A stretch of DNA of 64,000 nucleotides from Guillardia theta CCMP2712 (GCF_000315625.1 NW_005434627.1:69175-133174), one strand, 5' to 3'. Shown: positions 1-64,000, numbered from the stretch's first letter. The notes: generated by a model not told the origin, from the letters alone. Numbers and translations: made by a program.

Positions 1-996
1 TTATGCTCACGCCTGAGGCTTCCTCCTCCTACTTGCCGTCACCTCCGGTTGACCTCTTGGTTGGACCCTTGGTCAGGATAGCTGCAAGACACTCAGCCGC
101 TGAGCGCTTTATCGAGCTGCCATCGGTCACCGGACAGGCCCGTCGTTGAGCTGGAATGCATTTCCCTTCCAGACCGTCACCTGCGCCATCGTTACACGTC
201 ATGGCACGGGCTGACTCAACAAGGCTGCCTTGTGGTTCTTTGGCTCCACCGGAGTATCCTGAGCGACCTCTTTGCTGGGAGCCTCGGCCTCCTTTCCGAG
301 CATGAAGCCCTTCCCGCTATCCAACAAGGATCACAACACCAGGACAGCTGGAGGACAAACAGCAGCGTTCAGCCGCGTTCTTACACGAACGATCGCTTCT
401 TGGTGCTGGGCTCGCCGTCGGGGGCCTGCGTCTCGGACTTCTCAGCTTTCTCGAACATGCTGGAGGCACTAAAAGTCAGTGAAGGCGCTCTTGCAAGCTT
501 GCGATCACCTCTTGGTGAGATCATCCAGCGATGCCGGCCCGGCTTCAGCCCCAGCAGGAACGTCATGGTCAACATCGTCCTCCCCATCGTCAGCTCCTGC
601 ACGTGCCTCACTTCCTTGGTCGCACTGCCCTGGTCATGGGCAGCAGGCACACCCGTCTCTGGCTCTGGCTGGTGGGGAACGACGTCAGCTGCTCCTGCGC
701 CCGCGGTCACACAGGAATGGGACGCATCAGCATGGAGGAGGGGTCCAACCTCCCGACTCGAAGTATGCGTCCAGTGCCTTCTCGACGTCCCCCTTGGCAC
801 TGCGACGTAAGGTCAAGGTGTGTCGGGCAGTCGGAGAGCAGTCGAGCAACGTGGAGCACAGAGGAGGACGGTCGACAATCGAAGGAGCCCAAGGGCTTTC
901 ACGGCACAGTACAGTATCTCCTTACCTTTCAATGTAGAACTTTGCCACGTCCTCGGAGGCGCCAGTCATCTCGACAAACCGCTCCATGTCGCCCAT
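1..996 (-). CDS. NSFL1C: p47/NSFL1C (Shp1/UBX-SEP family) p97 cofactor, multi-exon, runs off the window start
   Basis: Manual splicing gives a UBA-like N-terminus MGDMERFVEMTGASEDVAKFYIE-SAKGDVEKALDAYFESG, then a GKGFMLG SHP-like motif and the start of a SEP domain (VTVWKGNAFQLNDGPVR). Several ~40-125 nt introns, one GC-AG (181-228). Confidence 0.8.
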
Positions 997-1670
997 GATG
1001 CAGCGAGTCACTCCTGCTGCTGCAGAACAAAAGCACATCAGCATGCCACAGCAGCTTTCCTGACACGATGCAGAGCAACATCTGTGCCTGGATACGTAAC
1101 TGATCCTCACTCCGCACCAGCAATCTTGCTCTTCCAGCCTCCTCAATCCATTCAACCCTCTCTGAAGCTACATTGCTATCGACAACCCTCAAGTTTCTAC
1201 TGCTGTCATGGTCGCAGCCACAAGACGGTTGAAGCTGTAAAGCAGCTGCTATATGACCCGGCAGCAAAGGCTCAGCTCAAGTGTTAACAGCATATCTTTC
1301 ATGCACGCACCGAACGCTGCGCTACACAGAAACAACCCTCGCGCTCTTCATCAGCTGCCTCTCAAATATCCACCATCTCTGCATCCTGCACCCATCGCAT
1401 TGTTGCCTTTTGATAACCATAATCTCCTCCTCTGCCTACATCTGAATGAACCCCACCATTAATCCCTATTCCTTCTCGATGTCTTTCGCTCAAAGACATC
1501 ATTACCGTCATCATTGTCATGACAACCATTACCCGCCTACTTTCGTTGCCATCGTCTGCCTTCCAAAAAGCATCATCTCCAATGACAGCCATCAACTCGA
1601 CTTCCATCAATGCACCCTCAACCAAGGCTGCAAAGGAGATAGACTGAGACTGGTGGAAAAGTATGAGATA

Positions 1671-1754
1671 AGTAAGATGAGTAAGATGATGGTAAGATGA
1701 GTAAGATGAGTAAGATGAGTGAGATGAGTGAAATCAGTAAGATGATGGTAAGAT
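1671..1754 (+). repeat. Degenerate 9-bp tandem repeat (GTAAGATGA)n, ~9 units
   Basis: agtaagatga gtaagatgat ggtaagatga gtaagatgag taagatgagt... read directly. Confidence 0.85.
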
Positions 1755-1860
1755 AGTTTTGCAAACAGGTTCGAATCATGTCATGAAACTTGTCGCATCA
1801 TCAGCATAACTGATCCCATGTCCTAGCGGACCAGCTTACGCCCTCATCCCCTCACTTTTA

Positions 1861-2390
1861 CTGGGGCTGCCTGGCCCGGGCCAGCTGCAGTGCCTGGCCC
1901 GGGCCTCTGCTCAGTGGCCTGCTGCCTGACACTGCCGCGTGGCCCGGCCCGGGCCCGCCGTCCGAACGTCTGTACTGGCCGGGCGAGTCACTCCTGCGGC
2001 ACTGGGTCCGACCGTCCATGACTCAAAGTTAAGTTAATGGAGTCCATGGAGTCGCGCCGGGCCCGGCCCGGACTCGAGAGCCTGACCACGCCGTGACGCC
2101 CCTGCGGGGGCCGGCCGGGCGGGGCCTGCCCGGGCCGGCCGGGCCGGACTCCGGACTCCGCCTTGACCCCGGGCGGTGTTTCCCGGCGCTGCCAGTGGGT
2201 TTACGGCGGCGGGCCCGGCCCGGATCTTCGGAATAGGCACCCCGGTGAACGGCGGCCCGCCGGGCTCCGGAATCATCGACCGGCGGGCTCCCGGAGCGGA
2301 CTGCCGGGAACTTCGGAATCGACCCGGACCGCCGGGCGGGCCGGGCCCGGGCGGGCCGCCGGGGCGGGGGGCCGGCCTTTCTCCGCACCG
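1861..2390. other. GC/CpG-rich palindrome-dense intergenic block 1
   Basis: Dense CCCGGG/CCGGCC/GACTC units, e.g. perfect palindrome CTGGCCCGGGCCAG at 1871-1884. Contains a retroelement 3'-end fragment at 2021-2037. Confidence 0.7.
2021..2037 (-). mobile_element. Fragment of CRE-like retrotransposon 3' end
   Basis: actcaaagttaagttaa is the exact reverse complement of ttaacttaactttgagt at the 3' end of the 32761-33550 element. Confidence 0.55.
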
Positions 2391-3292
2391 TTGAACTTTT
2401 CAACGGTTGCCGTTAGAGGACTGATGACATAGCCCCAGTGAAACGATGCGAAGTTTTGTCATTCGGCTGTCATTTCAAAAATATCTTTCAATATTCAAAG
2501 TTAAAGATGAAATTTCAAATTATGGGAATCAAATTGATTGGAGATATTATTAATCAGCCCGGCGAAAACGAGTGATTTCATCAAGCAACTCTCCCCTGCC
2601 CCCACCCCTTCCCAAGCGCCCTCACTAGAAATAATTCGTCCCCAGCACCCCCACCCATTCAATCCTAGGGAAGTCCATGGTGGTGAATGGTGGTGAACTA
2701 CCCTACCCCCACTGGACACGTCGAACCATAAACAACCATGCCCTGATTAAAATAGTTTATACGAAGCGGCCTCAGGACCCCCCAGTTCATACAGCTGCCT
2801 CAGGACCCCCCCTTGATAGAGGAAACCTAGGCTTCAAAAACCTTCTTGCTGTGGTTCTCGTTTCGACTGTCGCAATCTCATCGCTACCTCGCCTTGTACA
2901 CATTTATACATTTATATCTCCCCCTCCCTCCCTCCTCCTTCCCTCCTCCCCTCCTCCCTCCTCCCTCCTCCCTCCTCCCCCCCGCCCTACTCCACTGATT
3001 TTCTAACTTGCTTGTTGTGTTCTGTGTGCACTTTCCCAACCTCGGCCTGTGCTTCTTCGCACACAAGGCCGTTTACAATCTCAGAATTTGATAATCCCGC
3101 TGCTCTCACTGCGTTACTTCATTCCCTTTGGTTCTTGGAGCTTGTTGCTCAACCTTTATTTCTCCGCTTCCAGATTGCTCTCAGTGCAGAAATTTGGCTG
3201 TTCTCAACCCCTGGTGCATGCAAGTTCATATCTCATAAGAGGCAAATCAACGTACATCTGTACCAGCAGCCACCGCACAAACGGAATCAAGA

Positions 3293-3715
3293 ATGCAGAA
3301 CCCTCCCCCCCTTCAGATAACTGTGATTCCAAGGAAAAGGAAAAACGAAGAGAGGAACAATAGGCAACCAATCACACTCGACAAGGAGACTCTTGAACAA
3401 TACCTTCAGTACAGCCAGAGAGAGGCTGCAGCAAAATTAGACATCTCACTCACAGCTCTCAAGAATGTATGCAAGTTTGTTGGGCTAAACAACTGGACCG
3501 ACAGCAGAAAGCCTAGCAAGATCCCGCGGTCTTCTCCCTCATCTGAGGATTGTGAAACCAGCAGTCAGTCAAATTCATCCACGTCAAACTGTGGAACAGA
3601 CGATTCATCGAGCTCGGAATCCTTCCTTGACAGTGAAGCAATACGTCGCTGGAGCCCTCGCTCATTCTTCCATGATGAGATTTACGACGAAGTGATCGAA
3701 CACTCATGGCTATAA
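3293..3715 (+). CDS. RWP-RK domain transcription factor (degenerate RWP motif), intronless
   Basis: ITLDKETLEQYLQYSQREAAAKLDISLTALKNVCKFVGLNNW matches the RWP-RK helical core, preceded by VIPRKRK; Ser-rich tail. Confidence 0.85.
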   Translation: MQNPPPLQITVIPRKRKNEERNNRQPITLDKETLEQYLQYSQREAAAKLDISLTALKNVCKFVGLNNWTDSRKPSKIPRSSPSSEDCETSSQSNSSTSNCGTDDSSSSESFLDSEAIRRWSPRSFFHDEIYDEVIEHSWL

Positions 3716-4302
3716 CCACAGTGAACACAGAGTGTATGGTTCGTTTATTTTCTGTGACCACAAAATAATCCTGCTTCTAATTGATCAATAATCAACTTTC
3801 AAAGTCAGAGCAAAGCTGCCAACCTTACTCATGTACGTATATTCGACACGTTGGCCAACGACATGATTGTATATACTCTTTGCTTGTCTAGAATTGGTGT
3901 AGTAGTTTCATGAGTCCCGTACTGCATGTCACGATCAGACAACTTAGAGAGACCTCATGTTAATTCGAACTTGCAGTTCGCAATTTTCTTTTCAAGATTT
4001 TCCAGTAAACCTATTCTTCATAAGGCCTGGACTTTGGCCCCTTCCTCAAAGATGTTCATTCCAGGATTTTGCAGTGAACCTTTTTTTCTTAATACACATA
4101 TGACATGGACTCTCATTTCATTAATTTTTGCTGAAAGCTGCCACGGTCGGTGGTTCACCATAACAGCAATTTGAACATCCGGGCAGCCTGTGTGAGCCGC
4201 CTAACTAGGTTAAGCCTCAACGTGGCCTGAGTTATGACTGAGGATTCAACTGAGTGCTCCGCCCCACTGCCATGGTATGATCATGGCCGCGGCGCCCAGT
4301 GA

Positions 4303-4400
4303 GGGTTGGTTCTCACTCTCTTCTCTTCTCGCCGTATGGCCTGTGCGACAGTGTCAGGGTCAAGGCTCCTCGACTCTCCTGATTGTCCTCGTAATGATTT
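4303..4400 (+). mobile_element. Solo copy of CRE-like retrotransposon 3' UTR
   Basis: ttctcttctcgccgtatggcctgtgcgacagtgtcagggtcaaggctcctcgactctcctgattgtcctcgtaatgattt is near-identical to 33451-33530. Confidence 0.8.
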
Positions 4401-5043
4401 ATATACACGCAAAATTGCAGGACCCGAGAGAGACTGAGGGTAAAGTGGCTCTCCAAAGATTTTCGATAGAAACAACAAAAGATGCTAGACACAATCATTC
4501 GCTTCAGGTCACCTATCACAATAGGTCGGATTCCGCCCTTTCAAGTTCCGCTGAATTGGCAGTAGCAATGAATCGCCCCCCTCTGGTGTATTCCTCGAGG
4601 AAAGCTCCCGAAGGGATTCCCAGCGCGATCGGCTTCAAGATGAGGTCAATGTATCGCTTTTTGTGATCATCAGGCAGTCTGAGAATGTACGGTCGCAGGT
4701 GCCAGGCTGGCCCTCACTGAAGACGGTCGCCAACCAGGTTTGAGTCAGGGCCCGGGGGCACTGTCAGAATCGCCGCAGGCACTGCAGCAATTCCCCTACT
4801 ACCTCTCGCTGCCACGGATCTAAGATCCGAAGTTGTCCGAAGCAACGAGACCCGGCGGGTTTATCCGATCGGCGATGGCATACTAGTTTGGGCCCGGGAC
4901 CGTGGCACACTGTGACAGACCGTACTCAGTCAGTGAGGGCCCTGCGACTCGCCCGGCCGTCAGACTCGGCTTTGAGTCTCAGTGACTCTCCTGAGGCTCA
5001 GGCTCACTGTACGGTCCGACAGTCCGATCATCGGCCCGGGCCG

Positions 5044-5089
5044 GATTGTCCATAGTACTGATTTTTACCTTAACTTAAGTTGAGTAAAA
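5044..5089 (+). mobile_element. CRE-like 3'-end fragment
   Basis: gattgtccatagtactgatttttaccttaacttaagttgagtaaa resembles gattgtcctcgtactgatctttaacttaactttgagtaaa. Confidence 0.7.
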
Positions 5090-5158
5090 GTCTAGGCTGA
5101 CTCTCTCCGACTCCGGCGAGGGACGGCCTGGGAGCCGGCCGCCCGGCCGGTCTTCAAG

Positions 5159-5190
5159 TTTACTCAAAGTTAAGTTAAAAATCAGTACGA
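5159..5190 (-). mobile_element. CRE-like 3'-end fragment, inverted relative to 5044-5089
   Basis: tttactcaaagttaagttaaaaatcagtacga is the reverse complement of tcgtactgatttttaacttaactttgagtaaa (32729-32760). Confidence 0.8.
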
Positions 5191-5669
5191 CCGTCCGGTG
5201 ACAGTGAAATCTCAGTCACTTGAGTCAAGTTTGAAAATCTAGCTTTTAACTCGCCCTTGACCCGCCGATATGTGGGCGCTGGCGCCAGGGATGCTGGAGA
5301 CGGCCAAGAAGGCGCAGAGACATAAGACGCACAAGGTAACAGTAACGTGAAACTTGAAACGTTCACTCTCCCTTCATCATCGTCATCAGTTCAAGTAGTG
5401 TCAGCACGAGCGGACCGCACCGTCTTGTGAGTAGCAGGCCCGAACGAGTCACGTTAGGCGAGCAGGCATCCTGAGGGCATCCAGACCGGCACTCCGATCT
5501 GATCGGATCAGAACGTCTCACGTGACTGTGACAAGCCTCAGTAGTGACTTATAGTAGCCTGCCGAAGGCACCGCCGGGTAGAACGGGGGCCACAGGTTGT
5601 CTCAGTCTGGTGGCGGCAACGAGTCAAGTTGTAGACAGCGTTCCGACCTGAAGTGCTAGCAAGAGCAGA

Positions 5670-6412
5670 GGGTTCCAGAGTGATAGAAGTCATCATCGGA
5701 TTATACATGTGGGAGCAGAATGATGATCATGTTCATGGTTGGTAATTCTGCCGCTGAGAACGATCGAGATGAACCTTGCAGGGTTCTGATTGACACAACA
5801 GGACCACACATACGTATCACTGTAAGGCAGATGGTGACCTTTCTAATAATAGACGGTCAGTCAGACGATTGAAAAGCAGTTAAACAATACGGACGATGGC
5901 CCGGCCAGTGGTGCGGTTGGTATCGGACTCGCGGACAGTTAGATTGCGATCTGCTTTCCTCACAATGTGTAAGAATGCTGCTCCCAAACGATTGTCAATC
6001 AAAATCATTTTTTAGTGAGATACTTCCTGTTTGCTGCATTTTGTCATGTTTCGACATGACAACTACAGATAGGACTTTTGTGAGGGTTCATCTGTCAATG
6101 TGCACAAAGATGTAGTATTAGACTTAAGCCACGACTTCAACCTCAAATTCAAAGATTGGTGGTCAGGATAACACCAAGGGATTGATGACTTGGTTTTATC
6201 AGGTGTTAATTGACGAAGACAACGAAGATCAAAACACTCAAGACAAAGAGAACACAAACAAGAAGCCAACATCATCTAGGATGCGAACTTTCGGAACAAT
6301 CATCAGCACAAATCTTCCCTTGGTAGCATTGTCTCTCAAGAAAAGCAAGCAAATCGTCAGCCTGACTCCCCCAGAAAACACTGTAAGAAACCTTCGTCTT
6401 ATCACCAATTAG
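5670..6412 (+). CDS. Hypothetical spliced gene or gene fragment, no clear start
   Basis: Short GT-AG introns join RVIEVIIGLYMWEQNDDHVHG-WVLIDTTGPHIRIT-TVSQTIEKQLNNTDDGPASGAVGIGLAD in frame. Downstream exons are uncertain. Confidence 0.35.
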
Positions 6413-6577
6413 TTACAACTTCTCGCTTCAGGTCTCCAACGATCTTTTGGAGGAGAAGAAAGAATGACAAGGTGCAAGCTAATGTCGAGACGACCCAATT
6501 GTTTCACAAGAGTCTTTTCATTGGATAAACTACAGGAGAAAGAATGGAAAAGTGACAACGTCATCAAACATAGAAAT

Positions 6578-7234
6578 TTACATGCAGAAGGAGCCAGGGT
6601 GATGGTCGTTAGCCACGTCCGTCAGCTGATCCTTCCCCTTCTTCACTTCAACATTGGAATCCTTGCGCAATGAGTTGAATAACCCTATCAACCCGATGAT
6701 CCCAAACACCAACGACGCCGAGAAAATCCCAAAAAACCTCAGAGCCATCATCCCCGCTGCCCTCAGCGCCAGGAGTCCCACCGTCATCATAGAAACCGCT
6801 GCCCCTGCCCTGAGCGCCCAAGACACATACAGCAGACCCATGGACAGAGCGTCAGTATTGTGCGTGTCCTTGGCAGCTTTCTTGGACCTCAGCTGAGACT
6901 TTCTTGAACGAACAGCCTTGGCACGATTCGACCTTGCCTTCCTCCTGACGGGGCAGTCAGGGTCAAGCTGCCATGCCATCTTCTGGTTGTCCAGTTCCTC
7001 CTTCTCCAAACCCATCAATCTTGCTGAGAGGGGGGGAAGAGGAGGAGGAGTCTGGAGGTAAGTGGGGGTTGTCTTCTGAATTACAACTTGCCTGGTCCTG
7101 CCTGGCACAATTGTTCTGCTTCCTGATTCCGTGCTTCCCTTGCCAGATTTCATCCAAATATGAGGAGCGAAGCATGATACGCATTGAAGTGTAGACAACA
7201 CTAGGACACTCTGAACGAAAAGTCTCGCTATCAT
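6578..7234 (-). CDS. Putative plastid-targeted membrane protein of unknown function
   Basis: Signal peptide MIARLFVQSVLVLSTLQCVSC followed by F-AP (AXA-F-like cleavage motif of complex red plastids), a basic region and two C-terminal hydrophobic helices. Confidence 0.6.
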   Translation of the reverse strand: MIARLFVQSVLVLSTLQCVSCFAPHIWMKSGKGSTESGSRTIVPGRTRQVVIQKTTPTYLQTPPPLPPLSARLMGLEKEELDNQKMAWQLDPDCPVRRKARSNRAKAVRSRKSQLRSKKAAKDTHNTDALSMGLLYVSWALRAGAAVSMMTVGLLALRAAGMMALRFFGIFSASLVFGIIGLIGLFNSLRKDSNVEVKKGKDQLTDVANDHHPGSFCM

Positions 7235-9049
7235 GTTGGCCGTCAACTTTTCTTGATGTGTGGGTAAATTTCAGCAATGATAAATATGAATTTCTTTCCT
7301 TACGAGGATGTCAACAGGTTATTCAATATTACCAGATTGACAGTCTGGCAATGTCTCTGTGTGTTACTGAACTCCGTGTCGTGAATTACTCAAAGTGAAT
7401 ATTCAGTAAGCGATTCTTCAGGAACAAAGTCGAATAAACAATGGGGATGTGATTCAAGTTCAATGTCAATGTTGAAGATTTAGATGGCAACACAAGGCAG
7501 GATCCTCAGAAAGGTGGAAAAGTGGCAGAGCAGCGAAGAAGAGCGACGAAGGGAGTTGTGGGGAGGGAAAGAGCAGGAGGATGGGAAGTGCAGGGCACGA
7601 GGAATGTGAGGTCCGAGTGGGGGGCTGGGTCACTACTAAAAGACGTTTTAGTCATGAAAATGTGTTTTAAATACCTGTTCTACTATTGTTTTTGTCTCGG
7701 GCGATTGGGATCCCAAATTCAACAGGTAATGTTTGAAATATTTGAAAACAAATTGTGAAGAGTTTGCTAAGAGCTTGAAAATCTCTCGCCAAATACGTTT
7801 GGAAGCACCTCTACGTTGAAATTTTGAACGTACATCAAAAACCCTTTTTTAACACCACGATATATATAGTTGTAAGGACTCATACAAACATATACATTAT
7901 TATATTATTTTAAATTGCACCCCAGTGGTGACGAAAGAACAGCATTTCGAAACAATTTGGGGTTGGGTAGGGTCCTGAAGTCCAAGCACTGGTTTGCGGG
8001 GCACAAGAGGTATGATTCTATATGTGCTTCAAGGGATATTCTGACGATCAACTTCTTGGCGTCCAGTGTTCGGCTTTGCTTCTTCTCCTTGTGCTGTGAT
8101 GGGGGTAGTCCCTCAGTAGGTGGTAGGGGTAACAATTGTTTTTGAATACACAGCAGGGGTGCTTGACCACGGGTACATTTGTCATGTAAAATGCTGTCTA
8201 AGGTGGGGTAGTCAGTCTATAGAAAAATGGCGTGCCTTGTACCTGAAGAAAATTCGATCAGGAGGACCCTACCCTACAGTTCAACCGCATGAAAAGGGGT
8301 GTTGAAAGCGCTGTCAGGTCTGTCGTACATCTGTATTTTGTGAGGGTAGGGTGACAATTGGACCGGTTGAAATCTCTGATAAAATGCCACAACAACAGAG
8401 AATAAGTATGGTGGGTACTAAGCTCATGGGGTACTCTGAATTTTTGGGGTGGGGCAGCATTAAATAATTACTGGGGTCGGATTCGCGTAATAGAAATCTC
8501 AAATTTAAAAATAATCTAAAACGAAAAAATTGAACGTGACTTGACCGTCACGAGGAAGGGGGGTGGGAATCACAAGATCCCTCAAAACTCTGTAGGGCTC
8601 GAACGGGAGCCTGTTGAATATAGAGCTCTTAAGGAAGAAATGCAGAAGGGGTAGGGCCGCAGAGGGCAGCCTCGGCGGGCACTGGGGCCGGAGCAGTGTA
8701 GCAAGCAAGAGGATGATGGGATATGAGAAATTTCCTAATACTCCAAATAGATAACAGGTCGGCTACGGAAGGGAAGGAAGAAACCCTGAGTGGCAAAGCC
8801 AAGGGTGTTCCGGGAAACGATGAGTTTCAACAACGTTTGCAATTTTAAAAAGGTGTAGACTTGTGAGGGAAACGGTGTAGTTTCATTAGTATTATATACG
8901 TAAATGGTCATTTTAAAGTTAAATTATATATAACTTTCGTCAGATCGGGGATTGGCTCTTTGTGTGTATTGATCTCAATTTTCAAATTTAATCAGATAAT
9001 TAGAAACTTCAATTTCATAGCGTCAAATTGCCCCAAGCAGCCTCATTAT

Positions 9050-9600
9050 GTTGGGTCCCCTCCGGGCACCGCCCGGCCGGGCGGCCGAGCCCGGCCGAGG
9101 GCCGGCGGCCTGGCCGCTGTGGCGGGGCCCGGCGGCCGCAGCCTGTCGCGGCGGCCCGGCCGGGCGGGGAAAGTGCGGTCGGGCCCAGCGGCAGCCCGGA
9201 CGGTGGCCGTGACTCGCCTCAGTCGGACGGCGGCGTCACTGAGTCACGGATGGCAGTTTGACACCGTGAGTCACTGCGGCAGCCGCGGGCCAAACCGCGG
9301 CCCACGGCACCGTCCGATCCGACGGTCGGACGCCGGCGACACAGGCTGCCGGGCCTCGGACCCGGTCAAAGTTCAATCTTAGGGCCTCAAACTTTCAGTT
9401 AAGTTAAAGATCAGTACGAGGACAATCAGGAGAGTCGAGGAGGCTTGACCCTTTTGAAGCCGCTCCGGGCCGACCGTCGTACGGTAGACTCTCAGAGCCG
9501 CGGGCCGGGCTGGGCCCGGGCCGCCGCCGGGCACTGGCAAGGATCGGATCCGGGCCCGCCGCGGCCGGGGCGGCCCGATGAAACTTTGAACTTGACTGTC
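9050..9600. other. GC-rich palindrome-dense intergenic block 3, centre of a divergent intergenic region
   Basis: CCGGCCGG/GGCCCGGG runs and hairpin CGTCCGA..TCGGACG (~9311-9332); flanked on both sides by AT-rich DNA and GGGTAG/TACCC tracts. Confidence 0.7.
9397..9452 (-). mobile_element. CRE-like 3'-end fragment
   Basis: agttaagttaaagatcagtacgaggacaatcaggagagtcgaggaggcttgaccct is the near-exact reverse complement of 33486-33541. Confidence 0.85.
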
Positions 9601-9889
9601 CAACTCAGTGGGGTCCCTTTGGAAGAGTGCAAGGCCGTCGGTCACTGCCCAAGTAAAGGGGCATACGGCAGTGTGGCGGGTTGCATCTGAAAGATGGCGT
9701 TGATTTCCAGAAAATTCCCTTTGTCGAATACTGATTCCATTTTGAAATAAATGAGCCCAAATTGCGCTGAAAGCCTCGAAAGTTACTTGAATAACTCTGA
9801 TTTGTATTCGGAACCCTCAAAATGAAGCAAATCATGTTTGTAAATCATACTTGAAAACAAGTTCTTTCGCTTATTTGCTTCGCTGGCAG

Positions 9890-11135
9890 TACTGGTACCC
9901 CAACTGTACCCGAGTTACATCTTCAAATATCTTACTAAATTAGTTCTTTCAACTTCAAAGTTTCTTGGAATATTTGATACATTTTTATGAATTTGGGAAC
10001 CCCATCGCCAACTTCAATTGCGCCTTGCCAAGCTCGTGCAGCCCTCAACTACAAATCTTGGACTTCGCACGAGCTCCCTACCCCTACCCCTCCAGCGACG
10101 ATGTACCCCCCATTGACCTCCCTTTCCCCCCCACCCTCCGGTCCAAGAAACTCAATTGAATCTCTATCATCGTGGACCCCTCCTTCCCCCTTCTCAGTTT
10201 CACCTACCCAGTGACACCCCCTACCTACTTTGGTAGCCGAGGTCCCATTCTTGAATGTCTGACCTGCTACCCCCACGCACCCAAATCCATCTGGACTCAT
10301 CTGTACCCCCATCAATACACTCAAAGTACCCCGTTCATTACCATCTTTTCTGACACTGCCACCCTTCCCACTTGATCAAGACATCTCGAGCTTGTTTTTT
10401 GAATTTTGACCACCCGTGCTGTTATGTCTACTCATGCCTCATGAGGGTGGGTAGGGTGGGTGGATGTGGGCCAGGGGGTGAGGTCCTTTTATAACAACGT
10501 CGACACATAACAAAGAGAACGCGTTGGACCCCTTCGACAAAATCTCCACCCACCCTATAAAATACGATGAATATGCATTATAAAGTACCCGTACTGGGCC
10601 TCGAATCCCGTTTCGGGACCACCCGTACCCACGATTCTTTATCGTTTTCCATTAGCTCTTTTCTTTTTGCACTACCCTACCCTTTCATTGGTACCTGCTA
10701 AAACCACCCTACCCCTCATTTTTCCGCTACGCCTCAACTACCACCTATGAAACTACCATAACCCCTCATTCTAGACTGCAGTACCCTCTATTGGACTGAT
10801 TCTTGTTTACCCCACCCCTCAAAGTCCCAAGAATTCATGAGACTGACCACCCGGTCACTTGGACCACCCCTAGTACCCACCACCATACTACCCCACCCTG
10901 TCATCATGAGAGGATCCCATGCATCCCCTCCCGATTCATGTGATTGGACCCCCACCGTATGCACTCGAAACATCACCCCCTCTCCACTACCCTACCCTCA
11001 AAACAAATTGATGCCTCTTTAAATTTCGATAGAGTTGCGTGATTCCATAGGTTTTCCCTTATCTAAAAGAGTCATAGTGGCCGCTTCATTTGCATTCTAG
11101 TACCACCCACCTGCTGTTTGCTTCACCCTACCCTG
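9890..11135 (+). promoter_or_regulatory. TACCC(C)TACCC/GTACCC-rich upstream tract (candidate promoter)
   Basis: Many ccctacccc/gtaccc motifs immediately upstream of the + strand gene at 11193; similar tracts precede other gene starts. Confidence 0.45.
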
Positions 11136-11192
11136 TCTGAAATACGAACGGAGATACAGAGGGGGGTCATCTCCCACGCGCCAAACCCGTGC

Positions 11193-13103
11193 ATGGAGCG
11201 CGCAGGCGCTAGAAATGAAGATGGAGGGGCAGGGGAGAGATATGGCTCATTCAGTGATCAAGCGACAAGTCCCTATGTGTCTGAATACCTTCTGAATACC
11301 ATGGGGACGAGAAGACTCGATGAAAGCTCCCGGTGCCTGTCTTCAAGCCATGCTTAACTCAGGATCATATTTTGTAGTTGATGTTTTTGGGATGCTGAAG
11401 TTGGAATCAAGGGTTGATTATTTGGTAGAACACCAGCAGAACAGATTTTGAATGCATTGATCTAGTCCATTACTGTCGATTCATGAGATTTTCCGTCCTT
11501 CTTTGCCTCAGAAGAGGCTCTTTAGTGCGGTTCGTCACGTATTTGTACCAAGCTGAGGATAGGGTTGTCAGGAATAGCTATGCTGACACGAGTAGACATG
11601 ACGCTGATCGCAACGAAGTAACAAGCGCACATGATACCGCCATTGCCTTGGGGGCGTTCTCTCTTACACTGTTTGAGCAGATGCCAAGGAGGCCCACAAG
11701 TGACGAGGCCATGCGGGCAGCAAGGTTCTTCCTAGAGGGTTTCATCGAGAGGACCGACAGCCAGGATCACATTCTCCCCAAGAATGACACCTTCTCCCCC
11801 TTCTCTGGGTTTTGCAGAGTTTTTCCCCAGGTGAGATTCGTTGATGTCATAAGTGCTGTGCTCCCAGGCTGACCTGTCGGGCAGTTCTCGAAGAAGAAAG
11901 ACGGAGGCTCTGCCACTGACGGGGTTTCAAGGGCAGCTTTCAACAAGATTTGTCTCGAGTACTTCGAGGAAGGGATGAGAAAGCCGGCGAGGAACGGCAA
12001 CCCTGGTGCTCTCGAGGCAAACCTTGCGCAGCAGAGAAGGCACTTCCTGAGGGGGCGCTGGAGGGATCCCAGCATTGCAAGGGACTTGGCTGAGCTGAAA
12101 AAGTTGTGGTCGAGCATGACCCCAGAGCAAACGAATGCCTCCATCGCTCTTCTGGAAGACTTCTCCAGGCACTGACTCGTGATCTAGCGCTGGTCGGTGA
12201 GCTGACCTGTGTCACTGGTAGGTGGAAGCCTGGTCCAGCAGGGAGGGGAGGGGAGAGGCTCACGCGGAAACGTGGGAGTGATTCGGAGGATGAGAGTGAG
12301 GATTCGTCATCGTCGCACCCTACTCCTCCTGCTCCGAAGCTCTCGCGCACTGGGGACGTCCGGGGGGATGCCCAGCACCTGGAATTGCTGTGCAAAGTGG
12401 CCTTTGGATCGTCGGAGGTGAGCTCCGATAAGGTGAGAGGTGCTTCCTGGTGCAGGTTGTAGAGGGTGACAAGCTTTGTTCCCAGAAGCCTCCTCTTGTG
12501 CCGACGTCACTGGCAAACCCGAGCTTTCAACATGAGGCTAACAAGGATCTGTCAGAGGTACCTAAGAAGGTGGAGAAGCATTCATGGAATGCCAAGAGTC
12601 AAGACTCTCCATCCAACAGGGTGAGTCCTACCCTATCGTTCCTTGAGTCTTCTCACTTGCTCCCGAGCAGTCTCCTTGTGTTCAGCCTAAGCTGGCGTGG
12701 CCGGTGAACGCTCCCTCTGCCCCTGCTGTCAATACCTCGTCCTCCGCTCCTGCTCAAGCCAGCAAGCCTTACAAGCCGCCTGGCTCTGTCGCTTCTATTC
12801 TTGAGACTCCTCCTCTTGTACCACAGGTATTCAACGCAGTTCCTTACTCCCTTCCCTCCCACCGGCCCTCTCTCCTTTGTCCTCTCGTCACTCACATGCT
12901 TTCTGCGTCGTAAAGGCTGACTGTACCGGCAGCATGTTCGCTCGGGTTACAACTTGGTGTCTGATATGAACCCTCTCTCGCTCGGCGAATCGCACAATCA
13001 GCGTGCGGAGTCTGTTTCTGCACCCTTTGCAAGCTTGTTCCGGTAAGGAGGTGGAAGGAGGTCAGGAGGAGGAGCTCACGTTTCGTTCAGGTTGTCGGCA
13101 TGA
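11193..13103 (+). CDS. Hypothetical multi-exon protein
   Basis: Exon-like ORFs (…AMRAARFFLEGFIERTDSQDHILPKNDTFSPFSGFCRVFPQ; …NLAQQRRHFLRGRWRDPSIARDLAELKKLWSSMTPEQ) separated by short GT-AG introns; last exon ends LSA* at 13103. No domain recognised. Confidence 0.6.
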
Positions 13104-13203
13104 CGTGGGATCGGACCTGCTGGTGCTTCTTGTTTATAAACGTGTCATCAGAGGGGAGCCGCTGACGACAGTTGAACATGTTCATTCTCTCAAACCTCTC
13201 AAC

Positions 13204-16200
13204 TTAAATTAAAGAGTTTCTGTGACCTCTTGTAGTTTCTGCCTTGTCGTCTTGTTCTAGCTGGCAGATCCTATCTCTCAGCTCCTGCACTTGCTTGCGG
13301 ACATCTGGCGTGCTAGTTAGTGTGGGAGCAGTTTGATCATGGAGGAGATGGGGGAAGCGCGGAGCACGAGACAAGGAGAGAGATGTTGGTAAGATGAGAT
13401 ACCCTGCAGTTGGATGTTGCACGTTCCGTTCTTGACTGATGAGATGAGCATGAAAAGCTCTTGTTTCACCTGCTGCCACATCACTATGTGGTCCCTACCA
13501 TCTCCGCCGCTAACCTTTGCAAGCTCGTCGGTCGACTTCCTCAACAACTGAGAGCTCAGGGCCCTGGGTGGGTGTCAGCGCATCAGAGCAGCTGGAGGCG
13601 AACTCCTTACTCTGCGTCTCGAGCTACAACTGCTCTTCGAGCCGTCTCTGTTCATCACATCAGGGATGGTGGGGCAGGAAGGAAGGAGGAAGGAGAAGGG
13701 CGGAGGGAGCTGGGAGCTGGGAGCAGGGAGCTGGGAGCAGGGGGCAGGGGGCAGGGAGTGAGAGGGGGCAAGGAGCAAGACCAGCGTCTTGCTGTGGCTG
13801 GTCGAGCGGGTCGGCAGGAGGCAGCCACACGTGCTTAGTCCTTCTCGTCTCCCCAGGGAAGCTACAACATCCTCGTCACCTCACGCTACTCTCTCACACC
13901 TCACGCACCCTGCGGGGGGGTAGGGCTGGAACATCTTGGCTCTGGGAGTGTGCGGCACTCGCTCTGTTCTGCTCGACAAGAACGGAGGAGGATGGGGAGT
14001 TTGAGGCTCCTGCTGCTTGTACCGCGAGGATGGAACGGACGGAGGTCTGCAGGTCGCTCAATCTACGTCTCCTCCCCTCAAGCTCGCCTTCCTGCCCCTG
14101 CCCCTGCCCCTGCCCCTGCTCGTGCGCCTGCTCGCTCCCTTTTTCCTGCCTTCCCATCTGCCTTGCTCTTTCCCTTGCTTCCCTCTGACGCTCTTCCCTG
14201 CTCCCTCACCTCGTCGGTCTGGCGGAGGAAGGGATCTCGCGGGGAGTGATGGGCAGGGAGATCGGACGGCGACGATGGTCCTGCACCTGGTGAGAGATGG
14301 GCGCTAACAGCGACTTTCCTACCTTGGAGGAGTACCACAGGTTGGGGTTGTTGCTGATGCGGAGAGCGCGTGAGAAGGAGGAGGAGAGGGAGAGGAGAGG
14401 GAGAGAAGAGGGAGAGGAGAGGAAGAGAAGACGAGAGAAGACGAGAAGAGAATGGGAAAGGAAAGGAATGACAACATTGGTATGAGGACAGGAACAGTCA
14501 CCTGATAAGACGAACTGATGGTCCAGCGGCTAGACCGAGAGCAGCTGAATCGTAAGATCAATCTCCTCACCCTTCCCTGCCTCCCTGCCTCCCTCTGCCT
14601 CCCTGCCTCCCTGCCTCACCTGCACGTCGTTGTACCAACTTGTTCACTTTGCTTGCTGAAGTCTGCGATGATTCTCCCTCCAGCACCTTGGATGATTCAA
14701 CTTCCTGCCTTCTCCCCTCCAACCCTCCCCCCACCCCTTCCCCTCCTCGCCCCCCACCTTCCCCTCTAACCCTCCCCTCCCCTCCCTTCCCCTCCCCTCC
14801 CCTCCCTTCCCCTCCAACCCTCCCCTCCCTTCCCCTCCAACCCTCTCCTCCCCTCTCCTCCCCTCCCTTCCTCTCCCTTCCTCACACCTGGGGCTCGCTG
14901 TACGGAGTTCGATACGTCTGTTTGCGCGTCGGGGCAAAAGTAGCAGAAGAAGACTGGGAGGGAGAGACGTCAGGAAGGAGAGAGACGGTGAGACAGCACC
15001 GTGGCGTTTCTAGCAGAGGGACGAGAAGCAGGAGGAGCAGGAGGAGCAGGAGGAGACACGGCTCGGGGGGAGGAGGAGGAGGAGCTTCGTGAAGATCTGG
15101 GGCGGGTACAGGATGCCTGGCTGGTGCCGGAGCAGGGGCAGGGCGTGAGAAGGGAGGGGGGGGGGAAGGAGGAGGAGGAGGAGAGGCCGATGAAGTGAGA
15201 CTACTGCTGTCCTTGTCGGGACTCGGCTGCTCCTCAGAGGGGATGGGGGGAGGAGGAGGCTGGAAGGTCTTGTCTGAGGTATGATCCCCTCCCTCCTGCT
15301 CCTCCTGCTTTTGCAGGAAGTCCCTAATTCCTGTGAGGAAAGGGTCAGGGCAGCAGGGAGGCACGAGGGGGGAAGGGTTAGAGAGGAGGGAAAGGAGAAA
15401 CATTGAATGATGGAGGAGGAGGAAGTTGTTGGAAACAGGGAGGGAAGATAGAACGAGAAGGGGCAGGACCAGGAGCAGCTCCTACCCTGCTTCAGTTTCT
15501 CATTGGCCCCTCTCTCCCTCATCAGCAGAATCTTCAGCTCGTGCGTCTCCTGCTCCGTCGCTCCTCTCTTGCTCGCCAGCTTCAAGGCTGACCGCAACCT
15601 GCCGATCTCCACCTGAACACATTCAAGTCAGCCAGAGAGATTGCATGAAGGCGGAGGAGGAGGAGGAGGGACGGAGGGAGAGAGGGAAGGGCGAAGGACA
15701 GAGTAGTGAAGGAGAAGAGGGAAGGCGAGAAGGGGGGGGAGAGATAATGGAAGGAGGAGGAGGAAGGGAAAGGAAGGAGGGAGGAGGGAGGAGGGAGACC
15801 TTTTGTTTCTCTGCCAGCATCTGCATCGCTCTCAGCTCCTCCTCCATGTTGTCTGCCTTGTCGCCGCTTCTCCTCACCCTCGTCGGCTCGTTCTGCATGC
15901 GGAGGAGGAGATTTCGAAGTCTCCGGATCTCCTTCACGTACTGAAACTCCCTGCCGCCACCATCATGCTCCTTGCTCCTCCCCCCAGACTCTCTTCCTCT
16001 CAATGCCTCTCCCGATGATATCGCTCGAATCGTCTCCAACTCATCCTCACCCTCCTCTACCCTTCCCTTGTCCTCGTCCTACTGTTACGCCTACTCATCC
16101 TGTTCCTCTCCAAGAGTCCTGCTCCTGCTCCTGCTGCTCATGGTCCTGGTCCTGGTCCTCCTACTCCTGTTGCTCTTGCTCCTGCTGCTCCTGCTCCTGC

Positions 16201-17003
16201 TCCTGCTCCTGCTGCTCCTGCCTCTGCCTCCTCGTCCTCGTCCTCACCTGTCTCTTGCATCTTGTTCGGTGGCGTCCTCGATATTCTGTTGCACGCGGAC
16301 CTGAAGATGATCACGTCAGAAGACAAGAGGGGACTCGAACTAATCATAGTGAAAGAGGAGGACGAGGACGAGATGGTGGTGGTGAAGGTGGTGGTGGTGA
16401 AGGAGGAGGAGGAAAAGAAAAGGAAGGAGGGAGAGGAGAACGAAGTGGAGGAAAAGAGAAAGAAAAACAGGAGGAGGTAGAAGTGGTGGTGGTGGTGGTG
16501 GTTGTAGAGGAGGAGGAGGAGGAGAAGGAGGAGGAGGAGAAGGAGGAGGAGAAGGAGGAGAAGGAGGACGAGGAAGAGAAGGAGGACGAGGAAGAGGAAG
16601 AGGAAGAGGAGGATGCTATGACATTTAGTGCGACCTTTCTTGCTCGAAGGGCGAAGTTGAGCGTCGAGATATTCTCGTCTGTGAGGCATCAGAGGAGGAG
16701 AGGAGGAGGAGAAATCAGGAAAAGCGGGGACGAGGAATTGAAGAGAAGAGAATGAACAAGGTAGGAAGGAATGACGGAGGGATAGAGAAAGGAAAAGGAA
16801 AGAGGAGGAAAGGAGAAGGGTTGAAGGAGGGAGGATAAGAGGAAAGAGTTGGTCACAACCGACAGAGGAAGGAGAAGGCGCGAGGACAGCGATGATTGTC
16901 GTGAGGCAGTTCGCGCCGATTGAGTCCTAGGCAAAATGAGGGAGGAGGAGGAGGAGGAAGCGTGCTGGACAGCCAGGGGGGAAGAGGTGATGGTGTAGGG
17001 GGG

Positions 17004-17047
<44 letters not shown>

Positions 17048-18089
17048 CGTACGACCAGGAGGAGCGGGAGCAGGGAAGGGTTGGAATGGGTAAGCAGGAA
17101 GGGGCAAGGCAGCAAGGGAACGAGGAGGGACAAAGGGTTCAAAGTCTCCCTGCCTGCAGCAATCTCGTCAACTTGCTCTCCCTGAAAGGAAGTCCAACGT
17201 GCTTCCCCTCCGAGAGAAGTTTGACAACGCGACCCTGCGGAAGGTGATGAGAGAGGGGCAGAGGCAGGAGCAGGGGCAGAGGCAGGGGCAGCAGCAGAGG
17301 CAGGAGCAGGAGCAGGAGCAGAGGCAGGGGCAGGAGCAGAGGCAGCGGCAGCAGCAGAGGCAGGGGCAGGGGCAGGGGCAGCAGGGGCAGGGGCAGGGAG
17401 GTACCAGAGTCGTCAAAGATCGGTTGATGTTGCTCATCTCCTCTCTATGTGTCTTGGTCACTGCCTCCTTCCTGTCTGCGCTCTGACTCCATCGCTCCGA
17501 TCCTGCCAGGTCGACGAGGGAGATCTTGCTTGTGCGGGAGGAAAGGGAGGACGACGTCTGTTCTAAGTCTCCTCCTCCTCTTGATGTGACGGTGAGCATC
17601 AACTAGCGCAGGGGTGAGCGGGAGGGGAGGGAGCAACTCGCAGGTACTTGGAGGATGGTGTGACTGCGCGACGATTGCTCGTTGTGGCTTGTTTCACAAA
17701 CCTGAACGACGATGCTTCAACGCGCAAAAGAGCAGGAGCATGGCAGGCAGGCAGGCAGGCAGGCAGGCGGAGGAGGAGCAGGAGTAGGAGTAGGAGTAGG
17801 AGACGGGCATCAATCCCTCACCTTCCTCTGCTTGACTCCCTGCTGTAGGATGTCTGCCAGCGATCCGTCAGCACAAGTTCACCTTCCTTGTCGCCTCCTC
17901 TCACCGAACACATCCGACAGACTGCTGATAGACTTCTTCACGTTGCCCACAACTTGAATCTCCCCCACTCCGCGATCTCCCGATCTCAGCTCCAGGGCCT
18001 TCTGCTGTTGCTGCTTTCCTCCTGTCTCCGCGAGGAGATCGAGCACCCTCTCGTTGTAAACCTTGATGGCATGATCACTAACAACACCG

Positions 18090-18151
<62 letters not shown>

Positions 18152-20178
18152 ATCATCATCATCATCACCACCACCACCACCACCACCACCACCACCACCA
18201 TCGTCGTTACACACGCCGAGTTTCAATCTATCGACCTGTAAGAAACTCGCTTCGATCTTGACGTCCTGCAATCATTGTCAACATTCAATCATTCCGAACG
18301 CAAGACAGTCATTCGCTTCAAGAGCAATGCCGTCCATCCAGTACCCTTTCACATTACTACAAACAACAGCTCCACATAACATAGTTACATCTTCATCTTT
18401 CTCGAATCCACCAACAAGACACCCCAACAAATAACATTACCATGTCGTCTCTTCTCGTCGACGCCAAGAGCTCTGTCAGGAACCGAGGAATAACTCCTCG
18501 CAGCGGTAAATTCTTCTCCGCAAAATCCTCTTCAACAGTCTTCTGGTGAATAGCTCTTGACGAGTAAGAGTAGCTGGGAGGACCCATCATGGTGTAAGTT
18601 TTTCCAGCGTTGGTCTAATCAACATAGTCAAAGTGTGCAGGGAAAACGGAGCGCAACTGAGGTGAGCGATGGGAAAGTTGCGATGAGGGTTGGGAACGGA
18701 AGACAGGAGGTAGAAGATCAGGTGGAGAATGTCCAAGTAGAGGAGAGGGAAGAATGTGGAAAGGGGAGGAGAGAGGAGGAGAGAGGAGGAGAGAGGAGAA
18801 AGAGGAACGAGAAGACAGAAAACCAATGACAGGAGAGGAGCAGGGAAGAGAAACAGAGGAAGGTGAGAGAGGTCGGAGAGCAGGATTTGCCCAGCAAGCA
18901 TCACCGCCCGTCCATCTAACCTGTCCGTACGCGAAGATGGAGACATTGGTTCCACTGATCGCAGCCTCCACACACTCTCGCACCTGCTGATACACGTCCT
19001 CCTGCTCCACCTCCATCACCCGCACAAGACCTCTCAGAGCAGCTGCTTGCCTGCTTGCTCTCCGGCCCCAGGACTGCGTCGAACTTGCCGAAGACAATCG
19101 ACCTGTCTCGCTGCACCTTCAACGTTGAGGGCAACGCTCCTCGGTCGGGCTGGGGCACAGCGACCGAACTCTGCGACGGGTCCTCATGCTGTCTCCTCCA
19201 TCAGCCATCACGTCGTCCTCGAACTACTGACTCACCTCCAAGAACGGCCGAACACGCACAACTACCTTGATGTGATCTGCTGCCTTGCCTGAGCTCTCCT
19301 GCTTTCACGGATCAACATCCCTGCCGCCCTCCTGTCTCCTCTCCCCCTCCTCCCCCCACCATCCCCTTGCACCCTCTCCTCCCATTCTTCTGCCTTCTCC
19401 TCTCTCCCTTCGCCCTTCATCTCTCAGCATAATCTCCCTCGCACGCACCTCCCCTTCTCCTTACCCGACCCTCCCCACCGTTCCCCCTCCCGCCTCCCCC
19501 CTCCCCCTCCTTGCTTACACTCTTTTTGTGTCGTTGCTGCACTAAGATGACCTTCCTCTTGCACTGTAGAGCAGCCAGTCAGAGGACGAGCAAGGTTAGG
19601 ATGAGGTAAGTACCATGGCCGGGCACCAACGGCTCAGGTGCAAGGACGGGGGGAACGATTCTACGCTCGTCATCTTTCATCGACCTGATCCGCCCGTCTG
19701 CAACATGTAGCCTGATCACCACCCCTCCAGCATCGCCGCGCCATCATGACATGCTGTGTTTCCTGTAGTGCATGTCAGCTCCTGCTCCAACACCCATTCC
19801 ATAAATTCCGTCCACGCTGCTCATCATGTCTACTCCCTTCCCCGCCTCAATCCTTGTCTCCTATAATATCTTCCACCCTCTCTTCAAATTTCTTCAACTC
19901 CTGATGATCGTGCATACTTCAAGTTCCTGTCTTTGCATCGCCTCATCTTCATTGTCCACCTTGATGACAAATTCGCACTGTCGCCCTCGTTCTCCACCAG
20001 TCTCCTTGCCCCTTGTGTTCATCTTCCCCTCTGTTCTACTTTCATACACGCTCCTCCTCCTCGTTCTCTTCCTCCTCCTCTCATGATCGGCACCACCATC
20101 ACCTTCGCGTCCTGCTCCCCTCTCCCTCCCCCCACACCATCCCCTCCATAGATACTCCAACCGCCGCATGGGACTCAT
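13204..20178 (-). CDS. Kinesin motor protein with C-terminal coiled coils, many introns
   Basis: IKVVVRVRP, FDAVLGPE, P-loop IFAYGQ|TNAGKTYTM, YNERVLDLL, switch I NEQSSRSH, switch II LVDLAGSER, INRSLTTL, PFRESKLTRLLQ, ISTLNFA. 5' end uncertain. Confidence 0.92.
18088..18200 (+). repeat. Compound intronic microsatellite (GTCATC)n(CAT)n(CAC)n
   Basis: Read directly; lies in a kinesin intron. Confidence 0.9.
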
Positions 20179-21014
20179 ACCGGTACTCCGGGGCGGGCTT
20201 GGGGCGGACTCCTTGTAACCTTTGTCTGAGGCAGGCTCACATAGAAACTTTACTGTACATTATACATTGTTTTTATTGATGACTGATCACGTACTCTAAA
20301 TATACACTGACTTAAAAGTACCCCACCCATATCCGAATATAGTATCTTTGGTCACCCCGTACATAAATACCCTACCCCTTGAGACTTTGTAAAAACATCC
20401 TCTTGAAAAGGAAATCTTCCTCAAGACTACCCTCCAATATCCCCTTAAACATACCCCCCCAGGAAGAAAAAAACTAACGGGACCTCTTCGTTGGCGAAGA
20501 GCATACTTCGAAAAATATTCTTTTCGTATTCGAAAGGCCTCTTTTTCATGGCTGCTAAGATAAGGTCCGTTAATTCGTCCGATCTCAGGATTGATCCCTC
20601 CTGACTACCAAATCTTTCGACTACCCACCCCTTGTTGTGTTGCCTTTTTGGTACCCTACCCGTTCATTTCCCAAGGTTTTTCCGCAAGTGTCATAACATA
20701 CCTGTCTTTCACCTATGAAAATAATGGGTACTCAATACACCACCGATTCAATTATACTACCCCGTGATATCCACCACCCCCACAAAATTCTACAATCTAC
20801 TTTTTTACCCTCTTGCCGTCAAGGCAGCAGGGAGGGCAAGAGGAGCGGAGGAGAAAAAACGAGCAAGAGAGCGAGGGGAGGAGAACATCGAGATCACAAC
20901 TACAAGAGCAGCAGCTTCCTCCTTCCTACTCTTATCCCTTTGATCCTTCCCGTTGGTGCCTCTGACTCAGATCCCCTTCCAACTTCGCCGGTGCAGTACT
21001 CTTTGTTGCTGGGG

Positions 21015-22728
21015 ATGGTCAACTCAGCGAACCAGGTAGACCAAGAGCAGATGAATGATGCTCGACAACATCCGGACGACCCGAATTTTATGCCGATGTA
21101 CAACAACTCCAAGCACAGGTTCTCCAGCAGCGAGATCGCCGACCTCTGGCAGGAGTTCAGGGAGTTCGACGAACACAAGAGCTTCGGGTTGTGCTTCGAG
21201 CAGCTACAGAACCTCATGGTGGCGCGAGCAAGAACGGTCTTCCCCCATTCGCCATCAGTCTCCTCGGCCACCCTGAGCGAGGACTCCGAGGAGAGGTGTG
21301 CAGTCGGGGAGGTCAACCCCTACCTTCAGAGTCCTGTGGACATGGGTAAGCATGCAGCGGAGCGGATGTGGGATAGGATGATAGAGATCAACCCGGGGAA
21401 GAAGAAGATGTCATTCGCCGAGTTCCTCGAGTGGAACGAGCGGTACTCGGACACGAACCTGCTCTCGACGAGCCCGGCGTCGACCATCTCGTCGGCCAGC
21501 CCGGTTAGGCTGATCCAGAAGGACGAGCAGGCAAACGAAGAGGACTTGAGGTCGGGGTCCTGCGCTGCTCCGTCGCTCCTCTAACGCGCTTGCTGCAGGC
21601 AGCTGTTTGAAAACAGCAGGCGCAAGTCGTTCCCGGGCTTCGCAGGTATCATGAGGAAGAAAAGGCAGGGGAAAAGATCGGCCAACATTGAAGGTGCTGT
21701 TTCCTCCTGCCCTACGTCCCCTCTCCTTACGCTCGCATGCAGACTTGAAGACCCTCCCCAGGGTCAACCCACCGCCTTCTCCCACGAGGCTCCTAGCTCG
21801 GGGAAGGAGCGGGAGGAACTCGGCGACGAGCAGCATGTGGGGAGGGGACGCAGTCTCGTCCTCCGTCACCACAGAGCAAGCTGAGGTGCGTTGTGCTCCT
21901 GATGTGCTCCTGGCTGTGTCGTGTGACTGGGAAGTGTAGCCGGCAGGCCTAAAGCATTCAATCTCAGAGCCTACTGAACGGGTAGGAGGAGGAGGAAGAA
22001 GACGAGAGCGTTGTGGTTGAAAGATCAAACTGACAAGTTCAACAGGAACGTTTCCGTGCATTGACAGTGGATGTCGGAAAAAATGGAGCACAAGTGGAGA
22101 GGTGAGAACCTTGATTGTCGATGAATCTGCTGAATTGTGGTATCTGTCTTGCAACTTTGGCATCTATCAGTGACTTGATCATGTATCAGTTATCATGTAT
22201 CAGTTATCATGTATCAGTTATCATGTATCAGTTATCATGTATCAGTTATCATCTATTATCTTGTCTTTCATATCTCTCATTCATATTCCATTGTCATCTA
22301 CTTCTACACTTGACGTGATTGTTCTGTACCCTGATGTCTTGTATGACAACTACCTCATGCTTTCTGCCTTGTCATCCTGTTGCCTCATGTTTGCAATGAT
22401 CATGATCGACTCTTCTGGTTCACAGGGACAATGTCACCATTGATAGGCCGTACACAAGAAGTCTTGACTCGATCCCGAAAGAACTTACTAGGGAAGGTGA
22501 AGTTCAAGGATGTAACAGGAGCAAGCATGTGCTGACAAGGAAGCTGTTCAGATTCTTGTGGAAGGCGCAGTACGAGCATACCATCCTCTCCTGTCAGTGC
22601 TTGTGTGTTTTCTTTCCGCCCCCTGGCGCTCACTCCTTGTTGCAGACGCGGGCCCTGAACTCTCTGTGGAGATTTTTCTCTCGAAGTGTGAAGAAGTGGA
22701 ATGGGGCCGAAGACCTGAGTTGACGTGA
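21015..22728 (+). CDS. EF-hand-like protein, multi-exon
   Basis: EIADLWQEFREFDEHKSFGLCFEQLQNLM and NPGKKKMSFAEFLEW are degenerate EF-hands. Downstream exons splice in frame to …KCEEVEWGRRPELT*. Confidence 0.6.
22178..22252 (+). repeat. 14-bp tandem repeat (ATCATGTATCAGTT)x5, intronic
   Basis: Five perfect copies read directly. Confidence 0.95.
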
Positions 22729-23106
22729 TGTTGGTCAATGAACAATTGTATAATGACTTCATGTGCGGTGTGCCAACTTCACATCTGATAAATCACCTTT
22801 ACGTGTGATATTTTACCTTCACATCTGATCTATTATCTTCGAAGCTGATATCACAATCTGACATCTCTCTATCTGCACTTCTGATGTCGCAAACTGCAGT
22901 CAACCGTCTTTTCTAGGCACGATTACGTCCTGTTCCCATTTACAAGTGCAAACGAGCCCCAACTCTACATGTATCAACTAACATCGCCATTCAAACAACT
23001 CTCCACGAACGAGTAAACTCTTCAACAATATTTCAAGAAACCAACAGCTGTCAACGGGCCAATCTTCAATCACAGCACCAACAACCCTGCGACAACAATA
23101 ACATCA

Positions 23107-23568
23107 TCAATCGTCGTCGTCTCCATCTTTGGTCCTCGACTTGATACTGTGCAGCAAGTTCGCATCGATGGAGTCTGTCTTGTACATGCCAATATTCACC
23201 TCGGTCGAGATCTCCTCTAGCGTTATCAGCGCCTGCGGTGCGCTGGTAGGAGGGTAGTAAGTCGCCACTAGGACACAGTTTCTTGCCCGAACGCAGATCA
23301 CTCCCGAAGGTCCTGACTTGGCATGCAGGGTCTTGGGGTTGGCGGATATCCCGACGTACTTCCTGCCGTTGACTGGCAGCCCGTGTTCGAACATGCTGGC
23401 GGGGTCCAGGAAGGAGCGGTTGAGGAGGAGGAACTCCTTCTTCCTCACCCTGAAGCCATGTGTGCTACCATACGTCAGCCCGTCCATAGACAGGATGGCG
23501 GCTTCGCCGAACCTCTTGGTCCCGACGATGTCCGACAGCAGCTCTACCCATGACCCCTTGGACGTCAT
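23107..23568 (-). CDS. Profilin family protein with acidic C-terminal extension
   Basis: SWVELLSD…EAAILSMDG…GLPVNGRKY…LHAKSGPSGVICVRARNCVLVATY follows the profilin pattern; intronless. Confidence 0.85.
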   Translation of the reverse strand: MTSKGSWVELLSDIVGTKRFGEAAILSMDGLTYGSTHGFRVRKKEFLLLNRSFLDPASMFEHGLPVNGRKYVGISANPKTLHAKSGPSGVICVRARNCVLVATYYPPTSAPQALITLEEISTEVNIGMYKTDSIDANLLHSIKSRTKDGDDDD

Positions 23569-24099
23569 GATCCCCCTTACCCGCGTGCTGGCCCTTCCCT
23601 CCTCTCCTCCCTCCTCTCCTCCCTCCCCTCCTCACTCCTCCTCGTGCTTCCCCTCCTCACTCCACCCCTCAATCACCACTCCTCTACCTAACACCCTCGC
23701 TCGCACTCTTCTTCCTCCTCTCCCTCTCCCATCCTCTTCTTTCCCCTTCTCTCCTCCCTCCTCTCTCTCCCCCCTTCTCTCCCCTGCTCTCCTCTCCTCT
23801 CCCCTTCTCTCTTCTCTCGCTGCTCCTCTCTCGCTGCTCCCTCGCACACACGAAGGCTACCGGCAGGAGGGGTTTCGAAATTATCTAGTAGGTACGCGCG
23901 AATGCAAGAGGGGAAGCGAGGACAGTAGGGAGGAGAAGGGGGGGGGGAGGGAAAGGCGAAGGCTAGTACAGGGGTAAGGAGGAAGAAGGAGTTTCTTTAG
24001 ACAATGAGCAGCTACGAATGTGTGAGGAGGAGAGGAGGAGTGGAGGAGTGGAGGAGTGGAGGAGTGGAGAGGAGTGGGGAGGAGAAGAGAAGAGAGGAT

Positions 24100-24273
24100 G
24101 AGATGGAAGCGAAAGGACGGCTGCTTCTCGATTTCATCCTCTCTTGACCCTCCTCGGCTCCTCGGTCGACCTGGCGAAGACGCTGCCGCTGTTGGCAGGC
24201 GACTCGAAGTATTCTCTATCATGCGCTCCTGACCTGCAAGGAAAGATGTGAGGACGAGGACGAGGAAGAGGAA

Positions 24274-24312
<39 letters not shown>

Positions 24313-24892
24313 TGGCGCAGAAGCAAGAGGGTAGAAGGACATGAAGAGGAGCAAAGGTGAAGCAGAGCAGGCAGCAGTGGAGGTGGAGCAGTGGAAGACG
24401 AACAGAAGAAGTGGAGCGGGGAAAGAGAGGCAGGGGGGAGGGGGGGGGAGGAAGAGCAGTGGAAGAGGGGGGCAAGGGGAAGAGGGGACCGAGGAGGAGA
24501 GAGATGAGGGGAGGTGGTGGAGGGGAGGAGAGGACGTTGCAGAGAAGAGGACTGGAGTTCGTTGCTGCCCTGCCGGCTTGTCCTGAGCGTGTAGGGTGAG
24601 TACGAGATGACACAGTCAAGGTTCACCTCGACGCTGCTCCCGTTGTGCCTCTTGTCTTCTGCTGCTGGGCGCCTCATGGGGACTCTGCTCGGGGGAGGGG
24701 GGGAGAAGGAGACTTCCTGAGCGCTGGGCTGGTTCCTGTAGACTTCAGCTTGCTTCGACCGCATCACCTTCCATGTGCTTTTCCTGCGATCCAACGATTC
24801 AGGCGCTCTAGGATCCAGCAGGGGATGGTGGAGGAGATGGAGGACTTGGTTCAGAAGAGGGCAAGGGAAGGAGAGCTGCAGCAGGCACAGGT

Positions 24893-24940
<48 letters not shown>

Positions 24941-24943
24941 TCG

Positions 24944-24983
<40 letters not shown>

Positions 24984-27680
24984 CAGGTACATGCGATCAA
25001 CAAACTCGTCTCGGCCTCGCAACTCCGCCGCAGAGCTTCTTCGCTGACAGAGAAAAGATGACTGGAATGACATGACGGCAGAAGTTAACAACCTCGAGGG
25101 TAGCGGGGAAGATAGTTGAGCTAACGGCGGCACGAGCGCGATCGGACTCTTTCTTTCTGTTCTTCTGATTCAAAAGTATCTCAAGCTTCTCGTTCACGGA
25201 CTGAAAATCTTTCTGTTGGAAAGAAACCAGTCAGATCATAGCCATCATCATGTAAGACATCAGCTAAATCGTCATGTAAGACATCAGCTAAATCGTCATG
25301 TAAGACATCGGCTAAATCGCCATGTAAGACATCAGCTAAATCGCCATGTAAGATGTATCATCATATAACAGCTATATCATCTAGCAAGATGACGAGCGAC
25401 TTCCTTCCGAGACAGATCAACATCAACATCATCCAGTCTAGTCTATACATCTTCTTCTTCTGTCTAGTTCTACAACAACACATCATCGTCACCTCAAGTT
25501 TCTTGATGTTCTTGTGCATCGACTTGATCGCCATCTGCACCACCATCAACCTCCTTACATGTCAACCGACTCACGTCACATTAGGACTCGAGCCCCTTGC
25601 AGTGTCGAACTTCGGCTCGGCGTGCTGAAACTTGACGTTCTTGCTCTCTGCCGCCACCTCTGCCGCCATCTCGCCATCTTCATCGCGATCCTCTTGCCTC
25701 TTGTCCTTGTCCAACATCTTCTGCAAGTTCCCCGACATGCTGTCGATCTTCATGTCGAGCAGCTTCAGGACGAGCACGATGGACTGGATGTCCTTGCTGT
25801 CCGACTCCAGCAGGGCATTCTCTAGAGCCCTCTGCGCGAACCTGTTGAGCTCGCCCTTCATCATCAGCTGGAACTGCTCGCGGCCGAACTCCCTCTCCTC
25901 GTTGAGGAACCTCCCGTTCTCCGTTATGATGTCAAAGTCATCCTCAGTCAGCTGGATCGCGCGCTTCAGCGGCAGAGTCTTGATCGCGCTCTGGAACTCC
26001 TTGAAGCTAAGGCCCCCGGACTTGTCGATGTCGAGCCGCTCGTAGCACTGGTCGATCTTGTGCGTCAGGTCGGCAGTCCCAGTGAAGTGAGCTAGAGTCT
26101 GCGTCAGGGAGTCGAGGACCCCCGTGATGCGGGAAGCCTGCGACTTCTCCTCCCGCTCCTCCGCCTCCACCCTTGCGATCTCCTCCTTCTCCTTGGTCAC
26201 GAACGAGATGAACTCGTCAAGGAGGACGGCGACGACGACGTTGACCATGACGATGGTCCCGAGTAGGACGAAGCTGACGAAGAAGAAGGCGATGCCGTAA
26301 TTGATCCTCCCGTTGGGGTCGGGCTCGAAGAGAGAGCGGGTGACGGCACTTGCCCAGCTGTCGCCGGTGATGACCTGGAACATGGTGAAGAGAGAGTTGA
26401 GGAACGTGCCGAAGAACTGAGGCTGGAGGTCGCGGAAGAGGTAGGTAGCAACAGTGGCGTACACGCAGGCGAGGAGGAGGAGGATGAGAAAACAGTTGAT
26501 GACGGGGAGGGTGGCAGAGCTCAGGGCCTTGACGATCCTGCTGAGGGCCTTGAAGTACCGGAACAGGCGGCCAACACGGAGCACGCGGATCAGCCGCAGG
26601 AGGGACAAGAGCCTGTTGGTGATGATGAGAGAGGAGAGGAGGACAACGACGACGCAGACGTCGAGGAGGTTCCACGGGTCACTGCAGAAGGGGAGGAACC
26701 GGTCCTCGGAGTGGACGAAAAGGTTGAAGAGCAGCTCGATAGAGAAGATCGCTGTGAAGGAGAGAGTGATGTCCTCGAAGATGCGCGATCCTTCAGTCCC
26801 ATCCTCCGGGAGGACCTGCGCCTCGAACAGGGCGGTGGCGAAGGAAGCGAGGATGATAGCGGCGATCACCAGCTGCATCTTTCTGGAGTGGTAAAAGTCG
26901 AACGCCCGGGTCCTGAACTTGGCAAGCCTGCTTCCGCCCGACTTGATCTCGAGCAGCTCCTGCTCCTTCCTCCTCTTGGAGTCCGCGATCGCCTGCTCCA
27001 TCAGCTCCAGCCACTTGCTGTACTCCTCGTCCGACTGCGCTCGTAGCACATACTTCTTCCCTGCGTTGTAACCATCGGGGGAGGTGACTATGACAAAGGT
27101 TAGGAAGTCGTCTGCAGCGGAGGATGAAGCAGCCTTGTCTTCTCCGTGAGAGCCGATGAGGCACATGATCTCGTTGAGAGGTATGATGTCCACTGCCGTG
27201 TTGGAGTCGATGTACGCGAAGAGCAGAAACTCGCTCGTCATCACGACGTTCCTGGGGTTCCACGAGACCATGATGCTGTTGACGGCACGTCGTGAGAGGT
27301 AGTTGGGGGAGCATAAAGAGCACGCGACAGACCTGAGGATCTTCTTCTCCAGCGTTCCCTTCATGATGCACCTCTTGTCAAGAGGCAGAGAGACTCTGCC
27401 GTCGCACATAGCGTCTGAGGGACAAGATCAATCAGAGGATGCCCGCAGGAGACTGCAACTCGTCCTGACCTGACAGCTCCTCAAAGGAGAGTTGACCATC
27501 GCCATTGACATCCAAGAGCTCTCGGAGGTCGCACAAGCTCGCCGATCGTGCGGTCTTCATGGTCGAGAACCTGCGATAAGGGAGGAAAGCAATCACGTGG
27601 AGGTAAAACAGGACAGAGCGGAATGGTCGCTGCAACCGTGAACTTTCTCACGGGTGAATCTGTATCGCAACTTTCATCAT
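24100..27680 (-). CDS. Single-domain voltage-gated cation channel 1 (EF-hand + PH + 6TM + EF-hand; EukCat/BacNav/CatSper-like)
   Basis: N-terminal DVNGDGQLSFEEL; PH-like KGTLEKK…WNPRNVV…YVLRAQSDEEYSKWL; S3 DPWNLLD; S4 LRLIRVLRVGRLFR; filter FQVITGDSWAS; S6 NVVVAVLLDEF; EF-hand DIDKSGGLSFKEF. Further spliced C-terminal exons run to ~24.1 kb (end approximate). Confidence 0.9.
25249..25353 (+). repeat. 24-bp tandem repeat (CATGTAAGACATCAGCTAAATCGY) x4.4, intronic
   Basis: Read directly. Confidence 0.95.
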
Positions 27681-28029
27681 GACTGCCTGACAGTCTTACA
27701 CATGTGAGGATGTCTAAGCTGCTCTTGCAAGTACTACTGAGTCGAGGAACCTTGCATGCTCACCGCGGTACCTTCTATGTCTTCACGCAAAATCTGCTCC
27801 CCCTGTCCAACCGAGCTCACCGTGTCTTGACCGAACCAGGGATTCCTCGTCCTCTACTGCTAACGGACTCCCCACATTCGTTTCCTTCCTCTTCCTCTCC
27901 TCCTCTGCCTCTACTTCCCTTGGACTTTACTGCGCTTTCCCGCCCCCATTTTTTGTAGGGGCACACTGGGGGACTCCAAATTCGAAAAAAAAAAGTCAAA
28001 AATCTCTTGACACCACGAGCCTGGCAGAA

Positions 28030-28340
28030 CAGAAAATGACCGTCCGGACGGGCGTCACGGTTGCCAGTGACTCATTTGAATTCCATGACCTGCGCGGCCC
28101 GGCGGTGAAGCAGCCAGTCAGCCGGGCCGGTCCAGTGATCCGTGGCACCCGGCCCCCGGCAAGTGACCAGACTCGCCGTCAGAGTCAAGTCCGTGGACTG
28201 GCCGGGCATGCGGGAGTAAACCGTGTGTGTCAGTGCCACGGTGGTGAGCGTACGGTCAGGCAAGTCGGCGGACGCCATGCCGGCGGGGACCGCAGTCACA
28301 CTGCACAAGGCTCAGCTTGTGTACCGTACTAGCCTAGTAG
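28030..28340. other. GC-rich palindrome-dense block 4 between the two channel genes
   Basis: CCGGCC/GGCCC units, CAGTGAC/GACTC motifs and a TACTAG-C-CTAGTA hairpin near 28327. Confidence 0.6.
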
Positions 28341-28431
28341 ATCGATTCCTGATTTATTAAAACAAATATTGACTAAGTCAAAGTTATCCTACCAGTCATG
28401 GCCCGGAAACAAGGCGAAATTCGTGAACCGT

Positions 28432-31400
28432 TTATGCATCACCGTTAGTGCCTGTGAAGGGACCGGGCGGCGACTTGTTCTTCGTGATGCACAACAGCGC
28501 TATGAGCGCGTCCTCGTGCAACTTGAAGATCTCTCCTGCCTTGGTCTTCACCTCCAGCTCGCCTCCTTCCACTTCCACGATCGACGCGTCAACGGCTCCC
28601 TGCTGGACATGCCTCCCAGGCCTTCGAGTGGCAAAGCAAGTCATTCGTCTCGCACCACTGCCTCCACCTTCTGACTCACCTGATTTGCTTCGGGAAGGAG
28701 GAGGAGGAGCGCTGCTCGGACGCCTCTAGAGAGGGCGAGCTGTTCCGTGAGTGCCGACCGCTCCCCAGGATCGAGGCACTTCCTCCAGTCAGAACGAGAT
28801 AGACGTGCTCCTCGTCCGCAAGGACCACTCGTCCCTCCATGCGCGGCGCGTCTAGTTGCACCTGCTGCCTCCTCGTGGCAAGGCTCGATAACACGCTGGT
28901 CCACGGCAGCTTCACGACCAGGCTTCTGACGGGCCGACCAGGAACGGGGGACTGAGGGATGCTGCGGTTGTGGTCTAACGTGTTGTAGCTGAGGCTTCTG
29001 TAGAGCTCCAGCTTGGCGGCGTAAGGGCGCTGAGGAGGAGACGAGCAATCATCGGCGTCCGACTGCTCCATGTCCTTCAAAGGGCTATGAGCTCCTCGGG
29101 TTCTCGACGAGGAACGCACGAAAATCGTTTCGCAGTCTGTGCCCATGCACGTGACTTTCCCACCTCGGGACACGGTACAGCCAACTGAAGCCTTCTTCTT
29201 GCCGTTCTTGTGCGCTTCTCCGTCGTGGAAGAGGGACAGGATGCGGTCAAGCTTGCTGTCCATGTCGTCCAGCCGCTGCTGCTGCCCCTTGAGCTCTGAC
29301 CACAGCGCCTTTGCGTCATCTACGTTGCCGGAGGAGACCGACCGCGCTCCGCCGTCAGCTGCGAGTCGCTTCCACTCGCGGAACGCGAAGTAGACGGAGG
29401 AGCGAAAGAGCCGAGTGAGGATCTGCTTGCGCGACTCCGACTTCCTGGAGTTCGAGAACACCTGCGGCATGATCTGCGACCTGATCTGATCCAGCGACGC
29501 GATGTTGGTGTGAGCGGCGAGGAGGAGCTGCCGCAGCCAGTCGTCCTCCACCAGAGAGATCTGAGAGATCATCTGCAAGGACCTGGTGAGCACACAGAGA
29601 CATCGGGAAAACACATCAAGCACACACAGCTCACGGCACCTCCCAGCGCCTCACCCACCTTCCTACGCGCGTACTCGTCGAGCTGGAAGCGTATCATGGC
29701 CTCGAAGGCCTTGGGCGTCAGCTCGCCGTCGTCATCGAGGAGGGACCTGTCAAAGGTGAGAGCCTCGAAGTCCTCGAGGGACAGTCGGATGTTCTTCTTC
29801 AGCTTGAGGCGAGCTAGACCCTGTTGGAACTCCTTGAAACTGAGCGAACCATTTTCATCCAAGTCAAGCCTCTGGCGCGCACGTCAAACTCGCAGACTTG
29901 GCAGGGCGACCGGCTCACCTGGTAGAGGTTGCTGATGCGGTTGGTGAGGTCCTCGGAGGTGGTGAAGGTCATGAGGCTAGGGAGAAGAGGGTCGAGTGGT
30001 CCTGCGAGGTCGTCGATGTGAAGCTGCTTCATCTGAAGGAGTTCGATCAGAGCTCCTGGGCAGGGGAGGGGNNNNNNNNNNNNNNNNNNNNNNNNNNNNN
30101 NNNNNNNNNNNNNNNNNNNNNNNNNNNNNNNNNNNNNNNNNNNNNNNNNNNNNNNNNNNNNNNNNNNNNNNGAGGGATGGAGGGAGGGAGGGAGGGGAGC
30201 GAGCTTGACCGTTTCCGACTGAAACTTTGCCCTCGCCTCCTCGCGCTCTCGTTCCACCATGGTGATGAACTCGTCCAGGAGGACAGCAACGACGATGTTC
30301 ATGAGGACCTGCAACATGCTGTGAGGATAAGGCGGGACTAGTCACTGGGACTTACGAGTCCAACTAGGAGCATGTAGGAGACGAAGAAGAAGCCGACCTG
30401 ACAGGATCAGTCAGAGGTGCGGGCGGTATGAGCGCGCTGCTGCTCTGACCCCAAAGTCGTGGGATTGATGAGCCAGGTCGTAGTTGAAGAGAGATCTCGA
30501 GATAATCGACCCCCACGCGTCGCCGGTGGCAACTTGATACATCTGACCGACACGCGTCAGCTCGCCATGTTGTGCTCGCACACTCATCTGACAGTGAACA
30601 TGGAGCGCATGAAAGTGCCGAAGAACTCAGGTTGGTCATGTGAGAAGAGATTGGTGCCGATGACAGCGTAAATCGATGTTATCAATGACATGATGCAGAG
30701 TGCGTTGGCAACGGGTAGTACTGGGAGATGAGATCAGTACACAGAAGCGTAAGGCCTACAGGGAGTACCAGACGCTACGAGAGCGTTAATGAGGATTCTC
30801 AAGGATGCGAGCTTGCTGGTGGAGGAGGAATCTAGTCAATGGCAGGAGCAGCAAAGGCGACAAGCGTCTACCGGAAGAGGCGGACCATCTTGAACACTCG
30901 AGCTAACCTTAAGATGCTCATAGCGAACAGACCTTCCACGAACTGGGAGACGAGAGAGAGGACGACGACGACCAGATCTGAGTGGATGAATGAGCGACCA
31001 TTACAAGGAAAGAGTCAAGGCGAACCTAACAAGTTCCATCCGTCTTTGAAGAAATCTACCGAATAATGTCCATAGAGATTCATCAGCAAGTCCTGCCCTC
31101 AACTTCAACCCATCGACAAGGCAAGGGGCAGCTCTCACCAGCGTGAAGGAGAAGTTGTAGAACCACTCGAGCGCCGTGAAGACCTTGTCTCGATGTGAGC
31201 CTGGCTCTGGGAGAATCTGAGCATTGACGAGAGCCGTAATGTAAGAAGCGAAGATTATCCCTCCCACGATGCTCTGGAAACAAAGCTGTTGTAAATCTTC
31301 CGCGACTTCCTTCTTGACCGAGCGAACCATCCCTTCTCTTTCGTCGCAAACTCCTTCTCTTGCGCTATGATCACCATCTCCTCCAGCAAATTCGTCAACT

Positions 31401-31951
31401 CCGTGTACTGATCTTCGTCCTTCACCCCGAGGAATGTTATGCGGCCATAGTTGAATCCGTCTTCGATCGTGTGGATGCTGAAAGTGAGCAAACCCTCAGC
31501 GTCATCGTCTAAGATGTTTGCTGTGCTTAAGTCTCTCTCTTTCATGGAGAAAGCGAATGAGCCTAGGGAAGTTAGCGAAGACTTTCGCAACAAAGTGTTG
31601 CTGTCTTTGGTCCCAAAGGTCTCCTGTCGACGTATGCTCTTCACCTCTGCCAGCGGGATCTGATCGAGCACAGTGCTCCCATGGACCTTGGAGAGTAAGA
31701 TTTCTGAGTCTGTGACGTGGATCTTCCTTCTCTGCCATGTCACCCCGACCTTGCTGCATGGCAGAAAAATCGCAGAAAGGAAGGCGTTAGTCGAAACCTC
31801 GCAAGTTACAGACATATCACCTGACGACCTGGCGCAGGACCTCGACGGAGGCCTTGATCTCTGAGTCAGGAGGAAGCTTCCTCTCCACGCTGTCGCTATC
31901 CTCCTCCTTCACCCTCATACGAGCCGCACGAACGCCCATAAAGGCCGCCAT
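28432..31951 (-). CDS. Single-domain voltage-gated cation channel 2 (PH + 6TM + EF-hand), intron-rich, with an apparent 1-nt frameshift
   Basis: PH-like WQRRKIHVTDSEILL…LDQIPLAEV…FSIHTIEDGFNYGR; DGWNLLD; S4 LRLARVFKMVRLFR; filter YQVATGDAWGS; MNIVVAVLLDEF; EF-hand DLDENGSLSFKEF. At least 11 short introns; frame break at 31278-31280. Confidence 0.85.
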
Positions 31952-32706
31952 CGCGTGTGTGAACACAAGATCGGACTGGCCCGAAAAGGTAGGGTGATAT
32001 CTGGTATGCCCACGGTGGGATGACATATCTGCACTGGAATCAGGGGTGGGGGTAGTCTTGATGGGGGTACCAGTGGATCAATCTGTACTAGCTGATGATG
32101 GGTTTCATACACTATACCGGGGTAGGGGTACAATAATGAGGGGTTATGATTCGGAGGTCAAGTTCAAAGGGGTGGGGGCTATAGGTCAAGTCATTCGGCT
32201 TGTAAAGTACCGCCGAGTACCCCCTACCAATGGGTCTCTCACACTACCCTACCCCTATAATGTTTGTTTTGTAGCCGGGTCCACTAACCCATCATCAGTG
32301 AGCACTCCCGAGCTAGTCAAGTTTTTATACTTGTACGGAATAGGAAAACGGTACTGCAGAGGAGTCAAAGGTGCTTTGAACTTGGAGCTGTGACGAGTAC
32401 CCGGTGGTTTAAAGGGGGGATTGAATCTGAGGGGTACTTGGGGATCCGCACGACGCAGGTTCTGGGAATTCAGGGGGTACTTATGGGGTCCAGTTAACAT
32501 TCGTGCAGCAGGAAGTTAATTTCAAACCAATTTCGAATTCTCAAAAAGTTGAGAATGTAAAATTGAAACTTTGAGCGCAACATAGGAAGTTTCGTGATGA
32601 CTTAGGACGGGGTCATAATCCATAGGGACTGGGGGTACTCACAGCTGCAACCGTTAAACTTTCCAACGGGTTGAACTCCAGCGGGGGACCTTACTAGGCT
32701 ACTAGG

Positions 32707-32760
32707 CCTCGACTCTCCTAAGATGGCCTCGTACTGATTTTTAACTTAACTTTGAGTAAA
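32707..32760 (+). mobile_element. CRE-like 3'-end copy immediately upstream of the truncated element
   Basis: cctcgactctcct…cctcgtactgatttttaacttaactttgagtaaa matches 33498-33550. Confidence 0.85.
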
Positions 32761-33550
32761 GCTTTGCCAAAAGGCTAGTGACTGCGATAGATGCCATCAT
32801 CTTCTCCGTCATCCTGGGGGGACCACACACATGGCAACCTGCAGGCACCGCAGCCAGTTATGGACTGATGCGCATGAGAAGTGCAATGCCGTCCTCAGTA
32901 CCCTCATCAAAGATTCCGGAGTGAGATGCCGTATCCACATGCAAGGCGTACCCGGCACCAGGCGCAGAACGTTTCCCAACACGGCCCTGAAGATCATCAT
33001 GTAGGGGACTCTGGAGGCGGATGGCATGGGTTAATCCTGGACTTCAGCATGTCACATGTTTTTGACAATGATGGATTGAATACCGGACCTCGCTCGGAGC
33101 AAACTGCAAGCGGCAGCACTGAGCGGAAGATCCGAGGGCATCGTAATGCATATGCTCAGCACGTCCCGCCAAAGGCCTTTCTTCCCATCATCGCCAGCAC
33201 TGATGGCCTCTTGCAGGACGATGCGTTGCGCTTTCTGTGGTGGCTGGCGGATCGCTCGGCGAACAAGGAAACGGTTGAGTGCCATCATCGCGGGTGCATC
33301 CCGGTATGCGTCTCATTCCTTCGGCGGCGGCCACCGCGACATCGCTGGCATGGCCGCGCGGGGGACTTGTCCTGCGCGCAGTTAAGTGAAGGTATCAGTT
33401 AAGTTTGGGGGACAGCAGTCGGCAGGTTTAGGTTTGGTTCTCGCTGTCTTTTCTCTTCTCGCCGTTTGGCCTGTGCGACAGTGTCAGGGTCAAGCCTCCT
33501 CGTCTCTCCTGATTGTCCTCGTACTGATCTTTAACTTAACTTTGAGTAAA
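32761..33550 (+). mobile_element. 5'-truncated, frameshifted non-LTR retrotransposon relic (CRE-like, restriction-like endonuclease)
   Basis: Frame from 32780: CDRC…HMATC…WTDAHEKC (CCHC knuckle plus RHD-like motif). Next frame: GD…LILDFSMSH…ERKIRGHRNAY…FLPIIASTDGLLQDDALRFLWWLADR (PD-(D/E)xK RLE C-terminus). Then a ~150-nt 3' UTR repeated elsewhere in the window. Confidence 0.75.
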
Positions 33551-34090
33551 GAGTAAGACTACCGTACCGGGTACGGTAGCCGTCTGGCAGTCCGAGTCCG
33601 GTCCGGCAGTCAGCCCGGGGGCGGGGGTGGACGGGCCGGCCGGATCATGAAGTGTCGGTCGGGTCGGACTCGGGATGACTGCCAGCCCGGCGCCGGCGGG
33701 CGGCCGCCGCCGCCGCCGCTCCCCGGCCGGCCCGCGTGACATTGCCGGACGGTGAGTCACAGTGGCCGGGCGGCCCCGCTTCGCGGCCCGGGGACATTCG
33801 GACCGCGACGCCGTGGCCGTCCTACGGCGAGGCCCCCCACGTGCTGTCATTCCCGTCACAGTACTCCGTAATGTGGGCCTGAGGACCGTCACGTGCACGG
33901 TGCTGCCGCGGGGTCCCCGGCCACCCGGCACTCACTTCACCATCGATCAGGCTGATCCGGGGGCGGACGGAGTACAGTACGGTACCGTGACCGTACTGTA
34001 CCCCGGTAGTAGGCTGAAACCTGGCTTCGGAACCGTGTAGTTCCGATTTCAGTTGTCACCGGGTCAGTGCCCCACTGTGGAACTTAGCCT
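33551..34090. other. GC-rich palindrome-dense block 5
   Basis: Hairpins CTACCGTACC-G-GGTACGGTAG (33559-33579) and GTACAGTACGGT-accgtg-ACCGTACTGTAC (33972-34001). Confidence 0.7.
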
Positions 34091-34559
34091 GAGGAGACCT
34101 GATGATGATATCAAGCATCTGCAGCTCAAACCTCTCTCATCATTCTCCTCGCATTCACCTCCTCACGATGTGCTCGCCTATTTCAACAGGAACAACTCAA
34201 ATGGTCTGCTTGCGGAGCCTTGTACTTGTTAACAAAATCGTGATCATTGAAATGCATCGGTCCCTGATGCGAAGAGGGCACTCTTCTCTTTACAGCTTCA
34301 GCTGCATGCCAGATGGGATCTCTCAAAATTCGCATCAGCTTCCAAGTTCGCCTCACTCTTCAAGTTGAGGTTCAAACTTCAACGCTCAGCAGTTTCCGCA
34401 CGGTCATATGATAGTAGTATATGATATGATAGTAGTATATGATAGTAGTAGTGATAGTATACATCAAGTCCCATATCTCGGGTTGGCGAAATCAACATGA
34501 AAAATCTTCGATGCATGGCAGCAAGAGACCAAGATGCTGCCACGATGCCCTTCCATCAT

Positions 34560-35037
34560 CTAGTATACACGTGCCATGCCGTCGGCACACATTCCTTCCT
34601 CCTCAGACAGCTCCGTGCTCTCGCAGGCTGACATGAACCATTCGATCCACGTAGGGTCAAGTGCCGTCACATCTTCGTCCTCCCATCTGATCACTGCTGG
34701 AACCTGGGCTCTCCTCTTCTCCTCTGCTTCCGCTGCTACTGTGTTGTTGCACCGAGATCTTCGCTCGTACGGCCATCGGGTAAGACCGAGACGGCGGCAA
34801 GCGCTCTTGAAGGCAGTCAGCGAAAGCTCCTGTCGAGTGAGATCAGCAGGGAGAATTGCGTACAGGGGGGAAAGAGGAGTCTACCAGGGAAGATGCTGCG
34901 CGAATCTGGGGGAGGTGGAACAACTGAGCGAGGGTCGAGTACTTGAGGTTGACTCCCCTCCTTCTCTTGCCTTGGTCGAGGAGGCGCTGGATGGTTTTCC
35001 TTCTCGGGAAGACGCGGATGATGGTGGTGGGATCCAT
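34560..35037 (-). CDS. RWP-RK domain transcription factor (2 exons; intron 34830-34884)
   Basis: MDPTTIIRVFPRRK…VNLKYSTLAQLFHLPQIRAASSL|ELSLTAFKSACRRLGLTRWPYERR…. Confidence 0.9.
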
Positions 35038-35439
35038 GGGGGAGAGGCCGCTACAGCTGTCCTCACTGACCGCCCTATGCCTTCTCCTCCTCCTCTCCTC
35101 TTCTCCTCGTCTCCTCTTCCCCCACTTGTGCCCTCCCGGTCGTATCTCCTACAGTCATAGGGGGAGTGGTCACGCAAGGTTTGGCTGTCATGAGGCCCTC
35201 CAAGGTAGAGGATTTCATAAGTGGTTCCCCAATACAAGAGTACCAGGGTACCTACTACCGACAGTCAGCGCAGCCGCACGGGGCCCTTATTTGCTATGAC
35301 AGGCAAAAAGTGCCTAATAGTCCCCCCGATAACGTGGAGGGACAGGGCAGGGGTAAAGGAAAAGACTCTCAGCTAGGTCTCAATCCTATTAAGAACCATT
35401 AAGACTGAGTAGACCCGACAAGGAGCGATATCATGCTCA

Positions 35440-35990
35440 ATGGGGCCAGCGGTGCTGATTTGACTGCCGGTCGGAGAACTCGGAACTTATTACGGTCAAA
35501 GTTGAGACTTGAAGGCTACGGTACCAGCGAGTCACGGGGCTTCTGCGGCGGTGACGGGCACGGTAACTCAGTGACTTACAATGCCCAATTTTCGGCATGT
35601 TCCACCAACAGTTCCGAGTTCGGGAGGTGGCAGTGCCGAACCTCGGAACTTCGGAAGCCTACCGTACGGCGGAATCATTGCACAACGGCGGATGATTCAT
35701 CTGCCATGATCAGTGTCACGGGCCCTATTGACTCTGAGGCTCAGTCTGTCTGCGGGCCACCGGGCGGCACTGCCGCACTGCGGCATGCAGGCGGCGGCTG
35801 AGGTGACCGGGTGACTCCGGCACCCCCATCGGCCGCTCCGGGGCCCTCGGAGCCTCGGAGGGCTACAGTGCCGAACCACGGCGGACGCCGGAGTCTGACC
35901 GCTCCGAGAATCCGAGGCTCAGTCTTCCTCCTCCCGGCCTCCCTCACTGTGACTGTGCACTGTAACCGGACCATGCGGCACAGTGACAAG
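35440..35990. other. GC-rich palindrome-dense block 6
   Basis: Hairpin AGTTCCGAGTTCGG…CCGAACCTCGGAACT (35610-35650) and many CCGG/GACTC/TCAGTGA units. Confidence 0.65.
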
Positions 35991-36204
35991 ATCACTGTTG
36001 TTTTCTTTCTCATTATCCCCCCCCTCCTCCTCCTTGGGCGGTGACCCTCGGGACCACGATGTTCATCTCCGGATGCTCCGCCATGGCTCGCAGCCCCAGC
36101 AGCCACCTGCCGCCGACTCATCGCTGGAAGGAAGTAGAGCATAGAACACCGATGCAGGAAGACGCCTGCGTCAAACATGCTGGGGTCCTTTTGGCATCCA
36201 GCGA

Positions 36205-36235
<31 letters not shown>

Positions 36236-38788
36236 CCATCTCCCAATGTCTCTTGCTCGAACCAGTCGCTTACCCACCTCCTCATAGTCCTCCAGGTCAC
36301 GCGCGATCAGGGTGGAGCACCTGAAGTCTGTCATCAGCGTCTCCTCCTCCTCCTCAGCGCACGAGCCCTGCGGCTCGGAGGATCGAGGAGGCGACGCGAG
36401 AAGCTTTCGATGGGCCGGCCCAGGTCAGGACAGGGACGTCTGCCCAAGCCATGTCGAGCACTGGAGGAGCGAACGTGAGGAGAAGGACGCGGTGGAAGCG
36501 GGTGAGGGAACAGTAGGAAGAAATTGATGGCGATTGGTAGCAGCATGGGACAAGAGCAGGCGACGAAGAGGGGAGGAGGAAGAGGAGGAGGGAAAAGGGG
36601 GGGAAGGGGACGAAGAGGAGGAATGAGAAGGGGAGGAGGAGAACGATCAACCTGTGGTATGGCCGTTGGATATCACTCTGGTATCGCACTTTTGTAGGCG
36701 AAGCGGGATGNNNNNNNNNNNNNNNNNNNNNNNNNNNNNNNNNNNNNNNNNNNNNNNNNNNNNNNNNNNNNNNNNNNNNNNNNNNNNNNNNNNNNNNNNN
36801 NNNNNNNNNNNNNNNNNNNNNNNNNNAGGGAGGGAGGGAGGGAGGGAGGGAGGGAGGAGAGGGAGGTAGGAAGGAAAAGATAGCGTGGGAGGGAGAGAAT
36901 CAAAGAGAGGAAGGGCAAGAAAGGAAGTGAAATGAAGGGAAGAAGGACGCGTTTTTATGAGACGGAGCATGAGGGAGGAGATGCAGGAGGAAGGAAGGGG
37001 TAGGTGGTGGGGCGGGAAGGAAGTAAACCTGTATCGGATGACGATGAGAACAACTCGGGGATGGCTGAGGAGTATGTTGCACCATGTGCTCCAGAGCTGT
37101 AGGAGGAGAGTCAAGGGGGACGGAGGGGAGCGAGGGAGAGAACGGAAAGAGAGGAGAGGGGAGGTGAACAAGCAAAAGCGGAGGAGACTAGAGAAGCACA
37201 GGAGGAGAAGAGGAGAAGAAAGGAGAATGAGAGGAGAGGATGAAAAGAAGCAGGGCAGAAAGGGACGGAGGGGGAGGAAAGAAGTTGAGGAGACGAGGAG
37301 GAGGAATAGAGAAGTGAAGGACGAGGGAGGAGGAGGAGCACCTCCGGGGAGATCTTGTAGTATTTGTTGAGAGCGCCGATTAAGATCGCATCCTCTGCAA
37401 TGAAATATTTCTATGAGCAAGCACGGCCCTCATCTCCTCTTCCTCTCCCCCCCGCGTCCACGTTCAGTGACCCTGCTCCTGCTCCTTCTCCTTCTCCTTC
37501 TCCTGCTCTCCACTCACTACTCAGGTTGTACTTGGAGACAAATTCTTCTCTGTGTCGAGAGAGCTGCTGAGCTAGAGGTGCATGGTCACTTGTGAGCTGA
37601 ACGAAGTCGCTCACCAGCAGCCTGAGCGAAAGTGCGAGCGTGTCTGAAAGCGGAGGGATCAGTGAATGAGGAAGAGGCGGAGAGACGGAGAGAGTAGGAA
37701 GAAGAGGGAGAAGGAAGGGAGAAAGGAGAAGAAGAGGAGGAGAGTTGATGGTGAAACAGTAATGAAGGAGCACAGGAGAAACAGGAGAGAGAGAGGAGGA
37801 GAGGAGGGGGGAGAGGAGGAGAGGAGGAGAGGAGGAGAGGAGGAGAGGAGGAGAGAGGGGAAGAGTGGAGGAGCACCCGCAGGCAAGGTAGAGGGGTTGA
37901 AGGTAGAGGATCTTCTCGTCGACGAGCCCGACGAGCTCAGGAGGGAGGGAGGTGCTGTCTGTGATGTACAGATTGTCTCCTCTCCCTCCTCCTCCTCCTG
38001 CCTCGCAGTCACCACCAGCCGCTCTCCTCCTCACCTACCGATGAAGCGATACAGTGACTGCACGCGGCATGGTCGATGGGCTACGATTCCGCTCCTCTGG
38101 TCGAGGATGTCAGAAGGAGAAGCTGAGAGAAGGAAAGAGCGAGAGGGGAGGAGAGGATAGGACAGGATTGCGAGAAGAATCTGGTAGAGGAACAGGGGCT
38201 GAGTAGGAAAGAAGACAAAGGGAGGAAGAAGATTGGGAGGAGGAAGGAGACGGGAAAGGAGAAAGTGGAGCGTGAGGAGGAGAGTCGAGAGTGAGGATGA
38301 GCAAGGAGAAGGAGGAGGAGGGAGAAGGAGGAGGAAGGAGGAGGAGGGACGAGGGGCGGTAGGACTTTGAGAGGAACCTGCTCGGGGTACCACCCGACCA
38401 GCTCAACGAGCAGGTGAGCATGGAGAGCGTTAACCAGCTGAGCGACTCCTGTCAAGTCAACACGACAACCCTGTGAGGAGCGCAGGACAGGACAATGCAG
38501 GTTGCTCGTACCAAGATCCGACTGGTGCTCAGCTGAGTGAAAGTGTTCTACCTGCTCCCTGATCCATCGCCTTCCTCCCTCCTCCCGCATGTCCCAGGCT
38601 ACACAGTGAACCTCTACCTGGCTGGTAGGATGCCTCCACCACACGTCCCTGCTTTGCCAGTCAGGAGGGTCACGGCCAGCAGACTTGAAAGCACCGCAGG
38701 AAGCCGTTCATGAGCTTGTTAGGATCGAAGGTCGCGCTCAAGTAGACCACTCTTAGCCTCCTGCCTCAGCAGCAGCCATGATCACCTT

Positions 38789-38860
<72 letters not shown>

Positions 38861-38881
38861 CCTACTCCTTCTCTTCCTGCT

Positions 38882-38952
<71 letters not shown>

Positions 38953-39676
38953 ACCCTTCCTTCCTTCCCCCCTCCTCTCACCTTGAGATTGCGAGTGGAC
39001 CTGCTCGCAGCACGGGGAACGGAAGAGACTGGTTGGAGGACTGCCGCTCGTGCTCTGCTCCCTTCACAGCAAGATGAGCATGTGCGCGAGTGATGGCCAG
39101 GATGTCTTCGGGGGGGAGAGGAAGGGACATGGCAAGGAAGGGGGAGATGGGTTTCATCCCCTTGCTGATCAGCTCCTCCGTTGTCCTCCTCAGCATGCTC
39201 ATCCTCTCCTCCTGACCCCCCCAGTCCTCGCAGATCATCTGCTTCACCTCGCACAGCCGGAAGAGACACTGAGACCAGACGGCAATGCTCTCCTCGTGCT
39301 CCAGCGCTGCCGCGTACGCCTCTCCTGCCCTCCTGTTGTCGTAGACGTGCGAGTAGGCGAGCCCCAGGTTCATGAGCGATGGCAGGGAGGGAGCGATGCT
39401 GGCGGCGCGCATGAAGTAGCCAAGGGATACATGCTCATAGCCCAGGTGTGCGGCGAGGATCCGTCCCTGCATGGACAGACACCTGGCGTCCTCAGCCTGC
39501 AACCGCAAGCATGTCCGAGCAGCACGCAGAGCGTCCGTCGTCCTCCCTCGCTGCTCGAACACCGAAGCCAAGTTCAGCCATGTCTCTGCCCTGCTCGCCA
39601 TGTATGCATCCTCCTCTGTCCCTCCGCACAGGAGCAGGAGGGCGGCGCATACCAGCCATGGGAGCGCTCGGATCAT
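35920..39676 (-). CDS. TPR-containing GT41 (O-GlcNAc/O-fucose transferase, OGT/SPINDLY-like) protein with N-terminal signal peptide
   Basis: MIRALPWLVCAALLLLCGG; TPRs (WLNLASVFEQRGRTTDAL, LMNLGLAYSHV); RLRVVYLS, HLLVELVGWY, AHRPCRVQ, YITDSTSLPPE…EKILYL, NKYYKISPE|LWSTWCNIL, NGHTT, LDMAWADVPVLT…SRVASSILRAAGL, LIARDLEDYEE. 3' end approximate; contains a gap. Confidence 0.8.
38790..38951 (+). repeat. (CTCCTG)n hexamer microsatellite in intron
   Basis: Read directly. The same unit or its reverse complement (GAGCAG) recurs at ~16115, 17006, 44398 and 58140. Confidence 0.9.
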
Positions 39677-40305
39677 TTCAGGAGGAGAGCTGGTCTACTG
39701 ACGCATCCTCCTTCACCGCGCCCCCACCTCACTCCTCTCACTTGCGGCCACTCCGTTCCTAGTCTCCTTCCCTTCCCTGCTCCCTCCCCTCTTCCCTCCC
39801 TCCTCCTCCCCCTCCCTCCCTCGCTTCCTTCTGATCTCCCTTCGTTGCCTTTCTCCCTGGATTCGGGGCGGAGGGATGAGGGCGAGGGCGCAATGGCGGT
39901 GGCAGGNNNNNNNNNNNNNNNNNNNNNNNNNNNNNNNNNNNNNNNNNNNNNNNNNNNNNNNNNNNNNNNNNNNNNNNNNNNNNNNNNNNNNNNNNNNNNN
40001 NNNNNNNNNNNNNNNNNNNNNNNNNNNNNNNNNNNNNNNNNNNNNNNNNNNNNNNNNNNNNNNNNNNNNNNNNNNNNNNNNNNNNNNNNNNNNNNNNNGG
40101 AGGAGGAGGAGGAGGAGGAGGGAGGAGGAGGAGGAGGAGGAGAGGGAGAGGGAGAGGGAGAGGAGGGAAGGATGCAAGGGATCTTGTGCTGAATGAAACA
40201 GAGAAAACTTTACTTTGACACAGGGGGGAGGAAGGAGAAGCACAAGATTACAAAACAACAAGAGTCGGCAAGGGGAGCGCGGGAGCATCGGAGGAGAGGT
40301 CGGTA

Positions 40306-41490
40306 TTACCGCCCGCTGCCATCGCCTCCTACTTGTTTCATCACCAGCCGCGGGCCCTCGGCCCTCATGGTCTGGATCCTGTTCTCGATCTTTCTGTAGA
40401 GCGCCTTCTTCAGGTTGTGCCGCCTCGAGCTGTCGGACGAGGAGGAGGAGGAGGAGGCGGCGTCCTGCGCCTCCTTCCTCTTGCTCACCATCCCCTTGCT
40501 CACCAGCCTGTCGTGTACCTTCCTCTTCACGTAGTCTCTCAGCATGCTCGAGGTGGCCGACTTCTTCCCTTTGGATGCCGAGGGCGGACTAGCGAGGTTG
40601 GGGATGCTGTCAAGGGTAGGGGACACGTCCTTCGACTGGGAGATGAACTTGTGCAGCAATCGCACGTCGTCAGCTGTCTCCATCGCCATCAGCCCATCCA
40701 TCAGCAGCTGCGTGTCCCTGTCCTTGATCCACTCCAGCTCGTTCTCATGCGTCTGCCAGCACAGCAGTCAGCAAGCAAGCAGCGGCGATGCTCACATACC
40801 TCAGAAACGCACAGCCGCACGTCGTCGCCGTTGTGGCGAAATGCATGCCTCAGGGTTCCCTCGCCGATCTCGTCCGTGGATCTTCACAGACAATCACAAC
40901 GGGTTGAGCGCAACATGTGCAAAGATGGGAAAGATCTGCAACTCCGCTACTGCTTGCTGCCTTGAAACTCGCCTCCACAAATGTCCACCAATTTCTATAC
41001 CAGCTCAAACTGTATCCTGATTCATCTCTACTCTGGATCCCACTTTGCTTTTGCTGCAGACATATCGAAACATATCCTTGACAGCAGAAGAACACGTTCT
41101 ACATGCTGATAGGAGATGGTCTTGCCGCGCTATCTCAGCGCACAATCACCGCAGCCTCTGCACGCTTCCACATTGCATCTAGCAGCAAGAGGTACAGACA
41201 CCAACATCACACCTCCAAGTATCATCCTGTATGCACACCATGGTCCATGATAGAATCCTTCCATGCATAATCACACATGGATCCCAACGGCGCCCCTTCC
41301 TACCCACTACCTTCCAGCTTCATCGGTACCGAATCGTTTCCAACAAACCAACATCTCCCCTCCTGGAGGAATCTCTAGCTCGCATATCAATCTCTCAGAG
41401 CTCATGCAGGCACTTCTACATAGTCCTCCTTCCTCGCTTCTCTCACCTTAGTGGACATCTCGCCGCTCCCCCCGTCGCTCCTTCCTGGCA
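40306..41490 (-). CDS. Hypothetical multi-exon protein
   Basis: Last exon …ELEWIKDRDTQLLMDGLMAMETADDVRLLHKFISQSK…; upstream short exons with GT-AG boundaries; start uncertain. Confidence 0.5.
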
Positions 41491-42126
41491 TAGTCGCACG
41501 ACCACCATGGTGTCCAGTCTTGCTGCAGGTCCTCCCGGCTCCTACCCCACCCTCCGCACCCTTCACAAGCTCACATTACCCCCACCTACTATATCGCCAT
41601 CAAATACCCCACATGTTTTCATGACCCTGAGGACCCCGATCGTCTATCACCCCTACTGTGTTTGTACCCACAAGCCACCTCACCCCACCCTCCTCAGTCC
41701 TTCAACCACCCCCTCAGTCCCCACAACAAACCCCACCCACCGTTGGAATTCACCCAGTTGGATTGTACAGTACCCTACCCCCTCAGCCCGCACCGGTCGA
41801 TCGTGAACACGTGAAGGAGTGGACTTAAGGGGGTAGGGGTAGTAGCCTAGGGTGTGACGGGGGTCATCATCAGCCTGAGTTGAGGTGGTGAAATTTTTTT
41901 GGAAGTTCAATGTAAAAATTGAAACCATAATTCCGAAGTGCGATATTGCATCTTTGATCAGGGGTACTTATCCAACAAGTTGAGCTTAAAAGGTAGGGTA
42001 GGGTGATAAACCTGATTCGAAATTTGTACAGAAAAGGCAGCTAAATCCCAAGGTAGTCGACAAATTGCTGCCTTCGCATTATGCCATGCACGTCAGTTGA
42101 AGCTATGCGAGAAACAGGGAAAAATG

Positions 42127-42333
42127 CAGTCAGTCAGTCAGTCAGTCAGTCAGTCAGTCAGTCAGTCAGTCAGTCAGTCAGTCAGTCAGTCAGTCAGTCA
42201 GTCAGTCAGTCAGTCAGTCAGTCAGTCAGTCAGTCAGTCAGTCAGTCAGTCAGTCAGTCAGTCAGTCAGTCAGTCAGTCAGTCAGTCAGTCAGTCAGTCA
42301 GTCAGTCAGTCAGTCAGTCAGTCAGTCAGTCAG
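42127..42333 (+). repeat. Perfect (CAGT)~52 tetranucleotide microsatellite
   Basis: 207 bp uninterrupted, followed by degenerate GCAA/GGAA units. Confidence 0.98.
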
Positions 42334-42510
42334 AAAGGAAGCAAGCAAGGAAGCAAGCCAGGAAGGCAGGAAGGAAGGCAGTCAAATGGGCGTTTGGAAA
42401 AGCCCATCAAGGCATGGCCGGGTAGAGCTAGCTTGTCGATGCTGTGTGCACATGTAGTTGTTCTTGTTGTCACGAGCATCCGTTGAGATCAGGATTGTCT
42501 TGGAGCTGTT

Positions 42511-43607
42511 ATGACGATGTATCGAGGCAAAACCCCACGTCCCGACGAGATGGTAGTTTACTTGTTCTCTTGATCCAACATGGTTGATCAGAACTCTGCA
42601 TGACAGGAGAGCGAGGGGCTCGACCGGACGGAGTTGGAAAGCATCAAACGAGTGAGCAGGCTGGAGGACATGCAGAGGTGAGGGTAATGGCTGGCAGGTG
42701 TTTGAGCGCCTCGATCGCAAGAACGACGGGAAGATCGACAAGCAGGAGATCGCGAAGCAGTTTGAAGTGCTTGGTTGCGATACCTGCCGCACGGTGAGCT
42801 TGAGAGCTGACAGGTGGTTGTAGGATACAAACCCAAGAAGTCAACAGACTACGGTACATCTGAAGTCGAAGACATGATATGGGAGGTCGGGACACTCTAG
42901 ATGTCAGAATGCTCAGCTGAGTAGTTGCCAGGTGGACGATGACTGCGACGGGATGATCGACTGGGAGAACTTTGTGCGGCTCTACGTGCGATGTCGACGT
43001 GACAAGACCGGGCAAGAGCGGCAGCATGTGGAGGCAGCGAGCTGACAGAGCGCGAGCAGATGCGAGCCGAAGCGCCTGTTCAACCTCATTGAATTTATGA
43101 TCAACGACAAGGTCGACTTGTCCTGCTCCTCTAGCTCTGACATGTCACGGGTTCGGTCGGCAGGACGGAGGAGGCACAATCAACGAGGACGAGATCATGG
43201 AGTACTCGTGCTAGTTGCTCGCTCGTGCTTTCTGACTTGCAAGCAGAGTCTTGTACCATCGATACGGGAAGGAAGCCATGACAAGGATGACAGAGGAGGT
43301 GTTATGCGGCGCTCCCCGGCAAGTTGTGACCTGAGCTCTATGGCCAGGTGTTCAAGCATGACAGAGATGGCGACAAGGAGCTTGATTTCCAGGTGCTTGT
43401 GGATGTTCATGGCGTTGTGAGGTGAAATGGGCTGAACTCTTGCTTGCAAGGATTTCTTGAAGATTGTGAATGCGGGAATGAACAACCAGGTAAGGGACTT
43501 GCTGCTTGTGCATGATTTGATCGCTGCTGCAGCCTGGTGAGAAAGAAGTCAAGACGACAGATAACGTCAGGAGGAAGGGAGGAGGAAGAGGAGGCCATAC
43601 AAGATGA
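42511..43607 (+). CDS. Four-EF-hand calmodulin/centrin-like protein, ~11 exons
   Basis: Spliced: VFERLDRKNDGKIDKQE…EVEDMIWEVDDDCDGMIDWENF…CRRDKTG|CEPKRLFNLIEFMINDK|DGGGTINEDE…DRDGDKELDFQDF. One GC-AG intron (43012-43059). Confidence 0.9.
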
Positions 43608-43890
43608 AGGAAGGAGATGAAAGGAAGGGGAAGATCGAAGGCATGTGAGATTGAAGGTGTGATTGTAAGTAGTTGAAGGAACGCCGTAGCTGGCGGACTT
43701 GATGTTATGTCGGTTGTATGAAAATGAAGCTCAGAAGTTGATACTTGTTCCCCTCACAACCTCGTGAGATGGATTCTGTGTGATGCTGATTGTGCCGGTC
43801 GTGCTACATGAGCAGAGTTTATCAACAACGCTCTTGGATCGGACAAGCTACAGGGCAGGAGGACGACGGTGAAGGAGAGGGACGGCTGGT

Positions 43891-44098
43891 TTAGACAGTG
43901 ATGCTCCTCCATATCTCGTTGGCTGAGGTGGAAACAAGTCACATCCTCCTCCTCCTCCGTCCCCCTCCCTCATCCCCTCTCCTTCACTACTCCACTCCAC
44001 TCTTCCATTCTCTGTCTCCTTCGTCTTCCCTTTCCTCCTTGTACATGTTCGCGTGTTCCCAGCGCATCCTCAACCACCGCCACCTCTTCCTTGCCCTT

Positions 44099-44134
<36 letters not shown>

Positions 44135-44395
44135 CAACCGACTCCTCCTCTCACCTCCGATGCAAGATCCAACAAATCCCGCCATGCCTGCTCCCACTGG
44201 CCTATGTTGATCGTCAGTCTCCTCAGCCTCTCATGCTGTATGAGCCCACCCAATGGCGTCCCGCCCCCAGTCCGTCACGTTGAAGAGAGCGACAGGCACG
44301 TTCGTCATCTCCACCATCAGCTGCGCCTGCACCAAGGCAAATCAACTCCTCCCACTGCTTCCTCCTCCTTCTATCCCTTTTCCTCTTCCCACCCA

Positions 44396-44435
<40 letters not shown>

Positions 44436-45590
44436 TCTCCTGCTCCTGCTCCTTCTCCTGCACCTGCACCTGCACCTGCACCTGCACCTGCACCTGCACC
44501 TGCACCTGCACCTGCACCTGCACCTGCTCCTGCTTTCCCTTCGCCTCTTCCTGAGCGATTTCCTTGACTCCTCATTCTCTTCCTCTCTAGACAAGAACCA
44601 CACGCAACTCAACCTGCAGCTTGCGACGAGAGGCAAGGAGCGACGCCCAGCGCTTGGCGTCAGGCTAGCAAGAGGATGTGAGCGAGTCAAGGAGCCCAGC
44701 GGCACCGTAGAACTGACTTGAGCTCCGTCCTTCTGCGCTGCTTCTCGTGCCTTCTTGATAGCCTGCGGGGTCGCGGGGTCAGCTGAAGGAGAGCTGGAGG
44801 GACGAGAGGACGAGCCTGTATGGTCTTGTTGAGGGCGATGAGGATGAGCGCTATGCTCAACACGCACTTGATGCACCACACCTGATAGCGAAGCTTCTTG
44901 ATCTAGCAGGGAGCAGGTCGAGGAGGGTTACAGATTGGCAGCACAAGGGTCATGCTACCTTGTCCGTCTTGTAAGGAAGCAGCTCGAAGATTGACAACAA
45001 CTCTATCATGTCCTGTCATGCAGCCATCACGAGCGTCCCAGTGATCCCTTCCTCCCGACCAGAAAATAATACATCCCGTTAGACGCGTGCATACACAGCT
45101 TCATCGTCCTTGGGATCCCCACCTGCCGCCTCCTCTTTGAGCGCTGGAGGAGCAACAAACCTCCCTCACCTCTTGCGTGTTGATCATCGCGTCGATCTCT
45201 CGGAGCGTCACGCCGAAGCGAAAGCATTTCCTCGCGACCCCGACGCCAGACTGCTCGCACCCTCACCATCAGTCTTCCCTCCCACGACGCTGGAGCCACA
45301 ACCTTCACTTTCACCACTTTGGGCGCCCACGCTTCCAACGCTGCTCGAGTGCCGTCAGTCTGCCATGCGCGCGTCACCAGCCTCCTCTCAGCCCACCTGC
45401 CTTGCCCGAGTTTGACAGCAGCCACTTCACCACATCGCTGCATCCCGGTCAAGTCTCTCGCATGAGCCTGTCACTCACGAACCTCCCGTAGGCTACTGCT
45501 CGGCAGAGCTTGTCCCTGCAAGGCGCCAGCCCTCAGCCGTCGCGATCTCAGCATGGCACCCGCCACCCACCTCGCTTCTGTCTTGGACAT
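43891..45590 (-). CDS. PEX11: Peroxisomal biogenesis factor 11 family protein
   Basis: Spliced: RDKLCRAVAYGS (PEX11 'RDKxxRxxQY' motif), GVARKCFRFG, hydrophobic VWCIKCVLSIALILIAL, C-terminal GAGMAGFVGSCIG…EIWRSITV*. Confidence 0.7.
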
Positions 45591-46461
45591 GTACGCCACC
45601 ATCTTGGCGTTGAGTTGGACCAGGTCACTGTCGAGAGGCATGGCAGGCAAACTTGTGCTCCGCTTATCCCTGAATCATCTTCAGATCAATCAATTCATCT
45701 CCGTACATCTATCATCGTCAACAGTTTCCATTCGTTCAACAGTCAACAGTTTCCATTCCAGTTTCCATTTCCATTCGCTCAAACTCATTGAGGTTGAATC
45801 AGGATGTTCGATTTGTGAGCCAGATCACGCTACAACAACGATCTGCCCTTCAAGCTCCGTGCTGCTTCTTTCATAAAAATCATAATAACAATCGCATCCT
45901 CTAAGACATTCTCTCTCTCTCCCTCCCTCTCTCCCTCTCTATCCATCCCTCTGCTTCTCTCCTCCTCCACCCCTCATCTCTCCTCCTCCTCTACTTCCAT
46001 GCCCTCGCCATCCCTGCCTTCCATGACCCCCGGCCTCCCACAACCCCCACCCCCACGAATTCCTCTCCAGTACCCCACTCTTTGACTCTATTTTTTACTA
46101 CCCCTACCCTTACCAGGTACTTTTTTGCAAGGACGGAGGGGATGGGGGTCTCTTATTCCAATTGCAGTTGACGTGATTCAAATTGATTTCGTGCGGCAAA
46201 AACACGCCAATCCATCAAGTTGGGATAAGGCTTCTTCCTGACTGGAGGCCCTCATCCCCACTCGTTCAAATTTGGTTTCCGAAGAGCGCGGGAACATGTC
46301 GAATGGCAGTTTGCCCGTACGATGGGCCTCCCCCCGCCCCTCCCCCGCCCGCTCCCGCTCCTCCTCCTCTTCACAGCCATCCTGCTCTAGACCTGAGAAC
46401 TGACCCTCTTGTTCCTGAGCTGTCCTCCTGGGCTCTCCCCTAGGCTCTGAAGGACGGTAAG

Positions 46462-49400
46462 ATGCAATCGCTGCTTTCGCCAACCAAGGTGTGTTGGAGA
46501 GTGAGTTGCGAGCCGAGGACTGACTGTGTTGCAAGGAAAAGCAGAGGAAGCAGATCGAGAAGGGGAAGAAGATTCTTGAGCGGTACAGGAACCGAAAGTC
46601 AGCCAATGCCAACATTGTACCTTACCACGACAAGGAGAATATTCCGAATCAATGCAGCACAGTGACCAACTCGCCCAGGATTGATCGACCCCAGCAGACC
46701 AACAACAAGCAACCTCTGGGGCTTGTCTGGCAAGTGAACAGAGTAGACAGTGAGGCTCTGTCCGACAAGAACAACAGCAAGGCAGCGAATCCGGCTCCAC
46801 GTGACCCCGTGCTGCTGTTGGAGAAAATTACTAACCTCGAGCAGAATTGCGATTCCCTGCAGAGATGCATTGAAAGCATTCTGGCAGCACAGATCCATCG
46901 CAGTCAGACGAACGCTCTAGATCAAGTAGAGAGAGATAAGCTGCTACAGCGTATCCAGGAGGCAACGGAACAGAACCGTTTGTTGGAGGCAAGGTGCAAG
47001 AACCTAGAGGATAATGAGGGGTCGAAGTCACAGCAACTCGTCGAGTTTGAAGCACAGCTGAAGATTGAGCGAAATCGAGCCGCAGCTCTGGAAGAAGAGT
47101 TGAACTCGAACAGGATCTTAGACGAATCGTTGAAGGTGAGCAATGAAGAAATGGAATTCAAGGAAAACCAACTGAAAGACGAGCTACAATACATCAGCAT
47201 TGAGTACGAGAAACTTCTGAAGTATTGTGAAGCCGTCACGTTCGAAAGAGATGATCTCTACAGAAAATTTCGGGACTACACTTTCGAAAAAGATCTTGAA
47301 ATCAGAACGCTGCATGAGGACATGTTGGAGCTACAAGAAAACAAGCGCTCGCTACTAGAGAGGTGCTCCTTCCTCGAAGATCAAAACCTGGCTTTCGAAC
47401 AACTGCGGGACGCTTGGACGCAAGAACAGGGGAAGATGGAGCTTGAACGATCCCATTTAGAGCTCGAAGCAAGAGAGGAGGTGCAACGATTAAGGGCGCT
47501 GTGCGATGAGTTGGAGGTGGAAAAAGAGAAGCTCGACCAGGAACACAGGGAAGCACAGAGAGCGAAGGAGCTGTTGCAAGCACAACTCCATCAGCGAGGC
47601 AGTGAGGCTCAGGAGTCAATGGTTGAGTTGAATGAGCACAAGGCAGATTTCGAGTTCCGATTGAAGGAACAAGATCAGATGCACAGAGAGATTTCAGGGC
47701 ACCTTCAGCTACTTGCTAAGGTAATGAGTGATTCTTCCTGTTTGAAATTGACACGTTGGTAAGGAAAAGACACAATTACAACGAACAGTGATGGAGCAAC
47801 AGCGAACTTTGATGGTTTACCAAAATTTGCTTGAAGATTGCCGAGCCAGAGCTTTGGATGTTCAAAGTCTCCTAACTGACGTTCCTGACATGAAGGACAT
47901 CGCAAAAGATTTCAGAAACATGTCTATGATTGTACAGACTCTTCAGCAAGAGCTTATAACTCTAAGAGAAGAAAACGGTCAACTGTCTGAAAGGCAAGAA
48001 AATGTCAACGCTATCGCAAGTTCGACTGCAGACGCTGCGTCGCAGTGCCGTGCTGACAGTCAAGATCATGGCTCTAGAGACAGAGACCTTCTCCCTCCCT
48101 CAATGGTACAAGAATTTTCGGCAATGATGGAAGATATGAAGTCTCTCAGCCGCGAGTTGTCGAGATGGAAGGAGGAACAATGTCAAACTTATCCATCGCA
48201 CGCAGCTGTCGAGTACCCGACCGACCAGGCTCTCGTGGCTGATCTCATCTCGCAACCCAAGTGTGAGTTACTTGACCTGCTCTCGGATATCCTCCATCTC
48301 CGAAGAGAGGTGTCCGCCTTCAATATGCTGCAGATTGACTGGGGCTACATCAAGAAGAATTGCTCGGAGGGCTCCAGCGGACTCGATGATGCTAGGAAGG
48401 AGATTTTGGCACTGAGAAATAGATTCAGCGATGAGAAACGAGCTGTGGGACCCCAGTTCTATCCCGTTGGCAAAGACTTGATCTTAGAGTTCTCGAACTG
48501 TGTCGAATCTGCGCAGGAGATCGTTGGAGCTCTGAGCCATGGAATTGACAAGACAGGAGGACACTATCAAGGCAGGCAAGGGGGCAATGAGAGTTCGACG
48601 GCAGATGCCGAGAGATCAATCGCTGTTGGTATGGCCGAGTGTGAAACAAGGTGCGATGAGATCTGCAACGTCATCGTCTCGCTGCGCAATCAGCTGGAAG
48701 TGCGATGGCCCGAGAACCACAACTTGCGCAAGAACTTTGAGACAGTCCTCCTGGAGAATTCAGAGTTGAGGTCCTTGTTGATGCAGGTTAAATTTGGATG
48801 TCCTTCAAGGTTCGGTCTTCTGACTCTTGTGCTAGTTGATCGTGCAATGTGAAAGAATGGTGAGGATTCAAAGTTTTGAAACGACAACCTTCCTCGACGA
48901 CAGGAGATATCCGAGTGACACACCTTTAGACCCAAGTTTGGCAGATATGGGCAGTGGTAGAAGCAAGCTCGTAGAGCTGAAGGGCCTACTAGAGAGTTAC
49001 TCGAGCGTGAACAACTCTCTGAGGTACAGGCTAGAAGCTCTGGACGATGCGGGCTCGGGAGAGAGGCGAGGAGGCGTGTCACAGTACCATTTGCAGAAAG
49101 AACAGGTGATTCAAGTTGTTCAATCGGTCTCAAAGAAGCTCGACGAGATATCATCGCAATACAACGAAAAAGAGCAACAGTTCTTTGTGATGTGAGGCCC
49201 TTGCGATGTTTTCGATCGTCGTCTGATTGCTTCCATTGCAGTTGTGAAGCTTGTAAGGAACTGATGGATATCAGCGTTCAGTATGCGAAGGAGAGCGCCG
49301 AAGCAGTGCGATGTCTTTCCCTCATGGAAGACAAAACTTGCCAACTTGAAGGGTGGTTGAATCACATTGACAAGAGGAATCAGGTCTAAAGAGCAGAGAG

Positions 49401-51188
49401 CTGCCTGTGTATGTTCTCAAGATGATTCGTGATGTTTTCCAGGCACTGCTGGATGACAGGATCAGATTGGAAGAGGTTCTGGAGGAGCAGACCAACATCA
49501 TGCAGGCCCTGATGCGGGAGGTTGAGACGCTCCGCCCCCACGATGACGTCACTGCGCCAGACTGCAAGGCGTTGAACCGCATCGACGAGTCGCCGGACCG
49601 TCACGAAGCGAGTCAGTTGAGCGATCATCCCACCTGCGGGGAAAGCTTCGTGAATATGCAGCCCCGCCCGCAGGACGACCGTGACGAGCATCATGATCTG
49701 GAGGAAGGAACTTCGCAAATTTGGGGCGAACCATCCAGCAAGGGTGTCCCTTCCCTCGGGTCGGGCACCTTCAAGGTAGAACGATGGAAAGTCCAGCTGG
49801 GCAGCTCCTGCGAGACAGGCTTCCTACCCGTCACCTCCCATCATGCTGATGCCGAAGTGACGGTCTGCGGGAACGCTCACACTCATGTCAACATCATCCG
49901 CCAGCCCGACGAGACTTCGAGCATTGAGAAGACGATGTGGAGCAGCGAGCCGTCGGGGAGGAAGGTGCAGCAGTGGCTGGAGCGAGCTCATCAGATGCTA
50001 GAGGAGGAGGAGGAGGAGGAGGAGGAGGAGGAGAGCAGGGACGATGTTCATAGCACAAATACCCGCAGCGCCCCTGTAGACAACGGTCTTCCCTCCAACG
50101 GAGAGTCTCTCCTCATGTTCAAACGAGTCGCTGCGCTCTCCCGAGAGAGGGTCGAGCTGAACGAGGTTGTCCACCTCCTCTCCTGTGCCGCGAAGAAGTG
50201 CGTCGAAGATCCGTCGATAGGAAGCAGCTCCAGCTCCAGCTCCAGCTCCAGCTCCAGCTCCAGCTCCACCACCCAAGGCATCCACGAAGGAGCCAGGAGG
50301 AGGGAGCCGGAGTCGAGGCAGAGACGGCTCGGTCAGTTGCACTTCCTCTCTTCTTCCCTCTCTCTGCTCACTTTGGGGCTTCCAGGTGGCCAGGAAGAGC
50401 TTTCCGAGGACGCTTTCACCCGTATCCTCCTCACAGAGATGGAGTTCGAGCTACGGGGCGAAGAGGAGGACGAGGAAGGTGGGTAGTCGCCCGCCATGGA
50501 ATGACGACACAGCATGCCCGACCCTCTTCGAGGTCCCTCCCTGCCTTGAGTGTTGGACGTGAGATGGGCATGCAGGAAGCTGTGCTCGACAAGGGTGGGG
50601 GTAACCAGGCTCCAGAGGTCAACAAGAGGAGGAGGGTCAGTTCTCTCCTCCCCGGGCTGCTCGCATGTCCATCCGTCCTTCTCACATCATCGAATTTCCC
50701 TCCTCTCATCTTCCCTCTTCTCCTCTTCCCTCCCTCCCTCTCACTCACTTTGTATTCTTCATCTTCTCTCCCCCCCTTTTCCAAATGCCGAGGCTCTCAC
50801 GCGTTTTCCTCCTGCAGGAAGAATTTCAATCTCTATGGGACCGCGAAGAGCAGAAGCGAGCGTTGGCTGGGAGGTCACCGCTTCCTCCTCCTCCTCCTCC
50901 TCCTCCTCCTCCTCCTCCTCCTCCTCCTCCTCATCCTCATTTTCATCTTCATCATCATCATCATCATCATCATCCTCAGTTCGCCTCCTCTGACCTCGTG
51001 GGCAGCAGACATGGACGGATCTTTGACGCCAACAAGCAGCAGCATCATCGCACGTGGGAGGTGGCGGACCCAGTGATCCGCCGAGCCAACGCGCAGGTTG
51101 AGATCGACGCGAGCAGCTTGTTGCAGAGGTCACAAGACTCGCGTCCTTGCGTAGCTGACGAGACTCGCAGCCTCAACTCGACCTTTGA
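46462..51188 (+). CDS. Large coiled-coil protein with golgin/pericentrin-like N-terminal basic motif
   Basis: Exon 2 EKQRKQIEKGKKILERYRNRK; long heptad-rich exons 46662-47720, 47788-48786 and 49407-50330; last exon PQLDL*. Confidence 0.7.
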
Positions 51189-51271
51189 GACCATGAAAAT
51201 GTGCCTCCTCCTCCCCCTCCGCCACCTCCGCCTCCTCCCCGGCCTCCTCGTCCTCCTCGTCCTTCTCCTCC

Positions 51272-52105
51272 TCATCGTCTGTCCTTCTCCTCCTTCATCC
51301 TCATCGAATATTTGACACCCTGTCCAGTCTCTCCTCCTGCTCTCCTCATGATCCTCGCTGCCGTCTCTGGCTTCAGCAGCCGGCTGATCGCCGACCGGCT
51401 CTTCCCGTACATCCTCGCCAGGTCCCACTGCTGGACCGCCCGCCGGCGCTTGGACGTCTCCCCGGAGGAGTAGTAGAGCCTGACGATGTCGGTCTTCTGC
51501 TGAGAGGTGAGGCGCTTCTTGCCGGTGCAGAGGGCGCTGTGCTGGATGCGGGCGTCGAGGGTCCACCGGGAGGAGGACTACGGCTGGTCTGATCCTGAGT
51601 CCTGAGGGGAGTTGCCACCGGGGGACGATGAGTCGTCGTTGATGGATGGAGATGAGCTCTGAAGAGAAGGTGCCCAAGAGGAGCCTGCCGGTAAGTCGCG
51701 GCACGACGAGCTGTTAGCTGCCATGCTGGCATCACTTGCTGCGTCTAGAACNNNNNNNNNNNNNNNNNNNNNNNNNNNNNNNNNNNNNNNNNNNNNNNNN
51801 NNNNNNNNNNNNNNNNNNNNNNNNNNNNNNNNNNNNNNNNNNNNNNNNNNNGCCTCCTCTCATCTACGTGAAGACGCAGGGTGACTGGCACGAACTTTCT
51901 TGCCATGCCTCCGCCGGATCCGCGAGCTTCTTCTCGATTGAATAGGAACTAGCTCAAGAGAGAGCAGAAGGCAAGTCGGAGGAAAGAAGGGGAAAACAGG
52001 GAGTAGAATAAGAGGAGGAGGAGGAGGAGGAGGAGGAGGAGGAGGAGGAGGAGGAGGAGAACGGTATCCGCTCTCCTCTCTCTTCAGAGTCTCATTCACG
52101 AGCAT
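51272..52105 (-). CDS. CENP-B N-terminal/psq-type HTH DNA-binding protein (in-frame TAG at 51578-51580; spans a gap)
   Basis: Frame 51577->51272 reads …GKKRLTSQQKTDIVRLYY…VQQWDLARMYGKSRSAISRLLKPE…; absent from the ORF track. Confidence 0.7.
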
Positions 52106-52158
52106 CTCATGTCTGTTAAGTGATGTTGCCTAATCAATAACTATGTACACAAAGAATA

Positions 52159-53223
52159 TCAAGGGACGGGAGGAGGAGGGAGATATCCAGCCTCCTTCCC
52201 CATCCTTGTGGTCGCCTTGAAGTCTTGCATGATCCCCTGCTCTCCCGTCAGCCCCCTCTGCTCCTTCCCCCACCATCCTCTCACCTCTCGCAGAGCGTCC
52301 ATCCTCGCCTTGATCGCTGCCTTGGCCTGCGCCGACATGCCGATGGAAGCAGCCGCTCCTGCATCTGATCCGGGCATGAGCGACACTGCTAAAACCTCCT
52401 CCTTCCCCTTCCCCTTCCCCCTCCCCTTCCCCCTCCCCCTCCCCCTCCCCCTCCCCACCTCCTCCTCCTCCTTACCTGTTCCTACTCCCTTCGGAAGCGC
52501 AGCTTGTGGGTCAAGAGTCCCAAGGTTGTTTCCGCCCCTCCCCCCGCTCCTGCACCCTCAGGCGCAGCCAGTGGGTCTTGAGCTGCTGAGGAGGACAGCG
52601 ATCCCAGGTCCGAGGCTCCCGTGGAGCTCTCAGAAAGTGTCGTCGCATCCTCTCCGTTCTTATGCCCACCGTGCCCGCTGTAGGAGGATGAAGGTGCTGA
52701 AAACATCTTCCACAGAAGATCTCCTCCTCCTCCTCCTCCTCCTCCTGCGTTGTTGCCCGCCTGCTCAGCGAGGTCAGTGGAGAGCAGAGGAGAACGAGGA
52801 GGATTCAATACCATCTGCAACTTTGTGGTAGCGCTAGCAAGACCTTCAGAAGCAGACAAGGGCTGGGGAACGGAACCCGCCTGCATCTGCGCTGTCGCTG
52901 CCTTCACCGCTGTGGGTGATGGTCCAGCTCTCATGGGTAGGGAAGGCTGAGGAGGAGCCGGCATCTGTTATCCGAGTGAGGAGAGGCGGCAGGAGGAGGA
53001 GGAGGAGGAGGAGGAGGAGGAGGAGGAGGAGGAGGAGGAGGAGGAGGAGAAGGAGGAGGAGGCGAGGGGCAGGGGCATGGAAGGAGGAGCACTACCTGAG
53101 CGTATGGTGATTGAGATGCATACTGGTACATCGGTTGAGGGCTGATGTCCTGCTGCCGAGGATACAACATCTGCTGCTGCTGCTGAGGATACAACATCTG
53201 CTGCTGCTGCTGCGGATACAACA

Positions 53224-53260
<37 letters not shown>

Positions 53261-54601
53261 GACAGCGTAAGGCTGTTGAGGCGCGTACATGGGCTGTTGA
53301 GGAGGGGAGTACATCATCTCTTGAGGCGCGTACATCTGTTGCCCTTGAGCAGCGTACATGGGCTGCTGAGGAGGAAACGCCGGCTGCTGAGGAGCGTACA
53401 TTATCTGCTGCTGGGGATACTGCTGCATGCCGTAAGGGGCTGGTTGCTGGTTGTAGGCAAGCTGCGGTACAGGAGGATACATGGGACGGGCCGGGTACGC
53501 CTGATACTGCAGGGAGGCTTGCACTGCTTCCTGCTGCTGTGGAGGAGGAAACCCAGCCTGTAGACCCGAAGGAGCAGAGGAAGCGAACTGCTGCTGGGGA
53601 GCGGGCTGGGCAAGGGCCTTCTCCTGCTCTTGATCAGCAGCTGCTTCAAGTCCATCGGGTCCTTCCTGAAGGATCTGCTTGTCATACGACGAGAGCATGC
53701 TCTGCGTGTCTTCCTTGCTCGTCGCGGGTGTCTCCATGAGCTGCTGGGTAGCCATTCCCTTCCCCTCGTTCGCCCCCTTCACCACCTTCGCCTGCTTCTC
53801 CCCCGCTGCCCCCTTGCTCAACGAGATCGCGGAGGCCTCGGATTTCTTCTTGGCCAGCAGCTTCTTCCTCGCCAGCTCCTTCTTCTCCACCGGGCTCAGA
53901 GCGTTCTGCCACATGACGTGAATCGCTCCTCCGCCTCGTCGCTTCCTTCACGTACCTGAAGGACGTAGTCTTCGGTGCTGCCTCCTCGCTTCGCCTGCTG
54001 CTTCTTGATGCTCGCGACGATCAAGTCATCGGTCTGGTCTTGGAGCTCTTTCCCCATCGCTTTCTCCTCTTCCTTCTCGCGCTCCTCCACCTGCCCCTCA
54101 GTCAGCAGACATGTCGAGGTTGTCATCCCTCCCTACCGCCCTCACGAGGTCCCTTGTCTTGATCTTGTGCTCGGCGATCTGCTTCTCCAGCGAGCTAGCG
54201 GACGTGTGCGCCACTGCCACCGCACTTTTCTTCGCCTGCTGCTTGACCGCCTTGACCTTGACGTTCTTGGTGGTGTCGACATGGGTCAGGCGAGCACGAG
54301 CATGGCGCAAGATCTCGTCAGCAACGCTGTCCGTGTCCAACATGGAGGTACGAGTTACGACCGAGGAGGAGGAGGAGGAGCCAACAAGCGCGACAGCAGC
54401 TGCGAGAGCGCAGGTAGCCACGAGGACCCATGCTCTGTCCTTAAAGTAGGAGGTGGGTCGAGCAGGAAGAGAGGGACGGGAGGAAGAATACGTAGAGGAG
54501 GATGGAGAAAGCGAGGGTGAAAACGATGAGGAGGGAGAAGAGGAGGAGGGAGGAGGAGCAGAGGAGGAGGAGGAGGACGGGTATGGCGCCTCCTCCGCCA
54601 T
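52159..54601 (-). CDS. Membrane-anchored Q/P/A-rich protein of unknown function
   Basis: N-terminal hydrophobic segment AWVLVATCALAAAVALVG, then coiled/basic exons and MYAPQQ/MLYPQQQQQ repeats; consistent spliced exons. Confidence 0.65.
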
Positions 54602-54859
54602 GCCGAAATTAGCACCCAGGACCCTACCCCAGGAGGAATACTTTGATACACTACCCTACATTACTAAGGCTTATCTGCTTTCGAAGGAGGGGTAATATAA
54701 GTACCCACCCCTCTTTCTAGCTCCTAGGGCTTTCAGATTTCAGTTCGCTCAATCATCAACGGTTACAGAAACGTTGCAAAGTCGTTAAGATTGTAACGGT
54801 TTGTGTGAAAGGTCAGGAGAAAATGCAGAGGACAAAAATTGGAGGAGGGAGGGAGAAGG

Positions 54860-54893
<34 letters not shown>

Positions 54894-55129
54894 GTCGAGG
54901 AGGAGGAGGAGGAGGAGGATGTTGCAGGTCGATGAACATAGAGCTTAAGACTTGAGGTCGCGATATTGTGACGAGGGAGGAATGGGCAGTGGAGTGGAAA
55001 CATAGCAGTGGACAACCCGGCAAAGAGGAATGGAGTTTAGGAGGGAAACTAGAAGAGCTATAGACAGGATGAGGATGATCATATTGAAATGACGACAAGG
55101 GACTATGTAATGGCTGACCGTATTGCCAG

Positions 55130-58100
55130 GCAGTTTCTGGGAACCTAAACTATGTCGGGCTTCAAAGGTAAGCAGCAGCCGTTTCTGTGCTTGTTGCAGG
55201 CTGATGTTCCCTCTAGAGGAGCCCAGGAGCGGCAAACCCGCAGGTGTCGGAATCTACTTCCAGGTAGCGATAACACCGTGTGCTCTCCTGCCCTCCGCTT
55301 CCTCCGTTCCCCTTCCTGGAGCTCTTCCTGCCCTCCCCCGTGCGCTTACTCCCTCCCTCCTTCCCTCCCTCCCCGCTCCTTTCAACCACCCACCCTCCCT
55401 CCCTCCCTCTCCCTCCCTCCCTCCCTCCCTTCACCCACCTTCCCTCCCTCCCTCTCTAGAGCTGAGCCACTGAGCAGGAGAGTGGGAGCAAGATCGTGGT
55501 GAACCACTTGATTCGAGGAGGGTCAGCGGAGCGAAGCGGGAAAATCATTCCAGGTGGGAGGAGGAGGATGGGGAGGAGGAGGAGGAGGAGGAGGAGGAGG
55601 ATCGACTGACGGTTGATGGCTGTCACAGGGGATGTGATCACGGCCATTGACGGCAAGAATGTCGAGGGGAAGGTGAACGAATCTGCTGCCACTGATGTCT
55701 CGCACTCGCTGCCTTGCGTTATGAGATTCTCTTCCTGAGCTCGTCTGCGTGTCTTGCATCCCTCTGCTCGTTGTATGCCCTGCCCTTCCCCGCGAGACCT
55801 GCCATGCACCTCTGAGACGACGTGAGTCGCCGTTGCTGAGGACGTTACCTTCCAGTCCGTTGGAGAGCTCCGCAACTACATCGTTGGCATCGAAGGAAGG
55901 TGTGACGCGCGACCGCGTGCGGCGCCCGGCCTTCCTGAGACGTGCTTGGTCGCAGCTCCGTCAACCTCTCCTTTCTCCGCGAGTCCGACGGGAGCTCCAA
56001 GTGAGTACGAGGGGCCTGACCAGCAACGATGACCTCCTTCCTTGCGTCTTCTCCCTGCTGTGGCTGAGTGGTCCTCCAGCTCCTTCGATGTCATGCTCGT
56101 CCGAGGCTCCCCTGAGTTCATCGCTACGGTAAGTCGATTCCCTTGCGGCCCGCTGCTCTCCTCCTCATCCTCATCCTCATCCTCCTCCTCTCCACCTCCT
56201 CCTCTATCATCGTCATTGCCCTCCTTGACTCGTTTGTTTCGCAGCTGTACAAGGCGGAAGGCCCGAGTTCATCCAGTGAGATCAGACCTGAGTCGCCCAG
56301 GACCTCGTTGTCGCAAGTCATTTCCTCTTCGATGACTCCGCAAGAGCCCATGAGGTGTTTGATCTTCCCTCCTTTATCGCCCTTCCTCCATCTCCTCCTC
56401 CTGTTTCCTCCTTGTCCTCCTCCCTCCTCCCTCCTGCCCCCCCCCCTTGACGTGTCAGTTAACGTTTGCGCGACAGGAGCCCGGCTGTCATGATGAGTCC
56501 AGCCTCTGTGCGTGAAAATCCTTCGGGAAAGTTCCGGGGGTCTGATCTGTTGTAGGACAACGACGCGCTGATGCGAGTCAAGAGGGAGTTGGAGGAGTCC
56601 AGGATCACCAGTGACAAGCGGTTGAAGGAAAAGTTCGAGGTGAGAGGGCGGCTGGGCAGTTGCAGGCAACGGTGGCGTCGAGTGAGTTAGTGAGACCATG
56701 GCAGGCGGAAAGGGAGAAGCAAACCCTTCAGAGGCAGCTGGACGAGGTTTGACTCGACCGTTTCGACGGTTTTTTTTCGCGTGACTGCTGGTCGACCAGG
56801 TCTTGCAGACCCTCAAGGAGACGCGGAGGGAGAAGGGGAGGATCGAGCACGAGCTGGTAGGGATCAGCTGGAGTTTGACGGAGGTGGCTTGACTTGCGCG
56901 CAGGCTGAGGAGAAGCGGAGGCTCGAGGAGGCATCGCAGCAGCACGAGTCAAGTAGCGGAAGTCTCGGACTCGCCTCGTTTGCTGACTTGCGATCAGAAC
57001 GACAAGCGTTGCAGCGAGAGCTTGACTACTTGAGGGAAGAGAGGGATAAGAGCAGCAGCAATGTAGGGAGATGGAGGAGGAGGATGGGCCCAGAGGCTGA
57101 CAGAGAGCTGCAGGTCCAGTCTGAAGCTTCCTTCCTGCGACAAGGTTCAACCTGTGCTCCTCCGTCTCCTCTCCTCCCCCTCATGCCTCTGGCGCAGAGC
57201 TCGAGAACTTGACGCAGAAATTGAGGAACGCGGAGGTTGCAAGGGACATTGCGGAGGATCGTTGCCAGGTGACTTTGCCTTGTCTGAATCTCCTTCCTCT
57301 CCCTCCCTCCCTCTCGCCTCCTCCTCCCCCTCCTCCTCCTCTGCTGCTGCTTCTGCTGACCCTGCAAAGTGTCTCCGTCCTCTTCCTCTCCCTGCGCTAC
57401 CTCAGATGCCCTCTTGCTGAACCTCTTGCGCTCCAGGTGCTGATCCAGCAGAAGGCCGAGCTGGCCTCCCGCAAAGTGAGTGAGAGGGACAGGGAAATGC
57501 ATCCTTACTCTAACCTTATCTCTCCCCTCCGCTCCCTCCCGCTCCTCTCGCTTCCCCTCCCCTCCCCTCCTCTCCTCTCCCCTCGCCTCTCAGGTCGAAA
57601 ATCCGGACGAGGCCCTCAAGGCCGAGGTTGCCATGAAAGACACGGAGATCGCTAGGTGAGCTGGTAGTGCTCAGGAGCGGCAGCAGCTAACGGCTGATAC
57701 CAGGCTGAAGTTTGAGCTCGAGAATCTTAAGGAAGGATACAAGACGACGGTCTCCTCTCCTCTCCTCTCCTCTCCTCTCCTCTCCTCCCTCCTCCCTCCA
57801 TCTCCTCCTCCTCCATCTCCTCCTCCATCTCCTCCTCCCTCCATCTCCTCCTCCATCTCCTCCTCCCTCCATCGCCTCCTCCCCTTGTACGCCTTGTCTG
57901 TCCGGCCCCTCCTCACTCCCTTGCCCCCCTCCTTCCTCTTCATCCATCACGGACCCTCCTCCTCGCTCTGACCGATTGATCCTTTCTGCGTCCAGACGAG
58001 TCGCCTGCAGGAAGCCATCGAGGCGACGCAGGTGGAGCAGATTCTTCAGCTGCTCCCTCAAGGCTGATCCCCGCTTGCAGAACACCCCTGTCCACTTGGA

Positions 58101-58160
58101 CAACGAGTTCCGTGACACTGGTACGACTGGAGGGTGGAGAGCAGGAAGCAGGAAGCAGGA

Positions 58161-58223
<63 letters not shown>

Positions 58224-60535
58224 ACGGTCATTGAATGCTGTCTTGGCAGGTCGTCTCGCCATCCTCGCTATCCCGCACCTCGTCTCCCACCTGCATGTAA
58301 CTTCCAACTTGGGACCTTGAGGAAAGGGACGACAGTGACTGGTGCTTCCAGTCGATCCAAGACGGGCAGGAGAGCGGCAAGGGAGGATCCCCCTCCACCT
58401 CAATCCTCATCCACGCGCTCAACCCCGTCAGAGCGAGGTAGGAACCATGCTCTTGCCCTTGAGCTGCTCATAATGTCGCTGCTCAGATGTCTCTCCTGCA
58501 TCCCACAGTCTATCCCACAGCTTGTCTCTCTCCTGGTCTCACGACAGGTTCGACCCTGCTTGCCCTCGCTGTTGCTATCAGACCTCCTCTTCCTCTGTCA
58601 TTCTTAGCTCTCCCCGTTTTCAAAGCCTCCTGCTTCTCCGCTCTTCCCCCTCCCCACCTCTTCCTCCTCCTCCATCATCACGTCATCGTCATCCTTACTT
58701 TACCATCAGGTGTCTACTGTTCGCGAGTCAAGCTTCGCGATTGCGCTCTCTTCAGTCTCGCAAGGTTGAGAGGAGGCGAATCGCCAGCGCGAGTGTGCTG
58801 ACGTGGCTGGCAGAGGGAAGGGGAGCCATCCTCTCGATGCCGCAGGTGAGTTGAGGGCTGGTGGGGCGCGTGGACCTGATGGGCTACAGGCGCTGGGCCA
58901 TCTCAACACTCTCCTCAACTCCTCTGACATCCAAACCCGTCGCAAGTACGACCCCTCTCTCCTCCCTCTTGCCAACCCCTCCTCCCTCCTCCCTCCTCCC
59001 TCCTCCCTCCTCCCGTCCCCCTCCTCTCTCCTCCGTCTTGCCAACCCCTCCTCTTCTCCTCCTCCTCCTCCTCCTCCTCCTCCTCCTCCTCCTCCTCCTC
59101 CTCCTCCTCCCCATCCTCCACCTCCTCCTCCTCCCCATCCTCCACCTCCTCCTCCACCTCCTCCACCTCCTCCTCATCCTCCTCCCGCTCCCCCTCCTCA
59201 TCCTCCTCCCCCTCCTCCTCCTCCTCCTCCTCCTCCTCCTCCTCCTCCTCCTCCTCCTCCTCCCCATCCTCCACCTCCACCTCCACCTCGCTCTTCTCCT
59301 CATCCCGTACCTTCTCGCTATGTCTGTGCTCCTGACTGCCTCCACCTCTGCAGCGGAGCTGTCGCCTTAGGCAACATCGCCATGGAAGGTCAAGGAAGAA
59401 CCGCATTGCTTCAGGGTACGGGAAGGAGGGGAGGAGGGGACGAAGCAAGGAAATAGGAAGAGGAAGGGGAAGAGGAGGAGAGAGGAGAGAGGAGAGGAGG
59501 AGAGGAGGAGGCGATTTGATTTTGCTGTGCAGTCTTCGACATCATTCCCGAGCTCCTGCGCCTGCTGATCGGAGAAGACATGGAGTGCAAGCGCAGGTGC
59601 GAGACGAGGGGATGAGGGCGAAGGTGCCAGAGGGTGATCGAGAGAGGACGGGAACGAAGAAAGGAGGGGAGGAGAGGAGGTCGTGAAGGATGTAGGATGA
59701 AGTAGGAGGAGAGGAAGAGGAGAGGAAGAGGAGAGGACAGGGACGAGGGAGAGGGGGATGAGCTCGGAGGGTCTTCGAGTGACGTTGCTCTAGCGCCGCT
59801 CTTGCTCTTGGAAATCTGTTCATCGAGTCTCTTGCGCGCGACCAATACTTGAACATTCACATGTCGGTCAAGGAGCTGGCAGAGCAGGTGAGAGGAAATT
59901 CTGAAACTTCCTTTCTCCCCCCCCCTCCTCCTCCTCCTCCTTCTCCTCCTCTCTTGGTCCAACTGGTCCTCGCTCCACCGATGCCCTCATCCCTTTCCTT
60001 TCTAGCTCCCTCCACTCCTCGGCTTCCTCTCGTTGATCAAACGTGCAGTTGAAGTCTCCGGATCGCTTCCTGGTCCGCTACACCACTGGTAACTCCCCTC
60101 CTCCTCCTCCTCCTCCTCCTCATCATCATCCATCATCCCGTACCTTCTCGCTATGTCTGTGCTCCTGACTGCCTCCACCTCTGCAGCGGAGCTGTCGCCT
60201 TAGGCAACATCGCCATGGAAGGTCAAGGAAGANNNNNNNNNNNNNNNNNNNNNNNNNNNNNNNNNNNNNNNNNNNNNNNNNNNNNNNNNNNNNNNNNNNN
60301 NNNNNNNNNNNNNNNNNNNNNNNNNNNNNNNNGGTAACTCTTATCCTCCATTCCTACGACTTCCTTTTTCGTTGACCTCCCTCCCTCCCTCCCTCCCTCC
60401 CTCCTCCTCCTCCTCCTCCTCCTCCTCCTCCTCCACCACCACCACCACCACCACCACCACCACCACCACCACCACCACCACCACCACCTGCAGGTTCCCG
60501 AGCGCGTGACCGCTTCCTTCCTTGGCCTCCCTGTG
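55130..60535 (+). CDS. PDZ domain + coiled coil + armadillo-repeat protein (start further upstream; may be two genes)
   Basis: AGVGIYFQ…IVVNHLIRGGSAERSGKIIP|GDVITAIDGKNVEGK…YIVGIEGS (PDZ); coiled exons; ARM-like AVALGNIAMEGQGR, IIPELLRLL, AALALGNL. Confidence 0.7.
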
Positions 60536-60559
60536 AGCAGCTTCTCCTCTATCAGGCCC

Positions 60560-60935
60560 CTCCTGTGACTGGCCTCTCAGATTCCTTTCGCCGACTCCGA
60601 CGGCCTAGGGATCCCCCAGACCATCACCAAGAGGACTTCCCTCCAAGTCTGAGCCCTCAGCCGCACCGAAGACATCAGTCCAGTCCGAGGCGAGGAGGAA
60701 GTGGGGGACCGTCCGGACTCCTGGGGAGGAGGAGCCTCCCGTCAGACTCCGGGCCGCGGAAGGCGGCACCTGTTTGTGCCCTTCAAGTTTCTACTGTTAC
60801 GATAGCAAGACGATTAAACCAACTTGGCGCTTCAAATCCTTGCAAGATCCTTCAACCTCCGACGCTGGTACAGGACGCCGGGGCCGGGGCCGCCGGGCCG
60901 GCCCGGGAAACTCAGTCACTGACCGTCCACGCAGC
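60560..60935. other. GC-rich palindrome-dense block 7 (weaker), upstream of the RSH promoter tract
   Basis: GTCCGGAC, GGGCCGGCCCGGG and TCAGTCACTGA units, then AT-rich DNA and a TACCCTACCC tract. Confidence 0.5.
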
Positions 60936-61680
60936 CTACCGTTTTTCAATTTGGAAACAGATTTGGAAAACTCAGAATGGTCTATAGGGGGATGAGGGTG
61001 CGATTGGGTGTAAGAAGATCGAAAAGTAAGAAGGTGGGGTGGGGTGGTACATACCAGGGGTACTTTGCTCTGAAAGTACCCCTCCAATAGCCTCCTGCAA
61101 CTGACCCGCAACTAGTCCCCATAAAGAGACACCCCCTTTTCAACTCTAGGTAGCGCTGAGACCCCGTGGTAACAAAAATCCCGAGTACCCTACCCTACTT
61201 TTCCCAACAAATCAGAAGATAATCTAACGGGTAATCAATTAGTGAACATGTACCCTACCCTACCTTTTTGGTCGCCAACTCACCCCCACCCCTTGAGAAA
61301 GAACCTACCACAACTCCATTCTGTACCCCCTCCCCTCCGCCCTCCAGCCGTCGACGGAGCTTTCAGGGAGAGAGGAGGAGGAGGAGGAGGAACAAGTCAA
61401 GGCGGCTTCAGAGCATGGCTGATCATGATCAAGGGAGAGGAGGAGAAGGAGGAGAGAGATCGCTCGAGCACAAGAGGCCGTTCTTCCTCTCAGCGCTCAG
61501 TTGATCTACTTACAAACTCTCTCCTTCCATTGGCTAGACAGAGATTGTTTCACGTCAAATCCGGAGTTTCCCGCCTGTCTATAACACCAGCAAGCACAGT
61601 AAGGCTAACAACATCAACGCATCCGTCACTCCATTCCATCCCCTTCGGCTGCTCTCGAGGTCTCGGTCTGCTTCCACGGC

Positions 61681-64000
61681 ATGCGCCATACCTTCCCAGA
61701 AAGAGGAGGGTGGGGGCTACTGACCCTCCTCCTGACCCTGACGCTGACCGGGAGCTCATCCGACGTCCCCCCCTCGCAACTTCATCCTCCTAGTGCCTGC
61801 TGGATCAGGACGGTCTCGCTGGGATCCGTGCGAGGGAGGAGCATGAAGGTTTGCAATGTCCCCGTCAGGCACGCGAGGGAGGAGCGGTGTAGGAGACTGG
61901 TCATGCAGATGGGAGAGAAGGAGCTCGTGGCCGCCAACAGCACGTCTGTGCCCTGCATGCCTCCTCTGCCCACAGCAGCCTCGAAGCCCAGCAGGAAGAA
62001 GGGGAGCGAGGTGCTCATGACCCTCGATGAGCTGCTGGCTAAGGTACGCAGCTACTGCACTTCCCCGGACGAGGAGATGATCAGCAAGGCCTTCTACTTC
62101 GCTCAGAGGATGCACGAGGGGCAGCTGCGTCGGTCAGGAGAGCCGTACTTCATCCATCCCGTCGGGGTGGCGAGCATCATAGCGGACATGAAGCTCGACT
62201 CCGCCTCCATCGTCACTGGCCTGCTGCACGACACAGTGGAGGACACCTCTGCCTCGCTAGAGCTGATACAGCAGGAGTTCGGGTCGGAGGTGGCGCAGCT
62301 GGTCGACGGGGTGACGAAGATCGGCAAGATTCAGTTCACGTCCAAGGAGGAGCAGCAGGCAGAGAACTTCCGCAAGATGATCGTCGCCATGGCCCGCGAC
62401 ATCCGCGTCATCCTCGTGAAGCTGGCGGACAGGACGCACAACGTCCGCACCCTCAAGTTCGTCCCTGCGCAGAAGCAGAAGGAGGTGGCGAGAGAGACGC
62501 TGGACCTGTATGCTCCCCTCGCTCACCGCCTCGGCATTTTCTGGATGAAGACGGAGCTGGAAGATACGAGCCTGCGCTACCTCGAGCCCGAGGTCTACGA
62601 GGAACTCAAGATGATGGTGGCGGCGAAGAAGGAGGAGCGGCAGGTCGCTCCTCTCCTTCTTGTGAGCCTGCGGTACCTGACGGTGAAGCTGCAGGCCTAC
62701 ACCAACGAGGTCATGGAGATCTTGGAGAAGAGCCTGGTGGACCAGGGCCTTACCAACGTCGTGGTTAGTCCTCCTTCCCGCCCTCCTCCGTCCTTTGCTT
62801 CCTCTTCCCATATCCATTCCCCTCTTCCTTCTTCCTTCCTTCCCTTAGCTTCCATTCATTTGAACCCTTCGATCCGCTCCCCTCTCTCGGCTTTCTCTGC
62901 TCCTCCAAACCCTCCTTGCCTTCTCTTCCGCCCTCCCTGTCCTGCCCTTCATCTCCCTCATGCATGCCCTCCATCCCCCTCCTCCTCTCTTGGCTCATCG
63001 CAGACGCAGGTGACTGGCCGAGCGAAACATTTCTACTCCATCTATCAGAAGATGAGAAGCCGCAGGTACACGCCTTGCACCAGCTACACGCCTTGCACCA
63101 GCTACACGCCTGTGTTGGAACTGCAGGAGGCTGACGGTCGATCTACTTGCAGGCTGAAGCATGTCAGCGAAGTGCAGGACCTGATAGCGTTCAGGATCTT
63201 GACCGACGACCTGAGTCAGTGCTACCAGGCCCTCGGCATCGTTCACAGCATGTGGAAGGTAAAGCATAGCGGCCAACAAAGTGCGATCATGCTAAAATTC
63301 TCCTCCTTCTTGCTATACTCCGTCCTCTCCTCCTCCTCTCTTCCTCCTTCCTCTCTTCCACTCCTCCTCTCCCTTGCCCCCGTCTACTGCAGCCTGTCCC
63401 TGGGAGGTTCAAGGACTACATCGCGCTCCCGAAGCCCAACATGTATCGATCGCTCCACACGACCGTCATCGGGCCTGGTGGCCAGCGCATCGAAGTTCAG
63501 ATCCGGACGTCGGAGATGCACCGTGTAGCAGAGGAGGGAATAGCTGCTCACTGGATGTACAAGGTACCCCTCCCAACCCTCCTCCATCCTACCCCTCCTC
63601 CCTCCTCCCGTCTCACCTCCTCTCCCTGTTCCGTATCTTCCAGCTCTGTCCCTCCTTCCTCCCTCCTCTCCCTCCCTCTTGAACCTTCAGTTTCCTCGCT
63701 GCTGTTCCCTGCAACTTCCGTACTCCTAGCTCCCCGTAACTTCTCCCTCTCCTCCCGCTCTCTCGCTCCTCCTTCCCCTCCGCGTCTCTCACGTCCTCCA
63801 TCCCCCAGGGAGAATCCAAGGGTGTGGAGGAGGCGCGCAGGTTCGCATGGCTGAGGCAGCTGGTCGAGTGGGTGCAGCAGCTCAACGACCCTCAAGAGTT
63901 TCTGCACAGCGTAAAGGAGGTGAAAGCGAATGACCTCTCCTGCTGGTCCTGACTTGCTCCTCCTCTCTTCTTTCTTGTTCCTCCTCCTCCTCCTCCTCCT
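61681..64000 (+). CDS. RSH: Long RelA/SpoT homolog, (p)ppGpp synthetase/hydrolase with bipartite-like presequence; runs off window
   Basis: [81 protein letters not shown]…[12 protein letters not shown]; hydrophobic [13 protein letters not shown] plus S/R-rich N-terminal extension. Confidence 0.95.

What the first reader, a model, noticed from the sequence alone, without database searches (positions are those of the whole stretch)
24100..31951. Tandem pair of PH-domain-fused, EF-hand-bearing single-domain voltage-gated channels with Asp-type TGDxW filters
Seen: both paralogs have a PH-like domain before S1, an Arg-rich S4 (RLIRVLRVGRLFR / RLARVFKMVRLFR), a BacNav-style pore with filters TGDSWAS and TGDAWGS, and a C-terminal EF-hand. 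Channel 1 also has an N-terminal EF-hand. Known: single-domain 6TM Na/Ca channels exist in bacteria (BacNav, TLESW), as CatSper subunits (TxDxW-type) and in algae (EukCats). Inference: a PH fusion could couple phosphoinositide sensing and Ca2+ feedback to voltage gating, the filter Asp suggests Ca2+ permeability, and adjacent paralogs might co-assemble as heterotetramers. I am not aware of this architecture being characterised.
Basis: partly seen in the sequence, partly recalled or inferred. Interest (0 to 1): 0.8.

Follow-up and report, generated by a model that had tools for sequence, protein, structure and literature searches.

The report
PH-domain voltage-gated channels of a cryptophyte
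Two neighbouring genes of a cryptophyte alga encode voltage-gated cation channel subunits of the known EukCatB family that carry an extra lipid-binding-type (PH) domain, a family-wide cryptophyte feature that I found in no paper.

Summary
Two minus-strand genes (Ch1 27560-24997, Ch2 31951-28676) each encode PH-like domain, six-transmembrane voltage-gated channel core and a canonical EF-hand. The S4 segments are Arg-rich and the pore filters are TGDSWAS (Ch1) and TGDAWGS (Ch2). Ch1 has a further N-terminal EF-hand.

The N gap (30072-30171) lies in a predicted intron of Ch2. Across it Ch2 stays colinear with Ch1 without indels.

Ch2 has a 1-base frameshift in a T run (31278-31280). Contigs of two of three public read sets carry the extra base that restores the frame.

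The stretch 24100-24996 is microsatellite-rich. I found nothing to show it is coding.

These are not a new channel class. They belong to a large cryptophyte clade (57 of the 79 sequences in the tree). It is sister to the NavEh/EhEUKCATB1-like channels, the known EukCatB family. In that clade the PH domain and an Asp filter are the rule. The NavEh-like proteins have neither.

Ch1 and Ch2 are 34% identical and sit in different subclades, so they are old paralogues, not a recent duplication.

Ca2+ permeability is supported by the published E305D mutant of EhEUKCATB1. Lipid sensing by the PH domain is plausible but untested. Heteromer formation has no support.

First-reader notes report the same architecture at at least six other loci of this genome.

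The parts
24997..27560 (-). Ch1 gene model, 708 aa. Exons 27560-27470, 27414-27333, 27275-25580, 25534-25493, 25212-24997. The last two exons and the stop are tentative.
   Evidence: Introns of 55, 57, 45 and 280 nt, all GT-AG. Ortholog Hanusia phi P0001: 84% identity overall, 90% in the core. The spliced beta1-beta2 region matches paralogues in length.
27477..27512 (-). Ch1 N-terminal EF-hand loop DVNGDGQLSFEE (aa 17-28)
   Evidence: Pfam EF-hand_5, E 1.4e-4. Canonical loop pattern. Conserved in Hanusia P0001 as DLNGDGQVSVEE.
26966..27370 (-). Ch1 PH domain (aa 46-161). It spans intron 2 (27276-27332) and is followed by a long helix leading to S1.
   Evidence: Pfam PH, E 2.3e-4. Profile against solved PH domains, E 2e-5. 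AlphaFold2 pLDDT 81, seven strands plus a C-terminal helix. Foldseek top 50 are all PH domains.
26201..26896 (-). Ch1 channel core S1-S6 (aa 185-416), including S4 (26558-26596) and filter TGDSWAS (26348-26368)
   Evidence: Pfam Ion_trans, E 8.7e-33. PDB sequence hits to Cav, Nav, NavEh and NavAb. Hydrophobic segments and the S4 charge pattern.
25997..26032 (-). Ch1 C-terminal EF-hand loop DIDKSGGLSFKE (aa 473-484), first hand of an EF pair whose second hand is degenerate
   Evidence: Pfam EF-hand_1, E 9.5e-4. Alignment to the first EF pair of calcineurin B, E 2.3e-4.
28676..31951 (-). Ch2 gene model, 850 aa with one X. Twelve exons: 31951-31821, 31753-31139, 31092-31026, 30977-30872, 30815-30769, 30720-30593, 30542-30450, 30397-30356, 30308-30210, 30032-29919, 29871-29659, 29572-28676. 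The start codon and the 3' end are uncertain.
   Evidence: Eleven GT-AG introns. Ten are 46-86 nt; intron 9 is 177 nt as written and holds the gap. The model is colinear with Ch1 over 546 aa at 34% identity.
31354..31858 (-). Ch2 PH-like domain (aa 32-177). It spans intron 1 (31754-31820), has a disordered insert of about 33 residues, and lacks the conserved Trp of the C-terminal helix.
   Evidence: Aligns with the family PH regions. AlphaFold2 pLDDT 77.7. Foldseek best E 2e-3, all hits PH/PTB/talin-F3 superfold. No Pfam PH hit on its own.
31278..31280 (-). T run where the assembly is one base short, giving a frameshift between the PH linker and S1
   Evidence: read laying reports 'put in behind 31277: A' in one contig each of X1 and X2, and not in X3. 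With the extra base the frame runs on through IYNSF, which matches FYHS/IYES in paralogues.
30258..31296 (-). Ch2 channel core S1-S6 (aa 197-427) in eight exons, including S4 (30815-30909) and filter TGDAWGS (30507-30527)
   Evidence: tblastn of homologues, the gene model and the tree placement.
30033..30209 (-). Predicted intron 9 of Ch2, which contains the assembly gap 30072-30171
   Evidence: Donor ACG|GTCAAG and acceptor TTCAG|ATG, both in phase 0. The S6-to-EF linker then has the same length as in Ch1, in an ungapped BLAST alignment. Contigs of X1 and X3 run 86-109 nt into the gap from 30069.
29830..29865 (-). Ch2 C-terminal EF-hand loop DLDENGSLSFKE (aa 484-495)
   Evidence: Canonical loop. 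Pfam EF-hand_6 and EF-hand_1, E about 0.01, on the exon piece.
27561..28675 (.). Spacer of about 1.1 kb between the two genes, with no long ORF
   Evidence: ORF list and sequence.

Best explanation
The window is nuclear DNA of a cryptophyte alga of the Guillardia/Hanusia lineage.

The two genes encode subunits of depolarisation-activated, tetrameric single-domain cation channels. They belong to the cryptophyte branch of the EukCatB family, whose characterised member is NavEh/EhEUKCATB1 of Emiliania huxleyi.

Proposed working of each channel:
- Each subunit supplies a voltage sensor. S4 carries five positive charges at every third position.
- Each subunit supplies one quarter of the pore. Four Asp residues (TGDxW) form the high-field-strength ring. 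I therefore expect a Ca2+-permeable, poorly Na+-selective channel rather than the Na+-selective TGESWSE type.
- After S6, a cytoplasmic EF-hand domain with one canonical Ca2+ loop gives Ca2+ feedback on gating.
- Before S1, a PH domain joined by a long helix replaces the N-terminal inactivation helix of NavEh. Its most likely role is to bind an anionic inner-leaflet lipid (a phosphoinositide), and so set where or how readily the channel opens.

Shown here: the domain identities, the family placement and the conservation.
Inferred: ion selectivity, Ca2+ feedback and the PH ligand.

The two genes are old paralogues that happen to be neighbours.
For: Family and core:
- Ion_trans, E 8.7e-33.
- PDB hits to Cav, Nav, NavEh and NavAb.
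- All named close homologues are cryptophytes.
- The recovered TGESWSE proteins are NavEh-like: P0077 against 7x5v/8j7m, E 4e-66.
- Careful tree: bacterial group 100/99, NavEh-like group 98/89, TGD/PH group of 57 rows on one side of a branch (98/43), Ch1+Hanusia P0001 100/100, Ch2 subclade 99/81.

PH domain:
- Fold and sequence evidence.
- A PH HMM built from the family hits nearly every TGD-type protein with a complete N-terminus, and none of the NavEh-like proteins.
- Four positions are basic in 86-100% of 22 family PH domains: the end of beta1, the R of W-x-P-R in beta2, the G-(K/R) of GYNSGR, and one further Arg.
- In the profile alignment these positions line up with the basic residues of the PLEKHA7 PH domain.

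Selectivity:
- The EhEUKCATB1 E305D mutant is permeable to Ca2+ and Ba2+, and that channel has a C-terminal EF pair and Ca2+-dependent currents.
- NavEh is described as N-helix, 6TM and an EF-hand-like domain.

EF-hands and voltage sensor:
- Canonical EF loops and the S4 charge pattern.
- EF pair similar to calcineurin B.
Against: - No expression evidence for either gene. One read was laid from the only RNA run. The Hanusia 'transcript' P0001 seems to retain its introns.
- Ch2 is interrupted in the assembly by a gap and a 1-nt frameshift. Only two of three read sets support the repair.
- Pfam scores for PH and EF-hand in the window proteins are below the curated cut-offs.
- The canonical phosphoinositide signature K-Xn-(K/R)-X-R is incomplete: the first basic residue of beta2 is N, E or Q.
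- Ch2 lacks the conserved Trp of the PH helix.
- No EukCatA, EukCatC or CatSper sequences were in the tree, and the TGD-clade branch has a low SH-aLRT (43).
- Selectivity cannot be read safely from one residue.
Confidence: 0.7

Rival explanations
1. The N-terminal PH-like domain is not a lipid sensor. It would be a protein-interaction or intramolecular gating module, for example one that docks on the voltage sensor, the S4-S5 linker or the EF-hand domain, or that binds a partner as the GRK2 PH domain binds G-beta-gamma.
For: - The best Foldseek matches include the GRK2 PH domain with its extended C-terminal helix.
- For Ch2 the best matches are PTB and talin-F3 domains, which bind peptides.
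- The beta2 (K/R)-x-R motif is incomplete.
- From general knowledge, only a minority of PH domains bind phosphoinositides with high affinity.
Against: Four basic positions at or near the canonical pocket are conserved in 86-100% of family members. They align with basic residues of lipid-binding PH domains. The domain sits next to the inner leaflet by topology.
Confidence: 0.35
2. Despite the Asp filter, the channels are Na+-selective or monovalent-selective. They would carry fast Na+ action potentials like NavEh, and Ca2+ would act only as a modulator through the EF-hands.
For: - The rest of the filter (T-G-x-S/A-W) is close to that of the Na+-selective EukCatB/BacNav channels.
- Some bacterial relatives fetched here also have TGD filters and have not been characterised.
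Against: The single E-to-D change in EhEUKCATB1 removed Na+ selectivity and allowed Ca2+/Ba2+ currents. Diatom EukCatAs with Asp at position 0 pass both Na+ and Ca2+.
Confidence: 0.2
3. One or both loci are unexpressed or decaying copies (pseudogenes) of a large multigene family.
For: - The Ch2 assembly has a frameshift at 31278-31280 and a gap.
- X3 contigs do not show the extra base, and essentially no RNA reads were laid.
- No close ortholog of Ch2 was recovered; the best is 54% identity in the core.
Against: - All 15 introns keep GT-AG ends and the reading frame.
- Every functional motif (S4 charges, filter, EF loop, PH core residues) is intact in both genes.
- The frameshift lies in a homopolymer, and two read sets restore it.
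- Ch1 is 90% identical in the core to its Hanusia ortholog.
Confidence: 0.1
4. The two units are one gene that encodes a two-repeat channel. The Ch2 'stop' would be spliced out and joined to an acceptor just upstream of the Ch1 ATG.
For: The Ch2 stop overlaps a perfect donor (AG|GTGAGT at 28677). An acceptor (CGCAG|G) 11 nt before the Ch1 ATG is in the matching phase (sequence).
Against: - The intron would be about 1.1 kb. The other introns of these two genes are 45-86 nt, apart from one of 280 nt and the gap-holding intron 9.
- The Hanusia ortholog P0001 begins at the homologous Met.
- No two-repeat relatives were seen among the hits.
Confidence: 0.04

Closest known systems
NavEh / EhEUKCATB1 (EukCatB single-domain voltage-gated channel of Emiliania huxleyi; PDB 7X5V; PMC9114117; bioRxiv 10.1101/2020.04.29.068528)
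   Same: - Eukaryotic single-domain 6TM voltage-gated channel that presumably forms homotetramers.
- Filter scaffold T-G-x-S-W.
- A cytoplasmic EF-hand(-like) domain after S6.
- Sister group in my tree.
- Helliwell et al. 2019 place cryptophyte channels in the same EukCatB clade.
   Different: - Filter Asp instead of Glu, the change that abolished Na+ selectivity in the E305D mutant.
- An N-terminal PH domain of about 120-145 residues plus a long helix, instead of the short N-helix 'ball' that gives N-type inactivation.
- No long S5-P1 extracellular loop.
- Ch1 has an additional N-terminal EF-hand.
Bacterial single-domain sodium/calcium channels (BacNav: NaChBac, NavAb; engineered CavAb)
   Same: Single 6TM repeat, S4 charge ladder, pore helix-filter-pore helix with a conserved Trp. 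Sequence similarity E 1e-25 to 1e-27.
   Different: - The window genes are eukaryotic and contain introns.
- They are separated from the ten actinobacterial and proteobacterial relatives used as outgroup with 100/99 support.
- BacNavs have no PH or EF-hand domains.
Diatom EukCatA channels (Helliwell et al. 2019, PMC6509283)
   Same: Single-domain algal channels, some with Asp at filter position 0, that pass Na+ and Ca2+ and support depolarisation-activated Ca2+ signalling.
   Different: A different clade according to the literature. No EukCatA sequence was available to test this here, and no PH domain is reported for them.
CatSper subunits
   Same: Single-repeat channel subunits with a T-x-D-x-W type filter and Ca2+ permeability (from general knowledge).
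   Different: CatSper is an animal sperm-specific obligate heterotetramer with many auxiliary subunits and weak voltage dependence. It did not appear among the top 60 solved-structure matches. Its relationship was not tested by phylogeny.
Lipid-regulated voltage-gated channels without a dedicated domain (Kv7/KCNQ, Cav, TPC1)
   Same: The concept of a phosphoinositide setting the gating of a voltage-gated channel. In TPC1, cytosolic EF-hands also modulate voltage gating (from general knowledge).
   Different: In those channels the lipid binds directly to the transmembrane core or the linkers. Here a separate, covalently attached PH module would do the sensing. This is unproven.

Membership tests
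Voltage-gated ion channel superfamily (Pfam Ion_trans PF00520) | Match to the family model above the curated cut-off | tested here: met
   Ch1 scores 114 bits against a cut-off of 25. Ch2 could only be tested in exon pieces, but it aligns colinearly with Ch1 through S1-S6.
Voltage-gated ion channel superfamily (Pfam Ion_trans PF00520) | S4 with basic residues at every third position, and a re-entrant pore loop between S5 and S6 | tested here: met
   Five charges in each S4, filters TGDSWAS and TGDAWGS, and the expected hydrophobic segments.
EukCatB (Helliwell et al. 2019) | Eukaryotic channel with a single 6TM repeat (not four-domain) | tested here: met
   One Ion_trans match per protein. The gene models have one repeat each.
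EukCatB (Helliwell et al. 2019) | Falls in the clade that holds haptophyte, cryptophyte and pelagophyte channels, apart from BacNav | tested here: met
   Sister to the NavEh-like proteins and separated from the bacterial outgroup at 100/99. The paper states that cryptophyte channels are in clade B.
EukCatB (Helliwell et al. 2019) | Distinct from the EukCatA, EukCatC and CatSper clades | not tested
   No reference sequences of those clades were in hand. The papers' supplementary ID tables are not held.
EukCatB, coccolithophore (Na+-selective) type | Filter TGESWSE with Glu at position 0 | tested here: not met
   Asp at position 0 in both genes and throughout the cryptophyte-type clade.
PH domain (PF00169) | Seven-stranded beta sandwich capped by a C-terminal helix | tested here: met
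   Ch1: AlphaFold2 pLDDT 81, seven strands plus a helix, Foldseek top 50 all PH domains. Ch2, whose piece lacks beta1: PH-superfold hits only, best E 2e-3.
PH domain (PF00169) | Pfam gathering score | tested here: inconclusive
   Ch1 scores 22 bits against a cut-off of 25.1. Ch2 has no hit. Nine of 13 family N-terminal regions match at E <= 0.01, the best at 1e-7.
PH domain (PF00169) | Conserved Trp in the C-terminal helix | tested here: met
   Met in Ch1 and in 95% of 22 family members. Not met in Ch2, which has Leu.
Phosphoinositide-binding PH domains | Basic signature K-Xn-(K/R)-X-R in the beta1-beta2 hairpin | tested here: not met
   The Lys at the end of beta1 and the last Arg are conserved (91% and 86% basic). 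The middle (K/R) is N, E or Q. Two further conserved basic positions lie in the GYNSG(K/R) region.
EF-hand | Canonical 12-residue Ca2+-binding loop (D-x-[DNS]-x-[DNSG]-...-E) | tested here: met
   Three loops fit the pattern. Pfam scores of 16-22 bits are below the cut-offs, as is usual for single hands. The pair resembles calcineurin B.
EF-hand | Actual Ca2+ binding | not testable with these tools
   Needs biochemistry.

The most novel reading that the evidence does not exclude
Cryptophytes have turned the EukCatB channel into a three-input device. A covalently attached PH domain reports inner-leaflet phosphoinositides (or targets the channel to a particular membrane, such as the flagellar membrane). 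The EF-hands report Ca2+. The voltage sensor reports depolarisation. Together they gate a Ca2+-permeable pore. If so, this would be the first voltage-gated cation channel with a dedicated lipid-sensor domain. It would also be a candidate for the depolarisation-activated Ca2+ entry step downstream of cryptophyte channelrhodopsins.
Probability: 0.3. Interest if true: 0.75.

Novelty: new variant of a known kind. Interest (0 to 1): 0.5.

Why it matters
[quoted passage not shown] Only coccolithophore members have been studied.

The cryptophyte branch differs in two functionally loaded places. The filter carries Asp, and a PH domain stands where NavEh has its inactivation helix.

To my knowledge (not a systematic survey), no characterised voltage-gated cation channel carries a PH domain. 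These genes therefore offer a natural system to ask how a lipid-binding module can be coupled to a voltage sensor.

They also bear on how cryptophytes, the source of widely used channelrhodopsins, turn depolarisation into Ca2+ signals.

The finding is a family-wide feature, not a peculiarity of this locus. This makes it more robust but less of a single-locus discovery.

Tried and rejected
- RNA evidence. The only RNA run offered (X5) laid one read on the 6 kb, so the splice sites and expression could not be checked.
- Supplementary ID tables of both EukCat papers are not held. I could not confirm that the G. theta paralogues are the very proteins those authors called EukCatB.
- Pfam on the Ch2 exon pieces gave no PH and no Ion_trans hit, because the pieces are short.
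- Spliced proteins cannot be handed to the tools by reference. Ch1 was therefore folded with 19 intron-coded residues in the beta1-beta2 hairpin, and Ch2 without beta1.
- A search for a Ch2 ortholog was not possible under the length window of the word search.
The region 23600-25000 is microsatellite and low-complexity sequence, and similarity to Hanusia stops near 25093, so I rejected it as coding.
- Recent tandem duplication and heterotetramer. Rejected as unsupported: 34% identity and separate starred subclades.
- A two-repeat fusion gene. Considered and judged unlikely (see rivals).
- The bacterial promoter/terminator scan of the spacer does not apply to a eukaryote and found nothing.
- The large representative-protein search was not run, on the operators' advice, because the family was already clear.

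Full report
ORGANISM AND LOCUS

The window is eukaryotic, with short GT-AG introns and microsatellites.

The best protein match of the long ORF 25571-27409 (minus strand) is a Hanusia phi transcript product, at 84% identity overall and 90% in the channel core. Every named homologue is from a cryptophyte: seven Guillardia theta paralogues at about 40% identity, plus Hemiselmis, Cryptomonas, Geminigera, Baffinella and Proteomonas.

In the tree the branch lengths of the Ch1-Hanusia pair (0.07/0.07) equal those of known G. theta-Hanusia ortholog pairs. The genome is therefore a cryptophyte of the Guillardia/Hanusia lineage. I did not prove the species.

GENE MODELS

I built the models from tblastn of homologues, from reading the sequence and from scripted assembly.

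Ch1:
- Five exons: 27560-27470, 27414-27333, 27275-25580, 25534-25493 and 25212-24997. The protein is 708 aa.
- Introns are 55, 57, 45 and 280 nt.
- The 612-aa ORF seen by simple ORF finding contains intron 2 (27276-27332) read through in frame. Removing it makes the beta1-beta2 hairpin of the PH domain the same length as in paralogues.
- The last two exons are supported only by similarity to the tail of the Hanusia protein.
- Downstream, 23600-25000 is microsatellite-rich.

Ch2:
- Twelve exons from 31951 to 28676, giving 850 aa.
- Ten of the eleven introns are 46-86 nt. Intron 9, which holds the gap, is 177 nt as written. All introns are GT-AG.
- The start codon is uncertain, because an in-frame ATG also lies at 32026.
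- The 3' end is uncertain, because the stop overlaps a consensus donor.

The two models align colinearly over 546 residues at 34% identity, from the PH domain to beyond the EF-hand.

THE GAP AND THE FRAMESHIFT

The N run at 30072-30171 falls between a phase-0 donor (ACG|GTCAAG, intron start 30209) and a phase-0 acceptor (TTCAG|ATG, intron end 30033).

With this intron the linker between S6 and the EF-hand domain has exactly the length found in Ch1, and the BLAST alignment is ungapped there. As far as colinearity can tell, the gap hides no coding sequence.

Contigs of two public read sets run 86-109 nt into the gap from 30069. None bridges it.

Separately, the assembly shifts frame between the PH linker and S1. 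Read laying shows one extra base in the T run 31278-31280 in contigs of X1 and X2 but not X3. With that base the frame continues through IYNSF, which matches FYHS/IYES in paralogues. I read this position as X and treat it as a probable homopolymer error.

X1-X3 are colinear with the genome and show no splice joints, so they behave as DNA. The RNA run X5 gave one read. There is thus no expression evidence.

DOMAINS

Channel core:
- Ion_trans, E 8.7e-33.
- Solved-structure sequence matches are to Cav3, Cav1/2 and Nav repeats, to NavEh (7x5v/8j7m, E 2e-29) and to NavAb/NaChBac (E 1e-25 to 1e-27).
- S4 carries R-R-R-R-R (then K) in Ch1 and R-R-K-R-R in Ch2.
- The filters are TGDSWAS and TGDAWGS.

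EF-hands:
- The three loops fit the canonical pattern.
- The region after S6 in Ch1 aligns with the first EF pair of calcineurin B (E 2.3e-4). Its second hand is degenerate.

PH domain:
- In an alignment of 13 N-terminal regions (A1), Pfam PH matches 9 members (best E 1e-7; Ch1 22 bits, just under the cut-off).
- The profile finds the solved PH domains of PLEKHA7, PLEKHA6, TAPP1, ROCK2 and AKT.
- The AlphaFold2 model of Ch1 (pLDDT 81, pTM 0.72) has seven strands and a long C-terminal helix.
- All of its 50 best Foldseek matches in the PDB are PH domains. TM-score normalised to the target reaches 0.78.
- The Ch2 piece could only be given without beta1. It folds with pLDDT 77.7 around a 33-residue disordered insert, and matches PTB, PH and talin-F3 domains at E 2e-3 to 4e-2.
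- Ch2 lacks the helix Trp that 95% of family members keep.

FAMILY CONTEXT

Helliwell et al. defined EukCatA (diatoms), EukCatB (haptophytes, cryptophytes, pelagophytes) and EukCatC (dinoflagellates) (PMC6509283).

EhEUKCATB1 has the filter TGESWSE. It is Na+-selective and has a C-terminal EF pair. It becomes permeable to Ca2+ and Ba2+ when Glu is changed to Asp (bioRxiv 10.1101/2020.04.29.068528).

Its structure (NavEh) shows an N-terminal helix that plugs the open gate, six TM segments and an EF-hand-like domain (PMC9114117).

A word search restricted to the channel core of Ch1 returned 89 proteins. They fall into two types:
- TGD-type proteins. Nearly all of these with a complete N-terminus match a PH HMM built from the family.
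- A smaller set with TGESWSE (two with TGDSWSE) and no PH domain. One of them, P0077, has NavEh as its best solved match at E 4e-66.

To root a tree I fetched bacterial relatives. I then built a careful IQ-TREE of 79 cores. The results:
- Bacterial group, 100/99.
- NavEh-like group, 98/89.
- The 57 TGD/PH-type rows lie on one side of a branch (98/43).
- Ch1 pairs with Hanusia P0001 (100/100) inside a 26-row clade (100/98).
- Ch2 lies in a separate clade (99/81) with an environmental protein and three G. theta paralogues.

So the PH domain and the Asp filter mark the whole cryptophyte-type branch. The two window genes are old paralogues.

First-reader notes on this genome list the same architecture at at least six other loci. 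I did not check those loci, but their existence fits the many paralogues in G. theta and Hanusia.

MECHANISM

Shown:
- Each protein has an intact voltage sensor, pore, EF loop and PH fold.
- The family conserves four basic positions in the PH domain: the end of beta1 (91% basic), the Arg of W-x-P-R in beta2 (86%), the residue after GYNSG (100%) and one more (86%).

Inferred:
- Four subunits form a depolarisation-activated pore. Its Asp ring lets Ca2+ through, by analogy with the E305D mutant and with diatom EukCatAs.
- Ca2+ binding to the EF-hand domain under the gate feeds back on gating, by analogy with the Ca2+ dependence of EhEUKCATB1.
- The PH domain hangs from a long pre-S1 helix next to the inner leaflet. 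It binds an anionic lipid and thereby tunes or localises the channel.

The last inference is the weakest. The classic beta2 (K/R)-x-R motif is incomplete, and PH folds often bind proteins instead of lipids.

Because the PH domain occupies the place of the NavEh N-helix, N-type inactivation may be absent or different in these channels.

NOVELTY

The channel family is known, and the proteins are in public databases, some auto-named 'PH domain-containing protein'.

The two EukCat papers do not mention a PH domain. Two further full-text searches listed no paper on a PH-fused EukCat or voltage-gated channel.

I therefore class this as a new variant of a known kind, of moderate interest.

Noticed in passing
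window 23107-23568 (-): A profilin gene lies just downstream of Ch1 as a single ORF (Pfam Profilin, E 6e-20).
   Followed up: partly
window 61681-63528 (+): A RelA/SpoT homologue: a 615-aa ORF with HD_4 (E 1e-53) and RelA_SpoT domains. This would be a (p)ppGpp enzyme, of the kind algae usually target to the plastid.
   Followed up: partly
window 25244-25353: A 24-nt tandem repeat (4.6 copies, 95% matches) lies inside predicted intron 4 of Ch1. Hexamer and trinucleotide microsatellites lie at 24250-24312, 24893-24940 and 24946-24986.
   Followed up: partly
window 31907-31951 (-): The predicted N-terminus of Ch2 (MAAFMGVRAARMRVK) has small or hydrophobic residues followed by spaced basic ones. 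This recalls the composition of the NavEh N-helix that plugs the gate. However, the start codon is uncertain (another in-frame ATG lies at 32026), and the G. theta relative P0017 lacks such a segment.
   Followed up: no
window 28676-28680 and 27561-27575 (-): The Ch2 stop codon overlaps a consensus donor (AG|GTGAGT). An acceptor 11 nt upstream of the Ch1 ATG is in the matching phase. A 1.1-kb splice would fuse the two genes into a two-repeat channel. I judge this unlikely, and only RNA data can settle it.
   Followed up: partly
window 30069-30072: Contigs of public read sets X1 and X3 extend 86-109 nt into the assembly gap (they begin CCAGGGAGGACAGCACCG on the + strand). The far side of the gap (30172-30208) is a CT-rich repeat where reads were skipped. 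The gap could probably be closed from existing reads.
   Followed up: no
P0001 (Hanusia phi, EukProt), residues 30-82: The Hanusia ortholog of Ch1 appears to come from an unspliced transcript. After EELS it reads through the equivalents of introns 1 and 2, with exon 2 in a shifted frame (VRRQ matches the +1 frame of window exon 2). It therefore does not confirm the splice sites.
   Followed up: partly
P0050 (G. theta GUITHDRAFT_104646); P0011, P0012, P0041, P0044, P0047: Other family members vary the N-terminal module. One G. theta paralogue has a C2 domain (PF00168) ahead of a partial PH match. Several others have EF-hand loops between two halves of the PH match, that is, a split PH domain with an inserted EF pair.
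   Followed up: partly
L009, L011, L029, L030, L040 (bacterial loci): Several actinobacterial, Burkholderiales and Helicobacter single-domain channels fetched as outgroup carry TGD-type filters (such as TGDSWAD and TGDGWSD) instead of the classic TLESW.
   Followed up: no
P0034, P0035 (EukProt: Yihiella yeosuensis, Biecheleria cincta): NavEh-like proteins with filters TGESWSE and TGDSWSE occur in dinoflagellate transcriptomes. They could be genuine dinoflagellate genes or could come from prey or contaminants.
   Followed up: no
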